NCBI GenBank assembly: GCA_903889905.1
Contig: CAISZI010000046.1
Span: 853 to 64,852 of the forward strand
Origin: Candidatus Wirthbacteria bacterium
Lineage (GTDB): Bacteria; Patescibacteriota; CG2-30-54-11
Length of the DNA: 64,000 nt
Direction: 5' to 3'
Shown: positions 1 through 64,000 of the stretch, piece after piece
Position numbering within the stretch: position 1 is the stretch's first letter
Layout of the letters: the number at the start of each line of letters is the position of its first letter
The notes under the pieces: generated by a model
The model's database searches: none
Seen by the model: the letters and a program-made list of their open reading frames with translations, nothing else
Told to the model about the DNA's origin: nothing
Position numbers and translations under genes: made by a program

Positions 1-238
1 AGCTATATCCGTCCTGACGAATAATGACAAAAGCAAAGATGAGCACACTCACCAAAAACAACACTTGCGTACTCAGTGGCATGACTTGATTTTGGGTCGC
101 ATAGACAATGCCAATGATCAAATAAGTGACAATCAGAACCAGCATGGCGCGCCAGGAAGCGCTCTGCAACACTGTCTGTTGTCGTTCGTCGACTGCTGGT
201 GCCACAATCGTTTGTTTTAAAGTGGTTAAAATACTCAT
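1..238 (-). CDS. Small hydrophobic membrane protein, partial (C-terminus runs past the window start). Its start codon overlaps the XRE stop (ATGA).
   Basis: Own reading of the minus strand from the ATG at 238..236 gives MSILTTLKQTIVAPAVDERQQTVLQSASWRAMLVLIVTYLIIGIVYATQNQVMPLSTQVLFLVSVLIFAFVIIRQDGYS..., with two predicted TM helices. The listed ORF 3..290 is in another frame and looks spurious. Confidence 0.5.
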   Translation of the reverse strand, partial: MSILTTLKQTIVAPAVDERQQTVLQSASWRAMLVLIVTYLIIGIVYATQNQVMPLSTQVLFLVSVLIFAFVIIRQDGYS

Positions 239-465
239 GGCTTTGCCTCAGGCTGACTAAAAATAAAAACCTGCTCAATCGGCTGACCAAACAGTTGTGC
301 TAATTTGTGTGCCAAGCCAAGGGACGGCATATACTCTCCCCGCTCCAGGTAAGCAATGGTTTGGCGCACGACTCCAACCTGAGCGGCCAGATCTTCCTGG
401 GTCAGGCCGCGTTCCACACGTAGAACTTTTAAATTGGTGTCGAAGAGTTTAGTCATCGCTACCAA
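235..465 (-). CDS. HTH XRE-family (Cro/C1-type) transcriptional regulator
   Basis: The 76-aa ORF has the typical HTH_3 signature LRVERGLTQEDLAAQVGVVRQTIAYLERGEYMPSLGLAHKLAQLFG. Confidence 0.8.
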   Translation of the reverse strand: MVAMTKLFDTNLKVLRVERGLTQEDLAAQVGVVRQTIAYLERGEYMPSLGLAHKLAQLFGQPIEQVFIFSQPEAKP

Positions 466-605
466 TGTAATATATTTTTAACATTAAATTTCTCCAACTT
501 ATGCTTTAAATCCACCATCGGGATTAAAACGGCAGCTGTAATCAATCAAAGCACGCCCCAATTTTTATATGCTATACTAAGCTCCAACTCATTTGTTGAC
601 TGCTT

Positions 606-1844
606 ATGCCAATTAAAAATTCCGAACAGACCGAACAGAGCAAAAAAGATGTGGACAGGCACCTCCTTGCCGAGGCGTTATCTGAAGATCGTGAACTGAC
701 TGATTACCCCCTGCGCCATAGCCGTTCCACTTTACAGTGGCAGGAGGGTATTCCAACCCAACTTGAGCAACTCGATGTCTCACGGGGCCCTCCCAAAATT
801 TCCCAAAGGGCAGTCTCCCTACTGTTTCATTCACTTGCCAATCTCAAAATGCATACTCGGGCCTACCACCCTATCCCTGATGGCAGCCAGGATGTATTAG
901 ATACACTTCCTGAACTTGCTGAGGAAGCGATCCATTTTGTCCAAAAACTTGACACTTTACACCTCAAAGGTGTCAATGGGCACGCCGGACTGATGTCGCC
1001 GTTGCTGATTCTGCGACTGGCTCAGTCAGGAGATTTCAACATTGCCGGCCAACGACGTAAATCCCAGGTCGGTTTTGAATACGAACAACTTTGCTGCACC
1101 TGTCCCCCGCTTCTGGACATAGAATTGGAACTGCTTTCACAGATTTTTGAAACTCTGATTGCCCAGCTTGGCCCGATGGATAATCAAGGAATTGAACATA
1201 CCTTTGATATCGGATTACTCAAAAACAATCTGGCGGCAACGCGTTTTAACGACAGTGATAAATTTGACCGGTTTTCGAGCAAAGAGTTGGTCGTGCACAT
1301 GCTGTCCTCGGAATTGCAACGGTTCCTCGCCTATCTTCATCCCTGGTTGGAACGCGTTGGCAGGACTTCAGAAGAAGCAATGGCATTGTGTTCCCTGAGT
1401 TGCAGAGTGGAGCCATTATTTTTATCGACTCCAAGTAACCGCTCTACACACGCGGGCTATGAGCGTGGAATTGCCTTGGCGATGACCGCAATACCGGTGC
1501 TTCGACGCATTGGCAATTTGCTCAAATTACCGCCTGATGAAGTTGCATCAATCGGTACCGTGGGCGAGTTGTATGAACAAATGTTTAATCATGAAATCAC
1601 CAGAGTGTCTCATGTTCACCGCATGCTTTACCGCAGTCCAATGAAACACCTCCGCGGGCACAATGTCTTCCCAGACATCAACATCATGCGTGTTTACTTT
1701 ACGGCCTTGCACCAGACTATGACAGAATTAATGCAAACACTCACTGTGGATAACCTTTTGCAAGACCCTCATACCCTGCATTTGACCAGTCATTTACTTA
1801 ATCGTGGCCAAAAATTGCAAGTCCCACTATTGCCTCAAAACTAG
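606..1844 (+). CDS. Hypothetical protein (412 aa), no recognisable domain
   Basis: Long ORF with coding-like composition, divergent from the XRE regulator gene. A TATACT -10-like hexamer lies upstream. Confidence 0.5.
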   Translation: MPIKNSEQTEQSKKDVDRHLLAEALSEDRELTDYPLRHSRSTLQWQEGIPTQLEQLDVSRGPPKISQRAVSLLFHSLANLKMHTRAYHPIPDGSQDVLDTLPELAEEAIHFVQKLDTLHLKGVNGHAGLMSPLLILRLAQSGDFNIAGQRRKSQVGFEYEQLCCTCPPLLDIELELLSQIFETLIAQLGPMDNQGIEHTFDIGLLKNNLAATRFNDSDKFDRFSSKELVVHMLSSELQRFLAYLHPWLERVGRTSEEAMALCSLSCRVEPLFLSTPSNRSTHAGYERGIALAMTAIPVLRRIGNLLKLPPDEVASIGTVGELYEQMFNHEITRVSHVHRMLYRSPMKHLRGHNVFPDINIMRVYFTALHQTMTELMQTLTVDNLLQDPHTLHLTSHLLNRGQKLQVPLLPQN

Positions 1845-1929
1845 ACCAAAACACGTTTTAAACTTACTAACGATACAGGTATACTGTTGAGGAATTTCAC
1901 CTAGATTAATCAAATCACCAGAACCCCTC

Positions 1930-2979
1930 ATGCCGACAATAAACAACCCATCCGCCACCGACTGGCAATCCGCCCTCTCCGCTTTCCCCTCCGCCTCGTT
2001 CCTCCAATCCTGGGCTTGGGGCGAATTTCAGGCTGAGCTCGGGAATAACGTTGTCCGCGTCCTGCTCCAAGATGGCGGTAAAAATGTTGGTCTGGCGCAG
2101 ACTTATGTGGTCAAATCCAAATTCGACTCATTTCTCTATTGCCCGCGCGGGCCGCTGGCCCACAGCGAAGCGGCACTCGGTGAACTGCTGCAAATGCTCA
2201 AGCAGGTGGCCAGAGAGCAAAAAGTCACCTATTTACTGATTGAACCCGATATTGGGACAACGTCATACAATCAGACCGTTTATAATGCGCAAAAACTGAC
2301 ACCACGGGCAGGTTTCATTCAACCGCACAACACCTCCATGGTGTCTCTCCTGGCCGATTTGACAACGATCGAAGCTCAAGTACGCACTTCGACACGACAA
2401 TGCATCAAAGGCGCTGCCAAAAAGCACGTTACCATCGTCTCCTTTGACGATACTGCTCACTGGCAGGATTTTGCCAATCTACTCCAGATCACGGCCGCAC
2501 GCCAAGGATTTATCCCGCACCACCAACGCTATTTACAAAAACAGTTCGAATTCCTGGCCCAAAACGCCATGGCAAAACTCTACCTTGCCCTACTCGACGG
2601 TCAGCCCGTGGCCGGCGCGGTGATGGTTTACTTCAACCAGACCGCCACTTACCTGCATGCCGCGTCCAGCGATGCCGGACGGTCAGTTGGCGCCGCCCAA
2701 CTGCTGGTGATGACCACCATTGCAGACGCCAAAAACAACGGCATGACACAATACGACTTCTGGGGCATTGCGCCCCTAAACCAGCCGGAACACCCGTGGG
2801 CCGGCATCTCGACATTCAAACGCGGCTTTGGCGGCACGGACGTGCATTATCCAGGCGCGTTTGTCTACCCAGTCCGCAAGGTCAGCTATACTTTGCTGGG
2901 TTTGATTACCTTGATCAGACGCAACCGCGCTTTCAAAAGTTTCCAGCGCATTTTGTTTAGGAAAAGCATCAAGCCGTAA
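1930..2979 (+). CDS. FemAB-family peptidoglycan interpeptide-bridge aminoacyltransferase
   Basis: FemAB hallmark motifs SWAWGEF (N-terminal) and STFKRGFGG (C-terminal). A TATACT -10-like hexamer lies upstream. Confidence 0.7.
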   Translation: MPTINNPSATDWQSALSAFPSASFLQSWAWGEFQAELGNNVVRVLLQDGGKNVGLAQTYVVKSKFDSFLYCPRGPLAHSEAALGELLQMLKQVAREQKVTYLLIEPDIGTTSYNQTVYNAQKLTPRAGFIQPHNTSMVSLLADLTTIEAQVRTSTRQCIKGAAKKHVTIVSFDDTAHWQDFANLLQITAARQGFIPHHQRYLQKQFEFLAQNAMAKLYLALLDGQPVAGAVMVYFNQTATYLHAASSDAGRSVGAAQLLVMTTIADAKNNGMTQYDFWGIAPLNQPEHPWAGISTFKRGFGGTDVHYPGAFVYPVRKVSYTLLGLITLIRRNRAFKSFQRILFRKSIKP

Positions 2980-3836
2980 AGTCGGGGCGAGAATACCCAG
3001 TCATAAGCGCCACAAAAGCGGATAAATTCTCCGCCAAAACCTTTTTTGAAACGATGAAAACCCCACCACGGATGGTCAGGACTTTCCTGTTCCGGCGGCA
3101 GGCAGTTCCACATGTCAAAGGTGCGGCAACCGCGCTGTTTGGCCAGCATGATCGTTTCCCAGTACGCCAGATGCGAGGCCATTTTTTCACGCATGCGATC
3201 GGTTGAGGCGCCATAGGGATAGTAGAGATTGCCCTCATAAAACAGCAGAATCAAAGTCGACAGCGGCACGCCCTCAAAGTAGGCGGTAACGATCTCGAGC
3301 ATGTCGTGCTTGACGAACGTGTCAAAAAAAGTCTGGTAATACTTATCGGGGTGGATGACAACGTGGTGACGCTGGTTGGTTTCGTGGAAGAGGTCAAGGT
3401 ATTCGTTGAACATCGCCTGGCTGTGGCCGACCTTGATGGTGATGCCTTTTTTGCGCGCCAGGCCAATGTTGTAGCGTGTTTTGGAATGCATGGCCGCAAG
3501 CAGCTCCTGTTCCGTTTTCTGCAGGTCAATGAAATAGGTAGCGACGCCAAACATGCGTTCCCCACGCCGCACGTCAAATTCCTTGGGCCACTCAAACGTG
3601 TCACTGTTGGGTTCAACTTTGATAAAGATACAGCGTTCGGCTTTGGCTTTGGCTGCAATCGCCTGCCAGTCGATCTCCTGGGGAAACACACGCGGCATGT
3701 AACCAATTTTGAACGGCAAAAATGGCACTTTGTGCAGCGTAAATTGCGCTTTACCAATGTGACAGACTTCCGTGCCCCATTTCTTGCGAAACTCGCCCCA
3801 GGCCGATGACTGCAGCACGTGCGGTATAAATTCCAT
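2886..3836 (-). CDS. FemAB-family aminoacyltransferase, paralog, convergent with the previous gene
   Basis: Motifs SAWGEF and HRFKKGFGG. The preferred start is MEFIPH at 3836, preceded by AAGGAG; the tracked ORF extends to 3875. The 3' end overlaps the convergent paralog by 94 bp. Confidence 0.65.
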   Translation of the reverse strand: MEFIPHVLQSSAWGEFRKKWGTEVCHIGKAQFTLHKVPFLPFKIGYMPRVFPQEIDWQAIAAKAKAERCIFIKVEPNSDTFEWPKEFDVRRGERMFGVATYFIDLQKTEQELLAAMHSKTRYNIGLARKKGITIKVGHSQAMFNEYLDLFHETNQRHHVVIHPDKYYQTFFDTFVKHDMLEIVTAYFEGVPLSTLILLFYEGNLYYPYGASTDRMREKMASHLAYWETIMLAKQRGCRTFDMWNCLPPEQESPDHPWWGFHRFKKGFGGEFIRFCGAYDWVFSPRLYGLMLFLNKMRWKLLKARLRLIKVIKPSKV

Positions 3837-3967
3837 GAATCCAGGACTCCTTGGGCTAAAGGCATGACCAAACAAACGTTCCTGTTTGGCATTATAACAA
3901 AGATCGCCAGGCAGACGAAACGAAACCCTCAGGCCAAATCAAACAAAAGATGATACAATAATAAGAG

Positions 3968-5335
3968 TTGATAATTTATCAAAAACAAACACCCATGACC
4001 AATCCGCTACCTAAACCTGTCAAAAAAATACTGCGCATTGTCCTGATTGCCGCCGGAACTTTGGCCGGTATTGTCGTGGCCGCTGTTTTTCTGTTTTTTC
4101 TGCTTGCCCTGGTGGGTGTAGACAGCAACCCTCCGCAAGTTCAGGATCTGCAACTCGGACAAGTGACGGTGCCAAGCGATAACAATGCGTATTTTGATTT
4201 GATTAAACTAAAAGACACACAACAAGTAACCAATGACTTACAGCACACGCCCACTTATTCACCGTGGAAGCAAGCCGCTTTTGATAAACTCATCAATGCC
4301 AATACAGACGCCCTGGATTTGTACCGTCAGGCAGCACAACGGGATTATTTCCAGGATCCACGCCTGGCAAACCCCAGCCAGGTTTGCACTGTCGTCAACT
4401 CCAATCCGGCCAACTTGTCACAGTGGCTGCAAGTCTCCCGTGTCAGCAACCTCCAGGCACTCAATTATGCCCACGCAGGCAAAACCGATGTGGCGCTTAC
4501 TGTAGCAATGCTGACAGTCAATCTGGGTCATCGCATACAAGCCTCCCAAACCGACCTGATTGACTATCTCGTCGGTGTTGCGCTAACCAATTCCGGCCTC
4601 GAAACGCTGCAACAGATCCTGGACAATACGCCCACCATGGCTGACAATCTACTCCAAAACATTGCCAGCCAGCTTCAACCTCTTGCTGAACTGAATGACG
4701 GGCTTAGCGCAGGATTAAAGCTAAACTACCTGTCCAACGATTGCCTGATTAATCAGACCATCACCGATCCCAATGCACCCAATTACACGACGCTTGACTC
4801 GGCCGCAACGACTGACGCACTGACGAATTTGCTCAATAGCAACCGCTACTTTTTTCAGCCCAACCGTACCAAGGATTTGTTTGCCGCCGATACCCGTTCC
4901 ACCTTGGCAAAAATGCCGCATCTGCTGCCGGCTTCTGCTGCCAACACCCAGGAAACTACTGACGGACAAAACTTGTCATTGGCACAATTTTTTGCGCCCA
5001 ACAGTATGGGACAATCCCTGTATAACATTTCCCATGTCAATCTCGATTCCGCCATCAGCCGCAAGCAACAATCCGATTTCAAAATACTTTCCACCGCGAC
5101 ACTGTTTGCGCTCAAGGCTTACCAAAATGATCATCAGCAGCTGCCGGTCAGTCTCGCCGACCTTGTCCCCCATTACCTCACGCAAGTTCCAACCAACCCG
5201 ACCGGTGAAATGCTGGGTTATGATGCGGCCAAAAAAACGCTAAGCATCACCGCCGCGAGCCAGGTGCAGCAACCGGAGAGTTCACCCATCTCGAGCCCAC
5301 TCAATGCGACAGAAACGGTAAAGATCAACTTTTAA
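3968..5335 (+). CDS. Hypothetical membrane-anchored or secreted protein (N-terminal TM, Q/N/T-rich)
   Basis: N-terminal hydrophobic segment ILRIVLIAAGTLAGIVVAAVFLFFLLALVG, with no recognised domain. An alternative start is MTNPLP at 3995. Confidence 0.5.
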   Translation: MIIYQKQTPMTNPLPKPVKKILRIVLIAAGTLAGIVVAAVFLFFLLALVGVDSNPPQVQDLQLGQVTVPSDNNAYFDLIKLKDTQQVTNDLQHTPTYSPWKQAAFDKLINANTDALDLYRQAAQRDYFQDPRLANPSQVCTVVNSNPANLSQWLQVSRVSNLQALNYAHAGKTDVALTVAMLTVNLGHRIQASQTDLIDYLVGVALTNSGLETLQQILDNTPTMADNLLQNIASQLQPLAELNDGLSAGLKLNYLSNDCLINQTITDPNAPNYTTLDSAATTDALTNLLNSNRYFFQPNRTKDLFAADTRSTLAKMPHLLPASAANTQETTDGQNLSLAQFFAPNSMGQSLYNISHVNLDSAISRKQQSDFKILSTATLFALKAYQNDHQQLPVSLADLVPHYLTQVPTNPTGEMLGYDAAKKTLSITAASQVQQPESSPISSPLNATETVKINF

Positions 5336-5417
5336 GTCCCTGCCTTTGTTAATGCGTTCTTAATCTAAATTAGTGTAAGTTTAAGACGCTTCATCAAAAA
5401 AACAAAGGAGTGTCTCC

Positions 5418-5957
5418 ATGTTGACAATTAAGCCGAGCAAGCCGCTCGTGGTCAGTGTCATCTTCCTTTCACTGGTGGGAGCGACCACCCTGTTTGCCGC
5501 AACTGCTTTTGGCTCCAAAGGCAACTCACCGCCTCTCACCTCGGATCCCACGTCGCCCAAACAGGACAACGACTCTCCCCTCACTGTGCCACTTTCCCCT
5601 CCACTACGCGAGACCGGACGTGGCCACGAATTGCATGAAAGCACAAGTGAGCCCAAAGCGAACCTGCGCAAGGAGCAAACAGAGCACACTCCTCCCCCCG
5701 CAACGCTATTGCCCGCGGCTATTTTTACGCCCGATCCAGTCTCTTTACCCGCTGACCCACCCGTAACAGCACCCAGACAGGATGATGATCAAGGCACAAA
5801 TGGCGCCGAACCTAATGACCCAACTGACCATGACCAACAAGGTTTGCCCCTCACCCTGCCGCTGACCGGTCCCAATGACCATGGTCATTCGCGCTCCGAC
5901 AAGGGTCATAATCCGCCTGGTCGTGATGCAAGTGGTAGCGGACAGCCTCGCTCATAA
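5418..5957 (+). CDS. Secreted proline-rich, low-complexity protein
   Basis: Signal peptide MLTIKPSKPLVVSVIFLSLVGATTLFAATA followed by a P/T/D-rich disordered region. RBS AAAGGAG is 7 nt upstream. Confidence 0.55.
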   Translation: MLTIKPSKPLVVSVIFLSLVGATTLFAATAFGSKGNSPPLTSDPTSPKQDNDSPLTVPLSPPLRETGRGHELHESTSEPKANLRKEQTEHTPPPATLLPAAIFTPDPVSLPADPPVTAPRQDDDQGTNGAEPNDPTDHDQQGLPLTLPLTGPNDHGHSRSDKGHNPPGRDASGSGQPRS

Positions 5958-5987
5958 CTTTGTTTCCGCCCAAGAAAAACGATAGCA

Positions 5988-6020
5988 GACGGGATCCGCA
6001 TGATCCCGTCTGTTTTGTTA
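5988..6020 (+). terminator. Rho-independent terminator
   Basis: GACGGGATC-cgcatg-GATCCCGTC stem followed by TGTTTTGTT. Confidence 0.55.
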
Positions 6021-6023
6021 TAC

Positions 6024-6041
6024 TTCACACGGAATTCACAC
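6024..6041 (+). promoter_or_regulatory. Direct repeat TTCACAC-N4-TTCACAC (11-bp period) upstream of the response-regulator gene; candidate OmpR-type autoregulatory site
   Basis: Two exact heptamers with an 11-bp centre-to-centre spacing, 20 bp upstream of the regulator ATG. Confidence 0.3.
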
Positions 6042-6061
6042 CTTGGGGGTAAATTGGGATC

Positions 6062-6736
6062 ATGGCTATTTTGATTGTCGAAGACGAAGCATCGATTCGG
6101 GAAGTCCTTTGCGCTTACCTGCGACGGGACGGGTATGGTGTTGTGGAAGCACGCGATGGCCGTGAGGGTTGGGAACTTTTTGCTACGTGCTCACCCGAAC
6201 TGGTACTGCTGGATCTCAACCTACCTTATCTCGATGGCGTCACGCTGTGTCGCCAGATCAGAAATGTTTCGCCGGTTCCCATCATCATGGTCACTGCCCG
6301 CACCGAAGAAATCGATGAACTGCAAGGCCTCAACATTGGAGCCGATGATTACCTGCGCAAACCATTTTCACCTGGCGTACTCATGGCGCGTGTGCATGCC
6401 CTACTGCGCCGCTACCAGCCGGATACCATTACCTGTGGCGACCTCACCCTGGATCGTCCCAAAATGACCGTGCTCAAACAGGGGCTCAAAATCAATCTGA
6501 CCACCACCCAGTTCAATATCTTTTATGCCCTCATGAGCCGACCGGGCCAGGTTTTGACGCGGGAACAGATTCTGGATCATGCCAGTGGTTTTGCCGCCGC
6601 CGACGTGCTGGACCGCACTGTGGACGCGCACATCAAGACCATCCGTCACCTGCTGGAGGATGATTCGCGCCAACCTCGGTACATCCTGACCGTGATCGGC
6701 AAAGGTTATAAGTTAAATGACGAGCTCCAATCATGA
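6062..6736 (+). CDS. OmpR/PhoB-family response regulator (receiver plus winged-helix)
   Basis: Receiver motifs ILIVEDE, LLDLNLP and MVTAR, with a C-terminal wHTH region (YILTVIGKGYKL). Confidence 0.9.
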   Translation: MAILIVEDEASIREVLCAYLRRDGYGVVEARDGREGWELFATCSPELVLLDLNLPYLDGVTLCRQIRNVSPVPIIMVTARTEEIDELQGLNIGADDYLRKPFSPGVLMARVHALLRRYQPDTITCGDLTLDRPKMTVLKQGLKINLTTTQFNIFYALMSRPGQVLTREQILDHASGFAAADVLDRTVDAHIKTIRHLLEDDSRQPRYILTVIGKGYKLNDELQS

Positions 6737-8067
6737 CCAGACTCCTGAACCGCACTGCTATGCGCATTGCTCTGTTTACTGCGTTGCTCTGCACCTCGCT
6801 CCTTATCCTGCTCAACTTTGTCGTGCTGAACCGCAGCCGCAATGCGTTTCTCGATTCAGTGTCGGGCAAACCCTTTACTGTGGCCAGTATGGAAACCCCC
6901 AGTGCTGGCTCGATCGCGCTCAGCACCGGCGGCTTGACGACCACGATACCGCAGTCGGTCAGGGTTAGCGGCTCATCGGCCATCGCCGATGGCGTTGGCA
7001 TGATCAATCTCAACGAAAACGGCATGATGAGCTCAGGAACCATCACGGCCAGCGGTGGCACAACTGGCATATTGCCGGTATCAGGCACTTTGTTGCCAAC
7101 AGCTACGACCAGCCGCCTCATCAGCTTTCAGGCGACGGATCCCCTGTCGCAACTCCTGCTGCAGCATTTCACCAACACTTTTCAAAACTCCCTGATCTGG
7201 GTCACGCTTCTGGGGATCGTCGCCTCCATTGGTATGGGCTTTCTCATCTCGCGCCTGTTTGCCAAACCGCTGGGACGGCTCGAAAAAGGCATGCAGCAAC
7301 TGCGGGATAGTAATTATGCCATTGCGCTGGAACCGACCGGTAACGCGGACTTTGACGGCCTTATCGCTGCTTTTAATCACCTCACGCGGTCGCTCGCTGC
7401 GGCCGAAGCTTTGCGCAAAGAGCTGATCTCCGACACCTCGCACGAGCTCAAAACACCGCTTACCAGCTTGCGTGGCCAGCTCGAAGGTATCAAAGACGGC
7501 GTGCTCAACTGGGACAAGGAACGGATGGATCTGCTGCTTTCACAGGTCGACCGGCTCAATGGTTTGGTGGACACGTTGCAGGAATATGCTCGGCTCAGAT
7601 CCAAAATCCAAAAAATGGCACTGACCAACTTTTATCTCAAACCGTTCCTCAAAAACGCCCTGGCGCCCTTTGAACCACAATTCCACCAAGCCAAGCTCAA
7701 AACCACGCTTCACATCGACGACAAGTTCGTCATCACGGCCGACAAGTCGCTGCTCGCGCGGCTACTCACCAATCTGATCCAAAACACGCTGCAGTACGCC
7801 GAAGCCACGGAACTCACTATCGTGGCCAACGACAAACAAATCATCGTCCAAGACAACGGCGTGGGTATCCCGGCCGTGCATCTCGACAAAATTTTTGAAC
7901 GGTTTTATCGTGTCGAAAAGTCCCGGTCAAGAGACACGGGAGGCCTGGGTCTGGGGCTGGCGATTGTCAAAGAAATTGCCGCGGCACACGGGTGGGAAAT
8001 CACAGCTATCCCCAACCGTGAGACGACTGGTGTCGCTTTTGTCATGACGCTAACCTGCTCAACTTGA
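6733..8067 (+). CDS. Sensor histidine kinase (2 TM, HAMP, HisKA, HATPase_c)
   Basis: H-box SHELKTPLTSL and G-boxes DNGVGIP and GGLGLGLAIV. Start overlaps the regulator stop (ATGA). Confidence 0.9.
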   Translation: MTRLLNRTAMRIALFTALLCTSLLILLNFVVLNRSRNAFLDSVSGKPFTVASMETPSAGSIALSTGGLTTTIPQSVRVSGSSAIADGVGMINLNENGMMSSGTITASGGTTGILPVSGTLLPTATTSRLISFQATDPLSQLLLQHFTNTFQNSLIWVTLLGIVASIGMGFLISRLFAKPLGRLEKGMQQLRDSNYAIALEPTGNADFDGLIAAFNHLTRSLAAAEALRKELISDTSHELKTPLTSLRGQLEGIKDGVLNWDKERMDLLLSQVDRLNGLVDTLQEYARLRSKIQKMALTNFYLKPFLKNALAPFEPQFHQAKLKTTLHIDDKFVITADKSLLARLLTNLIQNTLQYAEATELTIVANDKQIIVQDNGVGIPAVHLDKIFERFYRVEKSRSRDTGGLGLGLAIVKEIAAAHGWEITAIPNRETTGVAFVMTLTCST

Positions 8068-8111
8068 TCTTTTCCGGTCCACAATACAGACAATTCCCAT
8101 CAACCAAAGAA

Positions 8112-11091
8112 TCAGTTAGTTCTTTCGAAGTTTATTTTGTCGTCATTTTTGCCAAAACTAAATTTGACTTTGTCCCAGCCGTTTAAACCCTGGCATTGAA
8201 TGACTTGGTCGCCTTGTCTTTTGAGCCACCAACAGCACAGTACGTAAGTATCGCCGACAAAGTGATCAGTTTGCTTCAAAAAATAAAACGGTTTCATTTC
8301 CCCATCTTTGAGGTCCAGTTCGGCACAAACCTCCCCTTGATCCGAGTGCAGCAAACGATAATAACCACCGAGATTCGCGATGGCTTGTTTGAAGATCAAT
8401 TCCTCTTTGGGATTGGCGGTTTTTTTATCCTTCCGAACAGCTAACACGCCACTCTCCGGCGTGCCTACGGTATTATCAATTAGGTCCATCGGTACGGTGA
8501 TGAGGTCTTGCGGTTGGCGTTCATACATCGTTCCTTCTCGTTCCCCCTTATTGTCGCGGTGATCAATGGGCCTGAGATCAAGTTCCTGCGGCTTTTTAGC
8601 CTGTTGTCCATGTTCAGTAGAAATACCATACAACCCAGGGTCATTCATGGCTAATTTCCCGGGATTATTGATCAACCTGCTGTCAATTTGTATTTCATAC
8701 AATTTGGCCTTGGATGGCTGCCAATGGGCTTGCTTGTCATCACCCGAGAGGCACAAACTGGCGAGGCACATTTTCCCGTCCGCTTTTTTAACCACAAAAA
8801 AGTAATCCTCATGATCTAATTTAGCTTCATTTGCTCTCATATAAGTTTTCTCCAGCAGGCAATATCGTTTATTTGCCACTATTGCTGTAGAATCTCTTCC
8901 GCACAAAACCGCTTCTACCGTAAAACCTTCCTCCAGTAATGTCTGGGAATTACCAAGGTCGCGTAAATTTTCCCGGACTTCTTCACTCTGCATATCTACC
9001 AGGACGAATTTGTCCTCATAACCAAGTTTACAATAGGCATTCTGTTCAAGCAGAGCGAACCAATTCCCGTCGCGGATACCAATGGATTTGGCTGTCGGCG
9101 CCCGGCGGTCAAAATCAGACCACACAGACTCGTCTTCCCACCAACGCTCTCGTTTTCTTTCCATTTCCATTTCCTCGATCCTGCGCACTTCCGCCGCCTG
9201 CTGTTTTCGCTGTTTTTCTTCCTGTCGTTCTTGCAATGCTGCTTCAAATCTGCCATCAATATAGCGTTTCAATGCCTCTTGCCAGGTAAGGTCTTTGTTT
9301 GCCTCAAGCAACTGATCGGCGCGATAGGTAATATCAGCTAATACTCCATTCCTAGTTTCTTTGTCATTAGTAGACGCTTCATCCAACATCTGCTGTAATT
9401 CTTGGGCATAATGTACTGCCATATCGGCATCGCTGAATTGTTGAGCATTGTCGGTCTGGAAATCCATCAGTTTTAGCAAAACCAAGTACATTTTTCTGGA
9501 ATTATTCCATTCAATGACAGGTTCGTCAGGAGCAAAAAACTCCTTTCTGACAGCCTCTGCGGCAATGGGCAGATCCAATTCCGATACTATCTTCACCGTT
9601 GCTGTGACTTCCGGTTGTTCTTTAACCATATCTAGCGGCCGTGCAACGGACAATTGGCCAGAAAGATCGTCAGCATTAGCCTTTGCAGCAGGAACGCCTG
9701 TCTCAGCGGGCGCGGCAACGACGGAACGATCCGTTGTAACCGGTTGCGGCTGTTCGGGTGGCTCCGCCAGAGATATGGAATTAAGCCCAGCAACCTGTGC
9801 GAATGGCATCCTATCAGTATCAGCCGGAGTTGTTGTGGTCTCTTCTGCTTCATGCATTACCGCTTGAGCATACGTTTGGGCTTGCACATGGATATCGTCA
9901 CTAAGGGCTTCCTTTTGCGTCGTTTGCTCGGAAGGGTTTGCCAGGTGTTTTATTCTCTCCTGTAGCTCTAAATCATCCACAACTTTGGTTTGATCTGTGA
10001 TGCCTTCCGTAGCTTTTAGCGTGACTGCTTTTTCAGACTGGTGGATTAGTGCGGATACCCGCTCTTCATAGATTTTTATGGGCTTATACGCCATTGCAGT
10101 TTTGTGGAATGTTTCGGCTACGGCTTTAAGTTCTTCCAATGAAGTATGTGTCAAATACTCACGGTGGACCTCCAGCTCCTCACTGACACTGGACCCATTA
10201 CCATGCCCACGCTTTTCCAAGTCCATGTCACGCCGATACAGCTCAGGATTGTGCTGTTTTAAGTAATCCCGAATTGCTTCCGTATATTTTTGATCGTGCC
10301 GAGGATGGTCGTGTTCTTCTTGCAGGAGCTGGACCAGAACCTTGGCAATAAACTGCTGCAATTCCCGATCACCATCAGCAACCGTTTCGACAAATTGGAG
10401 TTTGTGATCAAGCATGGTTTCGCCACTTTGTACCGAGAACGGAAATAATACCAACCACGCCCGCCGGGCATTGGTCACATCACGCATCAACGTAAAAGAA
10501 AACTGGGCTCCGTCATCCTGGCCGGCGAGCGGGACACTTTCTGTACTGGCATTGATGATACCCCGCAAGACTTCCTGCTCGGCAAAATTGTGCCCATCCA
10601 GAACAATAAAATCCATTTTGCTGTCTCCACTGCTGCGGTCAATCACCCGAATATTCATCGGACTTTGGAACAATTCAATCACTTCGCACTTTTCCAGATG
10701 CGAATAATCGTGATCCGACATAAACGCTGCCACGTCCGCTTCCTGTGCAGGTCCAATTTCCACTAACCGATAATAAATCCCTTTGGACTCATCATAATTG
10801 GCTTCCACCCCATAAGTTTTCGTACCAACCTTGAACGCTCCCAGCAGTTTGGGTCCCCGCTCACGTAATTCCACGATAAAGGACAATTGATCCTTCTCTT
10901 GCGCTGCCACTTCCGCTGTCGTTTCTTTGTTTACTTCCTCATCCACAAGTGCTGCGGCAATGTTCAGCTGGTCAATTGTTGTGGCTAAATCCTCGTCAGC
11001 ACCTTCCGGATTCTCATTCAACAGTAATGCGCCTGCTATCTGTTGGTCTGACTGGTTATTGGATATCTGGGTTTGTACTTGTGTTGGCATC
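8112..11091 (-). CDS. Large acidic hypothetical protein (~993 aa), no recognisable domain
   Basis: Long uninterrupted ORF, no TM segments, GC lower than its flanks. The chosen start is MPTQVQ at 11091; the tracked ORF begins 38 codons further upstream. Confidence 0.55.
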
Positions 11092-11271
11092 TTTTTTTCA
11101 TTAGATACTAATCTAATTATTTTACCATTTTTTGATTTTTCTTGCCAGAATCTGAATCCCGGACACGCTAACACCCGCAAGCACAACGCTCGACAACCCA
11201 ACGCCCGCCAGTTACAATGCGGCTGTTTGTTCCTACGTTCCCAAAACAGTCCATTGTTTGGCTGTTCGAAT

Positions 11272-11288
11272 TTAGTTATTAGAATTTA
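11272..11288 (+). promoter_or_regulatory. 17-mer TTAGTTATTAGAATTTA, with a TAGAAT -10-like hexamer, 7 nt before the purL ATG; identical 17-mer before mreC
   Basis: Exact 17-nt match with 48008-48024. No SD sequence precedes either ATG. Confidence 0.35.
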
Positions 11289-11295
11289 TTGAATT

Positions 11296-14292
11296 ATGCC
11301 CCACCGCATTGAAATCCGCACCGTCACCGAGGATGCCCGCGCCCGGATACTACAGCAAAAAATCACCGCCATGGGCTTTGCTCCGCCCGCTGTGTCCGAC
11401 CTGCAGCTCATCGACGTCTATGCCATCGACAAAGACCTCACCTTCGACGCCCTCAAGCAGTGCGCCGATCTGCTCACCAATCCCGTCACCCAGGCCAGCC
11501 AAATCGACAAGGGCTGGATAGATTTGCCGTTTGACCAGGCGCTGGAAACTGGTTTTTTGCCAGGGGTTACCGACAATGTCGGCAACTCGGCCCAGCAAAT
11601 GATCGAAGACCTGCTCAAAACCAAGTTCGCTGCCGGCGAAGCTGTTTACGCTTCGCAACTCCTTTTGCTCCGCGGCAGCCTGTCCCCTGCCGACACCGAA
11701 AAAATCGGCAGCGCGCTGATCAATCCTCTCATTCAACGTCTGCACATCAAATCCGCGGGCGACTACCTCCAACAAAACGGTATGGACAATCTCATCCCCA
11801 AAGTCCGCATCCAAAGCAAAGCGACTGCCGACACCGTCAACCTGAAGGTAACGGACGAGGATCTGGTCACGATTGGCAAAAAAGGGATTCTGGACCACAT
11901 TGACGATGCTGGCAAAGCCGTACGCCGTGGCCCGCTCGCTTTGGATTTGCCCTCCATGCAGGCGATCCAGGCTTATTTCCGCGATACCGAAATGCGCGAG
12001 CCCACCGACGCCGAGCTGGAGACATTAGCGCAGACGTGGAGTGAACATTGCAAACACACAATTTTTGCTGCCGAACTGGACGAAATCAAAGACGGCCTTT
12101 ACAAACACTATATCAAACGCGCTACCGCAGAAATTCGTGCCAGCAAGGGTAACACCGATTTCTGTGTTTCTGTTTTTACGGACAATTCCGGCGCCATCGA
12201 ATTTGATGAAAACTACCTGATCACGGACAAAGCTGAAACACACAACTCGCCCTCGGCACTCGATCCGTTTGGTGGCGCCGTAACCGGCATCGTGGGCGTG
12301 AACCGTGACACCATCGGGTTTGGTCTGGGCGCCAAACCGATTATCAATCGTTACGGTTTTTGCTTTGCCGACCCACGCACGACGCCCGAACTTTACCGTG
12401 GCAAAGACAAGACTTTTCCAGCTTTGCCACCCCGCAAAATCCTCGATGGCGTGATTGCAGGCGTCAACAGTGGTGGCAACTGCTCGGGTGTACCTACGCC
12501 ACAGGGCTTTGTTTACTTTGATCAACGTTTTAGCGGCAAACCACTCGTGTTTGTCGGCACCATCGGCCTTATTCCACGCACCAGCGCCGGACGTCCAGCT
12601 GACCAGAAACAAGCCCAGGTCGGTGACAAAATTGTTATGGTCGGTGGCCGCGTCGGCAAAGATGGCATCCACGGCGCCACGTTTTCATCCGAAGGTTTGG
12701 ATAGCGGCAGCCCCGCAACGGCTGTCCAGATTGGTGATCCGATTACCCAAAAAAAACTCTCCGATGCGATTGTCAAAGAAGCCCGAGACCTGGGGCTTTA
12801 TAACGCCATTACCGACAATGGTGCCGGTGGACTGAGCAGTTCCGTGGGCGAAATGGCCAAAGACACCGATGGCTGCATTGTTGACCTCGATCTGGTGCCA
12901 CGCAAATACCCCGGCCTCTCGCCTTGGGAAACCTGGATTTCCGAATCCCAGGAACGCATGACGCTGGCAGTGCCAGCTGACAAAGTTGACACGTTCAACG
13001 CCTTGATGACCAAACGTGGCGTGGAGTCGACCGTCATCGGTGAGTTCAACGCTTCCGGCCGTTGCATCGTGCTTTCCGGTGGCCAAAAAGTCGTCGACCT
13101 GAGCATGGATTTCATGCACGACGGCACCCCGCACAAAGTATTGACTAGCACCTACACCCCGGCCAAACACGAAGAACCAGCCTTTGCACAGCCGTCTGAT
13201 CTGGCCAAAACCTTGCAAGACATGTTATCCCGCCTGAACGTGTGCAGCTACGCCTTTATCAGCCATCAATTTGACCATCTTGTCCAGGGCACCGCCGCGC
13301 TGCAACCGCTCCAAGGCAGTGGACAGGTCAACAGCGACGCCACGGTAACACGGCCACTATTTGACTCACCCAAAGGCGTTGTCACGACTCAAGCAATCTT
13401 TCCTGCTTACAGCGACATTGATACTGCGGCCATGGCCACCTACTGCATTGACGCCACCATTGCCCGTGCCACCGCCGTCGGCGCTGATCCCGATCGCATC
13501 GCACTGATGGACAACTTCTGCTGGTGTGACAGCACCAACCCCGAACGCTTGGGGCAGCTGAGACGTGCCGTCGAAGCCGTTTACAACACCGCCGTCGCCT
13601 ACGGAACGCCGCTGATCTCTGGCAAAGACAGCATGTTCAATGATTTCAAAGGTTTTGACAAAGACAATCAACCAGTCTTGCTCTCCGTTCCTCCAACGTT
13701 ACTGGTTTCAGGACTCTCCGTCCTCGAGGATGTGACCAAAGCCGTTTCGCTGGAACCCAAACTGCCCGGCGATCTGGTCTATGTTTTGGGTGAAACCAAG
13801 GATGAACTCGGAGCCAGTGAATATTTCGCTCACATGGGCGAAACCATAAGTGGCCACAAATTCATTGGTAACCAAGTGCCACAAGTGAACACAATATCTG
13901 CTCGCAAACGTTACCAAACCTTACACCAGGCAATTGACAAAAGATTAGTGGCATCAGCCCTGGCCGTGGGTATAGGTGGAATAGGAACCGCGCTCAGCAA
14001 AGCCGTCATTGCAGCTCAGCTCGGCATGGAAATCGATTTGAGCAAAGTGCCCCAATCTGGTATTCCCCGCGACGATCATCTGTTGTTTGCCGAAAGTGCC
14101 AGCCGCCTAATCGTCACCGTTCGCCCCCAAAATCAGTCCGCGTTTGAAGCGTTGTTTGCCGGTCAAACCATGGCACTCATTGGGACCGTAGTTGAAACTC
14201 CAACACTCATCCTGACCACAGCGAGCACCAGCATCAACCTCGAAGTTGCCAAGTTGACCAAAGCGTATCAAGAACCACTGGCCAAATTCTAA
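11296..14292 (+). CDS. purL: Phosphoribosylformylglycinamidine synthase PurL with a ~250-aa N-terminal PurS-like extension (purS-purL fusion)
   Basis: PurL AIRS-domain signature TWSEHCKHTIF plus Gly-rich repeats. The N-terminal extension is PurS-like, and a separate purQ lies downstream. Confidence 0.85.
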   Translation: MPHRIEIRTVTEDARARILQQKITAMGFAPPAVSDLQLIDVYAIDKDLTFDALKQCADLLTNPVTQASQIDKGWIDLPFDQALETGFLPGVTDNVGNSAQQMIEDLLKTKFAAGEAVYASQLLLLRGSLSPADTEKIGSALINPLIQRLHIKSAGDYLQQNGMDNLIPKVRIQSKATADTVNLKVTDEDLVTIGKKGILDHIDDAGKAVRRGPLALDLPSMQAIQAYFRDTEMREPTDAELETLAQTWSEHCKHTIFAAELDEIKDGLYKHYIKRATAEIRASKGNTDFCVSVFTDNSGAIEFDENYLITDKAETHNSPSALDPFGGAVTGIVGVNRDTIGFGLGAKPIINRYGFCFADPRTTPELYRGKDKTFPALPPRKILDGVIAGVNSGGNCSGVPTPQGFVYFDQRFSGKPLVFVGTIGLIPRTSAGRPADQKQAQVGDKIVMVGGRVGKDGIHGATFSSEGLDSGSPATAVQIGDPITQKKLSDAIVKEARDLGLYNAITDNGAGGLSSSVGEMAKDTDGCIVDLDLVPRKYPGLSPWETWISESQERMTLAVPADKVDTFNALMTKRGVESTVIGEFNASGRCIVLSGGQKVVDLSMDFMHDGTPHKVLTSTYTPAKHEEPAFAQPSDLAKTLQDMLSRLNVCSYAFISHQFDHLVQGTAALQPLQGSGQVNSDATVTRPLFDSPKGVVTTQAIFPAYSDIDTAAMATYCIDATIARATAVGADPDRIALMDNFCWCDSTNPERLGQLRRAVEAVYNTAVAYGTPLISGKDSMFNDFKGFDKDNQPVLLSVPPTLLVSGLSVLEDVTKAVSLEPKLPGDLVYVLGETKDELGASEYFAHMGETISGHKFIGNQVPQVNTISARKRYQTLHQAIDKRLVASALAVGIGGIGTALSKAVIAAQLGMEIDLSKVPQSGIPRDDHLLFAESASRLIVTVRPQNQSAFEALFAGQTMALIGTVVETPTLILTTASTSINLEVAKLTKAYQEPLAKF

Positions 14293-14597
14293 TCGGGATA
14301 ATTCACTTTTACCGCCAACGTAACAACCTTTTCGTCCATTTGTATTTTGGCGGCAATCCAAGCAATTTTGTCCAAGGCCAATTTTTTATTTTCAGCTGCC
14401 AATGCTGTATTCCTGACTAGTCGTGCTGCTTCCGAATCTCCCCAAAAAATCACCGCTTCCAGATACGCAAAATACGCATCCTCGTCATCGTGCAATTTCT
14501 GATTGAGTTCATCCATTTGCTGCAAATCGACATCTTCCATCTTGTTTCCTTGATAGTCTTGGTGGCTCAATTCTAACACTTCTAATCCTTTATCCAC
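14289..14597 (-). CDS. Small acidic hypothetical ORF (102 aa) antisense in the purL-purQ gap
   Basis: GTG start, no clear RBS, and it exactly fills the 313-bp gap. Weak evidence. Confidence 0.3.
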   Translation of the reverse strand: MDKGLEVLELSHQDYQGNKMEDVDLQQMDELNQKLHDDEDAYFAYLEAVIFWGDSEAARLVRNTALAAENKKLALDKIAWIAAKIQMDEKVVTLAVKVNYPD

Positions 14598-14605
14598 AGG
14601 TTCCC

Positions 14606-15415
14606 ATGTCCATCCCCAAAGTCATCGTCCTCTCTGGTTATGGCCTCAACAGCGAAGCTGAAACGCTTTTCCCGTTCACCCAAAACGGCGCTACTGGCGA
14701 CATCGTCCACATCAATGACCTGATCAGTGGCGACAAGCAGCTCGCGGATTATCAGATTCTGGCCATTCCTGGCGGTTTCAGCTTTGGCGACGACACCGGC
14801 TCCGGCAGTGCCTATGCTGCACGGCTCCGCAACCATTTGTGGGAACAAATTCTGACCTTTGTCCAGGCGGACAAACTCGTCATCGGCATCTGCAACGGCG
14901 CCCAAATCCTGGCCAACCTTGGCTTGGTACCGGCGCTGGATGGCAAGTACGGCGACCGACAGATCGCGCTCAAACACAACACCACAGCCCGCTACGAATG
15001 CCGCTGGGTTGATGTTAAAGTCAATCCCGAAAGTAACTGCGTCTGGACACGTAATTTATACACCCTGCACATCCCCGTCAGCCACGGCGAAGGCAATTTT
15101 TTTGCCGATGCCGCGACGACGAAACAAATCCAGGCCAAAAATCTGATCGCGCTCCAATACACCCATCCCGACGGCACCCTCGCCAAAGGCGAGTTTCCCT
15201 ACAACCCTAATGGCGCCATGCTCGATATCGCCGCCATGTCGGACGAAAGCGGCCGCATTCTGCTCACCATGCCCCACCCGGAACGCGCCATGTTATTTAC
15301 CCAGCGCGACGACTGGACGCTGCTCAAGGAGCACTACCTGCGTGAAGGAAAAGAGCTCCCCACCGTTGCCGACGGCATGGCCATTTTTGCCAATGCGGTG
15401 AGTTATTTTGGATGA
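14606..15415 (+). CDS. purQ: FGAM synthase glutamine amidotransferase subunit PurQ
   Basis: Class-I GATase motifs GICNGAQ and HGEG. Confidence 0.85.
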   Translation: MSIPKVIVLSGYGLNSEAETLFPFTQNGATGDIVHINDLISGDKQLADYQILAIPGGFSFGDDTGSGSAYAARLRNHLWEQILTFVQADKLVIGICNGAQILANLGLVPALDGKYGDRQIALKHNTTARYECRWVDVKVNPESNCVWTRNLYTLHIPVSHGEGNFFADAATTKQIQAKNLIALQYTHPDGTLAKGEFPYNPNGAMLDIAAMSDESGRILLTMPHPERAMLFTQRDDWTLLKEHYLREGKELPTVADGMAIFANAVSYFG

Positions 15416-15481
15416 ATCAAATCGTCATTTGAATCCGTCTTATCATCAAGCGTTGCTGATCACAATCTTCACTGACAAGAA

Positions 15482-16327
15482 CTAGTCGGTTACGTCATTG
15501 TTGGCTTGGCTGTCGGCATCTGTGCTCGCCTGACCGGCCAATTCCCGCAATTCTTTGAGAAAAACAGGCCACTGGTCGTTGTCCATGAAAATGGTGTTCC
15601 ATGGCTCATGGCCGTCGTTTGATTTAATTTGATAACCCGCATAATTTTTATTACTTAAAACATCCCTGAGCGCCGTTTTTCTGCTACGCAACATCTTGAA
15701 CCTAAAGATGTGAATTGTTTCATAACTCGTTAACCCTTCCAGCAAACACCCATAAATTTCGCGCCCATACCTCAAACTGAACAAGGAAAGTAAGGGATTG
15801 GAACGCTCCATTTGCATCTGGTCAATATTATCGCCAACTGGTTCATCCCCATCAGCAATATCTTCTTCAGGTTCCTTGCCTTGTACGGAGAATTCCGCAT
15901 CTGGACTCTCCATCTGACTTTCTTGACGACCTGATTTCTTGCCTCGACTTGGTTGACGAGCCTTTGTGTTGCCAACTGTATCGGCGACATTCTCGTCTGG
16001 ATCAAAGTCTAGCTCCTCTTCAATTGGCAGAGATCCCCACTCTGCCAAAAACATTTGCCATTCCTTTAATCCACTTGCTGTCCATATGAGCAATTCAGCA
16101 TTCAATCCAAGCCCATTATGCTTAATGTTTGGCCATTCATTGTTGGTTAATTCTTTTAATATCTTCGTTATTTGCAACAGTATCTGCTCAACAAATCCTT
16201 TGGCCTCAAATACTCCTTGGCCTTGTATGTTTTGTAACTGTTTACCAAGCACCTTTAGTTGTATTAACAAATCGTTTCTTAACTTTTCTTGTTCAGTCTC
16301 AGTCTCGACCATCTTGTTTAACACCAT
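15482..16327 (-). CDS. Hypothetical acidic protein (281 aa), lower GC than its flanks
   Basis: Long ORF with about 42% GC and no recognised domain. Confidence 0.45.
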   Translation of the reverse strand: MVLNKMVETETEQEKLRNDLLIQLKVLGKQLQNIQGQGVFEAKGFVEQILLQITKILKELTNNEWPNIKHNGLGLNAELLIWTASGLKEWQMFLAEWGSLPIEEELDFDPDENVADTVGNTKARQPSRGKKSGRQESQMESPDAEFSVQGKEPEEDIADGDEPVGDNIDQMQMERSNPLLSLFSLRYGREIYGCLLEGLTSYETIHIFRFKMLRSRKTALRDVLSNKNYAGYQIKSNDGHEPWNTIFMDNDQWPVFLKELRELAGQASTDADSQANNDVTD

Positions 16328-16404
16328 TTAATTGATTGGTGTTAAATTGTACCACAACAATTTCTAGCAACTCCTGGAAATTCCGAGATATAACCTGATA
16401 GACT

Positions 16405-17127
16405 TTGCCCGCCCTTCTCCGCTATATTGCAGTCATTCCATTTATCACGAGCCTGTGCATGCCTTCTACTCTTCATTGCCTTTTTGACCTCGACGGCACT
16501 TTGGTCGATTCTCAGGACCTCAACCGCCGCTGCATGATTGAAACTTTTAGCGCATTGGGTAAAGACATTGATATACCACGCGACGAGTGGATCCAGAATG
16601 CAGTACACAGTCTGTATACCGCCCGCGAGTGGCTCCAGAAGTTCAACCTGGACATCGACGCCGAAACCTTTCGCAACAAACGCAATCAGCTTTATCTCCA
16701 AATCGCCCAAGCTGAACTGGTTGTGTTACCAGGCGCCAAGCAACTGTTGCGCGAGCTATTCGAAGCCAACATCCCGATCGCCGTCGCGAGCGGCAACCAT
16801 CCGGTGCTGATCGAACATATTCTCGAAATCATGGATCTGATGCCGCTGATCAATTTATACCTGTCAGACAGTGATGTCGGGCACAAAAAACCAGCGCCGG
16901 ATGTGTTTATTGAAGCCGCCAAACGACTCCAGGCGAGCCCCGCAGACTGTGTCGTCTTCGAAGACTCCCTGATCGGCCTGCAGTCCGCCAAAGCCGCTGG
17001 CATGAAGTGCATCATTTGTCCGGACAAATACTCCGAACTCCCGCGCGATCGCTATGCCGCGGCCGACTTGATCGTACCCAGCCTGAGTGTGGTAACATTA
17101 GCCGCGATCGAACAACTCTTGCAGTGA
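16405..17127 (+). CDS. HAD-superfamily hydrolase (subfamily IA, beta-PGM-like)
   Basis: Motif I FDLDGTLVDS and C-terminal Rossmann-like motifs. An alternative start is MPSTLH at 16459. Confidence 0.75.
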   Translation: MPALLRYIAVIPFITSLCMPSTLHCLFDLDGTLVDSQDLNRRCMIETFSALGKDIDIPRDEWIQNAVHSLYTAREWLQKFNLDIDAETFRNKRNQLYLQIAQAELVVLPGAKQLLRELFEANIPIAVASGNHPVLIEHILEIMDLMPLINLYLSDSDVGHKKPAPDVFIEAAKRLQASPADCVVFEDSLIGLQSAKAAGMKCIICPDKYSELPRDRYAAADLIVPSLSVVTLAAIEQLLQ

Positions 17128-17155
17128 CCGTGATTCAATCCACTAGTGAGCTTTT

Positions 17156-17833
17156 ATGGTCCAAAATGACAACCGCCCCCGCTTTGCCAATCTGCGTGAA
17201 AGCAAGAACTATGCCAGCAGCATGATCATTGATGCGCCCAAACACATCCTGCTCATGCTCAAGGTGTGGCGCCATCGCAAGCGTCATCCTCTGGCTGAGT
17301 TATATGGTACTACGCTTCGTTTTTGTGACTATACCACTGCCCGACAAATCGCTCCCTCCATCCAAGGTGAACATGAAGTCGTGTCCCACTCCATTCTGAC
17401 TCTGGACTTCGCCTTTGGCAGCAACCAGTGGTATGCCTTTTTGGATGTGCTGGAACGACTCCACTTTGACCTTTACACTTTATTCTCCCTGCACAAAGGG
17501 GATGTCTTTTATCTCACGCACGGCTGTCCCTCCCGCCTCGAAGAACTGCTTGGCAGCGACCCTCTCCCCGAGAAAAAAAGAGGTCAGCCCCTGCGCAACA
17601 AAATGCTCAAACGTAAACTCCGCGAAAAGGGCCAGCTGCACCTGCGGGTCTACCGTGCTACCCCATCCGATCCTGACCACATTTTGCTGACAGCTCACAT
17701 TGACCCACCCAATATCCGGCAGCACATCAACCCCATCGCTCAAATCCGAGGCCATGTGCATAGTGATTATGTCGAAGGGGAAAGGTTGCTGCGGGCGCTG
17801 GGGAATTTTTTGAACAAAATAATGACTAAATAA
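17156..17833 (+). CDS. Hypothetical protein (225 aa)
   Basis: ORF with coding-like composition and no recognised domain. Confidence 0.45.
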   Translation: MVQNDNRPRFANLRESKNYASSMIIDAPKHILLMLKVWRHRKRHPLAELYGTTLRFCDYTTARQIAPSIQGEHEVVSHSILTLDFAFGSNQWYAFLDVLERLHFDLYTLFSLHKGDVFYLTHGCPSRLEELLGSDPLPEKKRGQPLRNKMLKRKLREKGQLHLRVYRATPSDPDHILLTAHIDPPNIRQHINPIAQIRGHVHSDYVEGERLLRALGNFLNKIMTK

Positions 17834-17978
17834 TTTTTCGTCTTCGCTGCCGACTACGTAATGCTTCTTCCCGCTTTAACCCCTCATCCTTTCGCGCAAC
17901 TCATTGATCCGTGGCTTTAAAGAATGTCATAATTACAACCGCAGTCAACTACCAGATCGCCCCTTAAGTGGACAAAGA

Positions 17979-18554
17979 ATGCACAAAATCTTCCTGATCG
18001 TCGGCGCCCCCGGAACCGGTAAAAGTACAGTCGCCAAAGCCTTGGCCAAAAAGCTCGGCATCGATTCAGTGATCGGCACTGATACGATCCGCGAAATCCT
18101 GCGGGCAGCGATCTCCAAAGAAACCTGCCCGACCTTGCATACCTCAGCCATCCTGGCCTGCGACATGGCGCCACCCGGCGCTGACAAGAACATCTGGGGC
18201 TTTATTCGCCAGGCCGAAGACGTCAAACCCGGTATCGAGGCGGTGATCAAACGGCATCTCAAGGAAAATACAAGTTTGGTTATGGAAGGCATCCACCTTG
18301 TCCCAGGTATCATCGAGAACACAAATCCTGAAAGCGTTATCAAAATCGTTTTGACTGCCGATGAAGCAACCCACAAAACCCGCCTGCTGGGTCAGGGCAG
18401 CGACCGTTCGTCGTACAAACTCGCCAACTTCGAACGCGCCAGACACTTTGAAAAATATCTGATTAGTCAGGCAAAAACATCTGGCTGTACCGTCATTCAC
18501 CACGACAATCTTGAAAATACATTGACAGCCATCATCAAAAGCAGCGGGATTTAG
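17979..18554 (+). CDS. P-loop ATPase of the 2-phosphoglycerate-kinase family (COG2074-like)
   Basis: LIVGAPGTGKSTVAKALAKKLGIDSVIGTDTIREILR closely matches the 2PGK N-terminal signature. EGIHLVPG also fits. Confidence 0.6.
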   Translation: MHKIFLIVGAPGTGKSTVAKALAKKLGIDSVIGTDTIREILRAAISKETCPTLHTSAILACDMAPPGADKNIWGFIRQAEDVKPGIEAVIKRHLKENTSLVMEGIHLVPGIIENTNPESVIKIVLTADEATHKTRLLGQGSDRSSYKLANFERARHFEKYLISQAKTSGCTVIHHDNLENTLTAIIKSSGI

Positions 18555-18556
18555 TC

Positions 18557-19171
18557 GTGAATATTATCTTTTTTGACCTTATGGGTGTTGCCGTACCAGA
18601 TGTGCCTAGTGGTTCAGCCAAGGTGATGAAAAACCTTTACACATCGACCGCTGATATCAGTGCCAATATCTCCTTTGAGGACTTCTATCAGCGGTACCAG
18701 CAGTTTATGAAGGGTCAGATTACGAACAAAGAGATGTGGGCAGGCATCCCTGATTCAACCCAAATTCAGAAACAATATCTGGATTCTTACCAGTTTAACC
18801 CTAATCTTGAAGCTGTCATCAGCGAGCTCAGGAGCCAAAGTTACCTTACCGCACTGCTGTCCAACCATCCAGACAGTTGGGTCAAATATCTGTGGCAATT
18901 CCGCGGCTTGGACAAATTTTTTACCCGGGAATTCAACAGCGGCGCTTACCACCTGACCAAATCATCACCTGATTTCTATCGTCTGGCCGCCAAAGGAATG
19001 AGAGCAGAGCCAGATCAATGCAGTCTGGTCGACGACCAGACAAAAAACCTGATTGTGGCCAAGGAAGTCGGATTCAAGACAATCCTGTTTACCAAAGCAC
19101 CTGATCCAAATGGTTCCTTTCAACCTGACCATAGCGTCCAGTCACTGGCAGAGCTACCGAATCTTCTTTAA
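18557..19171 (+). CDS. HAD-superfamily hydrolase
   Basis: GTG start. Motif I FFDLMGV and C-terminal DDQTKNLIVAKEVGFKTILF. Confidence 0.7.
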   Translation: MNIIFFDLMGVAVPDVPSGSAKVMKNLYTSTADISANISFEDFYQRYQQFMKGQITNKEMWAGIPDSTQIQKQYLDSYQFNPNLEAVISELRSQSYLTALLSNHPDSWVKYLWQFRGLDKFFTREFNSGAYHLTKSSPDFYRLAAKGMRAEPDQCSLVDDQTKNLIVAKEVGFKTILFTKAPDPNGSFQPDHSVQSLAELPNLL

Positions 19172-19192
19172 TAAACTCAAAAAAACAATCCC

Positions 19193-19957
19193 ATGCAACT
19201 CCTCACCCTCAACATCTGGGGCGGCAAACTCCTCGAGCCGCTCCTCCAATTTGTTTCTGAGCAGGCGACGGCAACGGACGTCTTTTGCTTTCAGGAAATG
19301 TACCGCGCGCCCCACGACCAACTGATCAGCCGCGACATGCATGCCGACCTGTTTGGGCTAATCTCTCAAAAACTTCCCAACCACCAGGGTTTTTTCGCAC
19401 CACATCTAAGAGGTTATGACCTCAGCGGCAAGGTAGGTTTCAAGCTCGAAAGTGGCTTGGCAATATTCGTACGCAAGACGTTCAAAGTGGACGAATGCAG
19501 CGACTTCTTTATCTTTCGTAATGGCTTTGATCTGGAGAACAACGACATCGCCACCATTCCCCGCAACCTCCAGTACCTCAAGTTTGCAACGCCCGACAAA
19601 AACTACCTTATCAGCCACTTCCATGGTCTCTGGTTTCCCAAAACCAAACTCGACACTGAAGACCGCCTCAAACAATCTCAAACCATCCGTCACTTTCTCG
19701 ATTCCCGCCCCGAAGCCAAACTCCTCTGCGGCGACTTCAACCTGCTGCCCACCACACAAAGTGTCCAAATCCTCGAACAAGGCATGACCAATCTGATCAC
19801 CAAGTACAAGATCCCCACCACCCGCAACCGCCACTACCAGCGAGAGGAAAAACACGCCGACTATGTGCTTGTTTCGCCGGAGATAACGGATCTAAGTTGT
19901 GAGGCGCTCAACGTGGAGGTGTCGGATCATTTGCCGGTGAAGGTGGAGTTTAAATAA
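19193..19957 (+). CDS. Endonuclease/exonuclease/phosphatase (EEP) family protein
   Basis: LNIWGG and FCFQEM N-terminal motifs, with C-terminal SDHLPV. Confidence 0.75.
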   Translation: MQLLTLNIWGGKLLEPLLQFVSEQATATDVFCFQEMYRAPHDQLISRDMHADLFGLISQKLPNHQGFFAPHLRGYDLSGKVGFKLESGLAIFVRKTFKVDECSDFFIFRNGFDLENNDIATIPRNLQYLKFATPDKNYLISHFHGLWFPKTKLDTEDRLKQSQTIRHFLDSRPEAKLLCGDFNLLPTTQSVQILEQGMTNLITKYKIPTTRNRHYQREEKHADYVLVSPEITDLSCEALNVEVSDHLPVKVEFK

Positions 19958-19971
19958 TTATTGAGCCTCCC

Positions 19972-20829
19972 ATGATCCAATCCCTCATCATCGACGTCGA
20001 CGGCGTGATTGTTGGCGAAAAGGACGGTTACAACTTCCCCTATCCGCACCCCGACGTGATCGCGCGGCTCAAGGCCATTCGCGCCAAAGGAATCTTTGTC
20101 AGCCTGTGCACAGCCAAGCCTTATTATTCGGTCCAGAAGATAATCGAAGATGCGCACCTCGACAACCTGCACATTACCGAAGGCGGCGGCGTGATCATCG
20201 ACTCTCTCGACCACGTCATTCTCAAAAAGCACACCATTCCAACACCACAGTCTCTCCAGACCATCGACCTCTGCCTCAAGCACGGCATTTATACCGAACT
20301 CTACGCACTCGACCAGTACTACGTCCTCCGCGGCCAGATCAAGCCACTCACCCAAGTCCACGCGTCCATCCTCCAGCGCGACCCGGTGATCGTGGATTCA
20401 CTGCACGCCGTGGCCAAAGAACAAGAAATTGTCAAAATCATGGCCATTGCCACAGACACCACCTCGGACAAAGACCGCATCACCGCGCTATTCAAACCCT
20501 ATGCCGACGAGCTCACCCTGAGCTGGGGCGTGCATCCGGTCGCGCTGCCCAACATTTTCGGCATCGTCACCACCAAAGGCATTTCCAAGCAGCAGGGCAC
20601 CATCGAGATCAGCCAAAGCGAGGGTGTGAGTCCAGACCACATGCTCGGCATCGGCGACAGTACCAGCGACTGGCAATTCATCGAATCCTGCCGCTACGCC
20701 GGCGCCATGGGCAATGCCACTGCCGACCTCAAATCCCTGGTCCAAACCAAAGGCGAAGGAAACTTCGTGATTGGGAAATCGGTGGATGAGAATGGAATTT
20801 TGGGGATATTGGATTGGTTCGGGGTGTGA
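19972..20829 (+). CDS. Cof-type HAD-IIB phosphatase
   Basis: Motif I IIDVDGVIV and C-terminal GIGDSTSDWQFIESCRYAGAMGNA. Confidence 0.8.
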   Translation: MIQSLIIDVDGVIVGEKDGYNFPYPHPDVIARLKAIRAKGIFVSLCTAKPYYSVQKIIEDAHLDNLHITEGGGVIIDSLDHVILKKHTIPTPQSLQTIDLCLKHGIYTELYALDQYYVLRGQIKPLTQVHASILQRDPVIVDSLHAVAKEQEIVKIMAIATDTTSDKDRITALFKPYADELTLSWGVHPVALPNIFGIVTTKGISKQQGTIEISQSEGVSPDHMLGIGDSTSDWQFIESCRYAGAMGNATADLKSLVQTKGEGNFVIGKSVDENGILGILDWFGV

Positions 20830-20855
20830 TAGAACGCTGACATTGTTGTAAAATT

Positions 20856-20883
20856 ATCTATGCATAGTATACTATACATAGAT
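20856..20883. promoter_or_regulatory. 28-bp near-perfect palindrome ATCTATGCATAGTATACTATACATAGAT at the insertion junction upstream of the DUF4143 ATPase gene
   Basis: Symmetric apart from one mismatched position pair. It contains a TATACT -10-like hexamer. Confidence 0.4.
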
Positions 20884-20898
20884 AAAAAAGGAGCGATA

Positions 20899-22368
20899 AT
20901 GGTTAGAAACAAAGCACAAACTGAGGACGTCTTCACTATCGCCTCCCTCATCAACACCCTCGCGACCTACAATCCCTGGTGGACAAATCTGGATTTCGTT
21001 TGGAACAATCCCTCATTCAAACGGGATTCCTTTGCCTCTGGCGTGCAGCACCTGAAGGAAACGCATGGATTAGCCCTTCTCATCAATGGACCACGCCGCG
21101 TGGGCAAGACCACCCTGATGAGACAACTGATCGAATATCTGGTGCAACAAAAACAAGTTTCCCCACAGCGTATCCTTTTTTTCTCCCTTGACGATCCCTT
21201 CATCCAGCAATTTCCAGCCAATGAGCGGGGCGCGGCGTTTGAAAAAATCATTGCCCAATGGGAAGTTACTCTCAATTTCAAAATTGCGACCTCCCCGGAA
21301 CCCGTTTACTGCTTCCTCGACGAAGTCCAACGACTCCCCAATTGGGAACTCTATATCAAACGTTATGTGGATTTGCAGTATCCCATCCGCTTTGTTATTT
21401 CCGGTTCAGCCTCCCACACGATTTTTCGCAAATCGCTCGAAAGCCTGCTCGGCCGCCTGGTTGAGATTTCCCTGCCGCCCTTCACCTTCCGGGAATGGGT
21501 GCGGTATCACCAGCCAGAATGGGCCAACGTCCTCGACAACATGACACAAACCCGCTTCGACATCAATGACGCCGCCGTGGTCAAAACAGTCATAGAAAAC
21601 GTCGTGGACAGAATAGGCCAGAGAAATCTCACCTTTTTTGACCAATTCGCCTCTGCCTATGCCCGCGCTGGGGGATTCCCGCAACTGTGGACCCAGGAAC
21701 CGTTTGAGCGGGCTCAGTTCGTCGACTTGCAGTATGTCCAACGCGTCACACTGGAAGATCTGAGGCTGATCAAGGAAATTCGGCGACCGGAGATTTTTCA
21801 CCAATTTTTGCGCTATGCCTTTGCCCGCACCGGCGAAGAATACAATTTGGAAGCCTTGGCGACAAAGATCAAAACCACCCGAGTTACCCTATCCGGAGCG
21901 CTTCCGTTGCTACTCCAGACTGAACTGATCCGCAAAGTCGACCGCTTTACACACAAACCCGTTCGTCTCCGCACCACCCACGCCAAACTCTATGCCACGG
22001 ACACGATGCTCTATGAAGCCATCACCAAAGTCCCCGCTGATCTGGATGGCACGGACAAAGGCCGGATCGCCGAAACGCTGGTTTACAATACCATCCGACG
22101 CTTTGCCGGAATCACCGACATTACCTACTATCGCACCAAAGATGGCCAGAATGAGATCGATTTCATCGTCCGCGTCGGCCGCTCGCTCGTCCCCATCGAA
22201 GTCAAAAACCGCGCCGACGCCAAAGCCAACAATTCAGACAGTATGGAGGAATTTCTCAAAGAATTTGCCTCCGAAAGTACCTTTGGGATCATCGTCACCC
22301 GAGCCACGCTTGACCTCTCACAAAAGATACTCAAAATCCCCCTGGCAGTCTTTCTTTTATTGAACTAA
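20899..22368 (+). CDS. AAA+ ATPase with C-terminal DUF4143-like region (COG1373 family)
   Basis: Walker A GPRRVGKTT and Walker B CFLDEVQ. RBS AAGGAG lies upstream of the ATG at 20899. Confidence 0.7.
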   Translation: MVRNKAQTEDVFTIASLINTLATYNPWWTNLDFVWNNPSFKRDSFASGVQHLKETHGLALLINGPRRVGKTTLMRQLIEYLVQQKQVSPQRILFFSLDDPFIQQFPANERGAAFEKIIAQWEVTLNFKIATSPEPVYCFLDEVQRLPNWELYIKRYVDLQYPIRFVISGSASHTIFRKSLESLLGRLVEISLPPFTFREWVRYHQPEWANVLDNMTQTRFDINDAAVVKTVIENVVDRIGQRNLTFFDQFASAYARAGGFPQLWTQEPFERAQFVDLQYVQRVTLEDLRLIKEIRRPEIFHQFLRYAFARTGEEYNLEALATKIKTTRVTLSGALPLLLQTELIRKVDRFTHKPVRLRTTHAKLYATDTMLYEAITKVPADLDGTDKGRIAETLVYNTIRRFAGITDITYYRTKDGQNEIDFIVRVGRSLVPIEVKNRADAKANNSDSMEEFLKEFASESTFGIIVTRATLDLSQKILKIPLAVFLLLN

Positions 22369-22470
22369 CTCAAATCCCTGGTCCAGACCAAAGGCGAAGG
22401 CAACTACGTGATTGGGAAGACGGTGGATGACAATGGGATTTTGGGGATTTTGGATGGGTTTGGGGTGTGA
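22369..22470 (+). pseudogene. Diverged duplicate (~89% identity) of the last ~100 bp of the Cof-HAD gene (20728-20829); gene 3'-end remnant
   Basis: Direct comparison gives about 11 mismatches in 102 bp. It encodes LKSLVQTKGEGNYVIGKTVDDNGILGILDGFGV* against LKSLVQTKGEGNFVIGKSVDENGILGILDWFGV* in the intact gene. Confidence 0.7.
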
Positions 22471-22474
22471 AAAT

Positions 22475-23173
22475 ATGGATATAAAAATTTCTTTCGAAAA
22501 ATATGATTTTGCGAATGTTATTTACGGCACTGAGGATACTGAATGTATTTCGTTATTCCGATCTCACTATCAAAAACAAATAGATTCTTTTATTAAAAAT
22601 ATTCATTCTTCTTATTTACGCTATCTAGATCTTTCGAAGTTAATTAATGGAAGCGAACGAAAAAGTCATATTACTTTGTTTGTCTTTGCTTCGATTAATA
22701 ACATAGCCTTGGCGTGTAAATTTTTATTATCAAGCTTATTGCCAGCCTCTGGACATCACTCACGAATGTTCGTTGAAGCAATTTTAAGTTCGATGTTAAT
22801 GTCAAAAGATAATCTTGACCAAAAATATTATAAAGACTATGCGTCTGACTTTAATAGTTTTAAGTCTCATAAAGTCTTTCGATATATTGAAAACAATCTT
22901 ATGATGCTAAAAATGCCAAAAGACTCATGGGAAAATATTAAAAAAATAAAAGACCACTACAATCATTTTTGCCATGCCTCTGCCTTTTCACTTGCTACTA
23001 ATTATTTACTAGAAAAAAAAGAGGAACCTGGATCTGTGCTTATCCTAGGCTCGGCTTTTGACAGTCGGAAACTTGCTCTTTATACCAAAGAATTAGACAG
23101 ACTTATTTCGGCGTCGACGCTCATAAATTCTGTTATAGACTACTTAATACTTGAATTCAAAACTTTGAAATAA
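22475..23173 (+). CDS. Hypothetical protein (232 aa) in an AT-rich (~32% GC) segment; probably horizontally acquired
   Basis: Sharp compositional break against the ~57% GC flanks. N/K/I/L/S-rich ORF with no recognised domain. Confidence 0.5.
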   Translation: MDIKISFEKYDFANVIYGTEDTECISLFRSHYQKQIDSFIKNIHSSYLRYLDLSKLINGSERKSHITLFVFASINNIALACKFLLSSLLPASGHHSRMFVEAILSSMLMSKDNLDQKYYKDYASDFNSFKSHKVFRYIENNLMMLKMPKDSWENIKKIKDHYNHFCHASAFSLATNYLLEKKEEPGSVLILGSAFDSRKLALYTKELDRLISASTLINSVIDYLILEFKTLK

Positions 23174-23197
23174 TATTCCCCAAACAAGGGCCCCATC

Positions 23198-23314
23198 ATG
23201 CCCACCTCCCCACCCATCGTCTCCACCCACTCCCTGCGCAAAACGTTCAAAGGCAAAGGCGGCAAGCCTGTCGACTCTATGACTGACCCAGTATCAACAG
23301 TTTTAATACGGTAG
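23198..23314 (+). pseudogene. Possible short N-terminal remnant of an ABC ATPase gene
   Basis: MPTSPPIVSTHSLRKTFKGKGGKPV resembles an ABC ATPase N-terminus, and the ORF stops after 38 codons. Weak. Confidence 0.2.
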
Positions 23315-23473
23315 CAACGACGACCGTCAGGGCGCGGATCAACGATTCGTTCGGAAGTCATGCCATCGTTGAATCCATTGTGATTTTCATCTGCCTCACC
23401 GTCATCACCCTCAGCTGGTTCATCCACGTGATGTGCGAAGCGGTGGCGTAAAGACGGTAGTCCCGTTCCTGTT

Positions 23474-23574
23474 GTCATTGCGAGCCATTCAAAATGGAGT
23501 GGCAATCTAGTTCTCTTTCGACGACTTTAATGCAAACCACTAGATTGCCACGTCGCTGACTTCTCGCAATGACG
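23474..23574. repeat. Nested inverted repeats: outer 11-bp GTCATTGCGAG/CTCGCAATGAC and inner 12-bp TGGCAATCTAGT/ACTAGATTGCCA with a 27-nt loop
   Basis: Perfect complementarity in both arm pairs, and no trailing U-run. It sits directly 3' of the ABC permease gene on the minus strand. Confidence 0.45.
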
Positions 23575-23580
23575 GAGTAT

Positions 23581-25506
23581 TTATTCCCCCCTCATCGCCT
23601 CAATCGGTGACGTATTGGCCGCGGTATCGGCCGGGATCAACGCAATCACCAGGGTTATGACAAGCAGAATGACGCTATGGATTTTAAATGTGGCAAAATC
23701 AATCAGCGAGAACTGGGAATTACTCACCGGGTTGACCACGTTGAAAGCATCTTTGATGGATTTGCCGAGCACGTCCACAAACCAGGTGTGCATGGGCGCA
23801 GAGATCAATTTTATCGAAACTATTCCCACCAGCACGCCTACGCCGTAGCCGATCACGGTCAAGACCAACGCCTGCCAGAAGAATAACGCGCGGATCTTGT
23901 CTTTGCTCATGCCGAGCGCCCGGTAGACGCCGATTTCACGTTTGCCTTCGCTGACGAATTTGCTCATGACAAAGCCGATCAGGATGATGCTCAGCACCAC
24001 AAAAGCCAGGCTAAAACCCCAGGTGGCCAGACTGAGGTTGCGCTGCAGGTCACGGAAAATGTTGGTCTTGGAATTATCCTGAAAACCATACCCGGCCTGG
24101 TTCATTGCTTCGACCACGGCAGGGCGGTCATAAATCGAATTGATCTTGATTTCCATGGTATCACCAATCACCGGCACGGTACTGAGGAATGACAAATCCT
24201 TGATTTCGCCCTGTACCGAACTGTCGGTGCGTTTGACCGAGATGATCAAACCCGGAATCGTATAAGACGTCAGCGCGCCCGGCGGTCCTCCCAAGCTTGC
24301 CCCGCCGACAGCCACCGCAGTCGTCGTGCTACTTACCGCGACAGCCGATCCCATCATACCGGTGCTGAGTGTGGCGCCCCCACCCATCATGCTAAAAATA
24401 TCCTGCTTAAACGACACGCCGTCGTAATTCTGGCCCAAAAACGTGCTGCCGAGCAGTGCTTTGTCGATCGCTTTGGTAGTGCGGGCATCGATCTGGTGCT
24501 GGTAGTAGTCATGCTGGATTTTGTTCAATGCCGCTGGCGGGACATAGGACATGGCGCCGTCTTCGACAATGCCGACAACTTTGAATTTGTAGCTGATGGG
24601 CGCCTTGATCTTGGCGTAATCCCAGTAGGGAGCAATGGCGTCTGACTGTTTTTTGTCGGTCGCGGCAAGCTCTTCGGTCGTGTATTTGTGAAATTTGAGT
24701 CCGGTCTCGGTGGGTGTAGTGCTAAAATCCTGTCCGGCCTGTAAGCCACCAATATCCACAGTAAAAACCTTGCCGATCAAAGTGTTTTTGTCAAAATTGA
24801 CGGCGCGTTGCTGATTGGGAAAGGGATTTGCTCCGTCACTGCCGTTGGCATTGATCGTGGCGGACGTTCCGCTCGTAACCATGCCGCTTGCTGCGGTCGA
24901 TCCAGCGTTGATCGCAGCTGCCTTGGGAAAGGTCATTTCCATGTCCTGTTTGCCGTTCCACTGTTCGTACTCTTCGATAAAACCACTTGCATTCAGGATC
25001 ACCGGAATGGGCTGGCCGTCCTGATAGCTAAAATCACTACTGGTGTATTTGCTGGCAAAGGCGCTGTCCAGACCCTGGAAGCTCATCAGGCTCACTTTTT
25101 TGCCCGCAAACAAATCCGACGATGCCATCTGGTTCACATTGAGCGCTTGCAAAATGCTGGCTTTCTGCACACCCGCTATCGCGCTCACAGCGTCCTGGTC
25201 TTTCTGGTTGTAGCCATTCTGGGTCGGATCGGCATTGAAACTGACCATACGCACCGCACCACCGCTCGTTGATGTTCCACCCGGCAGATTGGCCATGGGA
25301 TTTTTGCTCAGCTCCAGCACGCGGTTCTGCTCCTCAACCGTGCCCACGATCATGCCCTGCGCGGCGCTGCGGATGTTACTGGTTTCGCTGACAATGATCA
25401 AACCAAGCGCGACAAGTATTGCCATGGGTATTACCAGAAACAGCGCTTTGCTTTTATAGAAAAATAATTTTTTGAAATTGATCACCAAAATTTGCCAAAA
25501 CGACAT
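23581..25506 (-). CDS. ABC transporter permease, MacB/FtsX-like (N-terminal TM, large extracytoplasmic domain, C-terminal FtsX 4-TM)
   Basis: Matching topology and C-terminal FtsX-like helices. The preferred start is MSFWQ at 25506, preceded by AGGAG; the tracked ORF extends to 25560. Confidence 0.8.
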   Translation of the reverse strand: MSFWQILVINFKKLFFYKSKALFLVIPMAILVALGLIIVSETSNIRSAAQGMIVGTVEEQNRVLELSKNPMANLPGGTSTSGGAVRMVSFNADPTQNGYNQKDQDAVSAIAGVQKASILQALNVNQMASSDLFAGKKVSLMSFQGLDSAFASKYTSSDFSYQDGQPIPVILNASGFIEEYEQWNGKQDMEMTFPKAAAINAGSTAASGMVTSGTSATINANGSDGANPFPNQQRAVNFDKNTLIGKVFTVDIGGLQAGQDFSTTPTETGLKFHKYTTEELAATDKKQSDAIAPYWDYAKIKAPISYKFKVVGIVEDGAMSYVPPAALNKIQHDYYQHQIDARTTKAIDKALLGSTFLGQNYDGVSFKQDIFSMMGGGATLSTGMMGSAVAVSSTTTAVAVGGASLGGPPGALTSYTIPGLIISVKRTDSSVQGEIKDLSFLSTVPVIGDTMEIKINSIYDRPAVVEAMNQAGYGFQDNSKTNIFRDLQRNLSLATWGFSLAFVVLSIILIGFVMSKFVSEGKREIGVYRALGMSKDKIRALFFWQALVLTVIGYGVGVLVGIVSIKLISAPMHTWFVDVLGKSIKDAFNVVNPVSNSQFSLIDFATFKIHSVILLVITLVIALIPADTAANTSPIEAMRGE

Positions 25507-25531
25507 GAATGTCTCCTCGTTATGCTTTAAA

Positions 25532-26239
25532 TTATTTATTTTTGTCTTTGACGACTTCACCTTTTTCGATGCGGATGGTACGTTTGCAATGCTTGCTCAC
25601 CGCGCTATCGTGCGTCACCACGACCAAAGCGGTGCCATCTTTGATGATCTCGTCAAACATGGCCAGGATCGTGTTGGCGTTGTCCTTGTCCAGGTTGCCG
25701 GTGGGTTCGTCGGCCAAAATCATGTTGGGTTCGTTCGCCAGTGCCCGCGCCACGGCCACGCGTTGCTGTTCGCCGCCCGACATTTGTTTGGGCAGATATT
25801 TGAGCCGGTCGACCATGCCAAAACGTTGCAACAAGACTTCGGCTCTGGCCATCGCCACCTTGTAACTCTTGCCGGCAATCAGCAGTGGAACCGCCACGTT
25901 CTGCTGCGCCGTGAGGTAGGATTGCAGATTGAAAGTCTGAAAAACAAAGCCGATGGCCTGATTGCGAAATTGCGACAGTTCCTTGTCCCCGAATTTGCTC
26001 AAGTTGTGGCCCTCAACCAGGATCTCACCACTGGTGGGAGTATCCAGTCCGCCCAGCAGATGCATAAGCGTGGATTTGCCCGAGCCCGACGGTCCTTCGA
26101 TGGCCAGACTTTCGCCTTTCTGGATGACGAAAGACACATTGTCCAAAGCTTTGAATTTGTGTGACCCCTGCTGGTAAACACGGGTAACGCTTTTGACTTC
26201 GATCATTGGTTTTTGTCCATTTAATATGACACGACGCAT
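25532..26239 (-). CDS. ABC transporter ATP-binding protein (MacB/LolD-like)
   Basis: Walker A GPSGSGKST, signature LSGGEQQR and Walker B ILADEPT. Confidence 0.9.
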   Translation of the reverse strand: MRRVILNGQKPMIEVKSVTRVYQQGSHKFKALDNVSFVIQKGESLAIEGPSGSGKSTLMHLLGGLDTPTSGEILVEGHNLSKFGDKELSQFRNQAIGFVFQTFNLQSYLTAQQNVAVPLLIAGKSYKVAMARAEVLLQRFGMVDRLKYLPKQMSGGEQQRVAVARALANEPNMILADEPTGNLDKDNANTILAMFDEIIKDGTALVVVTHDSAVSKHCKRTIRIEKGEVVKDKNK

Positions 26240-26280
26240 GCATCATAAACCGGACGTGTGAAAATGCAATGAAGATCAAA

Positions 26281-26317
26281 CAAAAAACTCACCCGAAGGA
26301 ACTGGGTGAGTTTTTGT
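26281..26317. terminator. Bidirectional rho-independent terminator (ACTCACCC/GGGTGAGT stem flanked by A- and T-runs)
   Basis: Sequence CAAAAAACTCACCCgaaggaactGGGTGAGTTTTTG. Confidence 0.55.
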
Positions 26318-26337
26318 CATGCAACATGAGCATAGGA

Positions 26338-27873
26338 CTAATTCGGCAATATCCCGATCGTACTTAATATCGTATCAATCTCCGTCCAATCCGCCGCACT
26401 TGCACCTGATACATGAATGGCACCCACGATGGTCGTGTCCGTATATCCACCATCAAAGTTGAATTCCGTACTGTTTTCACAAACCACTTGTGTACTGTTG
26501 GGATTGTCAGGCAAACCGGCACGACGCCAGGTAGAATTCTGTGATTGCCGGAATTGCTTGTACGTTCCAAAATAAGAATAGTTGTCCAAATTAGGGTGTG
26601 GTAAGTCCCCGGGATACAAACATCCCACGCTTGCGCCGGGCCCCTGATCGATAGCAATGAATGACTTCCCCTTGGTCAGCATCAAGTTGTAGGTAAACGG
26701 TCCATTTGCGTCAGCAGCATGATGGCTTTCTTTGATTTGCCAGGTAGACGGGTACTGAATCGAGAAACGATGTACATTGGTGAGCACAGCATCGGGTTTG
26801 AAGGAATCGATATAATGCTGTAACCCGGAATCAATCGCCGCTGCTGGCGTCACTTCAATGCGACTTAGAATATTGTCCACGGTACTGAGCAGTGAAGCAT
26901 CGGTGATAGTAATCTGAATATTGCCAATGCTGGTTGGTAAATAATAATGCGTACCACTGTTCCCGGTTTGTTTTTCGCAAACTCTCCAGAGCTGCGTCCC
27001 TGCAGCATAGCTAACCCGGCGCCAAGTTGTGCTGCCGATAGTCAGTTCTTTGAAATTATTAACAACGGGAGCAGCGTTAGGATTGGCATCGCCAGCAAAA
27101 ATGCATTGCGTGCCCCCCATATCGCCACGTTGAATTTGGATCGAAACGCCTGTAGTGGAGACCGAGACATCGGGTGCGCCGGGAGTATCGCTGGCATCCA
27201 GACGCCATGAACAGGGGAAACTCAATTTAAAAGCTGGCAAACCGTTGGGGCTTGCCCCAATATCCGAAACTTGCCAGGTATTATTAGAGGAGCAGAAATC
27301 GGGATTGGTGGAAACCGGCGGGACAACAGCCACTGGCGGGGTAACTGGCAAAACAGGTTGCGAGATCGGCGTACTCAACGGGCTGGTTATAGCGGTATCC
27401 TGTTCCAGCTCCACATTGTATTGATTCCCCTGGTCCTGATAAACCCCATTGATTTCCAGATTGACCGTCACAGTCGTGGTTTTCTTGGCCTCGATCACAA
27501 CATCTTTGTAGCCCGGTTTGTAACCAGATGTGACAAATTTGAGGGTATAGTTGCCTGCTTTGAGCCGCGTAATCGTAAGTGGCGCTTTGCCCTGATAAGT
27601 GGCATTGAGGTAAATATCCATGTTGGGAATTTGCGTGTTGTCCCCGGCGTTCACCACCAGGCTGCCTTTGGGTTCGATCATGTCGGCGATTTGGTTGCGC
27701 AAAGTTTCGCTCGCCATGACGCTCCCCGCGCCAATCACAAGCAGTGCTACAACTCCCACCACAATCTTGATGACTAGCGCTTTTGGGAGCGCTTTCTTGG
27801 GTTTGTTGGGCTGCTGCACGGGGTTTTGGGATTCTACGGCTACCGTATCCGTAACTGGCTTAATTTCTTCCAT
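26338..27873 (-). CDS. Membrane-anchored surface protein with a PEGA-like domain and Pro/Thr-rich linker
   Basis: N-terminal TM segment, then the PEGA-like stretch LTITRLKAGNYTLKFVTSGYKPGYKDVVIEAKKTTTVTVNL. Start MEEIKP at 27873 is preceded by GGAG. Confidence 0.55.
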   Translation of the reverse strand: MEEIKPVTDTVAVESQNPVQQPNKPKKALPKALVIKIVVGVVALLVIGAGSVMASETLRNQIADMIEPKGSLVVNAGDNTQIPNMDIYLNATYQGKAPLTITRLKAGNYTLKFVTSGYKPGYKDVVIEAKKTTTVTVNLEINGVYQDQGNQYNVELEQDTAITSPLSTPISQPVLPVTPPVAVVPPVSTNPDFCSSNNTWQVSDIGASPNGLPAFKLSFPCSWRLDASDTPGAPDVSVSTTGVSIQIQRGDMGGTQCIFAGDANPNAAPVVNNFKELTIGSTTWRRVSYAAGTQLWRVCEKQTGNSGTHYYLPTSIGNIQITITDASLLSTVDNILSRIEVTPAAAIDSGLQHYIDSFKPDAVLTNVHRFSIQYPSTWQIKESHHAADANGPFTYNLMLTKGKSFIAIDQGPGASVGCLYPGDLPHPNLDNYSYFGTYKQFRQSQNSTWRRAGLPDNPNSTQVVCENSTEFNFDGGYTDTTIVGAIHVSGASAADWTEIDTILSTIGILPN

Positions 27874-28096
27874 GTTGTCTCCACTGATGATGGATAAGTA
27901 ATTATTTACTTGGTTTTGATCAATGAGTTGATATTTAATTATAGCATGTATTTGTTTTCTGAAAGGATATAACACCCAAAATGTTTAAAAGTAACATCCT
28001 CTTCACTTCGGCATAGCCATCAGCCATTGTTTTCCCTTGCATCCTCCCCCAATCCCGTCTACCATACTTTTGTTTTGCCATTACGAGGGATAACCT

Positions 28097-28396
28097 ATGC
28101 GAGGATTCATCGACTTCATCCGTGAAAAAGGCGTCGTCGGACTGGCCGTCGGTCTGGTTCTGGGTAGCGCAATCGCCAAATTTGTCTCATCCATTGTCAC
28201 CGACATTGTTTCACCGTTTATCTCGATGTTTACGGGCAAAGCCGATCTGCAGACCTGGGTACTGACCATCAATCATGCCCAATTTCGCCTCGGTGATTTG
28301 CTCTCCAATCTGATCGACTTTCTCTCGGTCGCCGCCGTCATTTACATTTTCGTCGTCAAGCTGGGGCTGGACAAACTGGACAAGAAAAAAACCTGA
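28097..28396 (+). CDS. mscL: Large-conductance mechanosensitive channel MscL
   Basis: 99 aa. GLAVGLVLGSAIAKFVSSIVTDIVSPFI aligns with the MscL TM1 and loop region, and a K-rich C-terminus follows. Confidence 0.85.
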   Translation: MRGFIDFIREKGVVGLAVGLVLGSAIAKFVSSIVTDIVSPFISMFTGKADLQTWVLTINHAQFRLGDLLSNLIDFLSVAAVIYIFVVKLGLDKLDKKKT

Positions 28397-28419
28397 TTTT
28401 TCTATTAAAAAAACAAAAA

Positions 28420-29157
28420 ATGACCAAAATTGATCTCGTCTGGTTCGACATCGATCACACTCTGGCTTTGTTTCCCAAACGCCAGACCGAAGACGAAGCC
28501 TTTGCCGCCATGGGTCTGGAAGTCTTTAACCAGCCCAATCTCGTCCCCAAAGCGCATCAAAGCCAGGGCAAAACCGAAATGCATGTCGTGCGCGAACTCT
28601 TAGAAAGTCACCACATCGACTTTGCCCCGAGCGACATCACCCGCGCCTGCATGGTGCTGGGCAAACACACAACTACGGCGCTCAAACGGGAATTCCCGCT
28701 CGTTTTACCCGGTGTCAAAGAACTATTACAAAAACTGCAAACCGACAACATTCCGCTCGGCCTTGTCACCACCGGTTCCATCTGGCAAGCCGAAGCCAAG
28801 CTGCGGGCTGTTCATCTCTGGAATTTTTTTAATACCGACCTGAGCAGCTTCGGCCACGAGACCGAAGATTCAGGCGGTCTGCTGCAGCTGGCTTTGCTCA
28901 AGTGCCGTCACCAATTCAATGCACCACCACAAAACTGCTGGTATATCTGTGCTGACCCGGTCAATATCCTGCGTGGTCGACTACTGCAGAACGTTCAGAT
29001 TCTGGCCGTCGGGACTGGCAATTATCACTCACCGCAGGAAATGCAAAAAAAGCTGGAATTACAGCCGAGCTATCGTGCACACGCCTTCCACTTTCTGGCC
29101 AACCTCAACAGCGCCGACCTGGTGCTCAAACTCATGCAAAGTAGCCGCTTAGCTTAA
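28420..29157 (+). CDS. HAD-superfamily hydrolase
   Basis: Motif I VWFDIDHTL and LGLVTTGS. Confidence 0.7.
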   Translation: MTKIDLVWFDIDHTLALFPKRQTEDEAFAAMGLEVFNQPNLVPKAHQSQGKTEMHVVRELLESHHIDFAPSDITRACMVLGKHTTTALKREFPLVLPGVKELLQKLQTDNIPLGLVTTGSIWQAEAKLRAVHLWNFFNTDLSSFGHETEDSGGLLQLALLKCRHQFNAPPQNCWYICADPVNILRGRLLQNVQILAVGTGNYHSPQEMQKKLELQPSYRAHAFHFLANLNSADLVLKLMQSSRLA

Positions 29158-29588
29158 CTAACCGTAATCGATCCTGTCATTTCCCGGTGACCGGGGCCAC
29201 AAGGAACGTCACAGCTAAACTCAAACGTTCCTTTTTTGTTGGCGACAAAAGTTACCGTTTTGGTTTGCCCAGGCGGGAGCTGCTGATTAACGTTGAAGTC
29301 CGGTAGCACAATCCCGTGCTGCACGTCCGTACTGGTAACATGCAGAATCACCGTGTCCCCCAAATTTACCTGAATAGAACTTGGCGAAAAAGCAAACTGT
29401 TGGGCCGTCATGGTAATTTCATGCGTCGTGGCTGTCGTGGCGGGAGCTGCCTTACTTGACGTAGCATTGTTGGTAACATTCGGCGCGGGGGTATTGCTCG
29501 CATTGTTACTGGTCGTGGAACATCCGGCAACAAACAAAACCACCAGCAGCGCGCTCACTGCCATCAGGAACTTGGGTCGATAACTCAT
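29154..29588 (-). CDS. Cupredoxin-fold lipoprotein with a CuA-type ligand spacing (H...C-x3-C-x3-H-x2-M)
   Basis: Lipobox LFVAGCS, then a single cupredoxin domain. FSCDVPCGPGHREM matches the CuA motif C-x3-C-x3-H-x2-M. Confidence 0.6.
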   Translation of the reverse strand: MSYRPKFLMAVSALLVVLFVAGCSTTSNNASNTPAPNVTNNATSSKAAPATTATTHEITMTAQQFAFSPSSIQVNLGDTVILHVTSTDVQHGIVLPDFNVNQQLPPGQTKTVTFVANKKGTFEFSCDVPCGPGHREMTGSITVS

Positions 29589-29612
29589 AGGGAATTCCTT
29601 GTCTAGTAAACT

Positions 29613-29640
29613 AAGATTAAACTAGTCGTAGTTTAATCTT
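29613..29640. promoter_or_regulatory. 28-bp perfect palindrome AAGATTAAACTA-gtcg-TAGTTTAATCTT in the cupredoxin promoter; candidate Rrf2 operator
   Basis: 12-bp perfectly complementary arms with a 4-bp spacer, 25-52 bp upstream of the cupredoxin start. Confidence 0.45.
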
Positions 29641-29662
29641 TTCCAGAGAATAAATAAAGTCC

Positions 29663-29698
29663 AAACACAAAAAAAGTCCCCCTGCACGGAGAGGGACT
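29663..29698 (-). terminator. Rho-independent terminator downstream of the Rrf2 gene (minus strand)
   Basis: Minus strand reads AGTCCCTCT-ccgtgca-GGGGGACT followed by TTTTTTTGTGTTT. Confidence 0.55.
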
Positions 29699-29726
29699 TG
29701 TTGACGCGCAATGGCATCGAGAAAAT

Positions 29727-30197
29727 TTACTTCTTGGCAGGCTTTTTAACGACCGCTTTTTTCTTTTCGCCTTTACGATTGAGCAGGTCCTGCAGCGAAT
29801 GCTGATCGAGATAGGCTGCCACCATTTCCTGCAGTTCACGCCAGGCAAACTTGGCAACACAGGCGTCGTAACGGGTGCATTCTTCGGGTACGTCATTGCA
29901 ACCTTCAACAGCACAGCTCATGATGCTGACAGGTCCTTCGATAACGCGGACAATATCTCCCAGCGTCACTTTATCCGGCGCCTTGAGCAAGCGATAACCA
30001 CCCTGGCGGCCTTCGATCCCTTGCACCAGTTTGGCGCGGCGCAGGCTGCGGGCAATGCGTTGCAGGAAATAAAAAGATATGCCGTACTCACGGGAAAGCT
30101 GCATTAATGAATAGGGCTGCTTTTTGTCGAGCAGATACTGCTCAGCAAGTCGCGTCATCAGGATAACCGCATAATCCGACTGTTTGGTGATATACAT
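29727..30197 (-). CDS. Rrf2-family (IscR/NsrR-like) transcriptional regulator with three clustered Cys
   Basis: N-terminal Rrf2 HTH (YAVILMTRLAEQY...LMQLSREYGISFYFLQRIARSLRRAKLVQ) and an Fe-S-type ligand set C-x5-C-x6-C. Confidence 0.85.
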   Translation of the reverse strand: MYITKQSDYAVILMTRLAEQYLLDKKQPYSLMQLSREYGISFYFLQRIARSLRRAKLVQGIEGRQGGYRLLKAPDKVTLGDIVRVIEGPVSIMSCAVEGCNDVPEECTRYDACVAKFAWRELQEMVAAYLDQHSLQDLLNRKGEKKKAVVKKPAKK

Positions 30198-30351
30198 AAG
30201 GACTCTCTTGATAATTTAAATAGACGAAGGTGCGATGACATACTAATAATTTGAATATGGTGACATTTGTGCAGAAACGCTTCAAACAAATATCACTCCA
30301 TTGTTTTCTTTTTGGCCACTTTTTATTTTTTAAAGAAAAAGTGGAATCTCA

Positions 30352-30455
30352 TGGAGCGGGTGACGGGAATCGAACCCGTATCTTCAACTTGGAAGCCTGC
30401 CTGGCGCTCCGGCAGACAAGCCTGCCTGGCTGACCGGCAGACAGGGCTGACATAA
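30352..30455 (-). pseudogene. tRNA-Gly 3' portion (positions ~21-76 including CCA) with a 49-nt GC-rich insertion in the anticodon stem-loop; lacks the 5' acceptor and D arm
   Basis: 45 bp (30352-30396) are identical to the 3' part of the intact tRNA at 30471-30515. The insertion lies between GTCAGCC and CTTCCAAG. Confidence 0.6.
30395..30444 (+). repeat. Tandem 2 x 25-bp GC-rich repeat (AAGCCTGCCTGGCGCTCCGGCAGAC / AAGCCTGCCTGGCTGACCGGCAGAC) making up the insertion in the tRNA fragment
   Basis: The two units differ at 3 positions. A partial third copy (CGGCAGACAG) sits in the 5' tRNA fragment at 30841-30850. Confidence 0.5.
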
Positions 30456-30468
30456 TATTATTTGATTT

Positions 30469-30543
30469 TGGAGCGGGTGACGGGAATCGAACCCGTATCT
30501 TCAACTTGGAAGGCTGACATAATAACCATTATACGACACCCGC
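30469..30543 (-). tRNA. tRNA-Gly (anticodon TCC), intact, with encoded CCA
   Basis: Manual fold of GCGGGTG (acceptor 5'), TCAGC/GTTGA anticodon stem, CTTCCAA loop (U33, TCC, A37), ACGGG-TTCGATT-CCCGT T-arm, then CACCCGC-T-CCA. Confidence 0.8.
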
Positions 30544-30548
30544 ATGGG

Positions 30549-30788
30549 TTAAACTGATTTCAAAAATCTCTTGCCTGCTGATGATTTTAGATATTTTTCG
30601 TGTTCTCGACCGGTCTTGTAATCAGGAAAAGCCTTTTGATAAGTCAATTCAAACGAGCCAAATTGACTAGTAAAAAAACTTTGCCCGCGCCGATGTTCAC
30701 TAAGTCGGCGATCTAAATTATTTGTCATTCCAATATAAATTTGGCCGCTTGCCTTATCACGGATTGCATAAACAGTTATTTCATTCAT
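30549..30788 (-). CDS. GIY-YIG nuclease-family protein (COG2827/UPF0213-like, 79 aa)
   Basis: MNEITVYAIRDKASGQIYIGMTNNLDRRLSEHRRGQ carries the GIY...YIG motifs plus the conserved R and E/H, and the length is typical for standalone GIY-YIG domains. ~38% GC. Confidence 0.85.
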   Translation of the reverse strand: MNEITVYAIRDKASGQIYIGMTNNLDRRLSEHRRGQSFFTSQFGSFELTYQKAFPDYKTGREHEKYLKSSAGKRFLKSV

Positions 30789-30816
30789 TTTTTTACCCCA
30801 ACTTAACAACGCTGCT

Positions 30817-30882
30817 TCTTCAACTTGGAAGTTTACCTGTCGGCAGACAGGGCTGACATAATAACCATTATACGACACCCGC
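30817..30882 (-). pseudogene. tRNA-Gly 5' portion (acceptor 5', D arm and anticodon loop, positions ~1-46) with a 19-nt insertion; lacks the T arm and 3' acceptor
   Basis: 33 bp (30850-30882) are identical to the 5' part of the intact tRNA at 30513-30545. The insert CTGTCTGCCGACAGGTAAA forms a small hairpin. Confidence 0.6.
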
Positions 30883-31037
30883 AAGCGCCTAACCCAGCAA
30901 ACTCAAATCATTTTAAGGTGCGTTTATCAAACTCACTTGTTGTGTATATCACCAATTGGTCCAGAAACTCAAGACATTTGTTGATATCGCCGCTAAGTTT
31001 ATACACAGGACCAGCAACTGTCAAAGGTGATTTTGAC

Positions 31038-33281
31038 ATGATAAATAGCTATAATACGGCTATGCAACCCCATCACAAATCCATCAATAATCCATGCCAC
31101 AATTTCTGGCAAAGCAGCGGTCGCCTCATCCTGCTGGCGCTCATAGTGATTACCCCACTGCTGATATTGCCGCTCGCGTCATTGGGGAACATGTTTGAGA
31201 TGCCCAAATTGATTGCCTGGCGGATAGGCATCGAACTTTGCCTCGTCTGCGTGGTACTGGACTGGCGGACAAAGCCACGCTCGCCGATCAACCGCAGTTG
31301 GATAGCGATCATCCTCGCGCTTTATGCGCTCGTGAATCTGCTTGCGATGATTTTTTCGATCTCACCGGCCTTGAGTGTGTGGGGATCTTTCCAGCGGCAA
31401 CTCGGGGTATTGAGTCTCAGTCACTATATTGCTTTTGCTTTACTTCTGGCCTACTGGTTTCCCACGCAAGCCGATAAACGCAAACCAGTGCTGGCGCTCA
31501 TGCTCGCAGCATGCCTCACCAGTGGTTATGGATTTTTGCAAGGCCTGCATCTGGATCCCTTCCGCTGGCAGGATATGGCTTTTGGTAACCGTATTTTTAG
31601 CACATTGGGTCAGCCTAATTTCCTCGGCACATTGCTCGCGGCGGTCCTGCCCATGTTTCTAGCCTGGACCTGGCAAGCCAGGTTGCGCTGGGAAAAAATC
31701 CTCCTGCTGCTTGCCTCCAGTCTGCTGATCTTGACCATATTCCTCACCCAAAGCCGGGGATCCTTGCTTGGACTGATGGCTGGTCTGGGCCTGTTTTTCG
31801 TATTGCAAGTGCTGAGCCGTCGCAACTGGAAAAAATTTGCCCTCATCGCGATCGGTGGTGCCGCAATCCTCACGAGCTTATCAGTCACTGTCCCGGAATT
31901 GCGGCAAGTCGCCAACCGGGCCTTACGCTTAGACAACTCAACCAGCCAGACACGCCTGCTCATCTGGCAAGGCGTTTGGGAAGCCATCCAACAACGGCCG
32001 TTGCTGGGCTGGGGACAGGACACACTCTATTACACATTTCCGGCTTTTTATCGCGCCGGCATTGCGCTCACCGAAGGTCCGGAAACAATTCCCGACCGCG
32101 CTCATAACTGGGTGCTGGATACCAGCTATGCAACCGGCATGGTTGGCTTGCTGGCTTATCTGCTCTTACTGGGAGCGTTGTTAAAAACCGGACTTAAAAC
32201 GCGACGCCAGCATCCCTGGGCCGTACCGGCGATGGCATCTCTGGGGGCACTGCTGGTCGCCAATTTTTTTAGTTTTGACACGTCTACTTCGCTGCTCGTC
32301 TTTTGGCTTGACGTTGGCTTACTGCTGCCTCCGCAATTCGCGACCGCGCGCCCAGTAATGACTAAAACGGTTTCCTTCAGAAAACAATGGAAGCCAGCTT
32401 TGATGGCGACAGCACTATGCGGTGGCGCGTTGCTATTTTTTAATCTGCGTCCGCTCCTTGCCTATGATTATGCCGCGCGGGCCAGTTCCGCGTCACTTGC
32501 CTCCGACCAGACCGAGGTGGTGGCAAATTATCAAACGGCACATCGCATCATGCCCGAAGAAGTCTGGTATACGTTACAACTGCAAAATGCCAATTTACGG
32601 CACTTGAGTGAACTTCCGGACACTCTCTCCCATCAGGTACTGCTGCAGGAAGCCAAAGACCTGCTGCATGCATTGCCGGCGGGATTACAAAATACATTCA
32701 TTGCCGCTCGTAGCGAGGCACAAATTGCGGCCAAAGCAGCAGAACTTTCACCCTCAACCATTAACCAGGCAACGGCCAACACCGCCTATGCTGCAGCGGC
32801 CTCGCACGCGCCTGAACTCGCTTCGATCCAGGATGAATGGGGTGTACTGCTCACGCTCCAAGGTAACTATGCCGACGCCGTCAGTCATTTCCAAACAGCT
32901 TTGCAATGGTTTCCCAACCCGAATTGGACTTATCACCGGACGCTGCAGATGCATCTGGCCACAGCGTTGCTGGACGAAAATCACATTATGGAGGCCAAAG
33001 CAGCACTGGACCTGGCACTTTTGCCTGGCCCCTGGGACATGGGCACCTTTGAAGCCTGGTCACTGCTGAGCGTTGCCCAAAATGCCTTGGGCAATCTGCC
33101 GGCCGCCATGCAAGCCGGGCGCAAAGCACTTACCTACAACCCCAGCTCCATCCCTATGCACCAGTTTTTGCTGCAACTGCTGACCCAAAACGGCAACCAG
33201 TCGGAAGCAATGGCCGAAGCCAGAATTCTGCTGCAGCTGGATCCAGGCAATTCAATGGCACTCAAAGCATTAGGCCAGTAG
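31038..33281 (+). CDS. O-antigen ligase-like (Wzy_C) polytopic membrane protein with C-terminal TPR repeats
   Basis: About 10 TM helices, then a TPR-like C-terminus (NYADAVSHFQTALQWFPNP...). The chosen start at 31038 is preceded by AAAGGTGA; the tracked ORF begins earlier and runs through the tRNA fragment. Confidence 0.6.
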   Translation: MINSYNTAMQPHHKSINNPCHNFWQSSGRLILLALIVITPLLILPLASLGNMFEMPKLIAWRIGIELCLVCVVLDWRTKPRSPINRSWIAIILALYALVNLLAMIFSISPALSVWGSFQRQLGVLSLSHYIAFALLLAYWFPTQADKRKPVLALMLAACLTSGYGFLQGLHLDPFRWQDMAFGNRIFSTLGQPNFLGTLLAAVLPMFLAWTWQARLRWEKILLLLASSLLILTIFLTQSRGSLLGLMAGLGLFFVLQVLSRRNWKKFALIAIGGAAILTSLSVTVPELRQVANRALRLDNSTSQTRLLIWQGVWEAIQQRPLLGWGQDTLYYTFPAFYRAGIALTEGPETIPDRAHNWVLDTSYATGMVGLLAYLLLLGALLKTGLKTRRQHPWAVPAMASLGALLVANFFSFDTSTSLLVFWLDVGLLLPPQFATARPVMTKTVSFRKQWKPALMATALCGGALLFFNLRPLLAYDYAARASSASLASDQTEVVANYQTAHRIMPEEVWYTLQLQNANLRHLSELPDTLSHQVLLQEAKDLLHALPAGLQNTFIAARSEAQIAAKAAELSPSTINQATANTAYAAAASHAPELASIQDEWGVLLTLQGNYADAVSHFQTALQWFPNPNWTYHRTLQMHLATALLDENHIMEAKAALDLALLPGPWDMGTFEAWSLLSVAQNALGNLPAAMQAGRKALTYNPSSIPMHQFLLQLLTQNGNQSEAMAEARILLQLDPGNSMALKALGQ

Positions 33282-34673
33282 TCATCGCCTTCCCGATCCA
33301 CTCGCCACCCTGTGTCGACTCACAGCCATAACATCAACAGTGTTCTCCACCATTGTTTTCTGCCTGGTTAAATAAATTTTTCTCGCCGAAACGTCCGCCT
33401 GCTTGTAACAGCGGATCAACTCGCGCCAGTGTGTTGGCACGCAGTAAAGTGCTAAAAATTCTTCGCTATAGGTATCCATCAATACCAATAACTGTCTGTG
33501 ATGCTGCCGCATAAAACTATCTTTTATACACAATTTTGCCCCCACGAGATTCATCATCATTTGATGCGTCGGGTAAGCCGCCATGAACTCCTCACTCAAT
33601 TCGATAATAGGTTGAACCAGCTGCTCGACATAAAATTGTTTCCAGTCAGCAGCGGCTAACTCCTGAGGGTTTTCTATCGGCTGCCCGGTGGATGACTGCC
33701 GCAGCTTTACCACATTGGCAAAGAAATCCAGCGCTCGCCCCAAGGTCATGGCTGGCACGCAACCCACGTGATAATCCGGGAACCGATGAACAGCTTCTGC
33801 CTTGCTGTCCATGCCCAATCCGGATTCCACCCCGCGGTAAGCCTTGAGATAATTGGCCATGCGCGCGCCCGGCGGAACGGGCTGCCGTGGCTGCCACTGC
33901 TCAATTTTTTCCCCAGGGTGCTGTAATGGTTCCTGATGGTTGCCACCCCATACTGCCGCTGCCAACAATAACTTATAACTCTCTGTCGTCGTAAAATTAG
34001 GCTCCTTGAAAAACTCCGCAAAGCCTTTGCCCCACAACGCGTTTGCCTGAGCCTGGAGCGCATTTTCGTCCTGACCCAACAACCCCGCGAGCTCATGCCG
34101 CCCCAGGGTTGCCGTCATTTGGTTAAGTAAATTTTTGATGTCAGACGGCGGTTTATAGCCAGCAAAAAAATGCTCATGATTGACTGCAGTGATATAAGCC
34201 ATCAGTTGATCAATTCCAGCAAACTGAAAATGCCGGGCGTTGCTGCCAAAGCGATGCTCTAATTGTTCCTCTAAGTTTGCATCACTGCTGAAGCGTCGAC
34301 AAAGTTCCATGGCCAGATTTTCCAACGCGATTGCCAAATGATCCCACTGACCGGTGATTTTGCTCATCCGCTCCAGGTGTCCCTTGTCAACACTGCGCAC
34401 CGCGACAATCACCAACAAATGTTGTAAGGCTTCATGCTCCCCAACCTGCAGGTCATCATAACTTGACACCTGCCGCTTCAAATCTTGCTGATCTGGCAGG
34501 GCAGAATCGCTTATGTGGCGTTCGACACGTCCCAGCAGCCTCTCGGTCCATGCCCGCAGCTCGCCATCTAAAGCGTCATTTTCAAATCCAATTTTTTGGA
34601 TAAATTCATCCTGCCAGTTTGCAGGGACTTCAATTGCTTCAGGAGCTTGTTCGCCCGTGGGAGCGCCTTGCAT
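33282..34673 (-). CDS. Hypothetical protein (463 aa)
   Basis: Long ORF with no recognised domain. Its stop abuts the stop of the convergent gene. Confidence 0.45.
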   Translation of the reverse strand: MQGAPTGEQAPEAIEVPANWQDEFIQKIGFENDALDGELRAWTERLLGRVERHISDSALPDQQDLKRQVSSYDDLQVGEHEALQHLLVIVAVRSVDKGHLERMSKITGQWDHLAIALENLAMELCRRFSSDANLEEQLEHRFGSNARHFQFAGIDQLMAYITAVNHEHFFAGYKPPSDIKNLLNQMTATLGRHELAGLLGQDENALQAQANALWGKGFAEFFKEPNFTTTESYKLLLAAAVWGGNHQEPLQHPGEKIEQWQPRQPVPPGARMANYLKAYRGVESGLGMDSKAEAVHRFPDYHVGCVPAMTLGRALDFFANVVKLRQSSTGQPIENPQELAAADWKQFYVEQLVQPIIELSEEFMAAYPTHQMMMNLVGAKLCIKDSFMRQHHRQLLVLMDTYSEEFLALYCVPTHWRELIRCYKQADVSARKIYLTRQKTMVENTVDVMAVSRHRVASGSGRR

Positions 34674-34705
34674 AAAACCCCTGGGTTAATAGTCAAAGGG
34701 GACGA

Positions 34706-35767
34706 TTATAACCCAAACAACTGCAAAATGTCTTTATAGGTCACGGCAACCACCAGCAGCATGAGCAAGGCAATGCCAACGGCGTGCACAATCGCTTCTT
34801 TGTCAGCCGGCACACGGCGGTGAAAAATCCATTCAAACAGCACAAACACCGCCCGCCCGCCATCCAGTGCCGGAAATGGCAATAAATTGAACACCGCCAG
34901 GTTGGCGGCAAAAATCGCAAGTAGAACAACCAGGCCAAGCAGTCCCGACGACTGCGCCACCTGCCCGGAAATTTTGGCAATCCCCACGGGGCCGGAAATA
35001 TCCGCTGGCACACGTCCTGCTCCAAACAAAGAGTGCAGCAGAGTACCCAATCCCTCAAAGGTTTTACTGACTACCTCTCCCACCGATGTCACGCCAATTT
35101 GCAGACTTTCCAGGAATCCTACTTTTTGGCTGACCTGTTCGCCTTCCACGACCACACCCAACGCGCCCTGTCCGGCCGGAGGACTCAGCCGCGGTGTCGC
35201 GGTCAAGGCAAGCGTCTGGCCATTGCGTTCCACTTGCAGGCTGATTAGCTTGCCTTTGTTTTGACCAACAATGGTCAGAAATCCATCCGAGTTTTTAAAC
35301 GTCTGTCCCGTGATTGACGTGATTTTGTCATCGATTTTCAGCCCGGCCTGTTCAGCCGGACTACCGGGACTGGTACTGATCACGTCAACTTTGCCATTGG
35401 GAACAGATTTCCCCTGGATCAAAGCAAGGGCAAAAAAGATAATAAAAGCAAGGACAAAATGCGTAAAACTGCCAGCCAGCAAAATGATTAGCCGCTGCCA
35501 GGGTGGTTTGGCTTGCAGACTGAGGGGATTGTTGGGTTCGAGCGTGTCTTCGCCGATCATTTTGACATACCCGCCAATGGGCAGTGCGTTAATCGCATAG
35601 ACGGTATCACCGACTTTTTTGGCAACCAGACGCGGGGGCAGGCCAAAAGCAAATTCTTCGACACCTACTTTGAACAGTTTGGCAGTCAGAAAATGGCCCA
35701 GTTCATGAATCACGACCAGGATGCCAAAAACAAAAAGGAAGGCAAGAATGCTAATGACAATGCCCAT
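34706..35767 (-). CDS. rseP: Site-2 protease RseP (M50 zinc metalloprotease with PDZ)
   Basis: HELGH zinc motif in TM1, a central PDZ domain and a C-terminal LDGG motif. Confidence 0.85.
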   Translation of the reverse strand: MGIVISILAFLFVFGILVVIHELGHFLTAKLFKVGVEEFAFGLPPRLVAKKVGDTVYAINALPIGGYVKMIGEDTLEPNNPLSLQAKPPWQRLIILLAGSFTHFVLAFIIFFALALIQGKSVPNGKVDVISTSPGSPAEQAGLKIDDKITSITGQTFKNSDGFLTIVGQNKGKLISLQVERNGQTLALTATPRLSPPAGQGALGVVVEGEQVSQKVGFLESLQIGVTSVGEVVSKTFEGLGTLLHSLFGAGRVPADISGPVGIAKISGQVAQSSGLLGLVVLLAIFAANLAVFNLLPFPALDGGRAVFVLFEWIFHRRVPADKEAIVHAVGIALLMLLVVAVTYKDILQLFGL

Positions 35768-36121
35768 GTTTCGTCCCGTGTTAAAGCGATTAAAGTGGCC
35801 ATACTATAGCGCCAAAAGCCATACTCGGGCAAACAATACTGCCATTGGTGATCCCATTACTGGCCTACTCCTCGTCTTCACGAGCCTTACGCTCATGTTG
35901 GCGTGCTTTGGCATCATGTTTTCTGCGGTTATGCTCGGCTTCAATTTCTTCATCCATTAAAGCACCATTACTAACCTCAAGATCCTTATACTCTTTGACA
36001 AGACTATGCGGCTGTGGATAGTTGGGTTTGCCGGGCATAATTTCCATATAAATAATGTAAAAGGTCATAATACTAAAACAATTCACAGGAATTGGAAAGT
36101 AATTATTTATCAGTTTGTTGT

Positions 36122-37204
36122 TTACACTTGCCGTATTGCTCCCGCAAAACCCTTCATCCGCATTTGGACTTCATTGGGATTATCCGCAAAGTTGAGCGCA
36201 TTCTCGGCGGTGATCAAATCCTGCTGGTACAGCTCAAAAATGTTCTGGTCAAACGAATAAATGCCATCCTGACCGCCACGGCGCAGGACTTCTTTCATGT
36301 CACTGATTTTATGGTTCATGATCAGTTCCTTGATCATCGGGGTCACGGTCAAAAATTCCGTAGCCACCACGCGTCCACCTTCTGTGCCTTTGCGCGGGAT
36401 GAGGCGCTGGGCAAAGACGCCAATCAGGTTCATGGACAGGATCAACAGGAGCTGTTTTTCCTTGTCGGCGGTAAACAGCGAGAGCAGGCGTTCCAGGCTT
36501 TGGTAGGTATTGGAGGCATGCAGCGTGGCAAATACGAGGTGGCCGGTTTCGCTCATGGTCATGGCCGTAATCGCCGTTTCCAGGTCGCGGATTTCCCCAA
36601 TACTGATCACGTCCGGCGCTTCACGCAGGGTGTTTTTGAGCGCATTTTCAAAACTCATGGTATCGATACCCACCTCACGCTGCGAAACGATGCTCATTTT
36701 GTCGGCGTAAACATATTCGATCGGGTCTTCGATGGTGATGATGTGGTTGGCCATGCTCGCATTGCGGTAATCGATCACCGAGGCCAGGGTGGTGGATTTG
36801 CCAGAGCCCGTCGGCCCACAGACAAAAAACAGGCCACGTTTCTTGAGTGCTACTTCCTTAAGTTTAAGCGGTAGCCCCAGGCTTTCCATCGTCGGGATTT
36901 CATTGCTGACTTTACGCATCACAACCCCAAGCGCACCCATTTGGAAGTACGCATTGAGACGAAAACGGTCGCCTGTTGCGCTTTTATAAGACAAATTGCA
37001 TTCACGGGTGTGGACAAAGTCCTCCCATTGCGCCGGGCTCAAAATGGTTTTGGTCACCTGTTCCAGTTCAACGTGGCCAAGCGGAGTAGCCGTAAGCGGT
37101 TGCAGCAGGCCATCCACACGTGCCATGGGTTTGGCGTCTGATTTGAGGTAAAGATCAGAAGCTTTGAGCTGAACCATTTGCTGGACAAGATTGTCAAAAA
37201 TCAT
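36122..37204 (-). CDS. PilT-family type IV pilus retraction ATPase, paralog (PilU-like)
   Basis: Walker A GPTGSGKSTT, Asp/His boxes and PilT-family core. Confidence 0.8.
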   Translation of the reverse strand: MIFDNLVQQMVQLKASDLYLKSDAKPMARVDGLLQPLTATPLGHVELEQVTKTILSPAQWEDFVHTRECNLSYKSATGDRFRLNAYFQMGALGVVMRKVSNEIPTMESLGLPLKLKEVALKKRGLFFVCGPTGSGKSTTLASVIDYRNASMANHIITIEDPIEYVYADKMSIVSQREVGIDTMSFENALKNTLREAPDVISIGEIRDLETAITAMTMSETGHLVFATLHASNTYQSLERLLSLFTADKEKQLLLILSMNLIGVFAQRLIPRKGTEGGRVVATEFLTVTPMIKELIMNHKISDMKEVLRRGGQDGIYSFDQNIFELYQQDLITAENALNFADNPNEVQMRMKGFAGAIRQV

Positions 37205-37220
37205 CGTTTCCCTTTGACGA

Positions 37221-38333
37221 TTAAATCATGCGATTGGTATTAGTGTGTGTGACTTCGGTGTTGATCAGCGGCGTTTTGCCCAGCATCAGTTGCTGGAAAT
37301 TTTTGAGGTCATAGGCTTTTTGTTCCGCTTCTTCGGCGCTGATCAGTCCTTCGCGGAAAAGCAGAACGAGTGCCTGGTCCAGACTTTGCATGCCTTCGCT
37401 GTTGCCCAGTTGAATCGTATTCAGAATCTGGTGCGTTTTGTTTTCGCGGATCAAATTGCGCACAGCCGCACTGGCAAACATGACTTCCATGGCCATGGCG
37501 CGCCCTTGTCCATCGCTGGTCGGAACTAGAGTCTGCGCCAAAATACCTTCAATCGCTTCACTTAGCTGCACCCGAATCTGGTCCTGCTGATCAGACGGAA
37601 ACACGTCGACAATACGATCCAGAGTACGACCGGCACTCGCGGTGTGCAGCGTGGCAAAAACGAGGTGACCGGTTTCGGCGGCGCGGATGGCGAGCTGAAT
37701 GGTTTCCAGGTCACGCATTTCACCCACCAGAATTACATCCGGGTCTTCGCGCAAGGCACTGCGCAACGCCGCGGCAAAGGAATGGGTATGATTACCGATT
37801 TCACGCTGGTCAATGATGCATTTGTTGTGGTTGTGGACATATTCGATCGGGTCTTCGAGCGTGATAATGTGCAATTTACGATTGCGGTTGATGTAATCAA
37901 TCATCGAAGCCAGCGTCGTGGATTTACCAGAGCCGGTCGGGCCTGTCACCAAGACCAGGCCGCGTTCCAACCCCGTCAGTCGCATCACCTGTTTGGGCAG
38001 TCGCAACTCGTCCGGAGAAGGCACCATGGCCGGAATCAGACGAAAAGCGCCAGCCATGCCACGTCGCGTCAGATAAACGTTGACACGGAAGCGCGCCACA
38101 TTCTCGAGTTCAATCGAAAAATCCAGTTCGTGGTCGGCGTCAAATTTGGCTTTCTGGTCTTCGGTCAAAATACTGTAAAGCATGTCCTGAAGCTGTTTGC
38201 GTTCCAAGACAGGATAATTGGGAATTGGCATGATATCGCCATGCACTCGATTCATCGGCGTGGTGCCCACCGTCACATGCAGGTCGGAAGCTTTGGCGTC
38301 CCGCGTTTTCATTAGTAATTCGGCGATATCCAT
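37221..38333 (-). CDS. pilT: Twitching-motility ATPase PilT
   Basis: Walker A GPTGSGKSTT and the C-terminal AVRNLIRENKTHQI signature. Confidence 0.85.
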   Translation of the reverse strand: MDIAELLMKTRDAKASDLHVTVGTTPMNRVHGDIMPIPNYPVLERKQLQDMLYSILTEDQKAKFDADHELDFSIELENVARFRVNVYLTRRGMAGAFRLIPAMVPSPDELRLPKQVMRLTGLERGLVLVTGPTGSGKSTTLASMIDYINRNRKLHIITLEDPIEYVHNHNKCIIDQREIGNHTHSFAAALRSALREDPDVILVGEMRDLETIQLAIRAAETGHLVFATLHTASAGRTLDRIVDVFPSDQQDQIRVQLSEAIEGILAQTLVPTSDGQGRAMAMEVMFASAAVRNLIRENKTHQILNTIQLGNSEGMQSLDQALVLLFREGLISAEEAEQKAYDLKNFQQLMLGKTPLINTEVTHTNTNRMI

Positions 38334-38490
38334 GTTTTTCCTTTTTGGTTTTGGAGATGGCTATATCGAGATATTTTACCATACAAACCAAGCTTTCGTC
38401 ACGTTTAGCAGTTCTATTTGGGATTCGAACACCTTGCCAAGCTAGGATCGTAGCCAATCCAGCATTCAATAAGTGCCTCCCATTCTAAAT

Positions 38491-38515
38491 ATGGAATAAA
38501 AACCCAATGTTGAAT
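38491..38515. terminator. Hairpin AAAACCCAAT-gttga-ATTGGGTTTT; probable terminator for the upstream minus-strand gene
   Basis: Perfect 10-bp stem with flanking A and T runs. Confidence 0.4.
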
Positions 38516-38549
38516 TGGGTTTTTATGGCCGTTATTATTGACGAAACAG

Positions 38550-39587
38550 TCATTTTACTTTTCGGGACGTTCTTTTTGCTGCGGCACCAAAACTTGATTG
38601 TATTCTTCGTTGAATCCTTCGTCCTGGTTTTTGTTCCTCTTCCAATTTTGCGGCAGCAATGTCTCGTTCTAAGTAAATTGCAGTACCAATTTCCGCATCA
38701 AGTTTTATATTGTTACCCTGATCAGACGGGTATAGAGGTTCGGGTCGTTCAGAATAATTTGTTTTGAATTGATCATCCAGCTGAGCATGAATTGCTCGCA
38801 GTTCTCCAGGAGAATCTATTGCTTCAATGGTGGAAATCATTATTTTGCATTCCAACCTGGATTTAACTATTCTCAAAGCTAATTCCTCTTCACTGATATC
38901 TCCGTTTGCTGTTGGTACAAGTTCTCCAGCGGCAATTTTGCTGTCGAGACGACTTTGGATTTCGATCACTAATTGTTTCGCTACACTAAGACTGACGGTA
39001 TAGAAAGAGTCTTTAGGGTTTTCAGCTAAGCGCTGCAATGCTTCCTCGACAGTTTGCACAGGTGCTTTATCCAGGGAAAGTATTTCGACTTCCGCTTGAG
39101 TCGTATCCGTTTTACTCCTGCCTCTTGTTCCGGCATAATCAGCCAGGGAATCCATGGCTTGGTAAAATGGAACACAATCCCCCTCAGGATCCAACCGTTC
39201 TTGCATTGTTGAACCAGTAATCCCTAACGCCATTTTTAGAACTATCTCATCTACAGATCCCTGCTCGACAAGAATTCCCAAAGCTATGATTATATCACGC
39301 AAATACTTATAATCACTTCTTTGCTTACCCTGCTCAAAATTTAATATCGGTTCTATTCTAACAAGCCAATTATTATATGAAGCTCTTGCTTTAGCGAGTC
39401 GTTGCTTGGGATTGGATCCAGAAGAGTCTGTGGGATTGACATTAATATCAAAAATTCGTGATGGAATCTGCAGACCCATCGCCAGTATATCTTTGTATCT
39501 ATCCATAACTTCGGCAAGGTCAATTTGTTTTTCCACGCTTGGAACTTCTTCTACTAAATCATCCCTATCGGAAAATCCCGTACCCAT
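38550..39587 (-). CDS. Hypothetical protein (345 aa) in a low-GC block
   Basis: Strong RBS GGAGGG, about 40% GC and no recognised domain. Confidence 0.5.
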   Translation of the reverse strand: MGTGFSDRDDLVEEVPSVEKQIDLAEVMDRYKDILAMGLQIPSRIFDINVNPTDSSGSNPKQRLAKARASYNNWLVRIEPILNFEQGKQRSDYKYLRDIIIALGILVEQGSVDEIVLKMALGITGSTMQERLDPEGDCVPFYQAMDSLADYAGTRGRSKTDTTQAEVEILSLDKAPVQTVEEALQRLAENPKDSFYTVSLSVAKQLVIEIQSRLDSKIAAGELVPTANGDISEEELALRIVKSRLECKIMISTIEAIDSPGELRAIHAQLDDQFKTNYSERPEPLYPSDQGNNIKLDAEIGTAIYLERDIAAAKLEEEQKPGRRIQRRIQSSFGAAAKRTSRKVK

Positions 39588-39620
39588 TTTCCCTCCATAA
39601 ATCTTGAAAAATAGACTATA

Positions 39621-40074
39621 CTTTTGGTAAACTACCGCCTTCTAAATTTTCCCCACCCATAATCACATAATCTTCGATAATTTTCGCTGCTTCTATGAAA
39701 GCTGCTGAATCAAAACTACCATGATCGCGTCGTAAAAACGCTAACCCCAATGCTTGAGCATTTATTGTTTTGATTTCCAAAAGTAGCTGTAGAATCTTTG
39801 TTCAATAATCTAATCCATTTGCTCTGGATCGTTCCGGAGACATATAAGCATGGCGAGGTCTCTTCCCCAACCTTTCTTCGTACTGCTTTAGTTTAGCCGC
39901 CAACTGCTTCAATCTGACCGCTTTGTTTTCTTCCGGAATCTTATCAAGTGCAATCACTGCTGATTCCTCGAATTTTCCCTCCTCTAAAATAGCTTCATAT
40001 AATTCTTGAAGTGTTTTTTCCTGGTCACCAGACTGGTCTCCCACTGCTTCTTGAATAGGACTTTCAACACCCAT
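39621..40074 (-). pseudogene. Hypothetical ~150-aa reading frame interrupted by an in-frame TGA at 39802-39804
   Basis: The same frame continues from MGVESPIQ...GLDY through TGA into TKILQLLLEIKTINAQALGLAFLRRDHGSFDSAAFIEAAKIIEDYVIMGGENLEGGSLPKV*. RBS GGAGGTG lies upstream. Confidence 0.35.
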
Positions 40075-40462
40075 GGCACCTCCTTTTTATTTTTTAAACT
40101 CATCATTTAATTGTAGCATATAAATTCATTATTGTAACTATCCCTAGTACCAAAACGAATCCGAACCCCAGTGCCGAGGAGGAAGAACAGTTAGAAATTA
40201 GCCCACAAAAATAATAACGAAATACTCCGCGGAACTTATCAGAGCTCCGTTGTGTATCGCCCAAGTAATTTGAAAACGGTCAATATCTTAGCGCTTGAGC
40301 CGAAGCCCATCCAGCACCTCTGCTGTATGAAAAATGCCGAAGTGATCGTCGCCATCAATCGTAACCCGAATGCGCTCATCATCCAGGTGGCTGATTTCGG
40401 CATCGTTGTGGACATGAATGAAATTATATCGATTTTGGAAAAAAGAACTCAGCTAAAATAAA

Positions 40463-41403
40463 TTACTTAGCCTCATCGCTTTGCTTCGTCAATGCCAAAA
40501 AAGGCACGATAAAATAATCCCGGGCAATTTCTGCGACCAGATTTTTCTGCTCCATGGAAAGCCAACCAGGCGTTTCAAAACAAAAAGTACGCTTAATTTT
40601 GTGTGGTTTTTGCCCTTCTGGCACCTTGCCTTCGGCAGCTTGCTTGCCCAGGTAACTTAAATACGGTTCCCAGTCGCCCTTGAAAGGACAGCTGGCCGCG
40701 ACACGCGCATAACCTTCATTGAAAAAATTACCCAGCGCGGGATCGCCATTGTGTGTTCCCACCTCGTCATAGCCGGTCAAAAGCGGGATCCCGGCCACCT
40801 TCAAAGCCAGCCGCAAAGCATCCATCAAATACTGCACGATTTCGTCTTCCTGATAATCAATCGGACCATCCTCGGCCGTCTGGTAGTGCGGACAGTCATA
40901 AACATAAAATCCACTGGGAACTTTAGTCGCCGCCTTGGCAACGGGATCATAACTGTCGGCCACACGTTCGTTGTCGCCGTGCCACGAAAAAACGTATTTC
41001 AGCTCGGGCATTTTGTCCAGGATTTCCAGCAACTGCTCGGCTTTGCGATGGGTTGGTCCCTCGGCCATAAACTGCCGGTTGAGATTGACTGCTTTCTCGC
41101 CAGGCAGTTGCATGTTGCGGGTATTGCGTTGCAATGCTTCTTCGCAAACCCCCACGGAATCGCGACATGATCACCAATTTCGTCAGGTTTACGCGAACGC
41201 GCCTCCAAAAATGCATTCACAAATGGCCCAATCGGTTCAGCTTCATCACCATGGATGCCCGCATTCAGAAGCACTTTTGCCTTGGCCATGTCGCCATAGG
41301 CAAAACATTCGATTGGCAGCAGCCCTTCTTGCTCGAGTTTGAACTCAGTTAGCGGCAACTTTTCTTTGGCTTGTTCAGATTCGAGCACGGCTTCTAATGG
41401 CAT
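40463..41403 (-). pseudogene. Succinylglutamate desuccinylase/aspartoacylase (AstE/AspA, M14-like) family gene split by a 1-nt frameshift in a C5/G5 homopolymer (41149-41153)
   Basis: The N-terminal part (ORF 40999..41403) carries the GIHGDE zinc motif, and the C-terminal part is the ORF 40463..41155. Adding one G to the GGGGG run fuses ...DHVAIPWG to VCEEALQRN.... Confidence 0.6.
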
Positions 41404-41591
41404 GGCTGGATTTTTTTAGTTTTATAATTAGCTATTTCTCGATATTTAATTATAACACAGCGGACATAGGCTGGGTTTCCACTCTCGGACACATCCCACC
41501 GCATCGGCACGCCTTCGACAATTCATGCAATTTGTCATATAATTACTCTCTTTTCTTTAACTCATTAAATTAATCAACAAAAGTCCGCCCC

Positions 41592-43247
41592 ATGGCAGCT
41601 TTAGAAAATCCCGATTCCTCAAACAACGCAGAGCGGGAGCAAACGCCAGGAGAAAATCCCGAGGTCAGCATTCCTATACCCTGGGATATTCTGGAAAACG
41701 TTCTGGGCGTTGACTTACTGGAAAAGCTGCGACTGAAGGAAATTCAAAAAAACGTCAATCAAAGTCACGACGTGACTGTCTGGATAAGGGCCATGACTGA
41801 GATGCAAAGAGCTATCGGACTGGTGAAAGATTATCTCAGGGATATGCGCTATTCTGCTATGACTATTCCCCCAGGTACAGATCTACTGGAACTATCTATA
41901 ATAGCAATGGAATCACCTCTCAGGCCTCAATGGGGTAAACGGGTTCACTCTAGTATTGTTAGCCCTGAAGAACAACAAACCCTAATGACATCGCGACAAG
42001 GTCATCGGCCACTTCGAGCCCTGACTTTAGAACAAAATAGAATTCTGGACGCCCATTCATTTGATGGCTATGTGACTTATGGCAGAAGTTGTGGCGTTTG
42101 TGAACCAGCAATCGGACCTGAATTACGTTATCAGGCAATATACAATATTTGTCCGAATCATGACCAGTACAGGTACTTAGTTGGAGACCTCTGTACGGAT
42201 GACCGCATCGTTCAGTTTCCCCATAGATTTTATCAGACACTGAGTTCCATTGGTCAGACAGAGTGGGCTCAATCCAGGGCGATTCAGCAATTTGTTGCAC
42301 TCGTTATCAGTCAGAATCTTCTTCTATCCCTAGGACATCCTCCACAGGACAAGTTTGATTCGCTGCTCGCAGAAGTCCGCCCCAACGTGGACGAACCACC
42401 TGATACATGGACCGTTGTCCCAGGACCACACGTTCGGGGAGCAGAAAAGATTTGGACTCATAACTATGGTATTCCCAAGGCATGGATGACTGATTTCCCG
42501 CCAACAGCCAAAATCGGCACCGGTGTTATCTTTGAATCAGATACTTATCCGGCCGAGTATTTTGGTGGCAACAGTCTGACTTGGTATTTATTTTCTCAGG
42601 CAATCCAATCGGGTCAGACCATCAAAGACATTTGGCTGCAACGCCAGATTCACGAAGGGATGCACGGCTACCTGGATGGGGTCTGGGATTTGCTAATGGG
42701 AGGACTACCGGTCGACAATCCAGGTCACGAAGCTCTGGTTCAGTATGTATCTAACGACCCGAGACTAAAGACACCCACAGCAATAACCTTCGACGACGTC
42801 CTTAACAATCCCTATCCAAAGGCCTCTCCCCATGTCGACATGCCATTACCTCTCTATCGTGACAGGATGGCCTATTTTGCCATGGGTAAATTTCTGCTTG
42901 CAGTCGAGGAGGCAATGCGAAGTCACCGACACATCGGTACAACGATCAGGGGAAATAGACGGGCGCCAGGTCTCTATGTTGCTCAAGGAGAACCCAACAT
43001 TCCCCATGGTCCGGCTTGGGTAAACTATGGAGATAAAATCGATGGCCTAGGTCAGGATTTATCCGAGCGAGCGCTTGTTTTAACCCATTTATTCAATGCC
43101 GCCATGGATCAGGCGCTTTTGAATGATTTTGCCACACTAACCCCCAATGATCGCATCAGTCAAACACTGACAAGAATGCTGCACGGGCTCTGCCTGGATC
43201 TAGACATTGTCGCCCAGATTTATAACCAACTTAATCAACCCAATTAA
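41592..43247 (+). CDS. Hypothetical 551-aa protein with an HExxH motif (QIHEGMHGY); candidate metallopeptidase in a RiPP-like locus
   Basis: Long ORF with no TM segments. HEGMH is the only recognisable motif. Confidence 0.5.
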   Translation: MAALENPDSSNNAEREQTPGENPEVSIPIPWDILENVLGVDLLEKLRLKEIQKNVNQSHDVTVWIRAMTEMQRAIGLVKDYLRDMRYSAMTIPPGTDLLELSIIAMESPLRPQWGKRVHSSIVSPEEQQTLMTSRQGHRPLRALTLEQNRILDAHSFDGYVTYGRSCGVCEPAIGPELRYQAIYNICPNHDQYRYLVGDLCTDDRIVQFPHRFYQTLSSIGQTEWAQSRAIQQFVALVISQNLLLSLGHPPQDKFDSLLAEVRPNVDEPPDTWTVVPGPHVRGAEKIWTHNYGIPKAWMTDFPPTAKIGTGVIFESDTYPAEYFGGNSLTWYLFSQAIQSGQTIKDIWLQRQIHEGMHGYLDGVWDLLMGGLPVDNPGHEALVQYVSNDPRLKTPTAITFDDVLNNPYPKASPHVDMPLPLYRDRMAYFAMGKFLLAVEEAMRSHRHIGTTIRGNRRAPGLYVAQGEPNIPHGPAWVNYGDKIDGLGQDLSERALVLTHLFNAAMDQALLNDFATLTPNDRISQTLTRMLHGLCLDLDIVAQIYNQLNQPN

Positions 43248-43361
43248 CTCAAAAATTGGGTAGTTTGCACTAAATAATGTCCTGTGGTAGTATTGCCCCC
43301 AACCTACAGAATATTTTTTAACTATAGTTTTATTTTTTACATACTTTATGAGGAGATCCTC

Positions 43362-43571
43362 ATGGCAATCGAAGGTCCCGAAATCAATGAATTGGGAATC
43401 CCGACAGGACCCGCTGAGCATCGCAGCCGAATCCCAAACATCTTCACCCGCCATCCTAAAACAAATGATATTTCTGGTAACGACAATGACGGTGGGGTAA
43501 AAGGAAAACTAAAGCCTAATGGCGCCCAATGTGACTGTGCATGCAGTCCTGGCCGGATTACCTTTATTTAA
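43362..43571 (+). CDS. Small Cys-containing peptide (69 aa); candidate RiPP precursor
   Basis: RBS GAGGAG 6 nt before the ATG. A hydrophilic leader is followed by a C-terminal core GAQCDCACSPGRITFI. It lies immediately upstream of the rSAM/SPASM gene. Confidence 0.45.
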   Translation: MAIEGPEINELGIPTGPAEHRSRIPNIFTRHPKTNDISGNDNDGGVKGKLKPNGAQCDCACSPGRITFI

Positions 43572-43626
43572 TGTGTTGCCTTCAGGGCAGTGAAAACATT
43601 ATTTAACAACACCTTTTTCAAAGGTT

Positions 43627-44976
43627 TTGTTTGTGCCAACCCAATTTTACACACCCGCTGAAACGCGCTGTTTTCCTCTCAACACCGACAACTGGGCGGT
43701 CATTAATCCGTTTGCACGTTTTTCGGTATCAACGGTCAACGCGGCTAGCAAAGCCATTCTGGATTTTTGCCTCCAGGGCAGAACCAGCGCCCTGATAGCG
43801 ACTCAATTCCCGGATTTATCCAAAACCGATCTTGCCAAGGCGATCAAACAGCTTCGTCAAGCCGACCTGCTGTTTACCAAACCCGATCCACGCCTCCAGT
43901 TTGGCCAGTCTGACCAGCTCAGTGCCTGGATCCATGTCACCAACCAATGCAATTTGCGTTGCAGCTATTGTTATTTGACCAAAACACCTGAGGCCATGAC
44001 TTGGTCAACGGGCCAGCAGATCGTTGACGCGTGTTTTCGATCTGTCGACAAACATCAGCTGGAAAAACTACAATTGAAATTTTCCGGTGGTGAGGCGGTT
44101 TTGAATTTTCCCCTGATCCGGCAAATGACAAAGTACGCCAAAGCCGAAGCCAAACGTCGACAGGTCAACATAAGTTACACTTTGCTCAGCAATGGCACGT
44201 GCCTAACCGATATCATGATCCAGTGGCTTAAACAAAATGGCTTCAGTGTCATGATCTCACTCGATGGACTGGCTGAATTCAATGACGCCCAACGCCAATT
44301 TCCGGATGGCCGTGGTAGTTTTACCAAGATTGACGAAACCATTGACCGTCTACTAGTGGCCAAAATTTTTCCTCATGTGTCGGTGACAATATCGGAACGC
44401 AATGTGGCAGGACTGCCCGATCTCATGCGTTATCTGCTGAACAAAAAAACCGGTTATTCCCTCAACTTCTACCGCGAAAACGACTGCTCCGCAACCCAAA
44501 GCGACTTACTGTATGATGCCAATCATATGGTCCACTACTTGAAAGAAACCTACCACGTCATTGAGGAAAATCTGACTGAAACCTGCTTGCTGGGTTGTCT
44601 GACTGACCGTGCCAACCTGTTATACCCGCACCCCAAAACCTGTGGAGTAGGCGACGACTACCTGATTTTTGATCAGCATGGCAATGTTGCGCAGTGCCAG
44701 ATGGAAATCACCAAACCCGTCACCACCATGCAAAGCAACGACCCACTGGACGATCTCCGCCGTACTAAAACTGGGATCCAGAATTTACCTGTGGAACAAA
44801 AGCAAGGCTGCAAAGATTGCTTCTGGCGTTACTTTTGCACCGGTGGCTGCCCACTGCTCACCCATCGCGCCACCGGCCGCTTTGACCTGCCGTCACCAAA
44901 TTGTTCCCTCTACAAACAAATCTTTCCCGAAATTGTCCGACTCGAGGGCTTGAGGCTCCTGAAATACGGCAAATAA
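43627..44976 (+). CDS. Radical SAM / SPASM-domain peptide-modifying enzyme with an N-terminal RRE-like extension
   Basis: CNLRCSYC (Cx3Cx2C), GGEA and a SPASM motif CKDCFWRYFCTGGCP plus upstream Cys. About 95 aa precede the rSAM core. Confidence 0.85.
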   Translation: MFVPTQFYTPAETRCFPLNTDNWAVINPFARFSVSTVNAASKAILDFCLQGRTSALIATQFPDLSKTDLAKAIKQLRQADLLFTKPDPRLQFGQSDQLSAWIHVTNQCNLRCSYCYLTKTPEAMTWSTGQQIVDACFRSVDKHQLEKLQLKFSGGEAVLNFPLIRQMTKYAKAEAKRRQVNISYTLLSNGTCLTDIMIQWLKQNGFSVMISLDGLAEFNDAQRQFPDGRGSFTKIDETIDRLLVAKIFPHVSVTISERNVAGLPDLMRYLLNKKTGYSLNFYRENDCSATQSDLLYDANHMVHYLKETYHVIEENLTETCLLGCLTDRANLLYPHPKTCGVGDDYLIFDQHGNVAQCQMEITKPVTTMQSNDPLDDLRRTKTGIQNLPVEQKQGCKDCFWRYFCTGGCPLLTHRATGRFDLPSPNCSLYKQIFPEIVRLEGLRLLKYGK

Positions 44977-44990
44977 CTATTATTTGAACC

Positions 44991-45020
44991 AAACCGCGCT
45001 TTCAAGCAGCGCGGTTTTTT
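44991..45020 (+). terminator. Rho-independent terminator after the rSAM gene
   Basis: AAACCGCGCT-ttcaag-CAGCGCGGTTT followed by TTTTT. Confidence 0.6.
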
Positions 45021-45064
45021 GGTATCATAGCAGGGCTTATTTACTTGCCGAAAATGCCCAAATC

Positions 45065-46768
45065 ATGCGCTATTCCACCCTTTTTCCCAAAACGCTCCGC
45101 GACAGCCCCAGCGAAGCCAATAACATCAGCACCAAACTCCTCTATCAGGCTGGTTTTATCCGCGAGAGTACTGCCGGGCGCTACTACTTTCTCCCTCTGG
45201 GCTTGCGTGTCCACCACAAAATCATCCAGCTCATGCGCGAAGAAATGAACCGCACCGGGGCCCAGGAAATGGTGACACCCATCCTGCACCCGCTGGAACT
45301 CTGGCAGGAAACCAACCGTACCAACTCTGCCGGCTTTGAACTCATGCAAGTCAAAGACCGCCGCAGCGCCAAGTTTGCCCTGGGAGGAACGGCCGAAGAG
45401 ATGTTTGTCGACCTGGTACGCCGCAATCCGGTGAGCTACCGCGATATGCCGTTCAACCTCTATCAATTCTCGCCAAAATTCCGTGACGAAATGCGCGCCC
45501 GTGGCGGTTTGCTCCGGGTCCGTGAATTCACCATGAAGGACGCCTACTCGTTTGACCGCACCGAAGAAGACTTCAAAGTCGAATACCTCAAAATGTGGAA
45601 TACCTACAAAAAAATATTTGATCGTCTGGGGCTTCCTACCGTGGTGGTGGAATCGGACAACGGCTACATTGGCGGTGAATACTGCCATGAATTTGTCGTC
45701 GAAAGCGAAGTCGGCGAAAGCCGTTTCCTGATGACACCGGACGGCAGTTACGCCGCGCACGAGGATGTCGCCAAATTCACGCACGAAATGGTCAATCCAG
45801 ACGACAAAGTCGAAGACTTCAAAATCATCGACCAGCCCAAGTGGGTTCAGACTATGGAACACAACGAAAAACATTACAAGCTTCCGGCCAAACGTTTTCT
45901 CAAAAATGTTGTCTACAAAACCACCGACGGCCGCATCATCATTGGCACGATCCGCGGAGACCTCGAGGTCAATCCCACCAAGCTGGCGCATGCGGTCAAT
46001 GCCGTCGGGGGCCTTGAACCCGCCACAGACGAAGACTTGGCCAAACTCGGCACCAAATCGGGTTACGTCCACTGCTGGGGCCACAAGGGCTGCACCTACG
46101 TCGGCGATTTGTCTCTCAAAACCGTGCGCAACTTCATTGGCGGCCAAAAAGAGGACCTCACTGATAGCTTCAACGTTAACTACGGCCGCGACTTTACCTG
46201 TGAAGTCGAAGCTGACATTGCCATGGCACAACCAGGGATGCTGGCACCCAACGGCAAAGACTGTTTAGTTGAAAAACGCGGCATCGAGGTTGGCAACATT
46301 TTCCAGCTGGGTTACCACTACTCCAAGCTGATGGATGCCAATTTCGTCGATGAAGATGGCACGCGCAAACTGTTTTACATGGGTTGCTACGGCATTGGCG
46401 TCGGCCGCACGCTGGCGACGATCGTGGAAAAATTTAATGACGACAAAGGTCTGATCTGGCCCAGGGAAGTCGCACCATTTCAAGTGCATCTGGTGGTTTT
46501 GCCAGGTGACCCGGCAGTCAAGGAAGCAGCCAATGCTCTATACAAAACGCTGCTGGAACAAGATATCGAAGTCCTCTATGACGATCGCGACGGCGTCTCG
46601 GCTGGGGTCAAATTTGCCGACGCTGACCTGATTGGACTGCCCTGGCGTTTTTTGATTGGCAAAAAAACCGTGGCTTCCGAGTCAGTCGAGATCAAAGCCC
46701 GCACGGCCAAGGAGACTGAGCTGGTGAAGCTCACCGACCTGAGCGCCTGGTGTGCCAAAAATATTTAG
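45065..46768 (+). CDS. proS: Prolyl-tRNA synthetase (bacterial type)
   Basis: MRYSTLFPKTLRD N-terminus, class-II motifs and a C-terminal anticodon-binding domain. The tracked ORF's upstream start would place the terminator hairpin inside coding sequence, so the ATG at 45065 is preferred. Confidence 0.9.
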   Translation: MRYSTLFPKTLRDSPSEANNISTKLLYQAGFIRESTAGRYYFLPLGLRVHHKIIQLMREEMNRTGAQEMVTPILHPLELWQETNRTNSAGFELMQVKDRRSAKFALGGTAEEMFVDLVRRNPVSYRDMPFNLYQFSPKFRDEMRARGGLLRVREFTMKDAYSFDRTEEDFKVEYLKMWNTYKKIFDRLGLPTVVVESDNGYIGGEYCHEFVVESEVGESRFLMTPDGSYAAHEDVAKFTHEMVNPDDKVEDFKIIDQPKWVQTMEHNEKHYKLPAKRFLKNVVYKTTDGRIIIGTIRGDLEVNPTKLAHAVNAVGGLEPATDEDLAKLGTKSGYVHCWGHKGCTYVGDLSLKTVRNFIGGQKEDLTDSFNVNYGRDFTCEVEADIAMAQPGMLAPNGKDCLVEKRGIEVGNIFQLGYHYSKLMDANFVDEDGTRKLFYMGCYGIGVGRTLATIVEKFNDDKGLIWPREVAPFQVHLVVLPGDPAVKEAANALYKTLLEQDIEVLYDDRDGVSAGVKFADADLIGLPWRFLIGKKTVASESVEIKARTAKETELVKLTDLSAWCAKNI

Positions 46769-46789
46769 CGTTTAATTCCGGAAAATCCC

Positions 46790-47842
46790 ATGAAGTGGCT
46801 TGATAACTTTTTTAAACAATTTTCGGTTGACCTCGGCACAGCCAACACCATGGTCTATGTTCGCAACCAGGGCATCATGATCCAGGAACCTTCGGTTGTG
46901 GCGATTTCGGACCGCACCAAAGACGTACTCGCTATCGGTGAAGAAGCCAAAAAAATGGTGGGCCGCACCCCCATGGATATCCGCGCCGTACGCCCCTTGC
47001 GCAACGGGGTAGTCTCGGACTTCGAGGTCACCGAACAAATGCTGCGCTACTTCATCCAGAAAGCCATCCAGAAATACGCCAAATTCAAAGCCTTTGCCCG
47101 GCCACAGGTCGTGATCGGTATCCCCTCGGGCGTCACCGAAGTGGAACGCCGCGCCGTGGAAGAAGCCGCCATGAACGCCGGTGCGCGCAAAGTTTTCCTG
47201 ATCGAGGAACCCATGGCCGCCGCGATTGGCGCCCGACTGCCGGTTGGGGACGCCGGTGGCTGCATGATCATTGATATTGGTGGCGGAACAGCGGAAATTG
47301 CCGTAATCAGCTTGGGTGGAGTGGTCGCAAGCCGCAGCATCCGCGCGGCCGGGGATCGCTTTGACGAAGACATTATCCTCTATGCCCGCAATGTCATGAA
47401 CCTGGTAATTGGCGAACGCATGGCCGAACAGGTCAAAATCGCCATTGGCTCGGCCTACCCCATGAAAAAAGAACTGGAAACGACGATCAAAGGCCGCGAC
47501 GTACTAAGCGGCCTGCCCCGTACCGAAATCATCCATAGTGGCCAGGTGCGTGACGCCCTCAAGGAATCGATTGGCATCATTGTCGATGCCGTCAAATCCA
47601 CGGTGGAACAAACCCCGCCCGAACTCGTAGCTGACATCATGGATCGCGGCATCTATGTGGCCGGCGGCGGCGCCCAGATCCGTGGCCTCGACACCCTGCT
47701 CGCACAGGAATGCCGCATGCCCGTGATCATCGCCGACGACCCCATGACCTGCGTCGCGCGCGGCACCGGTTCGCTTTTGGACGACATCGAACTGCTCAAA
47801 CGCGTGTCCGTGGTGTCCAAATACGATTCACTGCCGTCGTAG
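46790..47842 (+). CDS. mreB: Rod-shape-determining protein MreB
   Basis: Actin-like ATPase motifs DLGTANT and DIGGGTAEIAVIS. Confidence 0.9.
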   Translation: MKWLDNFFKQFSVDLGTANTMVYVRNQGIMIQEPSVVAISDRTKDVLAIGEEAKKMVGRTPMDIRAVRPLRNGVVSDFEVTEQMLRYFIQKAIQKYAKFKAFARPQVVIGIPSGVTEVERRAVEEAAMNAGARKVFLIEEPMAAAIGARLPVGDAGGCMIIDIGGGTAEIAVISLGGVVASRSIRAAGDRFDEDIILYARNVMNLVIGERMAEQVKIAIGSAYPMKKELETTIKGRDVLSGLPRTEIIHSGQVRDALKESIGIIVDAVKSTVEQTPPELVADIMDRGIYVAGGGAQIRGLDTLLAQECRMPVIIADDPMTCVARGTGSLLDDIELLKRVSVVSKYDSLPS

Positions 47843-47950
47843 ATACCGCCAATTCCTCTCCCCCGGGGCTGGAGTCTGCGACGTCCCACGCAGTGGGAGA
47901 GAGTTATAGAGAGGGAATTCCCTTCACAAAAAAGACCCCCTCTCCTTGCA

Positions 47951-47982
47951 TCCTCCCCCAAGGGGGAGGAGAAGAATTTTTC
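47951..47982 (+). terminator. Rho-independent terminator after mreB (TCCTCCCCC-aa-GGGGGAGGA plus T-run)
   Basis: Perfect 9-bp GC-rich stem followed by GAAGAATTTTT. Confidence 0.5.
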
Positions 47983-47993
47983 CCGTTTGGATG

Positions 47994-48024
47994 TTAGTTA
48001 TTAGTTATTAGTTATTAGAATTTA
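47994..48024 (+). promoter_or_regulatory. Tandem heptamer (TAGTTAT x3) ending in the shared 17-mer TTAGTTATTAGAATTTA, 4 nt before the mreC ATG; TAGAAT -10-like
   Basis: Exact match of 48008-48024 with 11272-11288. No SD sequence. Confidence 0.35.
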
Positions 48025-48028
48025 ACGC

Positions 48029-48853
48029 ATGTCTTTCTGGAAAAGTCTGAACAATTTTGGCAAGGCGGTATTTCTGGTACTGCTTTGCATTTTTATCATT
48101 TTCCTGACCCAGGTGCACGCCGACCAGGTCTTGCGCCGCAGTCTGGATTTTGTCACCACACCTATCCTGAAGGTGACATCAGTGGCCTCGGAATATGTGC
48201 TGGGCACGGGTAAATTTCTGGGCGGCATTGGCAAGATCAGTGATGAGAACCGTTTGCTCAAAGCACAAGTCGCCGCTTTGGAACTTCAGGATGTCACACT
48301 CGAGGAATTCAAACTCGAGAACCAGCAGCTGCGGGACCAACTGGGACTGCAACAAAAACAGAATTTCAAACTCAAAACCGCCCGTGTCATTGGCAGCGAG
48401 CCCGTCGGCAACCTCAAAGTGCTGACGATCAATGCTGGAATGCAGCAGGGCATTGCTGTCAAAATGCCAGTCGTGGTCTCGCAAGGGTTACTGGTGGGCT
48501 ATGTGCAGGAAGTCTACGACACCAGTGCCCGGGTCATGTTGCTGCTGGACACCTCGGTGGAAATGCCTGCCCGCATTCAACAATCCCGGGCCGATGGTAT
48601 AGTCAAAGGCCAACCGCTGGGACAGGGACTCTCGATGAGCCTGATCCCGCAGGACGCGACCGTCGAACGTGGCAATACCGTGATCACTTCCGGCCTGGGC
48701 AGCACCATGCCGCCTGGTCTCCTGATTGGCTATGTACAGGCGGTGAACAAAGATACCAACCAGATTTTCCAAACCGCTGATATCCTGCCAGCTGTTGACT
48801 TCGGACGCTTGGAAACCGTCATGGTGATTACCAATTTTAATCCGAGTCTGTAA
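48029..48853 (+). CDS. mreC: Rod-shape-determining protein MreC
   Basis: N-terminal TM, a coiled-coil and C-terminal beta domains (GLLVGYVQEV... and GLLIGYVQAV repeats). Confidence 0.8.
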   Translation: MSFWKSLNNFGKAVFLVLLCIFIIFLTQVHADQVLRRSLDFVTTPILKVTSVASEYVLGTGKFLGGIGKISDENRLLKAQVAALELQDVTLEEFKLENQQLRDQLGLQQKQNFKLKTARVIGSEPVGNLKVLTINAGMQQGIAVKMPVVVSQGLLVGYVQEVYDTSARVMLLLDTSVEMPARIQQSRADGIVKGQPLGQGLSMSLIPQDATVERGNTVITSGLGSTMPPGLLIGYVQAVNKDTNQIFQTADILPAVDFGRLETVMVITNFNPSL

Positions 48854-49354
48854 ATGTGGTGGTTACTTGTCATCACTTTTTTGCTCTCCTCGCTGCAGCT
48901 CACACTCGTACCGTTTGTCTTTGTCAGCGGTACGATGATTGATCTGGTGCTGGTATTTGTCATGAGCTGGGCGATGCTCAAAAAAGGGAGCAGTGCCTTA
49001 TGGCTCGCTTTTCTCGCCGGACTGGTGCTGAACCAGTATTCCGCCCTGCACATGGGATTTCTGCCCTTGTTTTATGTTGTCATTGCCTACCTGGCGACGC
49101 TGGTGAGCAGCGACATGATTGATAATAACTGGCTCCTGGCCGTCGTCCTGGGATTCACCCTGAGCGGACTGTTTGAACTCCTGGTGCTGCTCAGTTTCTG
49201 GTTTGGCGGCCACAACCTGTTCACGCTCGACTACCTGAGCCAGATTGTACTGGTGCGAGTGCTGCTGAACACGACGTTCATGTTACTACTGTTCCCCGTA
49301 CTGCGTGCCCTGAACAGCAATTTAAACCAACGCCACAAGGCGCTGCTGCCATGA
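48854..49354 (+). CDS. mreD: Rod-shape-determining protein MreD
   Basis: Small polytopic membrane protein immediately after mreC. Confidence 0.65.
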   Translation: MWWLLVITFLLSSLQLTLVPFVFVSGTMIDLVLVFVMSWAMLKKGSSALWLAFLAGLVLNQYSALHMGFLPLFYVVIAYLATLVSSDMIDNNWLLAVVLGFTLSGLFELLVLLSFWFGGHNLFTLDYLSQIVLVRVLLNTTFMLLLFPVLRALNSNLNQRHKALLP

Positions 49355-51324
49355 GAATTTCTAACCCCTTTACCAAACTTGGTTTGTATTTCAAACGCAT
49401 GGGGCAACTCCTGCGGCCCTCGCCACGGCCCAAAAACAGTATCCATGCGACCCGCTGGGAAGACAACCTGACACCGTTTTATGAAAGCAGTGGCGTCGCC
49501 CACGAAGAATTTGCCGGTAAAAACCGCCTCCTGGCCCTCAAATTGTTCCTGGTCGTTGTCGTTGGCATTCTGTGTCTGCGCCTGTTTCAACTCAAAGTCG
49601 TTCAAGGCAGCGCCTTCAAACAGCAAGCCGCCACCAATTTCACCCGCTTTCACCAGATCAGCGCCAGCCGCGGCATTATTTTTGACAGCCTGGGCACGCC
49701 GCTGGTATTGAACGAACCGGATTACGTACTCTCCGCCCTGCCGGCACAGTTGCCGCGTGCCGCTGCCGCCCGGGACGCCGTGGCAACCAAATTGTCGACA
49801 TTACTCAATGTCCCTGCCATTGACGTCCAAACCGCGCTGACAACAGCCTTTAAACTTAACCATGCCAGTGTCCCGCTCAAATTTTCCCTGTCCCGCGACC
49901 AAGGCATTGAAATGATCACCAAGTCCAGTGATTTTCCCGGCCTGCAGCTCGACATCGAGAGCAAACGCAATTACACCGGCAGCACGGCTTTTTCCCAAAT
50001 ACTCGGTTACCTCACCCAAGTAAGCGACGACGATCTCAAGGCGGATACTTTTTATCAAAACGGCGACAAAATCGGCCGTGATGGCCTCGAACGCTATTAT
50101 GAAAACCAGCTGCGTGGAGTCAAAGGTGTCGGCGAAATAGAAGTGGATGCCAAAGGCAAACAAATCACTGTACGCAGCGACCCTAATCAACTGCCCCAAT
50201 CCGGCCGAAACCTCGTTCTGACCATTAACAAAAATCTGCAATCCACCGTACAAACCGCACTGGAAAATGGCATCAGAACGGCCAAAGGAGCGGGCGGCGT
50301 GGCTATTGTCTTAGATGTCCGCAGCGGCGCTATTCTGGCCATGGCGAGTGCCCCAACCTATGACAATAACGTTTTTTCGGCAGCCAACAACACCGACGCC
50401 ATCAACCAGCTTTATAGTCCCGACAGCGGCACACCACTGTTTGACCGCGCCATTGCCGGGCTCTATCCGCCTGGCTCAACGTTCAAGACCATTACTGCGT
50501 CAGCCGGACTCCAGGAAGGTGTGATTAAGGCCAATACCATATTACAAACACCGGGATTCCTGGATGTGGGTGGCAGCAAATTCATTGACTGGATTTATGG
50601 TGCCAGCGGTGGCAATTTCGGGTCACTCAATGTCGTCGGTGCGTTGACGCATTCCAGTGACGTCTTTTTTTACCAGGTCGCTGCTGGCTACAACCAACTG
50701 ACGGGACTTGGATCCGACCGACTCAAACATTATGCTGATTTATTCGGACTGGAAAGCCAAACCGGCATCGACCTCCCGGGTGAGAAAAAAGGCGTTATTC
50801 CCTCGCAATCAGAATACGCTGCTCTCCAAAAAGACTGGTACTGGGGAGACACCGCGCACGCGGGCATTGGCCAGGGCTATGTGCTGGTGACGCCACTCGA
50901 ACTCTGTGACGCTATTGCCGCTATTGCCAATGGTGGCACCCTCTATCAGCCGTATCTCGTCAAATCCATTGAAACCTCTGGCACCGATCCACAGCAAGTA
51001 ACTGCTCCCAAAGTAACACGTGCCAATGTGGTTTCCTCAAGCGTGCTGCAAACCGTGCGTCAGGGGATGCGTGGCACGGTCAACGATCCTGGCGGTACGG
51101 CGCCTCAACTCAAATCATTACCTGTCATCGTCGCCGGCAAAACAGGCACAGCCCAAACCGACAAAATCAGGCAAAACCACGCCTGGTTTGTCAGTTTCGC
51201 CCCCTATGACAACCCGCAGATTGCGACCGTGGTCCTGGTGGAACAAGGTGGCGAAGGTTCCCAGACAGCAGTACCCATTACCAAGGAAATCCTTGCCTGG
51301 TACTTTACAAACTTAAGCCACTAA
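49351..51324 (+). CDS. mrdA: Penicillin-binding protein 2 (peptidoglycan D,D-transpeptidase MrdA)
   Basis: Motifs STFK, SSD and KTGT. Sits in the mreBCD cluster. Confidence 0.85.
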   Translation: MRISNPFTKLGLYFKRMGQLLRPSPRPKNSIHATRWEDNLTPFYESSGVAHEEFAGKNRLLALKLFLVVVVGILCLRLFQLKVVQGSAFKQQAATNFTRFHQISASRGIIFDSLGTPLVLNEPDYVLSALPAQLPRAAAARDAVATKLSTLLNVPAIDVQTALTTAFKLNHASVPLKFSLSRDQGIEMITKSSDFPGLQLDIESKRNYTGSTAFSQILGYLTQVSDDDLKADTFYQNGDKIGRDGLERYYENQLRGVKGVGEIEVDAKGKQITVRSDPNQLPQSGRNLVLTINKNLQSTVQTALENGIRTAKGAGGVAIVLDVRSGAILAMASAPTYDNNVFSAANNTDAINQLYSPDSGTPLFDRAIAGLYPPGSTFKTITASAGLQEGVIKANTILQTPGFLDVGGSKFIDWIYGASGGNFGSLNVVGALTHSSDVFFYQVAAGYNQLTGLGSDRLKHYADLFGLESQTGIDLPGEKKGVIPSQSEYAALQKDWYWGDTAHAGIGQGYVLVTPLELCDAIAAIANGGTLYQPYLVKSIETSGTDPQQVTAPKVTRANVVSSSVLQTVRQGMRGTVNDPGGTAPQLKSLPVIVAGKTGTAQTDKIRQNHAWFVSFAPYDNPQIATVVLVEQGGEGSQTAVPITKEILAWYFTNLSH

Positions 51325-51367
51325 TCGATACTGATTCCCTGGCACCCATAGCCGCGAAAGGCACCGC

Positions 51368-52705
51368 ATGAGCAATCTCAAACTTCCTCCCCAAAACCTA
51401 GAAGCCGAAGCGTCCATTTTGGGCTCGCTGCTGATTGATAAAAGCGCGATCCTCAAAACCGTCGAAATCCTGCAGCCTGACGACTTTTATTCCGACCACC
51501 ACCGCTACATTTACGAAGCCATCCTGGAACTGTTTGAAAAACGTATCCCCACGGACCAGGTAACCCTGACCGAGGATCTGAAGAAAAAAAAGAAACTCAA
51601 GGAAATTGGCGGCGCCAGTTACCTCAGCGAACTGGTCAATAATGTGCCCGCTGCCGTGCATGTGGATTTTTATGCCCGCATTGTGCACGAAAAAGCCGTG
51701 CTGCGACGACTCATAGGAGTCTCCGAACAGATCGCCGAGATGTCGTTTAATGAACAAAAAGACGTGGCCACGATTCTGGACGAATCCGAACAGGCGGTGT
51801 TTGAAATTGCCCAGAAACAAATCCGTTCCGACTTCACACCCATGAAAACCGTGCTTAGCCAGGCCTTTGACCGCATCGATGAACTGCACAAGAATAAAGG
51901 CAAACTCAGCGGCGTCCCTACCGGCTACACTGACATGGACAAACTGCTGGGAGGCATGCAAAAATCCGACCTGATCATCCTCGCGGCCCGCCCCTCCATG
52001 GGCAAAACCAGCCTGGCCCTCAACATCGCCCAAAACGTTTCGACCAAATACGACATTCCGGTCGGTATTTTCAGCCTCGAAATGTCCAAAGAACAGCTCG
52101 TCGACCGCCTCATCTGCGCCGAAGCCGGCATTGATTTGCGCAAACTGCGTACCGGGTTCCTCAGCGAAGACGATTTCAGCCGTATCGGGCGCGCCATGGG
52201 CATCCTGGGTGAAGCACGCATTTTTATTGACGATACGCCCGGCATCAACGTACTCGAGATGCGTACCAAAGCCCGCCGCCTGCAAAGTGAAAATGGCGTG
52301 GGCATGCTGGTTGTGGACTACCTCCAGCTGATCAGTGGCCGACGGGATACCGAAAACCGTGTGCAGGAAATTTCCGAGATTTCCCGCTCCCTCAAAAACC
52401 TCGCCCGCGAACTCCAGATCCCGGTACTGGCTCTCTCGCAGCTCTCCCGTGCCGTGGAATCCCGTCCCAGCAAAATCCCCATGCTTTCTGACCTGCGCGA
52501 ATCCGGCTCGATCGAACAGGACGCCGACGTGGTTTCCTTTATTTACCGCGAAGACTACTACAACCCCGAAACCCTGCGTCAAAATGTGGCCGATATCATT
52601 GTCGCCAAGCACCGCAATGGTCCGACCGGCAAAATCGAACTCTGGTTCATCAAGGAACAGACCCGCTTCGAAAATTATGACGCCCATGGCCAGGGACCGG
52701 CTTGA
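51368..52705 (+). CDS. dnaB: Replicative DNA helicase DnaB
   Basis: N-terminal PPQNLEAEASILGSLL, Walker A ARPSMGKTS and RecA-like C-terminal motifs. Confidence 0.9.
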   Translation: MSNLKLPPQNLEAEASILGSLLIDKSAILKTVEILQPDDFYSDHHRYIYEAILELFEKRIPTDQVTLTEDLKKKKKLKEIGGASYLSELVNNVPAAVHVDFYARIVHEKAVLRRLIGVSEQIAEMSFNEQKDVATILDESEQAVFEIAQKQIRSDFTPMKTVLSQAFDRIDELHKNKGKLSGVPTGYTDMDKLLGGMQKSDLIILAARPSMGKTSLALNIAQNVSTKYDIPVGIFSLEMSKEQLVDRLICAEAGIDLRKLRTGFLSEDDFSRIGRAMGILGEARIFIDDTPGINVLEMRTKARRLQSENGVGMLVVDYLQLISGRRDTENRVQEISEISRSLKNLARELQIPVLALSQLSRAVESRPSKIPMLSDLRESGSIEQDADVVSFIYREDYYNPETLRQNVADIIVAKHRNGPTGKIELWFIKEQTRFENYDAHGQGPA

Positions 52706-54288
52706 ACTTTGTCACCAAAGGTTTAAAACTTCTCGGTCTGGGGCAGAAACGCGAAGTCGGATTTTTTGCCCTGCTAAGCAGTGCGGCGCTATTGCTGGCA
52801 AACCTGCCAACACTTTTAGCCGCCTGGATGACTCCCCGCGGCGGCTACTTCCTCGGCTATGGGCTATTGCTCAACCGTGCCGATGTTAATTCCTATGTCA
52901 ACAAAATCCTGCAAGGCATGGCCGGCACGCTCAAATTTCAAAGCTACTACACCACGGAACTTCAACGTGGCAGTTATTTCAATGTGTTTTACCTGGCATC
53001 AGGCTTTGTTGGCCGAGCTCTGACCAACAACCCCATGGTGATCTTTCAGGCATTACGACTGACTGGCTCCTTTTTCTTGCTGCTCGGATTATGGAGACTG
53101 CTTGGCCATTTCAAATTGAGTCTGCAGCAAAAATCGCTGGGCTTTGGCCTGTTGGCGTTGCTGCCAAGTATCTTCCCCTGGCTGGGCATGCAGAAAGAGC
53201 TGCTGGAATTCAACATTTTCACCATCCTGACCTACGCTCCCCATTTTATTGTGGGGGCAGCGCTGCTGGTGTGGACGATCTGGTGTTACTTACAGAGCCT
53301 TTCTGCCAAACACAAACAACCCCATTACCTGTTGCTGGCATTGGTGCTCAACCTTATCCAAGTCTTTGTCTATCCCTTCAGCGTGTTGTTGCCACTGCTG
53401 GCCATTGGCGTGCATCTGGTTTTGCTGTGGGTCAGTTCCAATCAAACGCTGCTCCAAAAACTCTGGCTGTGGCTACCGGTGCAGGCCATCCCGCTCATGC
53501 TGGGCTATGGTTATTACCGCCTGCAACAAAATAACGACAGCTTTACCCGCGCCTGGCTCACCCAAAGCCGCACCTCCTCACAAATCAATATCATTTTTGC
53601 CCTACTCGAACTAGGCGTGTTGCTGCCACTTGTCCTGCTTGGCCTGAAAAAATTATGGCAACAACATGCTCCGCTTTCCCCTGTTTCTCTGTTTGTCGCG
53701 GGCTGGATGGCCACCAACCTGATCTCCCTGTATTTACCGATCAACTTTGCCGCCCGGCTTTGTCTGGGTGCGCAAATTCCCTTTGTGCTGATGGCAATCA
53801 TTGGATTAAATACCAACACGATCCTGACCCGATCGGCCAAAGTCACTCTCATCGTGATTGGCATGAGCCTGATGGGCAGCCTGCTTTACCTAAAACAAGG
53901 ATTTAACGACTCGTATCAGGATCAGGGGCTTTACCTGAATGCCCATGAAACCGCTGTCCTCAAGGGGCTTCAACAATTTCCGGTTGGCAGTAAAACCGTC
54001 CTGGCACTGCCACCTCTGGGCAATTACATTCCAGCCGTGGCTGGCGCACGAACCTTTGTCGGACAACGCGATGAGACGCTGGATTTTTTTGCCAAAACCA
54101 TGGCCACGGAACATTTCCTCTCTAGCCAAAACCCGACAGAGCAACAATCCTTTCTGACCACCAATAGGATTGATTACGTCCTGGTGGGCATCAACGAAAG
54201 AAAATGGTTAAATGGTGGGGTGTTACAAATTCCCAACTGGCATTTAGTCGAGCAAAGTGGCGATGTCGAACTTTATGGCAAAAATTAA
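52702..54288 (+). CDS. Polytopic membrane protein, putative GT-C-type glycosyltransferase, paralog 1
   Basis: TTG start overlapping the dnaB stop. More than 10 TM helices and a C-terminal soluble domain. Paralogous to the next gene. Confidence 0.5.
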   Translation: MNFVTKGLKLLGLGQKREVGFFALLSSAALLLANLPTLLAAWMTPRGGYFLGYGLLLNRADVNSYVNKILQGMAGTLKFQSYYTTELQRGSYFNVFYLASGFVGRALTNNPMVIFQALRLTGSFFLLLGLWRLLGHFKLSLQQKSLGFGLLALLPSIFPWLGMQKELLEFNIFTILTYAPHFIVGAALLVWTIWCYLQSLSAKHKQPHYLLLALVLNLIQVFVYPFSVLLPLLAIGVHLVLLWVSSNQTLLQKLWLWLPVQAIPLMLGYGYYRLQQNNDSFTRAWLTQSRTSSQINIIFALLELGVLLPLVLLGLKKLWQQHAPLSPVSLFVAGWMATNLISLYLPINFAARLCLGAQIPFVLMAIIGLNTNTILTRSAKVTLIVIGMSLMGSLLYLKQGFNDSYQDQGLYLNAHETAVLKGLQQFPVGSKTVLALPPLGNYIPAVAGARTFVGQRDETLDFFAKTMATEHFLSSQNPTEQQSFLTTNRIDYVLVGINERKWLNGGVLQIPNWHLVEQSGDVELYGKN

Positions 54289-55846
54289 TTTCAAACGCGA
54301 ATGGCTGTGGGTAATACTGATCAGCCTGCTGGTCGTAGCCCTCGCCAACCTGCCCCATCTGGTGGCTTATCTCTCTATACCCAAAGACTGGTATTTTCTG
54401 GGCCACGGCTATTCACCGGATCGGACCGACATCAATGCCTATTTAGTACGTATTGTCCAAGGCAGACGGGGCAGCTGGCTATTTGAAGACTGGTATACCC
54501 CGGAAGCTACCGGCAAAACCCTGTTTTATCTTATTTACCTCGCACTCGGCCACCTGGGAGCATTGCTGCGACTCAATGATCGTGCCACGCTGTTGCTCGG
54601 CCGGCTACTTAGTACCCCATTTCTGCTCAGTGGCTTGTATGCCCTGATTTCAACCTTTTTGTCCCGACAACGCGATCGACTCCTGGCTTTTCTGGCACTG
54701 ACACTGCCCTCTAGCCTGGACATGTTTTTGACCCCGTTTAACCTGGTCAGCTCCACCCAGGTGATCGAAACGCAACCATTTTTGACCATTGGCTATGTGC
54801 CGCATTTTTTGCTGGGACTGGGGGCATTATGCTGGTCTTTCTGGGCTTACTGGAAATGGCGGGAACAAGGTCAGGCCAAATGGTTCTGGGTAATGGCGAT
54901 GATGCTGGCACTTCTGGGGATCAGTTATCCGTTTGCGCTGGCTACGGTGGGCGGGACGCTGGCCGTCTTTGTCGCGTTGAGTTGGCTCAAACACGAACCA
55001 TTTGCCTTCAAAGCCGAGTTCAAAAAAATATTACTGGCCGCTTTGGTCATTATCCTGGTCGGTCTGTATTTTCTTTTGACCTCCTGGATCAACCCCTATT
55101 ACCGCACCTGGTGGTGGCATCAGCAAACAACGAGAGTGCTCAATCCCCTGCAACTTTTGAGCGGCTATGGTCTGTGGGGTTTTATGGGGCTGACCCTCTG
55201 TTTTTACTGGCTCTGGACACGACGCCACATTGCCAAACTGGACTTATTGGTGATGAGCTGGTTACTGTTTTCACTGTTTGCCTACTACAGCCCAATCATG
55301 AATTTCCGGCGTTCCGTCATCGGCTGGGGCATTCCATTGGTATTGCTGTGTTTCAGGCATCTCCCGACACTGCTGCCACGCAAGTTCTGGCGCTGGATTT
55401 TGATCCTCTCCACGCTGCTGGCGTTCGCTACGGTAACCCAACTGCTGGGAACCGCGATCGGTGACACCCTCCTCGATGGCCAAAGTGCGCTTGATCCTGC
55501 CGAATACTCGACCCTGCTCTACCTCAAAAAGCATGAACCCACCCCGGTCGTCGTGCTCACCAAGTCATTGATCGGTAACTACCTGCCTGCCGTAGCCGAA
55601 CAAAAAGTCGTTTACGGAATTTATGGTGAAACGCTCAATTCTGACGAAAAACTCAAAGAAGTCTGGGCTTTTTATCAAACGCCTGATGACGCGGATCACC
55701 TGAAACTATTGCAGCAATACCATGTCAAATACCTTTATTTTGGCTGGGAAGAATCCATTGGCCAGCGCTTTCGACCCGACCTGGCGCCGTATCTTCAGCT
55801 TGTTTACCAAAACAGTTATGTCAGACTTTACCGCGTCCAACTTTAA
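54263..55846 (+). CDS. Polytopic membrane protein, putative GT-C-type glycosyltransferase, paralog 2
   Basis: Same architecture and alignable N-termini (ANLPHLVAY... versus ANLPTLLAAW...). The start is ambiguous among 54257 (GTG), 54263 and 54275. Confidence 0.5.
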   Translation: MSNFMAKINFKREWLWVILISLLVVALANLPHLVAYLSIPKDWYFLGHGYSPDRTDINAYLVRIVQGRRGSWLFEDWYTPEATGKTLFYLIYLALGHLGALLRLNDRATLLLGRLLSTPFLLSGLYALISTFLSRQRDRLLAFLALTLPSSLDMFLTPFNLVSSTQVIETQPFLTIGYVPHFLLGLGALCWSFWAYWKWREQGQAKWFWVMAMMLALLGISYPFALATVGGTLAVFVALSWLKHEPFAFKAEFKKILLAALVIILVGLYFLLTSWINPYYRTWWWHQQTTRVLNPLQLLSGYGLWGFMGLTLCFYWLWTRRHIAKLDLLVMSWLLFSLFAYYSPIMNFRRSVIGWGIPLVLLCFRHLPTLLPRKFWRWILILSTLLAFATVTQLLGTAIGDTLLDGQSALDPAEYSTLLYLKKHEPTPVVVLTKSLIGNYLPAVAEQKVVYGIYGETLNSDEKLKEVWAFYQTPDDADHLKLLQQYHVKYLYFGWEESIGQRFRPDLAPYLQLVYQNSYVRLYRVQL

Positions 55847-55933
55847 CCCTCTTTGATCAAGCCTTGATTTGCTTTCCAGGCGGCTTTTTCAGTATATTGC
55901 ACCTGTGTGTTTTGCTCTTAATGTCCAAGCTCA

Positions 55934-56464
55934 ATGTCTACCCCCATTTCCGATCCGTTACAGGCCATACTGGCCTTGCTCTTTGCGAATCCGGCACCAC
56001 TGGAGCTCCAATCTCTAGTCAGCTTGCTTGGCATCAGTGCAGTCACCATCAATGAACTCATCAACAATCAACCACTTACTGGCCAACATGCCTTCATCAT
56101 CCAGCGCCACGACAATCTGGTGCAGCTGGCCACCAACCCGATTTACAGCCAGCTCATCCGTGACATGCTCAACCTCGAAAGTGCCAAAGAGCTCACCCCG
56201 GCAGCCAAGGAAACGCTTGCCATCATCGCTTACAAACAACCCATTGATCGCTCTTCACTGGAATCGATCCGTGGCCTGGATTGCCGCCGCACCCTGCAAA
56301 GTCTCAGCCACAAAGGCCTGATCCAGCAAAGCTCCGGCATGCCCGAGGGCGGCGATCCAAGGTCGTATTATTATGAAGTCAGCCTGAAATTCCTGGAATA
56401 CTTTGGCCTCAAAGACAAAGACGAACTCAAGACCAAACTCATGAAACCCACTGCCACTTTATGA
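55934..56464 (+). CDS. scpB: Segregation and condensation protein B (ScpB)
   Basis: PLQAILALLFA N-terminal signature and tandem winged-helix, 176 aa. Confidence 0.75.
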   Translation: MSTPISDPLQAILALLFANPAPLELQSLVSLLGISAVTINELINNQPLTGQHAFIIQRHDNLVQLATNPIYSQLIRDMLNLESAKELTPAAKETLAIIAYKQPIDRSSLESIRGLDCRRTLQSLSHKGLIQQSSGMPEGGDPRSYYYEVSLKFLEYFGLKDKDELKTKLMKPTATL

Positions 56465-57438
56465 AACGTTTTTTTGCCAACACCATTACTGTCTGCGCGC
56501 TTTGCCTTGGTATTGGGCTGCCCTGGACAACCAGTTTTGCCAATCCGGTCGTGGAACAATGGGACAGCTGGCTGCTCGGGCAAACCGTGACTCCCAAGCC
56601 ACAGGTCAGCGCGCAAAGTTATATCATCACCGACGCGCATTCTGGTCAAATTCTACTGGGGCAACAAATCCATCTGCAACGCAACTGCGCCAGTCTGACC
56701 AAGCTCATGACCGCGCTGATTGTGGTCGAAAACCACACCAACCTCGACGAAGTGGTGTCGGTCCCGCCTGAAGCTCCCGCCGTGGATCCCAAAAAAATGG
56801 GCCTGCGTACCGGTGACCACATGACCCTGCGCAGCCTGATCAAAGGCGCCCTGATTGAATCTGCCAATGACGCAGCCATGGCACTGGCCATCACCACAGG
56901 TGGCGACAAGACGACATTTGTTAACCTGATGAACCAAAAAGCCAAAGTGCTAGGCATGCTCGACACGCACTTCACCAATCCCATCGGCTTTGATGACGAC
57001 TCTCCCGTCTCCAGTGCGCAGGACATCGCGACTTTGAGTTTCTATGTCATGCGCAACCCGGTATTACACGACATTGTCGGAACCAGTTCCGCACAGGTGA
57101 CCAACGCCGACGGTACCTATCACTTTTTGCTCAAAACCACCAACGACCTCTTGGGCCAAAACGGCACGATTGGCATCAAAACCGGTTCCACACCCGAAGC
57201 TGGCGAAACGCTGGCGCTGGACGTGCGGCGCGACAACCTGGAGGTAATCATTGTCCTGTTTGGTTCTCTGGACCGCTTTGCCGATGGCCGTACGCTCACC
57301 ACCTATGCCCTCAACCATTTTGTCACCAAAACCTTTGCGTTGCCGGTCCCCCAGTTCAACCCAGCCAACCTGTTCTCCGCCAAATCCCTCTGGGCCGGCC
57401 TCAAATGGCTCCCATTTAGCCTCACCGTCGCCAAGTAA
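56461..57438 (+). CDS. D-alanyl-D-alanine carboxypeptidase (S11, PBP5/6-like)
   Basis: Signal peptide plus motifs SLTK (SxxK), SAND (SxN) and KTGS. Confidence 0.8.
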   Translation: MKRFFANTITVCALCLGIGLPWTTSFANPVVEQWDSWLLGQTVTPKPQVSAQSYIITDAHSGQILLGQQIHLQRNCASLTKLMTALIVVENHTNLDEVVSVPPEAPAVDPKKMGLRTGDHMTLRSLIKGALIESANDAAMALAITTGGDKTTFVNLMNQKAKVLGMLDTHFTNPIGFDDDSPVSSAQDIATLSFYVMRNPVLHDIVGTSSAQVTNADGTYHFLLKTTNDLLGQNGTIGIKTGSTPEAGETLALDVRRDNLEVIIVLFGSLDRFADGRTLTTYALNHFVTKTFALPVPQFNPANLFSAKSLWAGLKWLPFSLTVAK

Positions 57439-57475
57439 TTCCAAGAGAACTTATCGAGTGGCGTCCCCGAGCCTA

Positions 57476-57843
57476 GGGGAGAAACAGTTTTAGGTGCGGC
57501 CGGTTCGCGCCCATACAATAGTTGACGGCATTGAATAGAACTTCCGACAGTGTCGCTAGGTTCCTGCTTTTTACGACCTCACCTAAAACTGTTTCTCCCC
57601 TGAGCTTCTTTTTTGTTCACATAATCTGACCCGTCCAGAAACAAGACTTTTCCGGATTCATTCTGCCTCCGTCTCCGCCCGACCAACGCCTGATCATGAA
57701 ACACCACGGCCCACCCGAGCCTGTTTCCGGGTGCGACCGTAAAAAGCAGGAACCTAGCGAATAGAACGGAAGAATTATTCACCCGCCATCAATCTCCGGA
57801 CGGGCGCGAATCGGGCGTACCCGGAAACAGGCTCGGGTGGGCC
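57476..57843. repeat. Chain of three interleaved perfect inverted-repeat pairs: A/A' 21 bp (57476-57496 / 57580-57600), B/B' 22 bp (57554-57575 / 57738-57759), C/C' 25 bp (57708-57732 / 57819-57843)
   Basis: Reverse complements checked by hand. Order is A..B A'..C B'..C', and each right arm is preceded within 5 bp by the left arm of the next pair. A' is followed by a T-run. Confidence 0.6.
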
Positions 57844-57868
57844 GGAACTCTCCCTTCCCAAAAAGATA

Positions 57869-57903
57869 CAAAAAAGGCGCCCCGTCATCCGACAGGGCGC
57901 CTT
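57869..57903 (-). terminator. Rho-independent terminator for the VirB2-like gene (GGCGCCC/GGGCGCC stem plus T-run on the minus strand)
   Basis: Minus strand reads AAGGCGCCCtgtcggatgacgGGGCGCCTTTTTTTG. Confidence 0.55.
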
Positions 57904-57928
57904 GGCAGAATGCAGTGGAAATCGAAAA

Positions 57929-58357
57929 CTATTGGACGGGGACAAACCCGGCGTTGGTGACGATGTTTTTGTTGACGCCCAGCAGTGAGAAGACGAGGTT
58001 GACGGCCAGGTAGCCGATGACGGCAATGGCGATACCGATAATGGCGTGGGTGATGCCTTCCTTAGCTTCACCGGCTTTTTTGGAGTCGCCACCGGCGGTC
58101 ACGTATTTGACACCAGCGAGCAACATATAAATCACGGCCAGAACGCCAATGAAACCCATCATGTAGTTGAGCAAATTATTGATCAGCACACGCAGGTCGG
58201 TGACGCCCTGGATCGGGTTGGTCAGGGAAAAGGTGGAAGATGCGGCAGCCGGAGCGGCGGCAGGAGCAGCAGGTGCCGCAAATGCTACGCTCACTGACAC
58301 CATGGTGCCCACCACAAACGTCTGCACTGCGACAATTGCCTTGTTGAGTTTTTTCAT
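57929..58357 (-). CDS. TrbC/VirB2-like small membrane protein (pilin-like: signal peptide plus two TM)
   Basis: Ala/Pro-rich signal region followed by two hydrophobic helices, 142 aa. Confidence 0.5.
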   Translation of the reverse strand: MKKLNKAIVAVQTFVVGTMVSVSVAFAAPAAPAAAPAAASSTFSLTNPIQGVTDLRVLINNLLNYMMGFIGVLAVIYMLLAGVKYVTAGGDSKKAGEAKEGITHAIIGIAIAVIGYLAVNLVFSLLGVNKNIVTNAGFVPVQ

Positions 58358-58530
58358 TGACGATTTCTCCTTGTCAAGATTGTTGGCTAATTACCTGATA
58401 AAAGATAGCTGCTTTTGGTAGCAAAGTCAACGCCCATAGGCACTCATGCAGAAACAGGCATTTTGGTTTATCTTTGCTCAAATTGGCTAAATCCATTATA
58501 ATTAAAAGATTTAGATTTGCAATAAAGGAA

Positions 58531-59043
58531 ATGACACCCGCCGTGCAACAAGTCCACCACACCGTTGATACCATTTTTGCCCTCAGCCCGCTCATCCACG
58601 AGCAGACCAGTTTTTATACCAAACGCCGTGGCAATTTGTTTGAGCGCACCTTTGGGCTGTGCGATTTGATGACGACACTGGCCCTGGACAAGCTCAGCGA
58701 TGCCCCGGCACTCAAAACCGCCTTTGTTGGCATCCAGATCCCCAAACGTACCATGCACCAACGCCTGACACATACCTCACACACAATTGGCCTGATTTAT
58801 GGCTTTGAGCATCCCCAGGAACGCGAGCAAGTCGTGTGGTTTGATTATGCCTGCGCCCAGTACGGCATCAACCAGGAAGTGCTCTGCAAAGTGCTGGATC
58901 GTGAACAGTTATACCTGGATCTGCGCCGCACCTATGGCGGCGGCATCTGGCAACCTGGGGGTAACTGGCTGGCGCACATTGACCTCAAACTGATCCATAA
59001 ACTCTTTCCCGACCCGTTGGATTTGACCACAAAAAACCTCTAA
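58531..59043 (+). CDS. Hypothetical protein (170 aa)
   Basis: ORF with an RBS-like AAAGGAA. The tracked ORF starts earlier at a TTG. Confidence 0.4.
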   Translation: MTPAVQQVHHTVDTIFALSPLIHEQTSFYTKRRGNLFERTFGLCDLMTTLALDKLSDAPALKTAFVGIQIPKRTMHQRLTHTSHTIGLIYGFEHPQEREQVVWFDYACAQYGINQEVLCKVLDREQLYLDLRRTYGGGIWQPGGNWLAHIDLKLIHKLFPDPLDLTTKNL

Positions 59044-59096
59044 ATCGCACTGTGGTATACTACTAACGCTTGATTTATTGCGACTTGAGGTTGGGT

Positions 59097-59615
59097 ATGA
59101 ATTTAAGTGGACAGTCGGTGCTGATGATCATTGCTCCTGCGAACTTTCGCGACGAAGAATATTTTGAACCCAAACAAATCCTGGAAAGCGCTGGCGCTCG
59201 TGTTGTCACGGCCAGCACCCTGCCTATCGCCACCAGCCAGGATGGCAAAACCCAAAAAGTGGATATGATGCTGGGTGAAATCCTCACCCCGGATTTTGAC
59301 GCCGTGCTGTTCGTTGGTGGCAGCGGTTCTTCGGTCTATTTCTCGATGGTCAAAGCGCACAAAATCGCCCACCAGTACCTCGACAGCGGCAAAGTCGTCG
59401 GCGCCATCTGTGCCGCCCCCACCATCCTGGCCAATGCCGGCATGCTGGAAGGCAAACAAGCCACCAGCTTTCCTGACCAGGAAGCGGCTTTACGCAAAAA
59501 AGGCGCCAATTACACTGGCACAGCCATCGAGGTTGACGGTCGCATCATTACCGCGAGCGGCCCCGAAGCAGCCAAACAGTTTGGTAATGCTGTGGCCAAG
59601 GCGCTTGCATCCTAA
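59097..59615 (+). CDS. DJ-1/PfpI-family protein
   Basis: LFVGGSG, the nucleophile elbow AICAAP and a class-I GATase-like fold. RBS GAGG. Confidence 0.8.
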   Translation: MNLSGQSVLMIIAPANFRDEEYFEPKQILESAGARVVTASTLPIATSQDGKTQKVDMMLGEILTPDFDAVLFVGGSGSSVYFSMVKAHKIAHQYLDSGKVVGAICAAPTILANAGMLEGKQATSFPDQEAALRKKGANYTGTAIEVDGRIITASGPEAAKQFGNAVAKALAS

Positions 59616-59667
59616 GCAGTTCAACCGACATTCACCCAACAACGTTCCCCCTGCGGAACGTTGTTTT

Positions 59668-60468
59668 TTATTTCCAGGGCCAGACAAGTACAATCGCGCC
59701 CAAAACCATCAGATAAACACCAAACGGCACGAGTGTGTGTTTGCGGAAAAAGTTCAGCAGCCACCGGATTACGGCAAAGCTCACCAGCGCGGACACGACA
59801 AAACCAACGACAAGCGCACCGGTGGGAAACGCCACAACATCCTTGCCTTTGACCACGTCCCAGGCCGTTTTGGCTGCGGCACCGGCAATCGCCACCATAC
59901 CGAGGAAAAAAGAATACTTCGCTGCGTTGGCGTGGCTGAGTCCAAGTCGTGTGCCCGTCCAGGTCGTGCTTCCCGAACGGCTCACACCAGGAAACAGCGC
60001 CATGACCTGCGCCAGGCCAATGGTGAGTGCTTGTTTCCAGCCAGGTTGGTCCTGCGCACCGGGTTTAACAGCCAGGAATTTGGTCGTCAGCGCATACACG
60101 CTGCCGGCGCAAAGCATAAACAGCCCGACCCAGCGCACGTCGCGAAAATGTTCCTCGATTTTGCTGCCCAGCACCGCACCGGCAATCACTGCCGGAATGG
60201 AACCGATCAACACGACCCAGGCAAACCGCCGTGCTTCTGCGTCTTTGGTAATGCCAAAAAACGCCAGAAACAATTTTTTGATGTCCTGCCAAAAATAAAC
60301 CACCAGCGCGAGCAGTGACCCGGCGTGCAGTACGATGTCAAATTTGAGGCCAGGATCGGTCCAGCCCAAGAGGCGGGGAATGATGACCAGGTGTCCGGAA
60401 CTGCTGATCGGCAGGAACTCGGCGATGCCCTGGACAATGGCGAGGACGACGGCTTGGATATAATGCAT
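59668..60468 (-). CDS. uppP: Undecaprenyl-diphosphate phosphatase (UppP/BacA)
   Basis: GIAEFLPISSSGHL and FPGVSRSGST motifs. Confidence 0.9.
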   Translation of the reverse strand: MHYIQAVVLAIVQGIAEFLPISSSGHLVIIPRLLGWTDPGLKFDIVLHAGSLLALVVYFWQDIKKLFLAFFGITKDAEARRFAWVVLIGSIPAVIAGAVLGSKIEEHFRDVRWVGLFMLCAGSVYALTTKFLAVKPGAQDQPGWKQALTIGLAQVMALFPGVSRSGSTTWTGTRLGLSHANAAKYSFFLGMVAIAGAAAKTAWDVVKGKDVVAFPTGALVVGFVVSALVSFAVIRWLLNFFRKHTLVPFGVYLMVLGAIVLVWPWK

Positions 60469-60544
60469 GTTTACATTCCTTCTGTGTTAATAACTATCGT
60501 TCATAAACCAATGATAAAATAAACAAGCACAGTATGTTTTCATC

Positions 60545-61948
60545 TCAGAATCCCGTACTTTTTTCTAATTTACATTTTTTTGCTGACTTATTTATCCATT
60601 GATTGGCAAAGCTAAAAATAACTGCGAGCACCATGATGGCCTCCCCGCTCTGAGTACTCATTGTTTCAACGATAAAAAGGAAAATAGTCAGAAAAATAAA
60701 CCAATTCAAATCCAACACAACTGCAAGCAGCAGGATAATCCAATTGAAGTACCAAGCTTGAAACCAAGGGGTACCGAAGGCAAAAATAAGACAAAAAGGC
60801 AAAGTGTAGGCTTTGAGGATCTCTCTGCGACGCACCAACCAAAGCATCCACAATCCACCCACGCCAAAACAAAAAATTCTCAACGTAAAGCTGTCTTTTA
60901 ATGGCCAAATGCTTAGCATTATGTTTGTTCCGATTAATCCCCCTTCAATACCTACCTTACTGGCCTCCTGACGAAGTTGCGAAAACACCTTCCACGAAAT
61001 CCCCCCAAAAGGTAGATAAAGTATCCAGGCCAAAACAACAAAACCACCAATAAGTATTGCCGTCTTCAAAACTTTTTTTCTTATTTCACATCGTTCCTGC
61101 CAAATTGCAACAATCGGTATTGGCAATAAATACCATGAAAAATATTTTACAAAGCCGACGACAATTAAACTCCAACCACTCAAAAAATATTTTTTTTGTA
61201 AATACAACCAATAGCTCAATATGATGCCGGTCATCATCCAAATGTCATTGTGCAGATCAAAAAACAGCGACTGCATGAGAAACGGACTAAATGCCGCGGC
61301 CGCCAGCGTCTGAAACTGCCGCAGGGAACTAACGCGGTGCTTTTGGAGAATTCGCCACAGACAGAACATACTCACCCCAAACAACCCAATGGCAATGACT
61401 CTCTGCCCAATCAATACCACAGGTAAACTCTCCGAAAGTCGCGTCAAAGGTGCTGTCGTCAATACCAGCAAAGGTCCATAGACCATTTTGGACCCCCACC
61501 AGTCTTTATTGTATTGCGACCAGCTGTCAAAACGAAGCTGCTCGGCAGTTGTTGTGTAGGGCGACAACTGATATTCACTGTAACCGCGAACCGAAAGCAA
61601 AATCCAATAATCATCATTGGAAACGTTCGGCCGCGCGGGCAAAACCACGAGCATGGTGATAGCCCAAATCCCGACTAACCAGAGAACCAGTTGACGACTA
61701 ACGGTAACCACAAGACCCAACTGCCTGACCATCCACACATAAATCAGGACAATAACTCCGAGACTGACCAAATATGTGTTCATGTTAATGATCCGCTGAA
61801 ACACGAACCACTCATAAACCCCATAAACCAAAACAAGCACACCAGCGCTCAGCGCTAACCAGTATTCATTGTTCTGCCTGGCCATCCAACGCCCCAAAAA
61901 CTGCTTCATGTGCAACCTCAGCAAATCCTGTAAAAGCACCCAACGCAT
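60545..61948 (-). CDS. Polytopic membrane protein, putative GT-C glycosyl/mannosyltransferase (DUF2029-like)
   Basis: More than 10 TM helices. An alternative start is MKQFLG at 61906. Confidence 0.5.
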   Translation of the reverse strand: MRWVLLQDLLRLHMKQFLGRWMARQNNEYWLALSAGVLVLVYGVYEWFVFQRIINMNTYLVSLGVIVLIYVWMVRQLGLVVTVSRQLVLWLVGIWAITMLVVLPARPNVSNDDYWILLSVRGYSEYQLSPYTTTAEQLRFDSWSQYNKDWWGSKMVYGPLLVLTTAPLTRLSESLPVVLIGQRVIAIGLFGVSMFCLWRILQKHRVSSLRQFQTLAAAAFSPFLMQSLFFDLHNDIWMMTGIILSYWLYLQKKYFLSGWSLIVVGFVKYFSWYLLPIPIVAIWQERCEIRKKVLKTAILIGGFVVLAWILYLPFGGISWKVFSQLRQEASKVGIEGGLIGTNIMLSIWPLKDSFTLRIFCFGVGGLWMLWLVRRREILKAYTLPFCLIFAFGTPWFQAWYFNWIILLLAVVLDLNWFIFLTIFLFIVETMSTQSGEAIMVLAVIFSFANQWINKSAKKCKLEKSTGF

Positions 61949-62039
61949 TCCATACTAAAACAAACCCCTCTCCTATTGCAAAAAACACATTTCGGAGCTA
62001 TACTCATACTCGATCAACGTTATTAAGGTCGGTGCTGAT

Positions 62040-62177
62040 ATGGAATACTCCCAAAATCCTATCACCGCTGCAGTCGAAGCCTTTATGATGATTGTCGTGG
62101 AAGTAATTTCGGCAATCATTGTTGGACTTGTGGAAGCCATTATCATCGGCACGGTTGGCTGGATGGATATTTTTTAA
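62040..62177 (+). CDS. Possible 45-aa hydrophobic peptide (MEYSQNPITAAVEAFMMIVVEVISAIIVGLVEAIIIGTVGWMDIF)
   Basis: Own translation, below the ORF-track length cutoff. It has a single TM helix and a weak RBS-like AAGGT. Confidence 0.25.
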   Translation: MEYSQNPITAAVEAFMMIVVEVISAIIVGLVEAIIIGTVGWMDIF

Positions 62178-62237
62178 TCCGTTCTTAATCCTTTACCCGC
62201 TATACTTGACTTGCCTAAATTCAATTTGAGGCAAGCC

Positions 62238-62951
62238 ATGTTGGGTAAATTATCGACCTTCAGTTTCGGCAAATTGCTTTCCACGATCAGTATCCTGGCC
62301 ACCGCCTCCACGACAGTCGTAACCGGTGCTGTTTTTTTACATCAGATTACCAAACCCATCACGCCAACACCTGTCCAGCAGGTTTCCTCCACGCTGAACA
62401 GCAATACTGTTGCCGAGGGTACGCTCCAGCGGATTACCACGCCACTCTCGCTGCCACAACCAGAAACACCAAATCCATCGGCACCAGTAGCTGCCAATAT
62501 TGCTCCAACAGATACGTCTGCCCAGACGCAATCCGTCACGCCCAGCGCACCACAGAGGCTATCCGCTGCGATTGAAAACACCACACCCAAAACCGATACC
62601 ATCTCGGACAAATCCGCCGATAACACACCATCGCCACCCCCTGTGGTACCTCCTGCGCTACCGCCCGGCACCAAAACGTTCACCCTGGCGCAACTGGCGA
62701 CTGACAATGGACAAAATGGGCTGTGTTATGTCGCCCATGCCGGTACGGTCTATGACGTCAGCACAAATCCGTTTTGGGTTGGATGCCAGCACCATAGCGC
62801 GCATGGAGGCACCGACATCACGGCGATTTTTCCGCATCCCCTCAGTCGGCTGGCAGGGATACCCATTGTCGGCACATTGATAACCGCAAGCGGAACACCG
62901 GTTTCGACACCCGTTCGAACGCACCACGAAGACAGCGGTAACGACGATTAA
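62238..62951 (+). CDS. Membrane-anchored protein with a C-terminal cytochrome b5-like heme-binding domain
   Basis: N-terminal TM and Pro/Thr linker, then FTLAQLATDNGQNGLCYVAHAGTVYDVS...HSAHGGTD (cyt b5 fold). RBS GAGG before the ATG at 62238. Confidence 0.6.
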   Translation: MLGKLSTFSFGKLLSTISILATASTTVVTGAVFLHQITKPITPTPVQQVSSTLNSNTVAEGTLQRITTPLSLPQPETPNPSAPVAANIAPTDTSAQTQSVTPSAPQRLSAAIENTTPKTDTISDKSADNTPSPPPVVPPALPPGTKTFTLAQLATDNGQNGLCYVAHAGTVYDVSTNPFWVGCQHHSAHGGTDITAIFPHPLSRLAGIPIVGTLITASGTPVSTPVRTHHEDSGNDD

Positions 62952-62971
62952 ACAAAAACAAAGGTAGAAGT

Positions 62972-64000
62972 ATGGGATATCTCTTTCTGGGAACCGCAAC
63001 GTTCATCTCCACACTATGGTGGCTGCTTGCCAAGCCCAACCTCCATATCATGGCGCTAGTGCCATGGCTAAGCCTAAGCCAATACCTGGCCGTAATCGGC
63101 GCCACGCTGCTCGCTTTTAACTTTGTCCTGGCCGTCCGCTCGCGTTGGGTGGAAGACCGCTTTGGCGGGCTGGATAAAGTTTATAAGGCGCATCACCTGA
63201 CCGGGGCGCTTGCGACCATTTTCCTCATTAACCACCCGATCATGCTGGCGCTCAATATCATGCCACTTTACAAAGTGGCGCTGCTGTATTTTATTCCCAA
63301 TGTCTCGCAACTTGCCTACGCTTCCGGCATTTTGTCGCTGTACATCATGATCGTGCTTCTGCTACTAACGCTTTATGTCAAACTGCCTTATCCGCTCTGG
63401 CTCAAAACCCACAAGCTCATGGGCGTGCCGCTGCTGCTGGGCGCGCTCCATATGGTCCTGATTACCAGCGACATTTCACGTTATTTGCCGTTACGCCTGT
63501 GGCTACTGGGGCTGATGGGTATCGCCTTGATGGCCTATTTATACAAACTGGTGCTTTATCGGTTCCTGGGCCCCAAACGTAATTACCGCGTCACCGACGT
63601 TGTCACCAATGGCCCGTTTACCATGCTCGGCATGGTGCCCCAAAACAAATCACTGCAGTTCCGCGCCGGCCAATTCGCCTTTCTTTCCCTCCACAACCGC
63701 GTCATTGGCCGCGAAGCTCACCCGTACTCCTTTGCCTCGGCACAGCATGAACCGACGCTCTACTTCGTGGTCAAGAGCCTGGGCGACTACACCCGCAAAC
63801 TGCCTGAGGCCAAAGTCGGTGACAAGGTAACCTTGTTTGGCCCCTATGGACGACTGGGCGACAAAATGCTGATGAGCGATCGCCGCTGCATCTGGATTTG
63901 TGGCGGTGTCGGTATCACGCCCTTCTTGAGCCTGATGCATTCGGTTCGGCACGATCAGCAGGTGGATTGGTTTTATAGCGTCAACAAGCGCCCGGAAGCG
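62972..64000 (+). CDS. Ferric-reductase-like transmembrane domain fused to FNR-type FAD/NAD(P)-binding domain; partial (3' end beyond the window)
   Basis: Own translation of an open frame. It has TM helices carrying conserved His, then HPYSFAS (FAD) and IWICGGVGITPF (NAD). RBS AAAGG. Confidence 0.7.
   Translation, partial: MGYLFLGTATFISTLWWLLAKPNLHIMALVPWLSLSQYLAVIGATLLAFNFVLAVRSRWVEDRFGGLDKVYKAHHLTGALATIFLINHPIMLALNIMPLYKVALLYFIPNVSQLAYASGILSLYIMIVLLLLTLYVKLPYPLWLKTHKLMGVPLLLGALHMVLITSDISRYLPLRLWLLGLMGIALMAYLYKLVLYRFLGPKRNYRVTDVVTNGPFTMLGMVPQNKSLQFRAGQFAFLSLHNRVIGREAHPYSFASAQHEPTLYFVVKSLGDYTRKLPEAKVGDKVTLFGPYGRLGDKMLMSDRRCIWICGGVGITPFLSLMHSVRHDQQVDWFYSVNKRPEA

Follow-up and report, generated by a model that had tools for sequence, protein, structure and literature searches.

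A candidate defence gene enclosed by diverged copies of a hydrolase gene 3' end in a Candidatus Wirthbacteria contig

Background

PDC-S01, a candidate defence family whose members combine an AAA_14 domain with a DUF4143 domain of the PD-(D/E)xK type (COG1373), was nominated through 'guilt-by-embedding' (PMC12988326; preprint 10.1101/2024.01.29.577857) and has been ranked as the fourth most common of all prokaryotic defence systems in one recent survey. DUF4143 is included in the PD-(D/E)XK superfamily (PMC3424549). The route by which defence genes become embedded in other loci has been described in the literature as unexplored.

Several known systems place a gene beside a duplicated gene end. 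Homology-facilitated illegitimate recombination (HFIR) was proposed for the displacement of T6SS effector-immunity modules in Vibrio cholerae, and the same paper cites this model for the displacement of Rhs C-terminal ends (PMC5361080). In both cases the homology anchor lies in a conserved gene, the payload takes the place of a variable toxin end, and the resident end is pushed downstream in the same orientation as an orphan, so that orphans stack after repeated events. Integrative elements that target the 3' ends of tRNA or protein genes carry a replacement copy of that end in attP and restore the gene with the element-proximal copy, leaving repeats of the 3' end. Free-standing homing-endonuclease genes, such as the one at atp6 in the mitochondria of Allomyces macrogynus, insert at a gene 3' end together with a foreign copy of that end, giving a foreign-tailed host gene and a nuclease ORF in frame with the displaced native tail.

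Results

The window analyzed here is a stretch of 64,000 nucleotides from a Candidatus Wirthbacteria bacterium (assembly GCA_903889905.1, contig CAISZI010000046.1, positions 853 to 64,852). It carries on the forward strand an intact gene for a Cof-type HAD-IIB hydrolase of 285 aa (19972..20829; Pfam Hydrolase_3, E 1.8e-25), the product of which passes TIGR01484 (HAD-SF-IIB) with 47.2 bits against a cutoff of 41.8 and scores 89.7 bits with TIGR00099 (Cof subfamily), under the curated cutoff of 137. The last 34 codons of this gene, including its TGA (copy A, 20728..20829, forward strand), recur as a direct repeat at 22369..22470 (copy B, forward strand). The two copies align over 102 nt without gaps at 90% identity (E 1.8e-31 in a blastn search of the window against itself), and no second repeat as large was found across the 64 kb. 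Copy B has no start codon, begins right behind the TAA stop codon of an ATPase gene (22366-22368) in the same frame, retains its frame and TGA, and contains neither indels nor stop codons within it despite a divergence of 10%. The ten mismatches, of which six are synonymous and four non-synonymous (F>Y, S>T, E>D, W>G), are spread uniformly along the repeat, and the longest exact match is the 17 nt at its left end (20728-20744), CTCAAATCCCTGGTCCA. Copy A, the functional 3' end, keeps those residues of the motif IGKSVDENGIL..[aromatic]F that are conserved in the family. Copy B holds two changes (DENG>DDNG and aromatic>G) that are absent from all 38 family tails examined, and unique changes at family-conserved positions are expected of a relic.

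The repeats enclose a cassette of 1,539 bp (20830-22368) that consists of one promoter and one ORF. In its leader of 69 nt (20830..20898, forward strand), a sigma-70-like promoter (TTGTAA-16-TATACT) overlaps a palindromic operator (20854-20885; 16+16 nt arms, 94% complementarity) and is followed by an AGGAG ribosome-binding site. When 17 homologous loci were aligned, the palindrome core ATGTATAGTATAsTATACAT was kept in all of them at a constant distance from the ATG, while no conservation was found upstream of the -35 box or, the promoter excepted, at the cassette edges. The left edge recurs at -61 to -69 in many homologous loci. The ORF (20899..22368, forward strand) encodes an ATPase-nuclease of 489 aa with AAA_14 (E 2.5e-30) and DUF4143 (E 2.6e-24) domains in Pfam. 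It matches the PADLOC model of PDC-S01 over residues 40-487 (E 2.8e-50; 7 PDC-S01 models match), E392 and D421 are invariant among 32 homologues and E434 is nearly so, and K436, read by eye, completes the PD-(D/E)xK motif. Agreement in HMM match, two-domain architecture and nuclease motif thus places the predicted protein in PDC-S01. Its homologues (55-69% identity, 489-491 aa) occur in Margulisbacteria/WOR-1, Wirthbacteria and Parcubacteria, many of them on contigs of 1.6-1.8 kb.

These results bear out much of the first-pass annotation, which had described an insertion at the 3' end of the HAD gene, with the last 102 bp of the gene recurring at ~89% identity, in frame and ending in TGA, and with a DUF4143 AAA+ ATPase gene and a 28-bp palindrome ahead of it between the copies. 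The similarity, the significance of which it had left to be decided by alignment, is real.

Copy B runs directly into a low-GC ORF, whose ATG lies 4 nt past the TGA. This ORF (22475..23173, forward strand; 232 aa) has a GC content of about 31% overall, and the profile stands at 30-34% against about 52% in the flanks. It is intact and all-alpha in an AlphaFold2 model with a mean pLDDT of 91. No match was found in Pfam, PADLOC or NCBIfam, and the fold matched none in the PDB or among viral folds, but a family search returned 212 representative homologues (E<1e-3; about 220 aa) in which R97, E101, H167 and Y203 are invariant. Distant homologues lie on Burkholderia plasmids, beside an AbiEii toxin gene or an integrase gene. 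The ORF is therefore an intact member of a real, uncharacterised protein family and not a product of decay, and it was probably gained separately from the cassette and earlier.

Six-frame translation of the following non-coding stretch (23174..23462) gave fragments only, with no intact ORF that matches a family: a short ORF (23198-23314) with an N-terminus that looks, by eye, like the start of an ABC ATPase, a C-terminal hydrophobic fragment terminating at 23451, and a minus-strand ORF of 121 aa without a match. This debris has no paralogue within the window. Between it and the stop codon of a convergent gene for an FtsX-type ABC permease (23581..25560, reverse strand; Pfam FtsX, E 1.4e-16), which bounds the variable zone on the right, lies a long nested hairpin (23474..23573; minimum free energy -49.1 kcal/mol, z -5.75, 0 of 200 shuffles as good). 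The hairpin has no second copy in the window and no Rfam family, and may act as a bidirectional terminator or represent a small repeat element. In relatives of the HAD gene a convergent gene begins 3-5 nt beyond the HAD stop codon.

The ~32% GC ORF, gene debris and nested hairpin noted in the first-pass annotation are thus all present. They occupy 22471-23580, beyond the bracket, and the ~2.7-kb island that had been thought to be bracketed by the duplicate is therefore not the unit. That no integrase is present was confirmed: neither the bracketed segment nor any scanned ORF in the interval 8.1 to 33.3 kb yielded a tyrosine or serine recombinase domain, and a check of 22470-23580 for integrase remnants gave none, the debris being without a family match. 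The suggestion of a probably decayed island did not hold, the low-GC ORF being intact and the bracket holding a single gene. The region is best read as a single defence-candidate gene inserted next to a foreign ORF that was there earlier, and not as a decayed prophage or integrative island.

Homologous metagenomic cassettes (loci numbered with the prefix L) usually sit within type I restriction-modification (R-M) operons, the kind of embedding through which the family was nominated, and 19 homologous loci have hsdM, hsdS or hsdR as neighbours. The window copy differs in that it lies behind a housekeeping hydrolase gene and not within a defence system, its neighbours being purine-synthesis and HAD genes. 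Independent homologous cassettes for which both flanks were available formed 33 lineages. In 8 of these, an imperfect duplicate of a neighbouring gene's end was found in the same geometry, against 4 of 169 other genes in these loci; the remaining 25 lineages have no flanking repeat. From locus to locus the repeats are unrelated in sequence, also to the window's repeat with its 17-nt identical run, and always come from a neighbouring gene's end. Counting other accessory genes as well as the homologous cassettes, the scar occurs at the 5' ends of hsdR genes and of one lexA-like gene, and at the 3' ends of one hsdM and one YicC-like gene. Examples among the 8 lineages are L089, L010-L013, L047, L039, L041, L003 and L016; in L089 the repeat is 67 nt of the hsdR 5' end at 94% identity. 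An intact gene on one side of the insert and a truncated copy of its end, in the same orientation, on the other are seen in the window, L089, L010-L013, L047, L039, L041, L022 and L068, and in L089 the truncated copy is in its native context, its ATG sharing bases with the stop codon of the gene before it (ATGA). The four other genes that bear the scar are an NYN-like gene flanked by two hsdM tail copies, an ATPase gene flanked by two hsdR 5'-end relics, a gene flanked by two YicC-like tail copies, and a gene flanked by tail copies in L003. In L013 and L003 the units are stacked in the order relic, gene, relic, cassette, hsdR, and the cassettes of L018 and L034 share 1,565 nt at 98% identity within unrelated flanks.

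That independently made assemblies of other samples (among them L089 and, in four samples, L010-L013) show the same architecture argues against an assembly chimera of two co-occurring strains, as does the longest exact match between the copies, which at 17 nt is too short to mislead an assembler. The source contig is metagenome-assembled, and an independent contig of 1,081 nt, 100% identical and seen in 3 samples, breaks off precisely where copy A ends, at 20828, as it might if the assembly graph branched there; taken together, a chimera is exceedingly improbable.

Substitutions between the copies were counted by the Nei-Gojobori method. The window pair gives a pN/pS of 0.20, a value with only 10 differences behind it. 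Six locus pairs pooled gave 30 synonymous differences at 76.7 sites and 19 non-synonymous differences at 286.3 sites (pN/pS 0.17), with binomial P values of 1e-9 against an omega of 1 and 4e-5 against an omega of 0.55, the expectation for one neutral and one constrained copy. For the L068 pair, pS was 0.83 and pN/pS 0.09. Because the differences are mostly synonymous, each copy is taken to have evolved within a working gene; by this comparison, the copies appear to be homeologous, each having diverged under purifying selection, and not decayed twins. An in-situ tandem duplication of the HAD tail, for instance by replication slippage during an illegitimate insertion, with the downstream copy decaying neutrally, would be the simplest event, would require no donor with a HAD-cassette arrangement and would suit the two unusual amino-acid changes in copy B. 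It is nevertheless very unlikely, given the low pN/pS in the window and in the pooled pairs, the rejection of the model with one neutral and one constrained copy, and a copy B free of indels and stops at its present divergence.

Discussion

We consider it moderately probable that recombination produced the 102-nt duplicate as a scar when one gene was acquired through end displacement of the HFIR type. The donor would have been a related lineage, about 90% identical in the HAD gene, in which the cassette already lay directly behind that gene. On the left side the entering DNA would have aligned with the HAD gene already present and undergone homologous recombination with it; on the right side a non-homologous joint would link the end of the cassette to codon 252 of the resident gene. 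This would leave a HAD gene that is intact but ends in an imported tail (copy A), the cassette, and the displaced resident tail (copy B), still joined to the low-GC ORF that had followed it originally. Host recombination functions, and neither an integrase nor the ATPase itself, would have been the agents. The repeat, the limits of the cassette, the family of its gene, the recurrence of the scar and the synonymous bias are observed; how the donor was arranged, which way the DNA moved and which enzymes acted we infer. For the HAD locus, no donor or empty-site allele was found that would show the event and its direction directly. An empty site was not located because the closest of 671 HAD homologues, mainly from Patescibacteria/Microgenomates, are only 62-64% identical; a genome scan gave one match, at 47%, and a metagenome scan none.

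End displacement is supported by a bracket that holds exactly one promoter and one ORF and lacks both a recombinase and terminal inverted repeats, by homeologous copies, by the truncated copy in native context and the relic changes of copy B, and by near-identical cassettes in unrelated flanks. The recurrence of the scar, also around genes other than the ATPase gene, supports a process that is not specific to the latter. Against it, HFIR is rare in laboratory systems (PMC5361080). A microhomology of at most 1-2 nt can be inferred at the joint at 22368/22369, on the low side for HFIR, for which 3-10 nt would be expected. The non-homologous junction coincides exactly with the stop codon of the ATPase gene, and this and the recurrent left edge are tidier than random illegitimate joining, so that a site-specific step could be involved.

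The likeness to Rhs and T6SS displacement extends to the anchor in a conserved gene, the orphan end pushed downstream in the same orientation and, in L013 and L003, the stacks of orphans. The loci described here differ in that a free-standing gene under its own promoter forms the payload, no more than 40-220 nt of the gene end are duplicated, and a housekeeping or R-M gene serves as the anchor. The layout also matches that of homing-endonuclease genes, from which the cassette differs in its AAA+ plus PD-(D/E)xK class, in having its own promoter and ribosome-binding site, and in not being bound to one target gene, the scar being shared by unrelated genes.

Gene 3'-end direct repeats with a replacement copy are also the classical signature of integrative elements, as the first-pass annotation had remarked. 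The repeats would then be attL and attR, attP having carried a copy of the HAD 3' end, with the 17-nt identical stretch a potential crossover core and a tyrosine or serine recombinase lost or acting in trans. The part of this comparison that stands is that one tail is best read as a replacement copy brought in with the inserted DNA, in agreement with the pN/pS values, whereas a lost integrase is not needed. The bracketed unit is only a promoter and an ORF, with no recombinase in it or among the scanned ORFs between 8.1 and 33.3 kb, the cassette edges have no conserved sequence besides the promoter, and the same scar at many unrelated targets and around unrelated genes, which one att-specific enzyme does not explain, argues against a single site-specific att core and for general homology-anchored recombination. 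We therefore regard the att model as distinctly unlikely.

Transposition was considered likewise. The cassette ends carry no inverted repeats, no transposase domain was found, and the repeats are diverged, 38-102 nt long and synonymous-biased, unlike a transposon with a target-site duplication. A variant in which the ATPase-nuclease mobilises its own gene, by staggered cuts 40-100 nt apart that are filled in to give long target-site duplications which later diverged, would draw on the intact PD-(D/E)xK motif joined to an AAA+ ATPase, the sharp recurrent limits of the cassette, its 98% identity in unrelated flanks, its spread across phyla at 55-69% identity and the variable length of the repeats. 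The repeats are never identical, however, their differences show purifying selection on both copies, unrelated genes carry the same scar, and 25 of the 33 lineages lack a repeat, so that self-mobilisation is highly improbable.

Single-crossover (Campbell-type) integration is rather unlikely. A circle of 1,641 bp, made of the cassette and one copy of the gene end, would pop out between the repeats and re-enter the same gene end of a related genome by one homologous crossover, recreating a diverged repeat, and the gene-end fragments would serve as portable, integrase-free attachment sites. This yields the exact structure observed, with uniformly spread homeologous mismatches, and requires no illegitimate joint per transfer, which suits the clean junction at the stop codon; the stacked arrays of L013 and L003 resemble serial addition of cassettes, and many homologues lie on 1.6-1.8-kb contigs. 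The sole short contig examined (L092, 1,695 nt), however, is linear, ending at the left edge of the cassette and inside hsdR, and is not circularly permuted. The limits of the repeat differ among three hsdR insertions, which points to independent founding events that would each need an illegitimate step, and homologous recombination works poorly on repeats as short (50-100 nt) and as diverged (80-94% identity) as these.

Conclusions

On the end-displacement reading, the arrival of a defence-candidate gene leaves a diverged duplicate of the neighbouring gene's end, for which the HAD locus and its relatives provide a concrete and testable clue, and the synonymous-biased differences in the duplicate suggest that the cassette came with the gene end from a related lineage. 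A bolder and rather speculative extension is that short gene-end fragments act generally as portable, integrase-free attachment sites, at which single-gene defence cassettes, with their conserved palindromic operator and a left edge set sharply some 61-69 nt ahead of the ATG, are excised and re-inserted, either through host-recombined circles or by an as yet unrecognised site-specific step that possibly involves the palindrome or the ATPase-nuclease. If this were true, integron-like stacks of defence genes would form at hsdR 5' ends, with occasional insertions behind housekeeping genes like that of the HAD hydrolase, and a general mechanism would be at hand by which defence genes become embedded in other systems. 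The scar can be used to date and orient acquisitions, and a systematic search for it could map the flow of defence genes independently of mobile-element genes, also in Patescibacteria, which rely on DNA uptake.

Duplicated end of the HAD gene

The final 102 nt (copy A, 20728-20829) of the Cof-type HAD hydrolase gene at 19972-20829 (Pfam Hydrolase_3, E 1.8e-25) are repeated at 22369-22470 (copy B), and the two copies align without gaps at 90% identity. In a self-blastn search of the 64 kb this was the top repeat and the sole one of such size (E 1.8e-31), which bears out the in-frame, TGA-ended duplicate reported in the first-pass annotation. Copy B retains the frame and TGA stop, directly abuts the TAA of the intervening ATPase gene, with which it is in frame, and lies 4 nt upstream of the next ORF. 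Two of its changes, DENG to DDNG and a glycine for a conserved aromatic residue, were found in none of 38 family tails examined, and unique changes at conserved positions fit the expectation for a relic.

The Exo_endo_phos and HAD genes both switch from C-rich to G-rich on the coding strand over their terminal 80-100 nt (19860-19957 and 20745-20829, respectively); the GC skew profile goes positive at the HAD tail, and the Exo_endo_phos tail was judged by eye. The switch may stem from the composition of the C-terminal peptides or from previous replacement of the gene ends. Other repeats in the window comprise near-perfect direct repeats at 30352-30883 (48 nt at 98%, 33 nt and 23 nt at 100%), immediately 5' of a Wzy_C/TPR gene and extending into its start; a 104-107-nt match at 78% between 36711-36814 and 37837-37940, within adjacent minus-strand ORFs (36122-37204 and 37221-38333) that are probably tandem paralogues; and two short inverted repeats (33 nt, 94%; 23 nt, 100%) in about 300 nt of apparently intergenic DNA at 57553-57844.

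The genes from 8 to 33 kb are of a housekeeping kind, including PurL, PurQ, several HAD hydrolases, an ABC transporter and an O-antigen ligase-like protein. No recombinase domain was detected among them, in agreement with the earlier remark that no integrase remains. In protein searches the HAD homologues belonged to Patescibacteria/Microgenomates, the best match being 62-64% identical. Look-ups of the exact protein returned nothing beyond the source contig and a 1,081-nt fragment. A scan of a genome collection using the HAD protein yielded one relative at 47% identity, a metagenome scan yielded none, and no gene order was shared with HAD relatives at 60% identity. As no close relative was found, no literal empty site was found. 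Two HAD relatives have a convergent gene 3-5 nt past the HAD stop, a different gene in each; this would fit accretion of all DNA between the HAD and convergent FtsX genes.

The 1,081-nt ENA contig (L001, from sample BUCK21-1 and reported in three samples) is 100% identical to window positions 19748-20828 and stops at the penultimate base of copy A, that is, at the left edge of the intervening segment. That contigs end reproducibly here points to branching of the assembly graph, with strain variation at the insertion point; an assembly error is the less likely account of the duplicate.

The intervening cassette

The bracketed segment (20830-22368, 1,539 nt) consists of two parts, a 69-nt leader and an ORF on the plus strand (20899-22368). 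The leader carries a sigma-70-like promoter overlapping a palindrome (20854-20885), followed by an AGGAG site; the palindrome noted earlier ahead of the DUF4143 ATPase gene is thus present and is probably an operator. It can be read as an 11-6-11 dif/Xer-like site, and this was rejected since it overlaps the -10 box and does not fit the dif consensus. A second palindrome copy lies just 3' of the ATPase stop in metagenome loci L009 and L020/L021.

The 489-aa product contains AAA_14 and DUF4143 domains (Pfam), the latter a PD-(D/E)xK nuclease family (PMC3424549). Among 32 homologues, E392 and D421 of the PD-(D/E)xK motif were invariant and E434 nearly so; K436 was read off the sequence. The protein matches the PADLOC family PDC-S01 (E 2.8e-50), which is among the commonest candidate defence genes and was nominated from its embedding in other defence systems, without experimental validation (PMC12988326). 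The locus is not the decayed integrase island first proposed; it is best read as a cassette of one candidate defence gene beside a gene end that was displaced by it.

Homologous cassettes were compared in 80 fetched metagenome loci plus four obtained by exact look-up. The ATPase homologues show 55-69% identity and hardly vary in length (489-491 aa); their hosts belong to Margulisbacteria/WOR-1, Wirthbacteria and several Parcubacteria groups. The genes hsdM, hsdS or hsdR were neighbours in 19 loci, and the hsdM stop often lay exactly 61 nt upstream of the ATPase ATG. A 20-nt core, ATGTATAGTATAsTATACAT, was found in all 17 aligned leaders at constant spacing to the ATG and overlapping the -10 box, and no conservation was seen upstream of the -35 box across the same leaders (alignment A5). 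Moreover, L018:774-2337 and L034:3939-5503 match at 98% over 1,565 nt that extend from -61 of the ORF to +27, whereas their flanks are otherwise unrelated. Together with the conserved core, this match identifies the promoter-plus-ORF unit as a discrete, recently moved cassette. The cassette DNA had no match among plasmids.

In four lineages the ATPase stop is followed after 5-6 nt by the start of an ORF of about 104 aa (ME.ESKQ...ILERRKEIEQELVDMLKE), and in a fifth the gap is 116 nt (L018:2316-2630, L019:3312-3632, L024:2437-2748, L029:2007-2321 and L037:5593-5892). This ORF is missing from the window and may be a partner gene.

Recurrence of the scar

For each locus, the 600 nt upstream of the ATPase ORF were compared with the 400 nt downstream, using shuffled sequences as a control. 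The window scored z 72, and a direct repeat was found in 8 of 33 independent lineages (cassettes clustered at 90% nucleotide identity), in which 63-100 nt separate the end of the left copy from the ATG and 0-35 nt separate the stop from the start of the right copy. The repeat derives from the 5' end of hsdR in L089 (67 nt, 94% identity; ATPase 69% identical to that of the window), in L010-L013 (about 70 nt; a single locus in four samples) and in L047 (51 nt). It comprises the RBS and 5' end of the following gene in L039 (about 69 nt), a lexA-like 5' end on the opposite strand in L041 (38 nt) and a gene 3' end in L003, where the tail is present in three copies; the repeat in L016 is weak. As the repeat sequences are unrelated from locus to locus, they originate in the target rather than the element. 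Self-transposition of the cassette with long target duplications is a less likely source of them.

When 169 further genes encoding 250 aa or more, from these loci and the window, were put through the same test, four had a flanking repeat: an NYN-like gene between about 106-nt copies of an hsdM tail (L022), an ATPase gene between hsdR 5' pieces in a stack of relic, gene, relic, cassette and hsdR (L013), one gene lying between two of the three tail copies (L003), and another between 169-nt copies of a YicC-like tail (L068). Accessory genes are therefore enriched for the scar, which is not peculiar to the ATPase. The order in L013:2357-5545 is hsdR 5' fragment, ATPase gene, hsdR 5' fragment, PDC-S01 cassette and intact hsdR, and in L003:2203-5978 three copies of one tail (91% and 78% identical) lie between inserted genes; both stacks have the appearance of repeated insertion at a single gene end.

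Region downstream of copy B

The low-GC ORF reported after copy B was located at 22475-23173 (30-34% GC against about 52% in the GC profile), and its contiguity with copy B indicates that it predates the cassette. The source annotation (P0241, 246 aa) starts it 14 codons early, inside copy B in another frame. The earlier picture of 22470-23580 holds for 290 nt of debris without a recognisable gene and fails for this ORF, which is an intact member of an uncharacterised all-alpha family whose proteins are about 220 aa long. There are 212 representative homologues; R97, E101, H167 and Y203 are invariant, and an SGN motif is also present. For one member there is a weak match to DUF5677, and distant relatives occur in accessory regions of Burkholderia plasmids. 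The AlphaFold2 model (pLDDT 91) had no match in the PDB or among viral folds. The debris had no Pfam match even at E 10 and no paralogues in the window; on our own reading, the N-terminus of a short ORF in it (23198-23314) may resemble the start of an ABC ATPase. The nested hairpin (about 23474-23573; -49 kcal/mol, z -5.75) is real, and its single occurrence in the window led to its rejection as a repeated element. An Rfam search of 19-26 kb gave nothing meaningful.

Origin of the duplicate

If the insertion itself had created the duplicate, the truncated copy should decay neutrally. Differences between copies were counted by the Nei-Gojobori method for six independent pairs, which together gave 30 synonymous and 19 non-synonymous differences on 76.7 and 286.3 sites, respectively (pN/pS 0.17). 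The pooled binomial P was 1e-9 against neutrality and 4e-5 against an omega of 0.55, as for one neutral and one constrained copy, and the latter value makes in-situ duplication of the HAD tail less likely. The window pair alone had 6 synonymous and 4 non-synonymous differences (pN/pS 0.20), the L089 pair had 4 and 0, and the L068 pair had saturated synonymous sites (pS 0.83) with a near-identical peptide (pN/pS 0.09). This synonymous bias implies that both copies diverged mostly within working genes, so that one came from another lineage. The truncated copy appears to be the one in native context, since in L089 its ATG overlaps the stop of the upstream gene and in the window copy B lies 4 nt from the next ORF.

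Homology-anchored import, or end displacement, is the best reading of the duplicate, and we favour it with moderate confidence. Donor DNA from a related lineage already carrying the HAD-cassette arrangement would have undergone homologous recombination with the resident within the HAD gene, the far cassette end would have been joined non-homologously to resident HAD codon 252, and the resident tail would thereby have been displaced downstream, with no integrase required. A cassette-free allele would have the HAD tail joined straight to AAATATGGATATAAAA, and the resident is predicted to carry a B-type tail. No HAD gene, which would mark an arrangement of the donor type, was found beside any fetched homologous cassette. 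The same scar has been proposed for T6SS effector-immunity arrays in a study (PMC5361080) that also refers to this model for Rhs loci.

In a close variant, the same product would arise when a circularised cassette with its repeat inserts by one crossover; we regard this variant as improbable. As to a circular 1.64-kb element, the gene is carried by many short contigs, but the sole one checked (L092) is a linear fragment. Two findings sit less neatly with end displacement: the joint coincides exactly with the stop codon of the ATPase gene, and many loci share a left cassette edge at -61 to -69. Insertions are either cut back to the promoter boundary by selection, or the process includes some more specific step; insertion by a trans-acting site-specific recombinase is less likely. 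The gene belongs to the PDC-S01 family and the duplicate is best placed with end-displacement scars, both of which are already known. Because homeologous scars of this type recur, they give a testable lead on how defence genes come to lie within other loci.

Follow-up and report, generated by a model that had tools for sequence, protein, structure and literature searches.

SegB, a free-standing GIY-YIG homing endonuclease of phage T4/T6, is encoded in a tRNA gene cluster. It cleaves within tRNA genes, shows preferential inheritance together with the tRNAs that flank it, and promotes, through homologous recombination, the tandem amplification of units made up of tRNA and segB; SegB homologues are, in addition, significantly co-located with tRNAs (PMC2330249; PMC13096335). 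At the locus described here, which lies on the minus strand of a 64-kb stretch of DNA (the window), a GIY-YIG gene is likewise embedded among tRNA genes, and SegB is the nearest known analogue of the cassette that we propose. SegB is a phage protein of ~220 aa that has a DNA-binding part and recognizes a 27-bp site with a TpsiC motif, whereas the window protein is chromosomal and is a bare catalytic domain of 79 aa. Furthermore, neither a conserved hairpin nor precisely interrupted pseudo-tRNAs have been reported at SegB loci, while the window family has both.

Elements of the I-TevI type share with the window family the catalytic fold, a gene located at or near its target, and the existence of empty and occupied alleles. 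However, the window cassette has no intron RNA, linker, or DNA-binding domain, and it would restore the host gene by a carried copy, whereas I-TevI-type elements do so by splicing. In REP/RAYT pairs, as in the window family, a short, GC-rich, conserved palindrome capable of forming a hairpin borders the gene for its presumed enzyme. RAYTs belong to the HUH tyrosine enzymes and REPs occur in hundreds of copies per genome, whereas the window protein belongs to the GIY-YIG hydrolases and hardly any hairpins of its family lie outside the pseudo-tRNA pieces next to the gene. When islands and prophages insert into tRNA genes, an intact tRNA is regenerated and part of it is left repeated at the distal end, and the window cassette resembles them in both respects; it differs in its size (~0.3-0.5 kb), in having no integrase, in the duplication of 5' fragments as well, and in the hairpin that interrupts the repeat. 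Finally, the UPF0213/COG2827 proteins (1zg2, 1ywl) and Slx1, which acts with Slx4 on branched DNA in eukaryotes, share with the window protein a minimal GIY-YIG core and its catalytic residues. No link of these proteins to tRNA genes, pseudo-tRNA pieces, or a cognate hairpin is described in the literature searched, and a full-text literature search returned no account of small GIY-YIG genes tied to bacterial tRNA genes, nor of the hairpin.

Organization of the tRNA-Gly locus

Initial annotation of the window described a tRNA-Gly(TCC) locus rearranged around a GIY-YIG gene, with duplicated and split tRNA halves. This rearrangement proved to be real, and its gene order, ORF, and exact repeats were confirmed: on the minus strand, a tRNA-Gly(TCC) 5' piece is followed by a 79-aa GIY-YIG gene, an intact tRNA-Gly, and a tRNA 3' piece. 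ARAGORN called a single tRNA in the whole 64-kb window, tRNA-Gly(TCC) at 30543-30469 on the minus strand, and this intact copy scored 65.7 bits with Rfam.

All features of the locus are on the minus strand. The 5' pseudo-tRNA-Gly opens with tRNA positions 1-31 (30852..30882), recognized by alignment and by a 33-nt repeat shared with the intact tRNA, and this part represents the promoter-side half of the original gene. At position 31/32 it is interrupted by hairpin unit H1 (CCTGTCTGCCGACAGGTAAA; 30832..30851), which consists of a 6-bp stem, a TGCC loop, and a degenerate tail, after which positions 32-46 (30817..30831) form a short proximal patch in the interval between hairpin and ORF. In the spacer that follows (30789..30816), direct reading of the sequence revealed a purine-rich stretch (GGGG) before the ATG, a putative ribosome-binding site. 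The nuclease gene itself (79 aa plus stop; 30549..30788) matches Pfam PF01541, and the intact tRNA-Gly (30469..30543; ARAGORN, Rfam) begins 5 nt past its stop codon, as initially annotated. Beyond an 11-nt spacer (aaatcaaataa; 30458..30468) lies the 3' pseudo-tRNA-Gly. It starts with a proximal patch of positions 20-31 (30446..30457), recognized by alignment and by a 23-nt exact repeat shared with the 5' fragment, continues with the tandem, expanded hairpin units H2 and H3 (30396..30445; 25-nt units at 30445-30421 and 30420-30396), again at tRNA position 31/32, and ends with positions 32-75 (30352..30395), which are recognized by a 44-nt exact repeat shared with the intact tRNA and represent the terminator-side half of the original gene.

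The 44-nt exact repeat (30352-30395 = 30469-30512) had been annotated as 45 bp, and the 33-nt exact repeat (30512-30544 = 30851-30883) with its correct length, but the coordinates given for both were off by 1-2 nt, and the strings at the positions originally assigned are not identical. A 23-nt exact repeat absent from the initial annotation (30435-30457 = 30841-30863) contains tRNA positions 20-32 and the first 10 nt of the insert, and is common to both fragments. Chance would not be expected to produce exact repeats of 33-44 nt within 64 kb. According to the alignment, the 5' fragment comprises tRNA positions 1-46, as first described, with an insert of 20 nt (not 19) at 31/32, a site ambiguous by one C. 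The 3' fragment does hold the 3' part of the tRNA with an insert, but it comprises positions 20-75 (not ~21-76) and the insert, likewise at 31/32, is 50 nt long (not 49) and made up of two tandem 25-nt units. An independent ENA assembly (L008, 1252 nt) encodes an identical GIY-YIG protein and, in a side-by-side reading, appears base-for-base identical to the window; therefore, the locus is not an assembly artifact.

The locus had been interpreted as a tRNA gene invaded by a homing-type element that bore its own tRNA copy and duplicated target sequence. A GIY-YIG cassette with a complete tRNA does lie inside a former tRNA-Gly gene, and more than 130 loci are alike; however, the tRNA sequence that is duplicated does not constitute a target-site duplication of the classical kind, since 27 tRNA positions are common to the two fragments and both contain the hairpin. 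In having inserts in the anticodon loop, the tRNA halves recall archaeal intron or split-tRNA layouts, and integrated islands typically carry partial tRNA repeats, which might favor either a tRNA that functions in split or intron-containing form or a relic of an integrase-type island with its tRNA attachment-site repeats. We regard either as highly improbable. A complete tRNA is present, the fragments are truncated and overlap at positions 20-46, and the insert pairs with itself, not with the exons, so that no bulge-helix-bulge motif is formed. A relaxed Rfam scan of the window (E ≤ 1) returned tRNA only, with no group I intron there or at the gathering threshold; the sole ORF between the repeats is the 79-aa GIY-YIG gene, with no integrase and no HUH (Y1) transposase there; and 5' fragments are duplicated besides 3' ones.

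The GIY-YIG protein and its relatives at other tRNA genes

The match of the window protein to the Pfam GIY-YIG family had an E value of 3.6e-14 (53.3 bits vs a cutoff of 22.6), and Y7, Y18, G20, R28, H32, and E64 were invariant among 39 homologues. Its AlphaFold model (pLDDT 94.1) had the element order E-E-H-E-H-H of the GIY-YIG fold, in which helices flank a three-stranded sheet, and the top Foldseek matches were all GIY-YIG domains, with UPF0213 1zg2 first and the Slx1 nuclease domain next (TMq 0.70, rmsd 2.1-2.3 Å) and I-TevI weaker (TMq 0.54). Ranking by sequence profile placed BH0048 1zg2 (2.5e-10) first, EF2693 1ywl (3.1e-09) second, and then Slx1, while matches to phage endonuclease families were weak (E 1e-4 to 2e-6) and covered part of the protein. 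Judged by its sequence and modeled fold, the protein is closest to the UPF0213/Slx1-like minimal GIY-YIG branch, not to I-TevI. The catalytic domain takes up all 79 aa, with no extra, linker, or DNA-binding domain. Since the protein is a bare catalytic domain without a DNA-binding part, it is doubtful that it acts as a classical sequence-reading homing endonuclease, and a domain of this size is unlikely to read a long site. As had been noted initially, the GC content of the ORF is below that of its surroundings (0.362 vs 0.504 for the window).

Related loci were collected with one peptide pattern, the invariant EKYLKSG stretch, and the best 80 per collection were retained, so the percentages given here describe that sample. 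A word-indexed protein search returned 4 relatives and an exhaustive HMMER search 1944, while a consensus peptide query found 3 viral loci only. Pattern-confirmed relatives numbered more than 500 in species-representative genomes and at least about 490 in metagenomes. The 174 related loci span Patescibacteria, Bacteroidota, Ignavibacteriota, and other phyla, and cultured carriers include Niabella (among them N. insulamsoli N803), Algoriphagus, and Robertkochia; the gene is also present in the complete genomes NZ_CP190246.1 (Niabella), OY829281.1, and OZ244952.1. A tRNA was located within 150 nt of 145 of 194 homologous ORFs, in every case on the same strand (145/145), and ORF and tRNA overlapped in 43 cases. 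For 132 of 136 ORFs, an extra piece of the adjoining tRNA was present on the far side of the ORF. The cassette has three constant parts, namely, a GIY-YIG gene of ~80 aa, an abutting, same-strand intact tRNA, and, on the outer side, one or two truncated copies of that tRNA, each split by the hairpin. Most commonly the 5' part of the tRNA is duplicated, and in other loci 3' pieces are. Protein lineages follow tRNA isotype, not host, in clusters that mix phyla: the nearest protein neighbor was found at the same tRNA isotype in 106 of 137 cases (vs 39% by chance).

The initial annotation had pointed to closely related genomes as the place to look for an uninterrupted tRNA-Gly, and such sites exist. 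At the syntenic site, the tRNA-Gly of two loci (L255 and L256) is uninterrupted, and in their occupied relatives a neighboring gene is 75%, 90%, and 99% identical; the occupied set comprises L001, L088, L251, L252, and L257-L262. A further locus (L250) has an empty tRNA-Gly-Rrf2 site, which is the window's own synteny; a search for the exact sequence of the window's Rrf2 neighbor returned only a 978-nt contig. Occupied and empty alleles thus exist at one locus among related genomes.

Since ORF and tRNA are co-oriented without exception (100%) and many ORFs extend into the tRNA, the gene and the tRNA may well be co-transcribed, as would be the case if the gene encoded an ordinary UPF0213/YhbQ housekeeping nuclease expressed together with tRNAs, the fragments being decayed tandem duplications and the hairpins REP-like mRNA stabilizers or terminators. 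The closest solved relatives are indeed UPF0213 proteins, and the two layouts place the hairpin on opposite sides of the ORF, 5' in one and 3' in the other. However, one locus is polymorphic for the presence of the gene, some loci (L096 and L224) have several copies, at different tRNAs, clusters tied to isotype extend across phyla, the GC content of the ORF is low relative to the host, and arrays contain pseudogenized copies, all of which argues against this explanation. There was also no U-tract 3' of the hairpin, and a promoter/terminator scan of the locus returned weak promoter-like matches only and no terminator. We consider a housekeeping role quite unlikely.

Tandem arrays of tRNA-ORF units (L091, L138, L176, and L143), some copies in which are pseudogenized, could conceivably point to an element that benefits its host, in which nuclease-driven segmental amplification alters tRNA dosage or provides decoy pieces against tRNA-cleaving toxins. 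SegB of phage T6 offers a precedent, and the isotypes involved (Leu, Arg, Gly, Asn, and Met) include some known targets of anticodon nucleases. Nevertheless, the additional copies do not raise tRNA dosage, since they are truncated and hairpins disrupt them; the number of intact tRNA copies per locus is usually one; and close relatives have empty sites. A benefit to the host therefore seems unlikely.

A conserved 20-nt hairpin in the truncated tRNAs

The initial annotation did not recognize the inserts as related. They are not incidental: both inserts in the window are copies of one conserved, GC-rich, 20-nt hairpin (consensus, CCTGCCTGCCGGCAGGCAGG) that is a hallmark of the whole family. H1 is a variant of the family consensus, and a near-identical variant, CCTGTCTATCGACAGGTAAA, is found in L176; H2 and H3 start with CTGTCTGCCG, as does H1, at a repeat spacing of 25 nt. 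Folded as DNA, H1 gave -4.8 kcal/mol (z -5.5), and H2 plus H3 gave two stem-loops at -12.9 kcal/mol (z -1.4), although 21 of 200 shuffles folded as well. At least one hairpin was present at 106 of 174 loci. In the 643 kb covered, 160 of 165 hairpin matches lay within 200 nt of the ORF and 5 lay farther away; in the 64-kb window, every copy is within the locus and there are zero elsewhere.

Of 99 inserts, 95 folded with at least 5 bp and 81 were consensus-like. Covariation supports a 6-bp stem that pairs positions 1-6 with 11-16 (98.3% paired, double changes in 4 of 6 pairs), and none of 500 shuffles equaled the covariation of this register. The full 10-bp palindrome was also considered as the conserved structure and was rejected in favor of the offset 6-bp stem, since its register was no better than shuffles. 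The hairpin is a precise insert, i.e., the tRNA sequence continues across it without target duplication, and it is found in tRNA loops or at stem-loop junctions. A target-site duplication around the hairpin was rejected, as no direct repeat was found at 51 of 77 phage sites and none in the tRNA pieces. Between hairpin and ORF lies a patch of tRNA with a median length of 16 nt across the family; the spacing from hairpin site to ORF junction is 12-22 nt, which loosely recalls the offset between cleavage and insertion sites of I-TevI. The patch beside the ORF matches the local tRNA (1.6% mismatch vs 0.85%), and the idea that it is more diverged, hence donor-derived, was dropped once fragment ends were properly handled. 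Local duplication or ongoing conversion therefore fits the patch as well as import from a donor.

Several of these properties recall REP/RAYT systems and suggest another explanation, in which the 20-nt hairpin is both the mobile unit and the substrate of the GIY-YIG protein, installed or propagated by it at folded DNA such as tRNA genes, with the broken copies and the linked tRNA as consequences, possibly as an addiction ("cleave and rescue") module. Hairpins flank the nuclease gene, insertions are at loops or stem-loop junctions, and the nuclease has an Slx1-like fold. From one phylum to another the hairpin sequence is unchanged, while the identity of the proteins to the search query is 35-62%, and an asymmetric hairpin variant occurs in both orientations. 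A coordinated two-base swap in one hairpin distinguishes L001 from L002, which suggests copying between hairpins. The same hairpin also occurs away from the gene and in phage DNA, with 69 IMG/VR stretches that have no homologue nearby and one copy located in a full-length phage tRNA-Met; the hairpin therefore has a life of its own. When the ORFs near the hairpin in these 69 viral stretches were clustered, no protein family was shared (at most 5 loci, with ordinary phage genes); a permissive HMM search detected GIY-YIG in 2 of the stretches only; and a BLAST search of the phage tRNA-Met and hairpin region against INPHARED returned no match.

Other observations speak against a pair of the REP/RAYT kind. 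GIY-YIG enzymes hydrolyze DNA, and none is known to carry out strand transfer. The window has no dispersed hairpins, few hairpins in the wider sample (5 of 165) are far from the gene, and hairpin positions are common within tRNA classes, being inherited within element lineages, not scattered. We therefore regard this explanation as possible but doubtful. A more specific version, about which we are equally hesitant, would make the hairpin the cognate substrate of a structure-specific, Slx1-like minimal GIY-YIG nuclease, a new hydrolytic-nuclease counterpart of REP/RAYT or IS200/IS605. The hairpin would enter stem-loop junctions of tRNA genes and disable the resident copy, the linked intact tRNA would be supplied in its place, and the whole would constitute a natural cleave-and-rescue drive that crosses phyla via tRNA homology arms.

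A candidate homing-type cassette

The explanation we favor, and consider somewhat probable, is that a selfish homing-type cassette is widespread in tRNA genes, with the tRNA halves serving as homology arms, and that the locus is one of its copies. The cassette in the window consists of a hairpin, a 15-nt tRNA patch, the GIY-YIG gene, the complete tRNA-Gly, a 12-nt tRNA patch, and two hairpin units, seated at position 31/32 of the original tRNA-Gly(TCC), both halves of which survive as the fragments. The nuclease would break an unoccupied tRNA gene; since it is a bare Slx1/UPF0213-like domain, it probably does so where stem and loop meet in DNA that has folded transiently. The cassette would then be copied from the occupied allele in the course of recombinational repair, by means of the homology arms, and since the cassette brings the missing portion of the tRNA, the host would retain a working tRNA. 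Expression of the cassette may be driven from the tRNA promoter. The hairpin would mark the insertion point and split the leftover tRNA copy, and is a probable binding or cleavage target of the nuclease. Tandem arrays such as those described above are as expected from repeated cutting and repair.

Some features sit less easily with a homing-type cassette. Since the intact tRNA has the same sequence as the fragments, a nuclease that reads the tRNA would have no obvious self-immunity, and the tie between protein lineage and isotype could stem from the homology arms alone. The same is true of the hairpins in viral stretches with no homologue nearby, of the close match between the patch and the local tRNA, and of the small size of a nuclease that has no DNA-binding module.

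If this explanation is correct, a very small selfish cassette has gone unnoticed while colonizing the tRNA genes of Patescibacteria, Bacteroidota, Ignavibacteriota, and other phyla, and the association of SegB with tRNAs would extend from phages to cellular chromosomes. It would be a compact natural case of a gene spreading via universally conserved homology arms, in which an 80-aa nuclease is paired with a defined 20-nt DNA hairpin, and it would be directly testable in vitro and in the cultured carriers. Such a cassette would also account for many "pseudo-tRNA" and "partial tRNA" calls as well as for over-extended GIY-YIG gene predictions; in the over-extended predictions among the homologues, the extra N- and C-terminal residues are translated tRNA and hairpin.

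Layout of the tRNA-Gly(TCC) locus and its nuclease

The sole tRNA found by ARAGORN in the 64 kb window was a minus-strand tRNA-Gly(TCC) (30543-30469), which Rfam supported (65.7 bits). Reading the minus strand and aligning its three tRNA copies gave, in order, a 5' fragment made of tRNA positions 1-31 (30882-30852), a 20-nt insert (30851-30832) and positions 32-46 (30831-30817); a 28-nt spacer; a GIY-YIG ORF of 79 codons (30788-30549); a 5-nt gap; the intact tRNA; an 11-nt gap; and a 3' fragment made of positions 20-31 (30457-30446), a 50-nt insert of two 25-nt units (30445-30396) and positions 32-75 (30395-30352), all on the minus strand. The rearranged locus described in the initial annotation is real, and the same 1252 nt was found, identical on side-by-side reading, in an independent assembly (L008). 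The intact tRNA 5 nt past the ORF was borne out, as was the low GC of the ORF (0.362, vs 0.504 for the window). The 5' fragment does span positions 1-46, but its insert had been counted as 19 nt; the 3' fragment is indeed a truncated copy with an insert, but had been placed at positions ~21-76 with 49 nt inserted. Exact repeats measured 44, 33 and 23 nt. The first two had been recognized, both with coordinates off by 1-2 nt and the longer as 45 bp, while the third, comprising tRNA positions 20-32 plus the initial 10 nt of the insert and common to both fragments, had been missed. All sequence separating positions 31 and 32 of the former gene is cassette, with hairpins at both borders. An AT-rich inverted repeat (ccac...gtgg; 30316-30344, minus strand) comes directly after the 3' tRNA fragment rather than after the intact copy, and may be the original tRNA terminator; a consensus terminator scan made no call there. 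We give little weight to a split or intron-containing tRNA, or to an integrase island, as readings of this locus.

The ORF encodes a GIY-YIG domain (Pfam 3.6e-14), and its 79 residues constitute the catalytic domain alone, with Y7, Y18, G20, R28, H32, and E64 invariant and no DNA-binding domain found in the 79-aa protein. By sequence profile, the nearest solved relatives were the UPF0213 structures 1zg2 (2.5e-10) and 1ywl, followed by the Slx1 nuclease domain. The AlphaFold model (pLDDT 94.1) likewise resembled UPF0213 and then Slx1 (TMq 0.70, rmsd 2.1-2.3 Å), which ranked above I-TevI and UvrC, and phage homing-endonuclease families matched weakly and over part of the protein only.

A family of tRNA-associated cassettes

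An exhaustive HMMER search returned 1944 homologues at E <= 1e-3, in hosts that include Patescibacteria, Bacteroidota (cultured carriers: Niabella, Algoriphagus, and Robertkochia), Ignavibacteriota, Omnitrophota, Cloacimonadota, Verrucomicrobiota, and Planctomycetota. Loci were gathered with the invariant peptide EKYLKSGxG, so that the proportions given here describe loci from that one pattern, and comprised the best 80 of at least 512 confirmed relatives in species-representative genomes and the best 80 of at least 491 in metagenomes. In 174 loci (194 homologous ORFs), a tRNA lay within 150 nt of the ORF in 145 of 194 cases, always on the same strand (145/145); it was downstream in 69 and upstream in 33, and in 43 the ORF's stop codon lay within it. 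Adjacent tRNAs were chiefly Leu, Arg, and Gly(TCC), with Asn, Met, and others also represented. Of the 136 ORFs next to a tRNA, 132 had extra fragments of that tRNA across the ORF, as 5' fragment-ORF-intact tRNA (104 cases) or intact tRNA-ORF-3' fragment (33 cases); the window locus shows both junction types together. These loci hold a small cassette that occupies tRNA genes, co-oriented with one retained intact tRNA.

Where the stop codon lies within the intact tRNA (43/194 ORFs, e.g., L169, L203, L110, and L009), RNase P processing would strip it from the mRNA; for Arg-class loci the stop is a TAG occupying D-loop positions 20-22, adjoining hairpin site 21-23. Two cassettes at different tRNAs within 3 kb were seen in L096 (Patescibacteria; Ile and Phe), L224 (Arg and Ser), and L155 (Leu and Met), so several lineages are possible in one genome.

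The conserved hairpin

The closest protein relatives (55% identity) showed the same arrangement beside tRNA-Gly(TCC), and their 5' tRNA piece contained two 20-nt palindromes, CCTGCCTGCCGGCAGGCAGG past position 12 and CCTGTCTGCCGACAGGCAGG at 31/32. Compared with these, the 20-nt insert of the window, CCTGTCTGCCGACAGGTAAA, is a variant form, and the 50-nt insert consists of two units in expanded form. In many database homologues, unusual N- or C-terminal extensions (e.g., PEWRNLPAGRQV and GRPVCRLTGRPACSRQA) are a translated tRNA piece plus palindrome. With a relaxed pattern, 165 matches were obtained in 643 kb, 160 of them no more than 200 nt from the GIY-YIG ORF, and at least one hairpin was present in 106 of the 174 loci. 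Insertion was precise: the tRNA sequence continued unbroken across the insert, with nothing lost or duplicated. In 95 of 99 inserts a stem of 5 bp or more could form, and 81 of 99 were within four edits of the consensus, those beyond being other GC-rich hairpins; in AT-rich hosts the hairpin was retained but its sequence was not (e.g., ttacctaccaattggtaggt in L176). Sites were loops or stem-loop junctions common to members of a tRNA class, i.e., tRNA positions 14/15, 15/16, 24/25, and 64 in Leu, 21-23 and 32/33 in Arg, 9/10 in Asn, and 12/13, 23, and 31/32 in Gly(TCC). Geometry was constant: 76 of 93 outer arms reached the tRNA end, the inner patch from hairpin to ORF had a median of 16 nt (IQR 12-22), and mismatch against the intact tRNA was 0.85% and 1.6%, respectively.

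Covariation was assessed on 20 distinct hairpin variants and 500 shuffles. Results favored an offset register, in which positions 1-6 pair with 11-16, leaving a TGCC loop and a CAGG tail: 98.3% of cells were paired and double changes occurred in four of six pairs, a result equalled by none of the 500 shuffles. The mirror register scored intermediately because some units sit in the opposite orientation. The full-palindrome register was rejected as the conserved structure, its covariation being no better than that of shuffles. Since covariation favors the offset stem, the conserved feature is a single-strand hairpin rather than just a duplex palindrome, and it may act as DNA or as RNA. L001 and its near-identical relatives L002-L007 are distinguished in the D-loop hairpin by two bases that change together (C5/G12 to T5/A12), giving the same sequence as that of the anticodon-loop hairpin 39 nt off, which suggests copying between hairpins.

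The main rival to a homing cassette would make the hairpin itself both mobile and a substrate of the nuclease, a pairing like that of REP/RAYT. In its favor, 69 IMG/VR stretches contain exact hairpin copies with no homologous GIY-YIG found nearby, a full-length phage tRNA-Met has one in its variable loop, and a few are in intergenic DNA distant from the gene. However, hairpins are rare outside the cassette, their position is passed down within lineages, and GIY-YIG enzymes are hydrolases. A housekeeping nuclease coexisting with REP-like mRNA hairpins carries little weight. The viral stretches (L012-L080; e.g., L078, and L047/L055/L059 from one 29.5 kb contig) have a median GC of 0.58 and hold 83 exact palindrome sites, usually without a flanking direct repeat, and some phage contigs carry several copies. 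The phage tRNA-Met (L052, 2239-2330; also L015) is called by ARAGORN as a 92-nt tRNA just upstream of a large ORF, and could either function with an additional arm or be disabled.

Mobility and proposed mechanism

The interpretation of an element-invaded tRNA gene in the initial annotation was right in outline. An uninterrupted tRNA-Gly(TCC) at the same position was seen in two Moranbacteria-like loci (L255/L256), 58 nt past a NAD_binding_1 gene 82% identical to that of L001 and followed by a terminator-like GC-rich hairpin and T run; the site had no GIY-YIG, tRNA fragment or cassette hairpin. The cassette was present in relatives whose NAD_binding_1 neighbor is 75%, 90%, and 99% identical. 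For the synteny of the window itself, L250, a distant relative with 51% identity in Rrf2, has its Rrf2 gene preceded by a plain tRNA-Gly(TCC). Nearest protein neighbors shared the tRNA isotype in 106 of 137 cases (39% by chance) and the layout in 109 of 137 (63% by chance), and protein clusters mixed phyla. Cassette presence is polymorphic and isotype-linked, and the hairpin sits exactly at the break in the leftover tRNA copy.

We infer that the nuclease cuts the unoccupied tRNA gene, probably on transiently folded DNA, since the enzyme is Slx1-like and the hairpins lie at junction positions. The cassette would be copied by recombination with the tRNA halves as arms, which would be usable between species because tRNA sequences are conserved, fitting the mixed-phylum clusters. 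The hairpin may divide the target in the leftover tRNA copy, reduce the length of direct repeats through which the ORF would be lost, or serve the nuclease as its own site of binding or cleavage; its identical sequence in different phyla argues for recognition by the sole conserved protein. Against a homing cassette stand an intact tRNA without a protective sequence difference, a bare domain that would be a poor reader of long sites, and hairpins found without the gene.

Among described systems, phage SegB comes closest: it is a free-standing GIY-YIG endonuclease of the T4/T6 tRNA cluster that cleaves within tRNA genes, co-homes with neighboring tRNAs, and, through recombination, brings about tandem amplification of units made of tRNA plus segB; its phage homologues are enriched beside tRNAs (PMC2330249; PMC13096335). 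The outline of action would be alike, but the present family is chromosomal, its protein belongs to a distinct, minimal GIY-YIG branch, and, unlike SegB, it leaves pseudo-tRNAs and carries a conserved hairpin. No description of the cassette family was found in the open full-text literature, including by exact hairpin sequences and COG2827/YhbQ/UPF0213. The locus belongs to a widespread class of tRNA-gene cassettes that would group with tRNA-associated GIY-YIG homing elements, and there is a real chance that the pairing of hairpin and nuclease is something new.

Tandem [tRNA, ORF, pseudo-tRNA] arrays, some with decayed ORFs, occur in a complete Niabella genome and at other loci. In several loci a copy of the ORF's 3' end makes up the few bases just ahead of the 5' fragment, as expected if units were repeatedly re-copied. 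Amplification of tRNAs for the host's benefit is given little weight. The arrays (L091, 2337-3300, in the complete genome of Niabella insulamsoli; L138; L176; L143) contain hairpin-bearing pseudo-tRNAs and pseudogenized ORF copies, and L143 has two 5' pseudo-tRNA copies upstream and one 3' copy downstream. At L206 (380-960), units of palindrome, tRNA-Gly(GCC) 3' end, and ~65 nt are arrayed with no ORF between them, and therefore look like footprints of lost cassettes. In L069 (820-1420; contig shared with L086), downstream of the GIY-YIG ORF lies a tRNA copy that ends past the anticodon stem and is followed by a group I intron (1182-1416; Rfam 86 bits), upstream of which a putative HNH-like frame with CxxC and HH motifs was read by eye; one tRNA appears to be common to two different selfish elements.

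Follow-up and report, generated by a model that had tools for sequence, protein, structure and literature searches.

The window analysed here is a stretch of 64,000 nucleotides from a contig of a Candidatus Wirthbacteria bacterium (CAISZI010000046.1). ORF calling in the window identified three co-directional open reading frames of 551, 69 and 449 amino acids on the plus strand, encoding a near-orphan protein with an HEGMH motif (41592–43247), a precursor-like peptide (43362–43571) and a radical-SAM (rSAM)/SPASM enzyme (43633–44976). The 551-aa gene lies 114 nt upstream of the peptide gene, which in turn ends 61 nt 5' of the GTG start of the enzyme at position 43633. The enzyme comprises 447 residues from this GTG, as in the database copy (P0002), and 449 residues from an alternative TTG at 43627. 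A GAGGAG ribosome-binding site (43350–43355, plus strand) is located 6 nt 5' of the peptide ATG at 43362. The unit is closed by an intrinsic terminator (44991–45017, plus strand) consisting of a 10-bp stem with six G–C pairs followed by a T-run, with a folding energy of −19.5 kcal/mol (z = −3.3 compared with shuffled sequences). No terminator-like sites were detected between the three genes in the scan. A promoter-like site (TCGACA-17-TATAAT; 41515–41543, plus strand) with 11 of 12 consensus matches precedes the 551-aa gene; it is a match to the consensus only, and such sites are as numerous across the region as expected from shuffled sequence. An earlier note on this DNA had described the three ORFs, a strong ribosome-binding site for the small ORF, the protein motifs and the terminator closing the unit; each was located as described, and the small-ORF sequence that it quoted matches 43362–43571 exactly.

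The neighbours of these genes in the window are pilT, orphan genes, proS and mreBCD. The GC contents of the three genes are 0.476, 0.476 and 0.496, compared with 0.50 for the window, and clearly low values (0.41–0.43) are confined to a 345-aa and a 90-aa orphan gene. A horizontally acquired island was considered weak at this composition (0.48–0.50 versus 0.50) and was dropped. A candidate attenuator hairpin in the peptide–enzyme intergenic region was also rejected, being no better than shuffled sequence (z = −0.9).

The enzyme is a member of the radical SAM superfamily, as indicated by a PF04055 score of 49 bits (gathering score 29.5) and by the sequence CNLRCSYC (43948–43971, plus strand), the CxxxCxxC site for the SAM-cleaving [4Fe–4S] cluster, whose three cysteines are invariant in 65 sequences. 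The GGEA motif and the SPASM Cys motif CKDCFWRYFCTGGCP reported in the earlier note are likewise present. The SPASM region (44641–44904, plus strand) reads C-x12-G-x4-C … C-x2-C-x5-C-x3-C … C, with seven invariant cysteines (C337, C355, C393, C396, C402, C406 and C424 in the 447-aa numbering) and the glycine at G350, and thus conforms to the seven-Cys pattern associated with two auxiliary clusters (Cx9-15Gx4C … Cx2Cx5Cx3C … C). In the AlphaFold model of the enzyme (overall pLDDT of 94.7), residues 1 to ~80 (43633–43872, plus strand) form an N-terminal RRE-like domain (pLDDT 88–96) with four short strands (residues 4–6, 12–15, 20–24 and 32–36) followed by three helices (residues 37–48, 52–58 and 64–76). 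The modeled domain has the PqqD-like winged-helix arrangement of RRE-bearing maturases and is predicted to bind a leader peptide. The N-terminal extension had previously been taken from the sequence to be of the RRE kind; it adopts an RRE-like fold in the model, and the whole model aligns with CteB.

A Foldseek search of solved structures returned CteB (E 7e-22, TM 0.68–0.72, 454–462 aligned columns, essentially full length), TigE, anSME and ChlB as the best matches, and CteB was also matched by sequence (2.5e-25). The resemblance to CteB/SCIFF (PDB 5WGG, 5WHY; TIGR03974) includes the N-terminal RRE, the seven-Cys SPASM region and a Cys-rich precursor encoded beside the enzyme, but the sequence identity is 20%, the SCIFF model scores 117 bits against a cut-off of 425 and the window peptide lacks the SCIFF six-Cys signature. 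The highest NCBIfam scores all belong to peptide maturases, with PapB at 151 bits and the Nif11-type maturase (TIGR04064) at 147 bits in two partial stretches, followed by QhpD at 121 bits and SCIFF. These top scores fall far below the curated cut-offs (518.7 for the Nif11-type model), the enzyme reaches the cut-off of no NCBIfam family at all, and the earlier statement that it matches no recognised family was therefore fair. A viral origin of the enzyme was discarded, the viral search having yielded just distant, partial rSAM matches.

The 69-aa peptide, for which public data likewise contain a gene call (P0122), consists of ~56 residues of leader-like sequence followed by QCDCACSPGRITFI and has the C-terminus RITFI. 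It carries the motif Cys57-Asp58-Cys59-Ala60-Cys61 (43530–43544, plus strand). No NCBIfam model matched the peptide at E ≤ 0.1, and it shows no SCIFF signature, Nif11-like family match or PapA-like character. The small ORF is nevertheless more than a chance reading frame, because DCAC recurs with homologues of the enzyme, either in an adjacent ORF or as part of the same polypeptide. In the 750 nt preceding the rSAM catalytic core, DCAC is found in 35 of 50 family loci versus two of 1,457 control windows; the corresponding counts for DC.C are 38 of 50 and 36 of 1,457. The N-terminal parts of 119 relatives contain 79 occurrences of DCAC. The copy number of the motif varies from one to four, and it is located either N-terminal of the RRE-like domain or between this domain and the core. 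Since the D-C-A-C motif travels with the enzyme family, the peptide and the enzyme are linked across evolution. On sequence evidence, the CDCAC motif is a hallmark of the whole family of the enzyme, and the small ORF is functionally linked to the rSAM/SPASM enzyme. As in RiPP systems, a precursor-like small ORF with its own ribosome-binding site is encoded together with a modifying enzyme, with which its motif co-occurs. The pairing of peptide and enzyme put forward in the earlier note is borne out; the refuting condition set by the note, which included a small ORF not conserved beside homologues, came out in favour of the pairing, since the motif is conserved there.

The enzyme has about 1,800 relatives. 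In most of them (from Chloroflexota, Nostoc and Actinomycetota) the motif resides on the N-terminus of the enzyme itself, while the window and five further loci among those retrieved (L001, L082, L084, L033 and L035) carry it on a separate small ORF directly upstream; the window therefore shows a Rosetta-stone pair in its split state. Split forms keep the RRE-like domain, which is missing where the motif sits only ~20–45 residues before the core (L012, L020, L023, L028, L029, L040 and L041). The split-form peptides have long, fast-diverging extensions resembling RiPP leaders, and these leader regions cannot be aligned with one another. In a neighbour-joining tree the split forms are basal and the window enzyme is sister to one fused clade. 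The fused relatives are encoded directly downstream of a STAND-NTPase/TPR gene, with TIR, trypsin-EAD9 and Trypco1 genes nearby. The family size, the fusion of the motif in most members and the coupling to STAND NTPases had been missed by the earlier note. No motif ORF was seen beside two short-form relatives (L170 and L086), both on truncated contigs, and a search of metagenome contigs for further split-form loci produced six family members, all fused or truncated. Apart from the rSAM gene, the window and its closest split-form loci have no neighbours in common; the ~330-aa Trans_reg_C protein encoded at L001, L082 and L084 has no counterpart in the window. Searches of the literature for the DCAC motif, fused rSAM precursors and rSAM RiPPs in Chloroflexota or the candidate phyla radiation returned nothing specific.

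We favor, with moderate confidence, an interpretation in which the conserved functional unit consists of two genes, those of the peptide and the enzyme, and constitutes a RiPP-like cassette, its probable chemistry being the formation of Cys–Asp cross-links. The N-terminal part of the peptide would be bound by the RRE-like domain and its C-terminal core QCDCACSPGRITFI would enter the active site, where the CxxxCxxC cluster would split SAM to produce a 5'-deoxyadenosyl radical that takes a hydrogen from this core. The carbon radical left behind would then be captured by a Cys thiolate, probably one at an open site of the first auxiliary cluster. The expected product is a peptide bridged internally by at least one thioether, most likely between Cys and the β- or γ-carbon of the conserved Asp. 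A seven-Cys SPASM region with an open site on the first auxiliary cluster is the arrangement known from CteB. A Cys–Asp thioether is suggested by the conserved residue types of the motif, Asp and Cys, which are the donor/acceptor pair of both PapB and QhpD. QhpD (TIGR03906), with QhpC, is also an rSAM/SPASM system that introduces Cys-to-Asp/Glu thioethers into a small Cys- and Asp-containing polypeptide, but the window enzyme, at 121 bits, stays below the cut-off (453), the window lacks qhpA, qhpB and peptidase genes and the product at this locus is no dehydrogenase subunit. PapB (NF047865), a freyrasin-type ranthipeptide maturase, is the rSAM/SPASM peptide maturase with the best curated score (322 of 330 model positions aligned), although 151 bits compares with a cut-off of 340. 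PapB is reported to form Cys/Asp or Cys/Glu thioethers (PMC9413430), and these residue types are conserved in the DCAC motif; its substrates carry C-x3-D/E repeats instead of C-D-C-A-C and the window encodes no PapA-like precursor.

Several observations count against the two-gene cassette. The nearest models, which are the sole basis for the proposed chemistry, score far below their cut-offs, and the C-D-C-A-C spacing differs from the C-x3-D of PapB. Neither an exporter nor an immunity gene nor a recognised leader peptidase turned up in the window in the ORF list, Pfam or NCBIfam. In view of its fusion to the enzyme in most relatives, the motif could instead belong to the enzyme itself, for instance as a ligand of a metal or a cluster. 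The leaders of the split forms are non-alignable, and L170 and L086 add two relatives on truncated contigs without a motif ORF.

The earlier note had proposed a novel three-gene RiPP locus with the HExxH protein as a partner. The peptide/rSAM pair of that proposal stands, linked by the family-wide motif, whereas the 551-aa protein is not conserved with it: tblastn detected no relatives in any of the ~50 family loci. Among 5.8 billion proteins, a word-indexed search found no entry other than the protein itself. HMMER over 1.84 billion representatives identified a single weak and distant relative (P0124; E 2e-9), the gene of which sits in a recombinase module between an excisionase-like (HTH_17) gene and a serine recombinase, with no rSAM gene nearby. 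There were no matches in IMG/VR, Pfam, NCBIfam, PHROGs or PADLOC, peptidase and hydroxylase models included, and no credible match in the PDB by sequence or by profile. No NCBIfam model matched at E ≤ 0.1, among them TIGR04267, the aKG-HExxH peptide beta-hydroxylase family. A structure model built from the two-sequence alignment was unusable (pLDDT of 31). The HEGMH motif spans residues 354–358 (42651–42665, plus strand), and the protein has in common with P0124 HEGxHG, D362, N376-P377, E380 and a C-terminal YNxLNQP. E380 is located 22 residues past the second His, a gluzincin-like spacing; the protein is possibly a gluzincin-like metallopeptidase. That it serves as a dedicated leader peptidase or an aKG-HExxH-type hydroxylase acting on the same peptide, so that all three genes form one system, strikes us as rather doubtful given its absence from the family loci, the rSAM-free context of its sole relative, the nil results against all models and the unusable fold model. 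The gene arrangement speaks for such a system, the 551-aa gene being co-directional and close, with a single promoter-like site upstream, no intervening terminator-like site and similar GC content, as do the HEGxHG motif and the Glu kept in P0124. HExxH proteins also accompany rSAM/SPASM enzymes in FxSxx-COOH systems (PMC7159879). The 551-aa protein is probably co-transcribed with the cassette and may have been added in this lineage alone, for example as a leader peptidase, but judged from homology it is not a conserved partner and lies outside the conserved system.

An alternative that retains only the peptide and enzyme treats the DCAC element as an accessory component of the enzyme, serving as metal or Fe–S ligand, redox relay or pseudo-substrate and present in the window as a separate small subunit, with the true substrate encoded elsewhere. 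The motif is Cys-rich, most relatives carry it on the enzyme itself, genes for an exporter, for immunity or for a conserved peptidase are lacking in the window, and the conserved neighbour of the fused clade is a STAND NTPase rather than RiPP tailoring or export genes, all of which agree with such a role. We nonetheless judge it unlikely. Unlike a structural metal site, the motif varies in copy number (one to four) and position, and the seven SPASM cysteines suffice for two auxiliary clusters. Furthermore, split forms, which have to recruit a free peptide, keep the RRE-like domain, its loss being confined to some short-tethered fused forms, and the split peptides bear long, fast-diverging leader-like extensions. 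Far less probable still is that the enzyme is an anSME-like formylglycine generator acting on C-x-P-x-R, or a cofactor maturase of the QhpD/MftC/PqqE type. Residues C61-S-P-G-R65 of the window peptide do fit C/S-x-P/A-x-R, anSME structures are good fold matches and the QhpD model scores 121 bits, but this remains far from its cut-off of 453, and the anaerobic sulfatase maturase model (TIGR03942) reaches 87 bits against 349. No sulfatase, qhpABC, mft or pqq genes are close by. The SPASM region of anSME has eight cysteines, compared with the seven conserved here. The anSME reading of CSPGR was rejected because this sequence occurs only in the window peptide; C-x-P-x-R is missing from the other motifs of the family, which include DCACPTER, DCACDLSP and DCACENNN, and so is not a family-wide substrate motif.

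Returning to the two-gene cassette, the wider context of the family recalls FxsB (TIGR04269, cyclophane-forming). FxSxx-COOH peptide processing belongs to NTP-dependent conflict systems (Kaur et al., 2020, PMC7159879) that combine an rSAM/SPASM enzyme, a small fast-evolving peptide and an HExxH protein with a STAND (AP-ATPase)–TPR and TIR context, and the fused relatives of the window enzyme are likewise found directly downstream of STAND-TPR genes. The two differ in that the FxsB model scores 55.9 bits against a cut-off of 370, the motif is DCAC and not a C-terminal FxSxx, and the window itself contains no STAND, TIR or vWA genes. The tight association of the fused clade with STAND NTPase, TPR and TIR genes suggests that rSAM peptide modification is tied to bacterial conflict systems a second time, independently of FxsB. 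As a tentative proposal, which we consider possible without being probable, the family may represent an undescribed class in which an ancestral split form, found in Patescibacteria including the window, matures a free Cys/Asp cross-linked peptide, and a derived fused clade of filamentous or multicellular bacteria modifies its own N-terminus as the signal- or effector-generating arm of STAND-NTPase/TPR (with or without TIR) conflict systems.

Radical-SAM/SPASM peptide maturases are a major source of new peptide chemistry, and the locus reveals a family of ~1,800 enzymes without a name in curated models, in which the C-D-C-A-C signature marks the likely substrate. Modified-peptide cassettes have been little studied in the genome-reduced Patescibacteria. 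The split and fused forms provide two experimental handles: the two genes of the window are a minimal, portable cassette for heterologous expression, and the fused relatives allow a test of whether substrate and rSAM enzyme can be one polypeptide. In borosins (OphMA), an N-methyltransferase is fused to its own precursor, with the core at the C-terminus. The fused relatives, but not the window enzyme, are similar in having the presumed substrate segment on the same polypeptide as the enzyme; they differ in being rSAM/SPASM enzymes with an N-terminal motif, and their self-modification is putative.

The earlier note had read this region as three co-directional genes, and all three were found at its positions: a 551-aa HExxH protein (41592–43247, with HEGMH at residues 354–358), a 69-aa peptide (43362–43571, its sequence as quoted there) and a radical-SAM/SPASM enzyme (43627–44976), whose database copy P0002 begins with GTG at 43633 and comprises 447 aa. 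The peptide gene has a GAGGAG ribosome-binding site 6 nt upstream of its ATG. A promoter-like site (11/12 matches) is located at 41515–41543 and the sole strong terminator (z = −3.3) at 44991–45017; the scan gave no terminator-like site between the three genes, and a small hairpin 3′ of the peptide gene was not significant. Co-transcription of the 551-aa gene with the cassette formed by the peptide and enzyme genes is plausible.

The enzyme matches Radical_SAM and Fer4_12 in Pfam and 80 families in NCBIfam, the top ones all being peptide maturases (PapB, 151 bits; nif11-type, 147; QhpD, 121; SCIFF, 117; CcpM, 109; DynA, 108), with scores far under the curated cut-off for every top-scoring family. 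The three cysteines of CxxxCxxC and seven SPASM cysteines are invariant in an alignment of 65 sequences. AlphaFold models the enzyme with high confidence (pLDDT 94.7) and gives its N-terminal domain, in which three helices follow a set of short strands, the form of an RRE-like winged helix. A Foldseek search with this model ranked CteB first, with an alignment spanning the whole protein (E = 7e-22, TM 0.68–0.72), followed by TigE, anSME and ChlB; among solved structures CteB also leads when the comparison is made by sequence. The assignment as an RRE-bearing radical-SAM/SPASM maturase, proposed earlier, is thus upheld by the modelled N-terminal domain, the invariant SPASM cysteines and the full-length CteB match.

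About 1,800 relatives of the enzyme were found at E < 1e-20. The best share 42–49% identity with it, the named ones being chiefly from Chloroflexota, and the names listed are nothing beyond ‘radical SAM’, ‘SPASM domain-containing’ or ‘uncharacterized’ protein. Most are 485–550 aa long, with an additional N-terminal stretch that bears the motif of the window peptide in the alignment (e.g. QCDCACV, EDCACP, GQCDCDGGDCACD and DCDCDCDCACV). Among the 119 best protein matches, 83 have [DNEQ]CxC in their N-terminal part; most of the remainder have DCxxC variants or are truncated gene calls. In the nearest short-form relatives, a small ORF with the same motif lies immediately upstream of the enzyme gene: two such ORFs in L001 (...SENCDCACACAS... 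and ...LIDCACV...) and one each in L082 (...ARDCACDCICACACNE...), L084 (...LCQCQCDCACD..., its frame misread by the gene caller), L035 (...LYCQDDCACENNN) and L033 (...YGQCDACGNDNNLE). Since the motif occupies a small ORF in the window and is fused to the enzyme in most relatives, the two arrangements form a Rosetta-stone pair of which the window is the split half, and this sequence relationship provides strong evidence that peptide and enzyme act together. The pairing put forward in the earlier note is borne out by motif co-occurrence: of 50 loci, 35 have DCAC in a forward frame no more than 750 nt 5′ of the catalytic core, compared with two of 1,457 control windows drawn from the same loci. 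When the catalytic region is used to build a tree by neighbour joining, the split forms are basal and the window is sister to one fused clade; this branching order is only suggestive because the tree has no support values.

In L084 (6822–6984), the public 48-aa gene call upstream of the enzyme lacks cysteine and is in the wrong frame, with the DCAC precursor (...SLCQCQCDCACDMVKQTEKK...) in an overlapping one; database annotations probably overlook or miscall the family's small precursors. The nearest split loci also encode, adjoining the enzyme, a ∼330-aa protein with a C-terminal Trans_reg_C (OmpR-type winged-helix) domain (L001, 6341–7330; L082, 8337–9335; L084, 5724–6713 and 8315–9334), which may be a dedicated regulator and is absent from the window. 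The peptide segment CSPGR (43542–43556) matches the sulfatase formylglycine motif C-x-P-x-R, a fit that is probably coincidental because it is unconserved in other family members.

We consider the DCAC motif to be probably a substrate. Its copy number ranges from one to four, it is placed before the RRE-like domain, between this domain and the core, or both, and the split peptides carry long unalignable extensions resembling RiPP leaders. Moreover, the RRE-like domain is absent solely in some fused members, in which the motif is tethered about 20–45 residues from the core. That most members are fused, that the motif is Cys-rich and that export and immunity genes are absent would instead suit a built-in metal or cluster ligand of the enzyme, a reading to which we assign a clearly lower probability. 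For the motif as substrate, the predicted product contains a thioether that joins Cys to the side chain of Asp, as the nearest models are PapB, QhpD and CteB and the conserved residues of the motif are Asp and Cys. In seven fused loci (L012, L020, L023, L028, L029, L040 and L041) the RRE-like domain is wholly missing, leaving only a DCAC-type motif about 20–45 residues N-terminal of the CxxxCxxC core.

The 551-aa protein is nearly an orphan. A word-indexed search returned its self-match alone, HMM libraries and the PDB gave zero matches and its AlphaFold model has a pLDDT of 31; an exhaustive HMMER search of 1.84 billion representatives yielded one relative, P0124 (392 aa, E = 2e-9). Both proteins have HEG(M/S)HG, Asp362, Asn376-Pro377-x2-Glu380 and a C-terminal YNxLNQP; a Glu 22 residues past the second His fits a gluzincin, a comparison of two sequences that proves little. 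The gene for P0124 sits in a compact cluster, flanked on one side by an HTH_17 (excisionase-like) gene and on the other by a large serine recombinase (L087, 5814–8636; also L088 and L089), a setting which suggests a family of HExxH proteins carried on mobile elements. The earlier interpretation holds for the peptide–enzyme pair and not for the HExxH partner: none of the about 50 enzyme-family loci encodes a relative, no radical-SAM gene is near P0124, and a dedicated role in the cassette is not supported.

The enzyme is preceded on the same strand by a protein of 600–1,600 aa (most about 900–1,000 aa), ending just 5′ of it, in 30 of 41 fused loci, and neighbour clustering placed a large upstream protein in 35 of 45 loci. 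Nine sampled upstream proteins all contain TPR repeats by Pfam scan, and all but two contain a STAND-type NTPase domain (AAA_16, NACHT, NB-ARC or nSTAND); the upstream protein of L011 gave zero Pfam matches. Such STAND NTPase–TPR genes directly precede the enzyme in, for example, L004 (3826–6675), L024 (4150–6849) and L034 (1844–6604), among L002–L044. TIR-AAA proteins occur in 14 loci (e.g. L007, 2013–4100), and trypsin-EAD9 (e.g. L014, 1275–2168) and Trypco1 proteins (e.g. L008, 579–941) in five each. All four types of neighbour are absent from the window, and PADLOC reported no known defence systems. These neighbours form the gene vocabulary of the NTP-dependent conflict systems of Kaur et al. 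(2020; PMC7159879), who describe a radical-SAM/SPASM system, FxsB, in which the enzyme is accompanied by a peptide, an HExxH protein and an AP-ATPase-TPR protein. The fused-clade system is analogous to FxsB yet distinct from it, the window enzyme reaching only 56 bits on the FxsB model, and we found no description of such a radical-SAM arm in the literature. It is conceivable, although rather doubtful, that the fused clade is a self-modifying radical-SAM enzyme used by STAND systems and the window its ancestral split form. Mechanistically, the cassette looks like a Cys cross-linking system of the ranthipeptide/SCIFF/QhpD type, from which its precursor signature differs, and it falls short of the NCBIfam cut-off of every named family. 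The DCAC family and radical-SAM enzymes with fused substrate motifs are undescribed as far as we found in incomplete literature coverage.

The locus is flanked by housekeeping genes, with pilT upstream and proS and mreBCD downstream; the ProRS shares 65–70% identity with Patescibacteria proteins (Roizmanbacteria, Peregrinibacteria), which identifies the host as a member of the candidate phyla radiation. Divergent from the 551-aa gene, overlapping ORFs of 134 and 230 aa (40463–41403, minus strand; HGDE ... IPWGF ... NLNRQF) jointly represent one gene, interrupted by a frameshift, for a zinc carboxypeptidase or deacylase of the M14/AstE-AspA-like kind; this is a pseudogene or else reflects an error of assembly, and any tie to the cassette is pure speculation. 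The stretch from pilT to the cassette also holds three orphan ORFs (345, 54 and 90 aa; 38550–40074, minus strand), which have zero Pfam, NCBIfam or PHROG matches and a GC content clearly below that of the window (0.41–0.43 versus 0.50). A tRNA gene (30472–30543, minus strand) is the single Rfam match across the 64 kb.

Follow-up and report, generated by a model that had tools for sequence, protein, structure and literature searches.

Why are two genes that end towards each other in a Wirthbacteria-like genome separated by a chain of long and perfect inverted repeats, and what might these repeats do? The convergent gap lies within the window, the 64-kb stretch of DNA that was analyzed as a whole, and extends over 490 nt (57439-57928), from the stop of a dacA-like gene to the stop of a gene for a T4SS-pilin-like protein. 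The chain of repeats spans 370 nt of it, so that the length of 370 bp given in the first-pass annotation holds for the chain and not for the intergenic gap. The dacA gene closes a row of genes on the + strand (mreB-mreC-mreD-PBP2-dnaB-x-x-scpB-dacA), and the order from mreB to dacA recurs in the Wirthbacteria-like contig L021. The DacA protein shares 45-54% identity with its nearest database entries, the one at 54% being from JGI sample 3300075153, and the pilin-like protein is 77% identical to the L021 pilin and 72-77% identical to the pilin of CG2_30_54_11 (Candidatus Wirthbacteria). The source organism is related to Candidatus Wirthbacteria and belongs to a barely sampled lineage.

Several other features of the window were recorded along the way. 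Upstream of dacA, the + strand carries two tandem paralogous genes of unknown function (52702-54288 and 54257-55846), which encode proteins of 528 and 529 aa. L021 has a single 537-aa gene at this place, to which the two paralogues are 28% and 36% identical, and the only family that they match, weakly, is the chlor_Arch_YYY domain. Two genes of the FemAB family (1930-2979 on the + strand and 2886-3875 on the - strand) run towards each other, with an overlap of ~90 nt between the 3' ends of their longest ORFs. Finally, a nested palindrome, TTATCTATGCATAGTATACTATACATAGATAA, is found at 20847-20885, where an AAA_14/DUF4143 ATPase gene (20860-22368) begins; with ~19% GC, the palindrome is very AT-rich compared with surroundings of ~50% GC.

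The presence of three perfect inverted repeats in the convergent gap, in the order A..B-A'..C-B'..C', was reported in the first-pass annotation and is borne out here (Table 1). All arms are indeed perfect, but at 22, 23, and 26 bp they are slightly longer than the 21-25 bp first given. When up to three mismatches are allowed, shuffled windows give an expectation of 0.00-0.01 occurrences for each arm sequence, compared with exactly two observed. The inverted repeats are real and non-random, and chance is excluded as their source. No comparable long hairpin was found elsewhere in the 64-kb window. The arms of neighboring pairs do not overlap: A' (from 57580) follows the end of B at 57575, and B' (from 57738) follows the end of C at 57732. 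This makes the pairs interleaved in a pseudoknot-like manner, and not rivals for the same bases. The earlier claim that adjacent pairs exclude each other as hairpins must accordingly be given up at the level of shared bases, but retains some truth in that two nearly isoenergetic global folds exist.

An assembly artefact was considered and rejected, as the arms fall below the k-mer length of the assembly, the core between each pair of arms is unique, and the region is interior to a 129-kb contig. A 620-nt contig from another sample (L008; ENA ERZ18626558) is 100% identical to window positions 57861-58480. It ends at 57861, 17 nt short of the outer edge of unit 2 (defined below), and the units lie outside its span; it may stop there because the palindromes broke the assembly, or simply because coverage was low.

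The three pairs, which the first-pass annotation described as different from one another, belong to one larger pattern. A fourth inverted match, together with the 52 nt over which B/B' can be extended, shows that the whole of the left part of the chain corresponds to the reverse complement of the whole of the right part. Judged by its sequence, the region is made of two paralogous, oppositely oriented copies of one hairpin unit of ~137 nt, with 100 nt between them. The arms A and A' form the stem of unit 1, and C and C' form that of unit 2. B and B' are the two copies of the best-conserved core block, and they make up an inverted repeat solely owing to the opposite orientation of the units. 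Rather than three independent elements, the locus contains one unit twice, and the B/B' repeat arises as a by-product.

Table 1. Positions and properties of the repeats, hairpin units, and flanking genes in the window
Feature	Position	Strand	Properties
Inverted repeat A / A'	57475-57496 / 57580-57601		22 bp perfect; reaches 33 nt at 88%
Inverted repeat B / B'	57553-57575 / 57738-57760		23 bp perfect; reaches 52 nt at 77%
Inverted repeat C / C'	57707-57732 / 57819-57844		26 bp perfect; reaches 33 nt at 94%
Fourth inverted match	57493-57529 / 57785-57821		37 nt, 70%; absent from the first-pass annotation
Hairpin unit 1	57470-57606	sense on +	arms A/A', 22 bp; 83-nt core 57497-57579
Hairpin unit 2	57707-57844	sense on -	arms C/C', 26 bp; 86-nt core 57733-57818
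Block B in unit 1	57553-57575	+	invariant 23-nt block of the core, TCGCTAGGTTCCTGCTTTTTACG; repeated in unit 2 as B'
Block B' in unit 2	57738-57760	-	unit 2 copy of the invariant core block
T-run TCTTTTTTGTT	57607-57617	+	directly after the unit 1 stem; proposed termination point of the dacA operon
T-rich tail GTGGTGTTTC	57697-57706	-	after unit 2; accepted by the terminator scan; aligns with the unit 1 T-run
Central part of the spacer	57618-57696	.	within the 100-nt spacer 57607-57706; no symmetry, convincing ORF, or promoter-like site
dacA-like D-Ala-D-Ala carboxypeptidase gene	56461-57438	+	Pfam Peptidase_S11, 2.4e-52
T4SS-pilin-like gene	57929-58357	-	convergent with dacA; Pfam PF18895, 8e-11
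Intrinsic terminator of the pilin gene	57874-57903	-	ordinary type; terminator scan: 13-bp stem, 4-nt loop, then TTTTTTGTATC

On either strand, each unit is predicted to form one long hairpin, the stem of which continues via an internal loop into a short inner helix, and the invariant 23-nt block falls in a mostly unpaired region of the predicted fold. The folding energies are -63.4 kcal/mol on the + strand (z -7.4) and -66.8 kcal/mol on the - strand for unit 1, and -84.0 kcal/mol on the + strand (z -8.8) and -82.8 kcal/mol on the - strand (z -7.4) for unit 2, with z-scores from -7.0 to -8.8 for both strands in comparison with dinucleotide shuffles. The minimum-energy fold of a transcript of the whole region, from either strand, consists of the two local hairpins. 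The arm of unit 2 is itself a small imperfect palindrome and in this resembles REP sequences. The units contain only short ORFs that lack ribosome-binding signals, with frames that differ between the two units, and none of 10 candidate ORF products is present in a collection of 15 billion proteins. No sigma-70-like promoter was found in 57300-58100. A word in the spacer, CATGAAACA (57693-57701), matches one half of the parS consensus, tGTTtCAcGTGAAAca. It lies just downstream of scpB and the other parS half-site is absent, so that the match is probably due to chance.

Comparison of the two copies revealed that stems and cores have diverged in different ways. When each unit is read in its own orientation, unit 1 on + and unit 2 on -, the two can be aligned over their full length with a mean column identity of 76%; identity within the cores is 78% for aligned bases and 72% when gaps are counted. 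Between the units, 20 of the 39 predicted base pairs have changed on both sides and still pair, a count that comes from one pairwise comparison (n = 2 copies) and could just as well result from a mutational process that builds palindromes. In the inner helix, two changed pairs keep their pairing (G-C to A-U and G-U to C-G). The perfect stems contain no G-U pair among their 48 pairs, because the arms are exact reverse complements. Differences within the cores are spread unevenly, and an invariant run as long as B has a probability of ~0.003 given the divergence of the core. At a core divergence of ~14% per lineage, the chance that 44 or 52 stem bases remain untouched is ~1e-3 and 3e-4, respectively. 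As the cores have diverged by 22-28% and the stems are nonetheless perfect, the palindromes must have been maintained or remade after the divergence. We infer that the symmetry of the arms is probably maintained in the DNA or by very strong selection, and that it goes beyond a mere ability to pair as RNA. This pattern points to upkeep of the palindromes by templated correction from arm to arm, by a recognition that is symmetric in sequence, or by strong selection on the hairpin.

The relatives of the source organism show a different arrangement at this place. In L021, dacA is followed by cmk, a gene for a 487-aa protein, and then the convergent pilin gene (9691-11897, compared with 57439-57928 in the window), and the junction with the pilin gene is an 87-nt convergent gap with a small and ordinary bidirectional terminator. 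Neither cmk nor the 487-aa gene occurs anywhere in the 64-kb window, the hairpin units stand in their place, and tblastn detected no remnants of either gene in the gap. On the right of the pilin gene, the window contains genes for DJ-1/PfpI, uppP, and an unknown 467-aa protein, and L021 contains a beta-CASP RNase gene and dnaE. Neither the units nor other long hairpins were found in the syntenic relatives L021, L030 (Wirthbacteria-like), L023, and L024, and the nearest relative has a 113-nt gap after its pilin homologue, which is too short for one unit. In L023, a distant CPR relative, a long inverted repeat follows dacA (10934-11037), with 35-nt arms that are 77% complementary and 34 nt apart; it is AT-rich and its sequence is unrelated to the units.

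Searches for the arm and core sequences elsewhere, which had been proposed in the first-pass annotation as a check, returned no other copy in the 64-kb window or in the scanned collections. Within the window, a covariance model of both units (R1), run with filters off, found only units 1 and 2, and blastn-short found no partial copies. The large collections were scanned by one exact 18-nt word each, which diverged relatives would escape: the core word TAGGTTCCTGCTTTTTAC had 7 matches in GTDB genome contigs and 12 in JGI metagenome contigs, all of them single and with unrelated flanks, as expected for chance matches. Among viral contigs (IMG/VR), the core word had no match, arm A had one (by chance), and arm C had none; a two-block pattern gave four matches, all of which were rejected by the covariance model. 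A blastn search of the whole gap against phages and plasmids returned nothing relevant. In four related, AT-rich peat metagenome contigs (L010, L012, L016, and L020), 26 of 29 bases match the unit, with no other similarity, and we judged this likeness to be coincidental. The 18-nt word of these contigs sits in a small hairpin that is followed by a T-run.

To the reading that we prefer we assign a probability of about one half. It holds that the locus contains two copies of a palindromic terminator-like module that arose by local inverted duplication and are placed tail to tail between the convergent genes. The second copy would have been made by this duplication rather than by transposition, and the long stem with its U-tail would act as an oversized intrinsic terminator and as a hairpin that protects the 3' end, as its anatomy suggests. 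Both T-rich tails fall in the central spacer, and each unit thus faces its nearer gene. Unit 1, which faces transcription from dacA, may serve as the terminator and possibly as a 3' stabilizer of the mreB-dacA operon. Unit 2, which faces transcription from the pilin side, may provide a weaker back-up stop behind the pilin gene's own terminator, and both units together would insulate the two convergent transcription units.

In support of this role, unit 1 starts 31 nt past the dacA stop and consists of a GC-rich stem that ends at 57606 and is directly followed by a U-tract, TCTTTTTTGTT. The terminator scan detected no other terminator-like structure on the + strand after dacA, which leaves unit 1 as the sole candidate on this strand, and the suggestion that A/A' and the T-run after it form an intrinsic terminator on the dacA side is plausible. 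The tail of unit 2 on the - strand is also T-rich enough to pass the scan. On the other side, the interiors of 83 and 86 nt are far above the standard 3-8-nt loops of intrinsic terminators, and the units themselves were not reported by the scan, which was limited to loops of this size. In addition, the U-tail of unit 2 is weak (UGGUGUUUC), and a pure terminator role leaves the strong conservation of the 23-nt block unexplained.

Several families of hairpin repeats offer points of comparison. Correia repeat-enclosed elements consist of 26-bp inverted repeats around a directional conserved core, with a total length of 104-157 bp, and form mRNA hairpins that are bound or cut by RNase III in Neisseria (PMC2649163). 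The units resemble these elements (CREE / NEMIS) in their inverted repeats of ~26 bp, directional core, length class, intergenic location, and long hairpin. However, CREE arms are conserved across at least 100 copies and are accompanied by TA target duplications, whereas the units have arms that differ, no flanking duplication, two known copies that are adjacent, and no sequence similarity to CREE. REPINs, which RAYT transposases mobilize, are hairpin doublets with a spacing of ~71 bp and compensatory changes, and their new copies insert into or beside existing ones (PMC3116915). They share with the units two inverted arms around a spacer, a long hairpin with compensatory changes, an extragenic location, and clustered copies. 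In REPINs, however, the terminal REP 16-mers are invariant and the spacer varies, and the units show the reverse, with a kept core and diverged ends; moreover, no RAYT is recognizable in the 64-kb window, which contains two copies of the unit. SPRITE is a pneumococcal repeat that resembles Rho-independent terminators and lies near the 3' ends of genes, and its co-option as a terminator has been proposed (PMC3049150). Like SPRITE, the units have an over-long stem followed by a U-rich tract and are found near 3' gene ends, here between convergent genes, but the pneumococcal repeat is AT-rich, with a duplex of 18 bp and ~30 copies per genome, whereas the units are GC-rich and have an interior of ~85 nt and two copies. 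Taken together, the units resemble hairpin repeats and are closest in anatomy to Correia elements and also to REPINs, and they fit none of these families.

This resemblance raises the question of whether the units are non-autonomous mobile elements of the MITE, Correia, or REPIN type, moved in trans by a transposase from another locus, the second copy of which landed beside the first. The anatomy of the unit and its position at a synteny breakpoint, where cmk and the 487-aa gene of the relative are missing, agree with such an origin, but we consider it unlikely, as the terminal arms, which should be the part bound by a transposase, are the least conserved region of both copies. Direct repeats are absent from the flanks of either unit (GGCGTCCCCG|..|TCTTTTTTGT for unit 1 and TGAAACACCA|..|GAACTCTCCC for unit 2), and the stacked MITE-like insertions suggested earlier are backed neither by target-site duplications nor by extra copies, full or partial, in the 64 kb or the scanned collections. 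Among ~50 ORFs across the window, Pfam searches, with NCBIfam added for 10 ORFs without a Pfam match, recognized no transposase, including Y1 transposases, and no RAYT, recombinase, or RT, which agrees with the earlier observation that no recombinase or RT gene is adjacent. A retron ncRNA would be expected beside an RT gene, and an RT domain is absent from all scanned ORFs of the window. An interior of ~85 nt is also short for a retron msr-msd. The same breakpoint could instead mark a functionless scar, in which the palindromes would be undecayed by-products of template switching or of a rearrangement that removed cmk and the 487-aa gene. The location of the units exactly at the synteny break fits this account, as do their absence from every relative examined, the mere 113 nt after the pilin homologue in the closest sampled relative, and the perfect Watson-Crick stems without G-U, which DNA-templated copying predicts. 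We nevertheless regard a scar as quite improbable, given that the stems are perfect around cores that have diverged by 22-28%, that the differences are non-random and spare the 23-nt block, and that orientation and T-tails match the directions of the flanking genes. We also asked whether the core derives from the pilin gene's 3' end and rejected this idea; a 27-nt match with 74% complementarity is not significant, as 25 of 300 shuffles scored equally well.

A conserved core within a variable but paired stem is also the pattern of a small RNA, and the units might be a pair of paralogous genes for structured small RNAs, or RNAs processed from 3' UTRs, with a functional core and a stem that serves as a scaffold or an RNase III signal. 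The very stable folds, the mostly unpaired invariant block of 23 nt, and the inner helix with its two changed but still paired positions would suit such RNAs. The chances of this reading are slim, however, as promoter-like sites are absent, neither folding energy nor G-U pairs mark one strand as the transcribed one, and homologues on which covariation could be assessed were not found in the scanned collections. With Rfam 15 at the gathering threshold, the only match in the window is a tRNA (30472-30543), and in E-value mode the region matches generic hairpins like microRNA precursors at up to 28 bits, compared with thresholds of 64-150. The large structured ncRNA proposed in the first-pass annotation consequently lacks Rfam support, and the G-U-free stems point to symmetry at the DNA level. 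The remaining readings center on B/B', which might compete with A/A' and C/C' for termination or might recombine (B x B') and flip the segment 57576-57737. When B/B' pairing is forced, the global fold has an energy of -163.6 kcal/mol, only 2.9 above the -166.5 kcal/mol of the two local hairpins, and in a transcript that ends at 57818 the B/B' foldback is the minimum-energy structure. This cost is small because unit 1 then pairs with unit 2 along its length, and alternative structures must be expected for any inverted pair of similar hairpins. In addition, a transcript that ends at 57617 folds into the complete A hairpin, and B' is made at least 121 nt after the U-run 57607-57617, too late to prevent termination at unit 1, so that an attenuator or antiterminator, and with it the earlier idea that B-B' competes with the A-A' terminator, is rejected on kinetic grounds. 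Since no arm bases are shared, both stems and a 23-bp loop-loop contact could coexist in one read-through RNA. In geometry, a perfect 23-bp inverted repeat around 162 bp resembles invertons (phase-variable invertible promoters such as fimS), and on paper an inversion turns both hairpins into direct repeats and abolishes them. Unlike invertons, this locus has no nearby recombinase and no promoter-like site within 57576-57737; Pfam and NCBIfam recognized no recombinase in the window, and the repeat is the product of a larger inverted duplication, which alone fully explains B/B'. Nothing was found that speaks for the invertible segment once suggested here, and competition or inversion through B/B' appears highly improbable.

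An even more remote idea, to which we give hardly any weight, is a bistable terminator switch in which B x B' exchange flips 57576-57737, swaps A' with C, and so erases both convergent terminators. If true, the switch would open the way for read-through from either the cell-wall operon or the pilin gene into the other, and the divergence of the stems and the invariance of B/B' would be features of its design; its counterpart at the RNA level would be two hairpins locked by a 23-bp loop-loop kiss.

If, as we prefer to think, the units are duplicated terminator-like modules, the locus would be a further case of long palindromic intergenic modules that end convergent genes, a result that would be useful for annotation and unsurprising. 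The more unusual trait, which we put forward as a lead from the comparison of these two sequences (n = 2), is an apparently conserved directional core inside stems that diverge and yet remain perfectly Watson-Crick paired, the inverse of the pattern in MITEs and REPINs. If this trait recurs in more copies, it would indicate a mechanism that keeps symmetry at the DNA level or an unrecognized class of hairpin elements.
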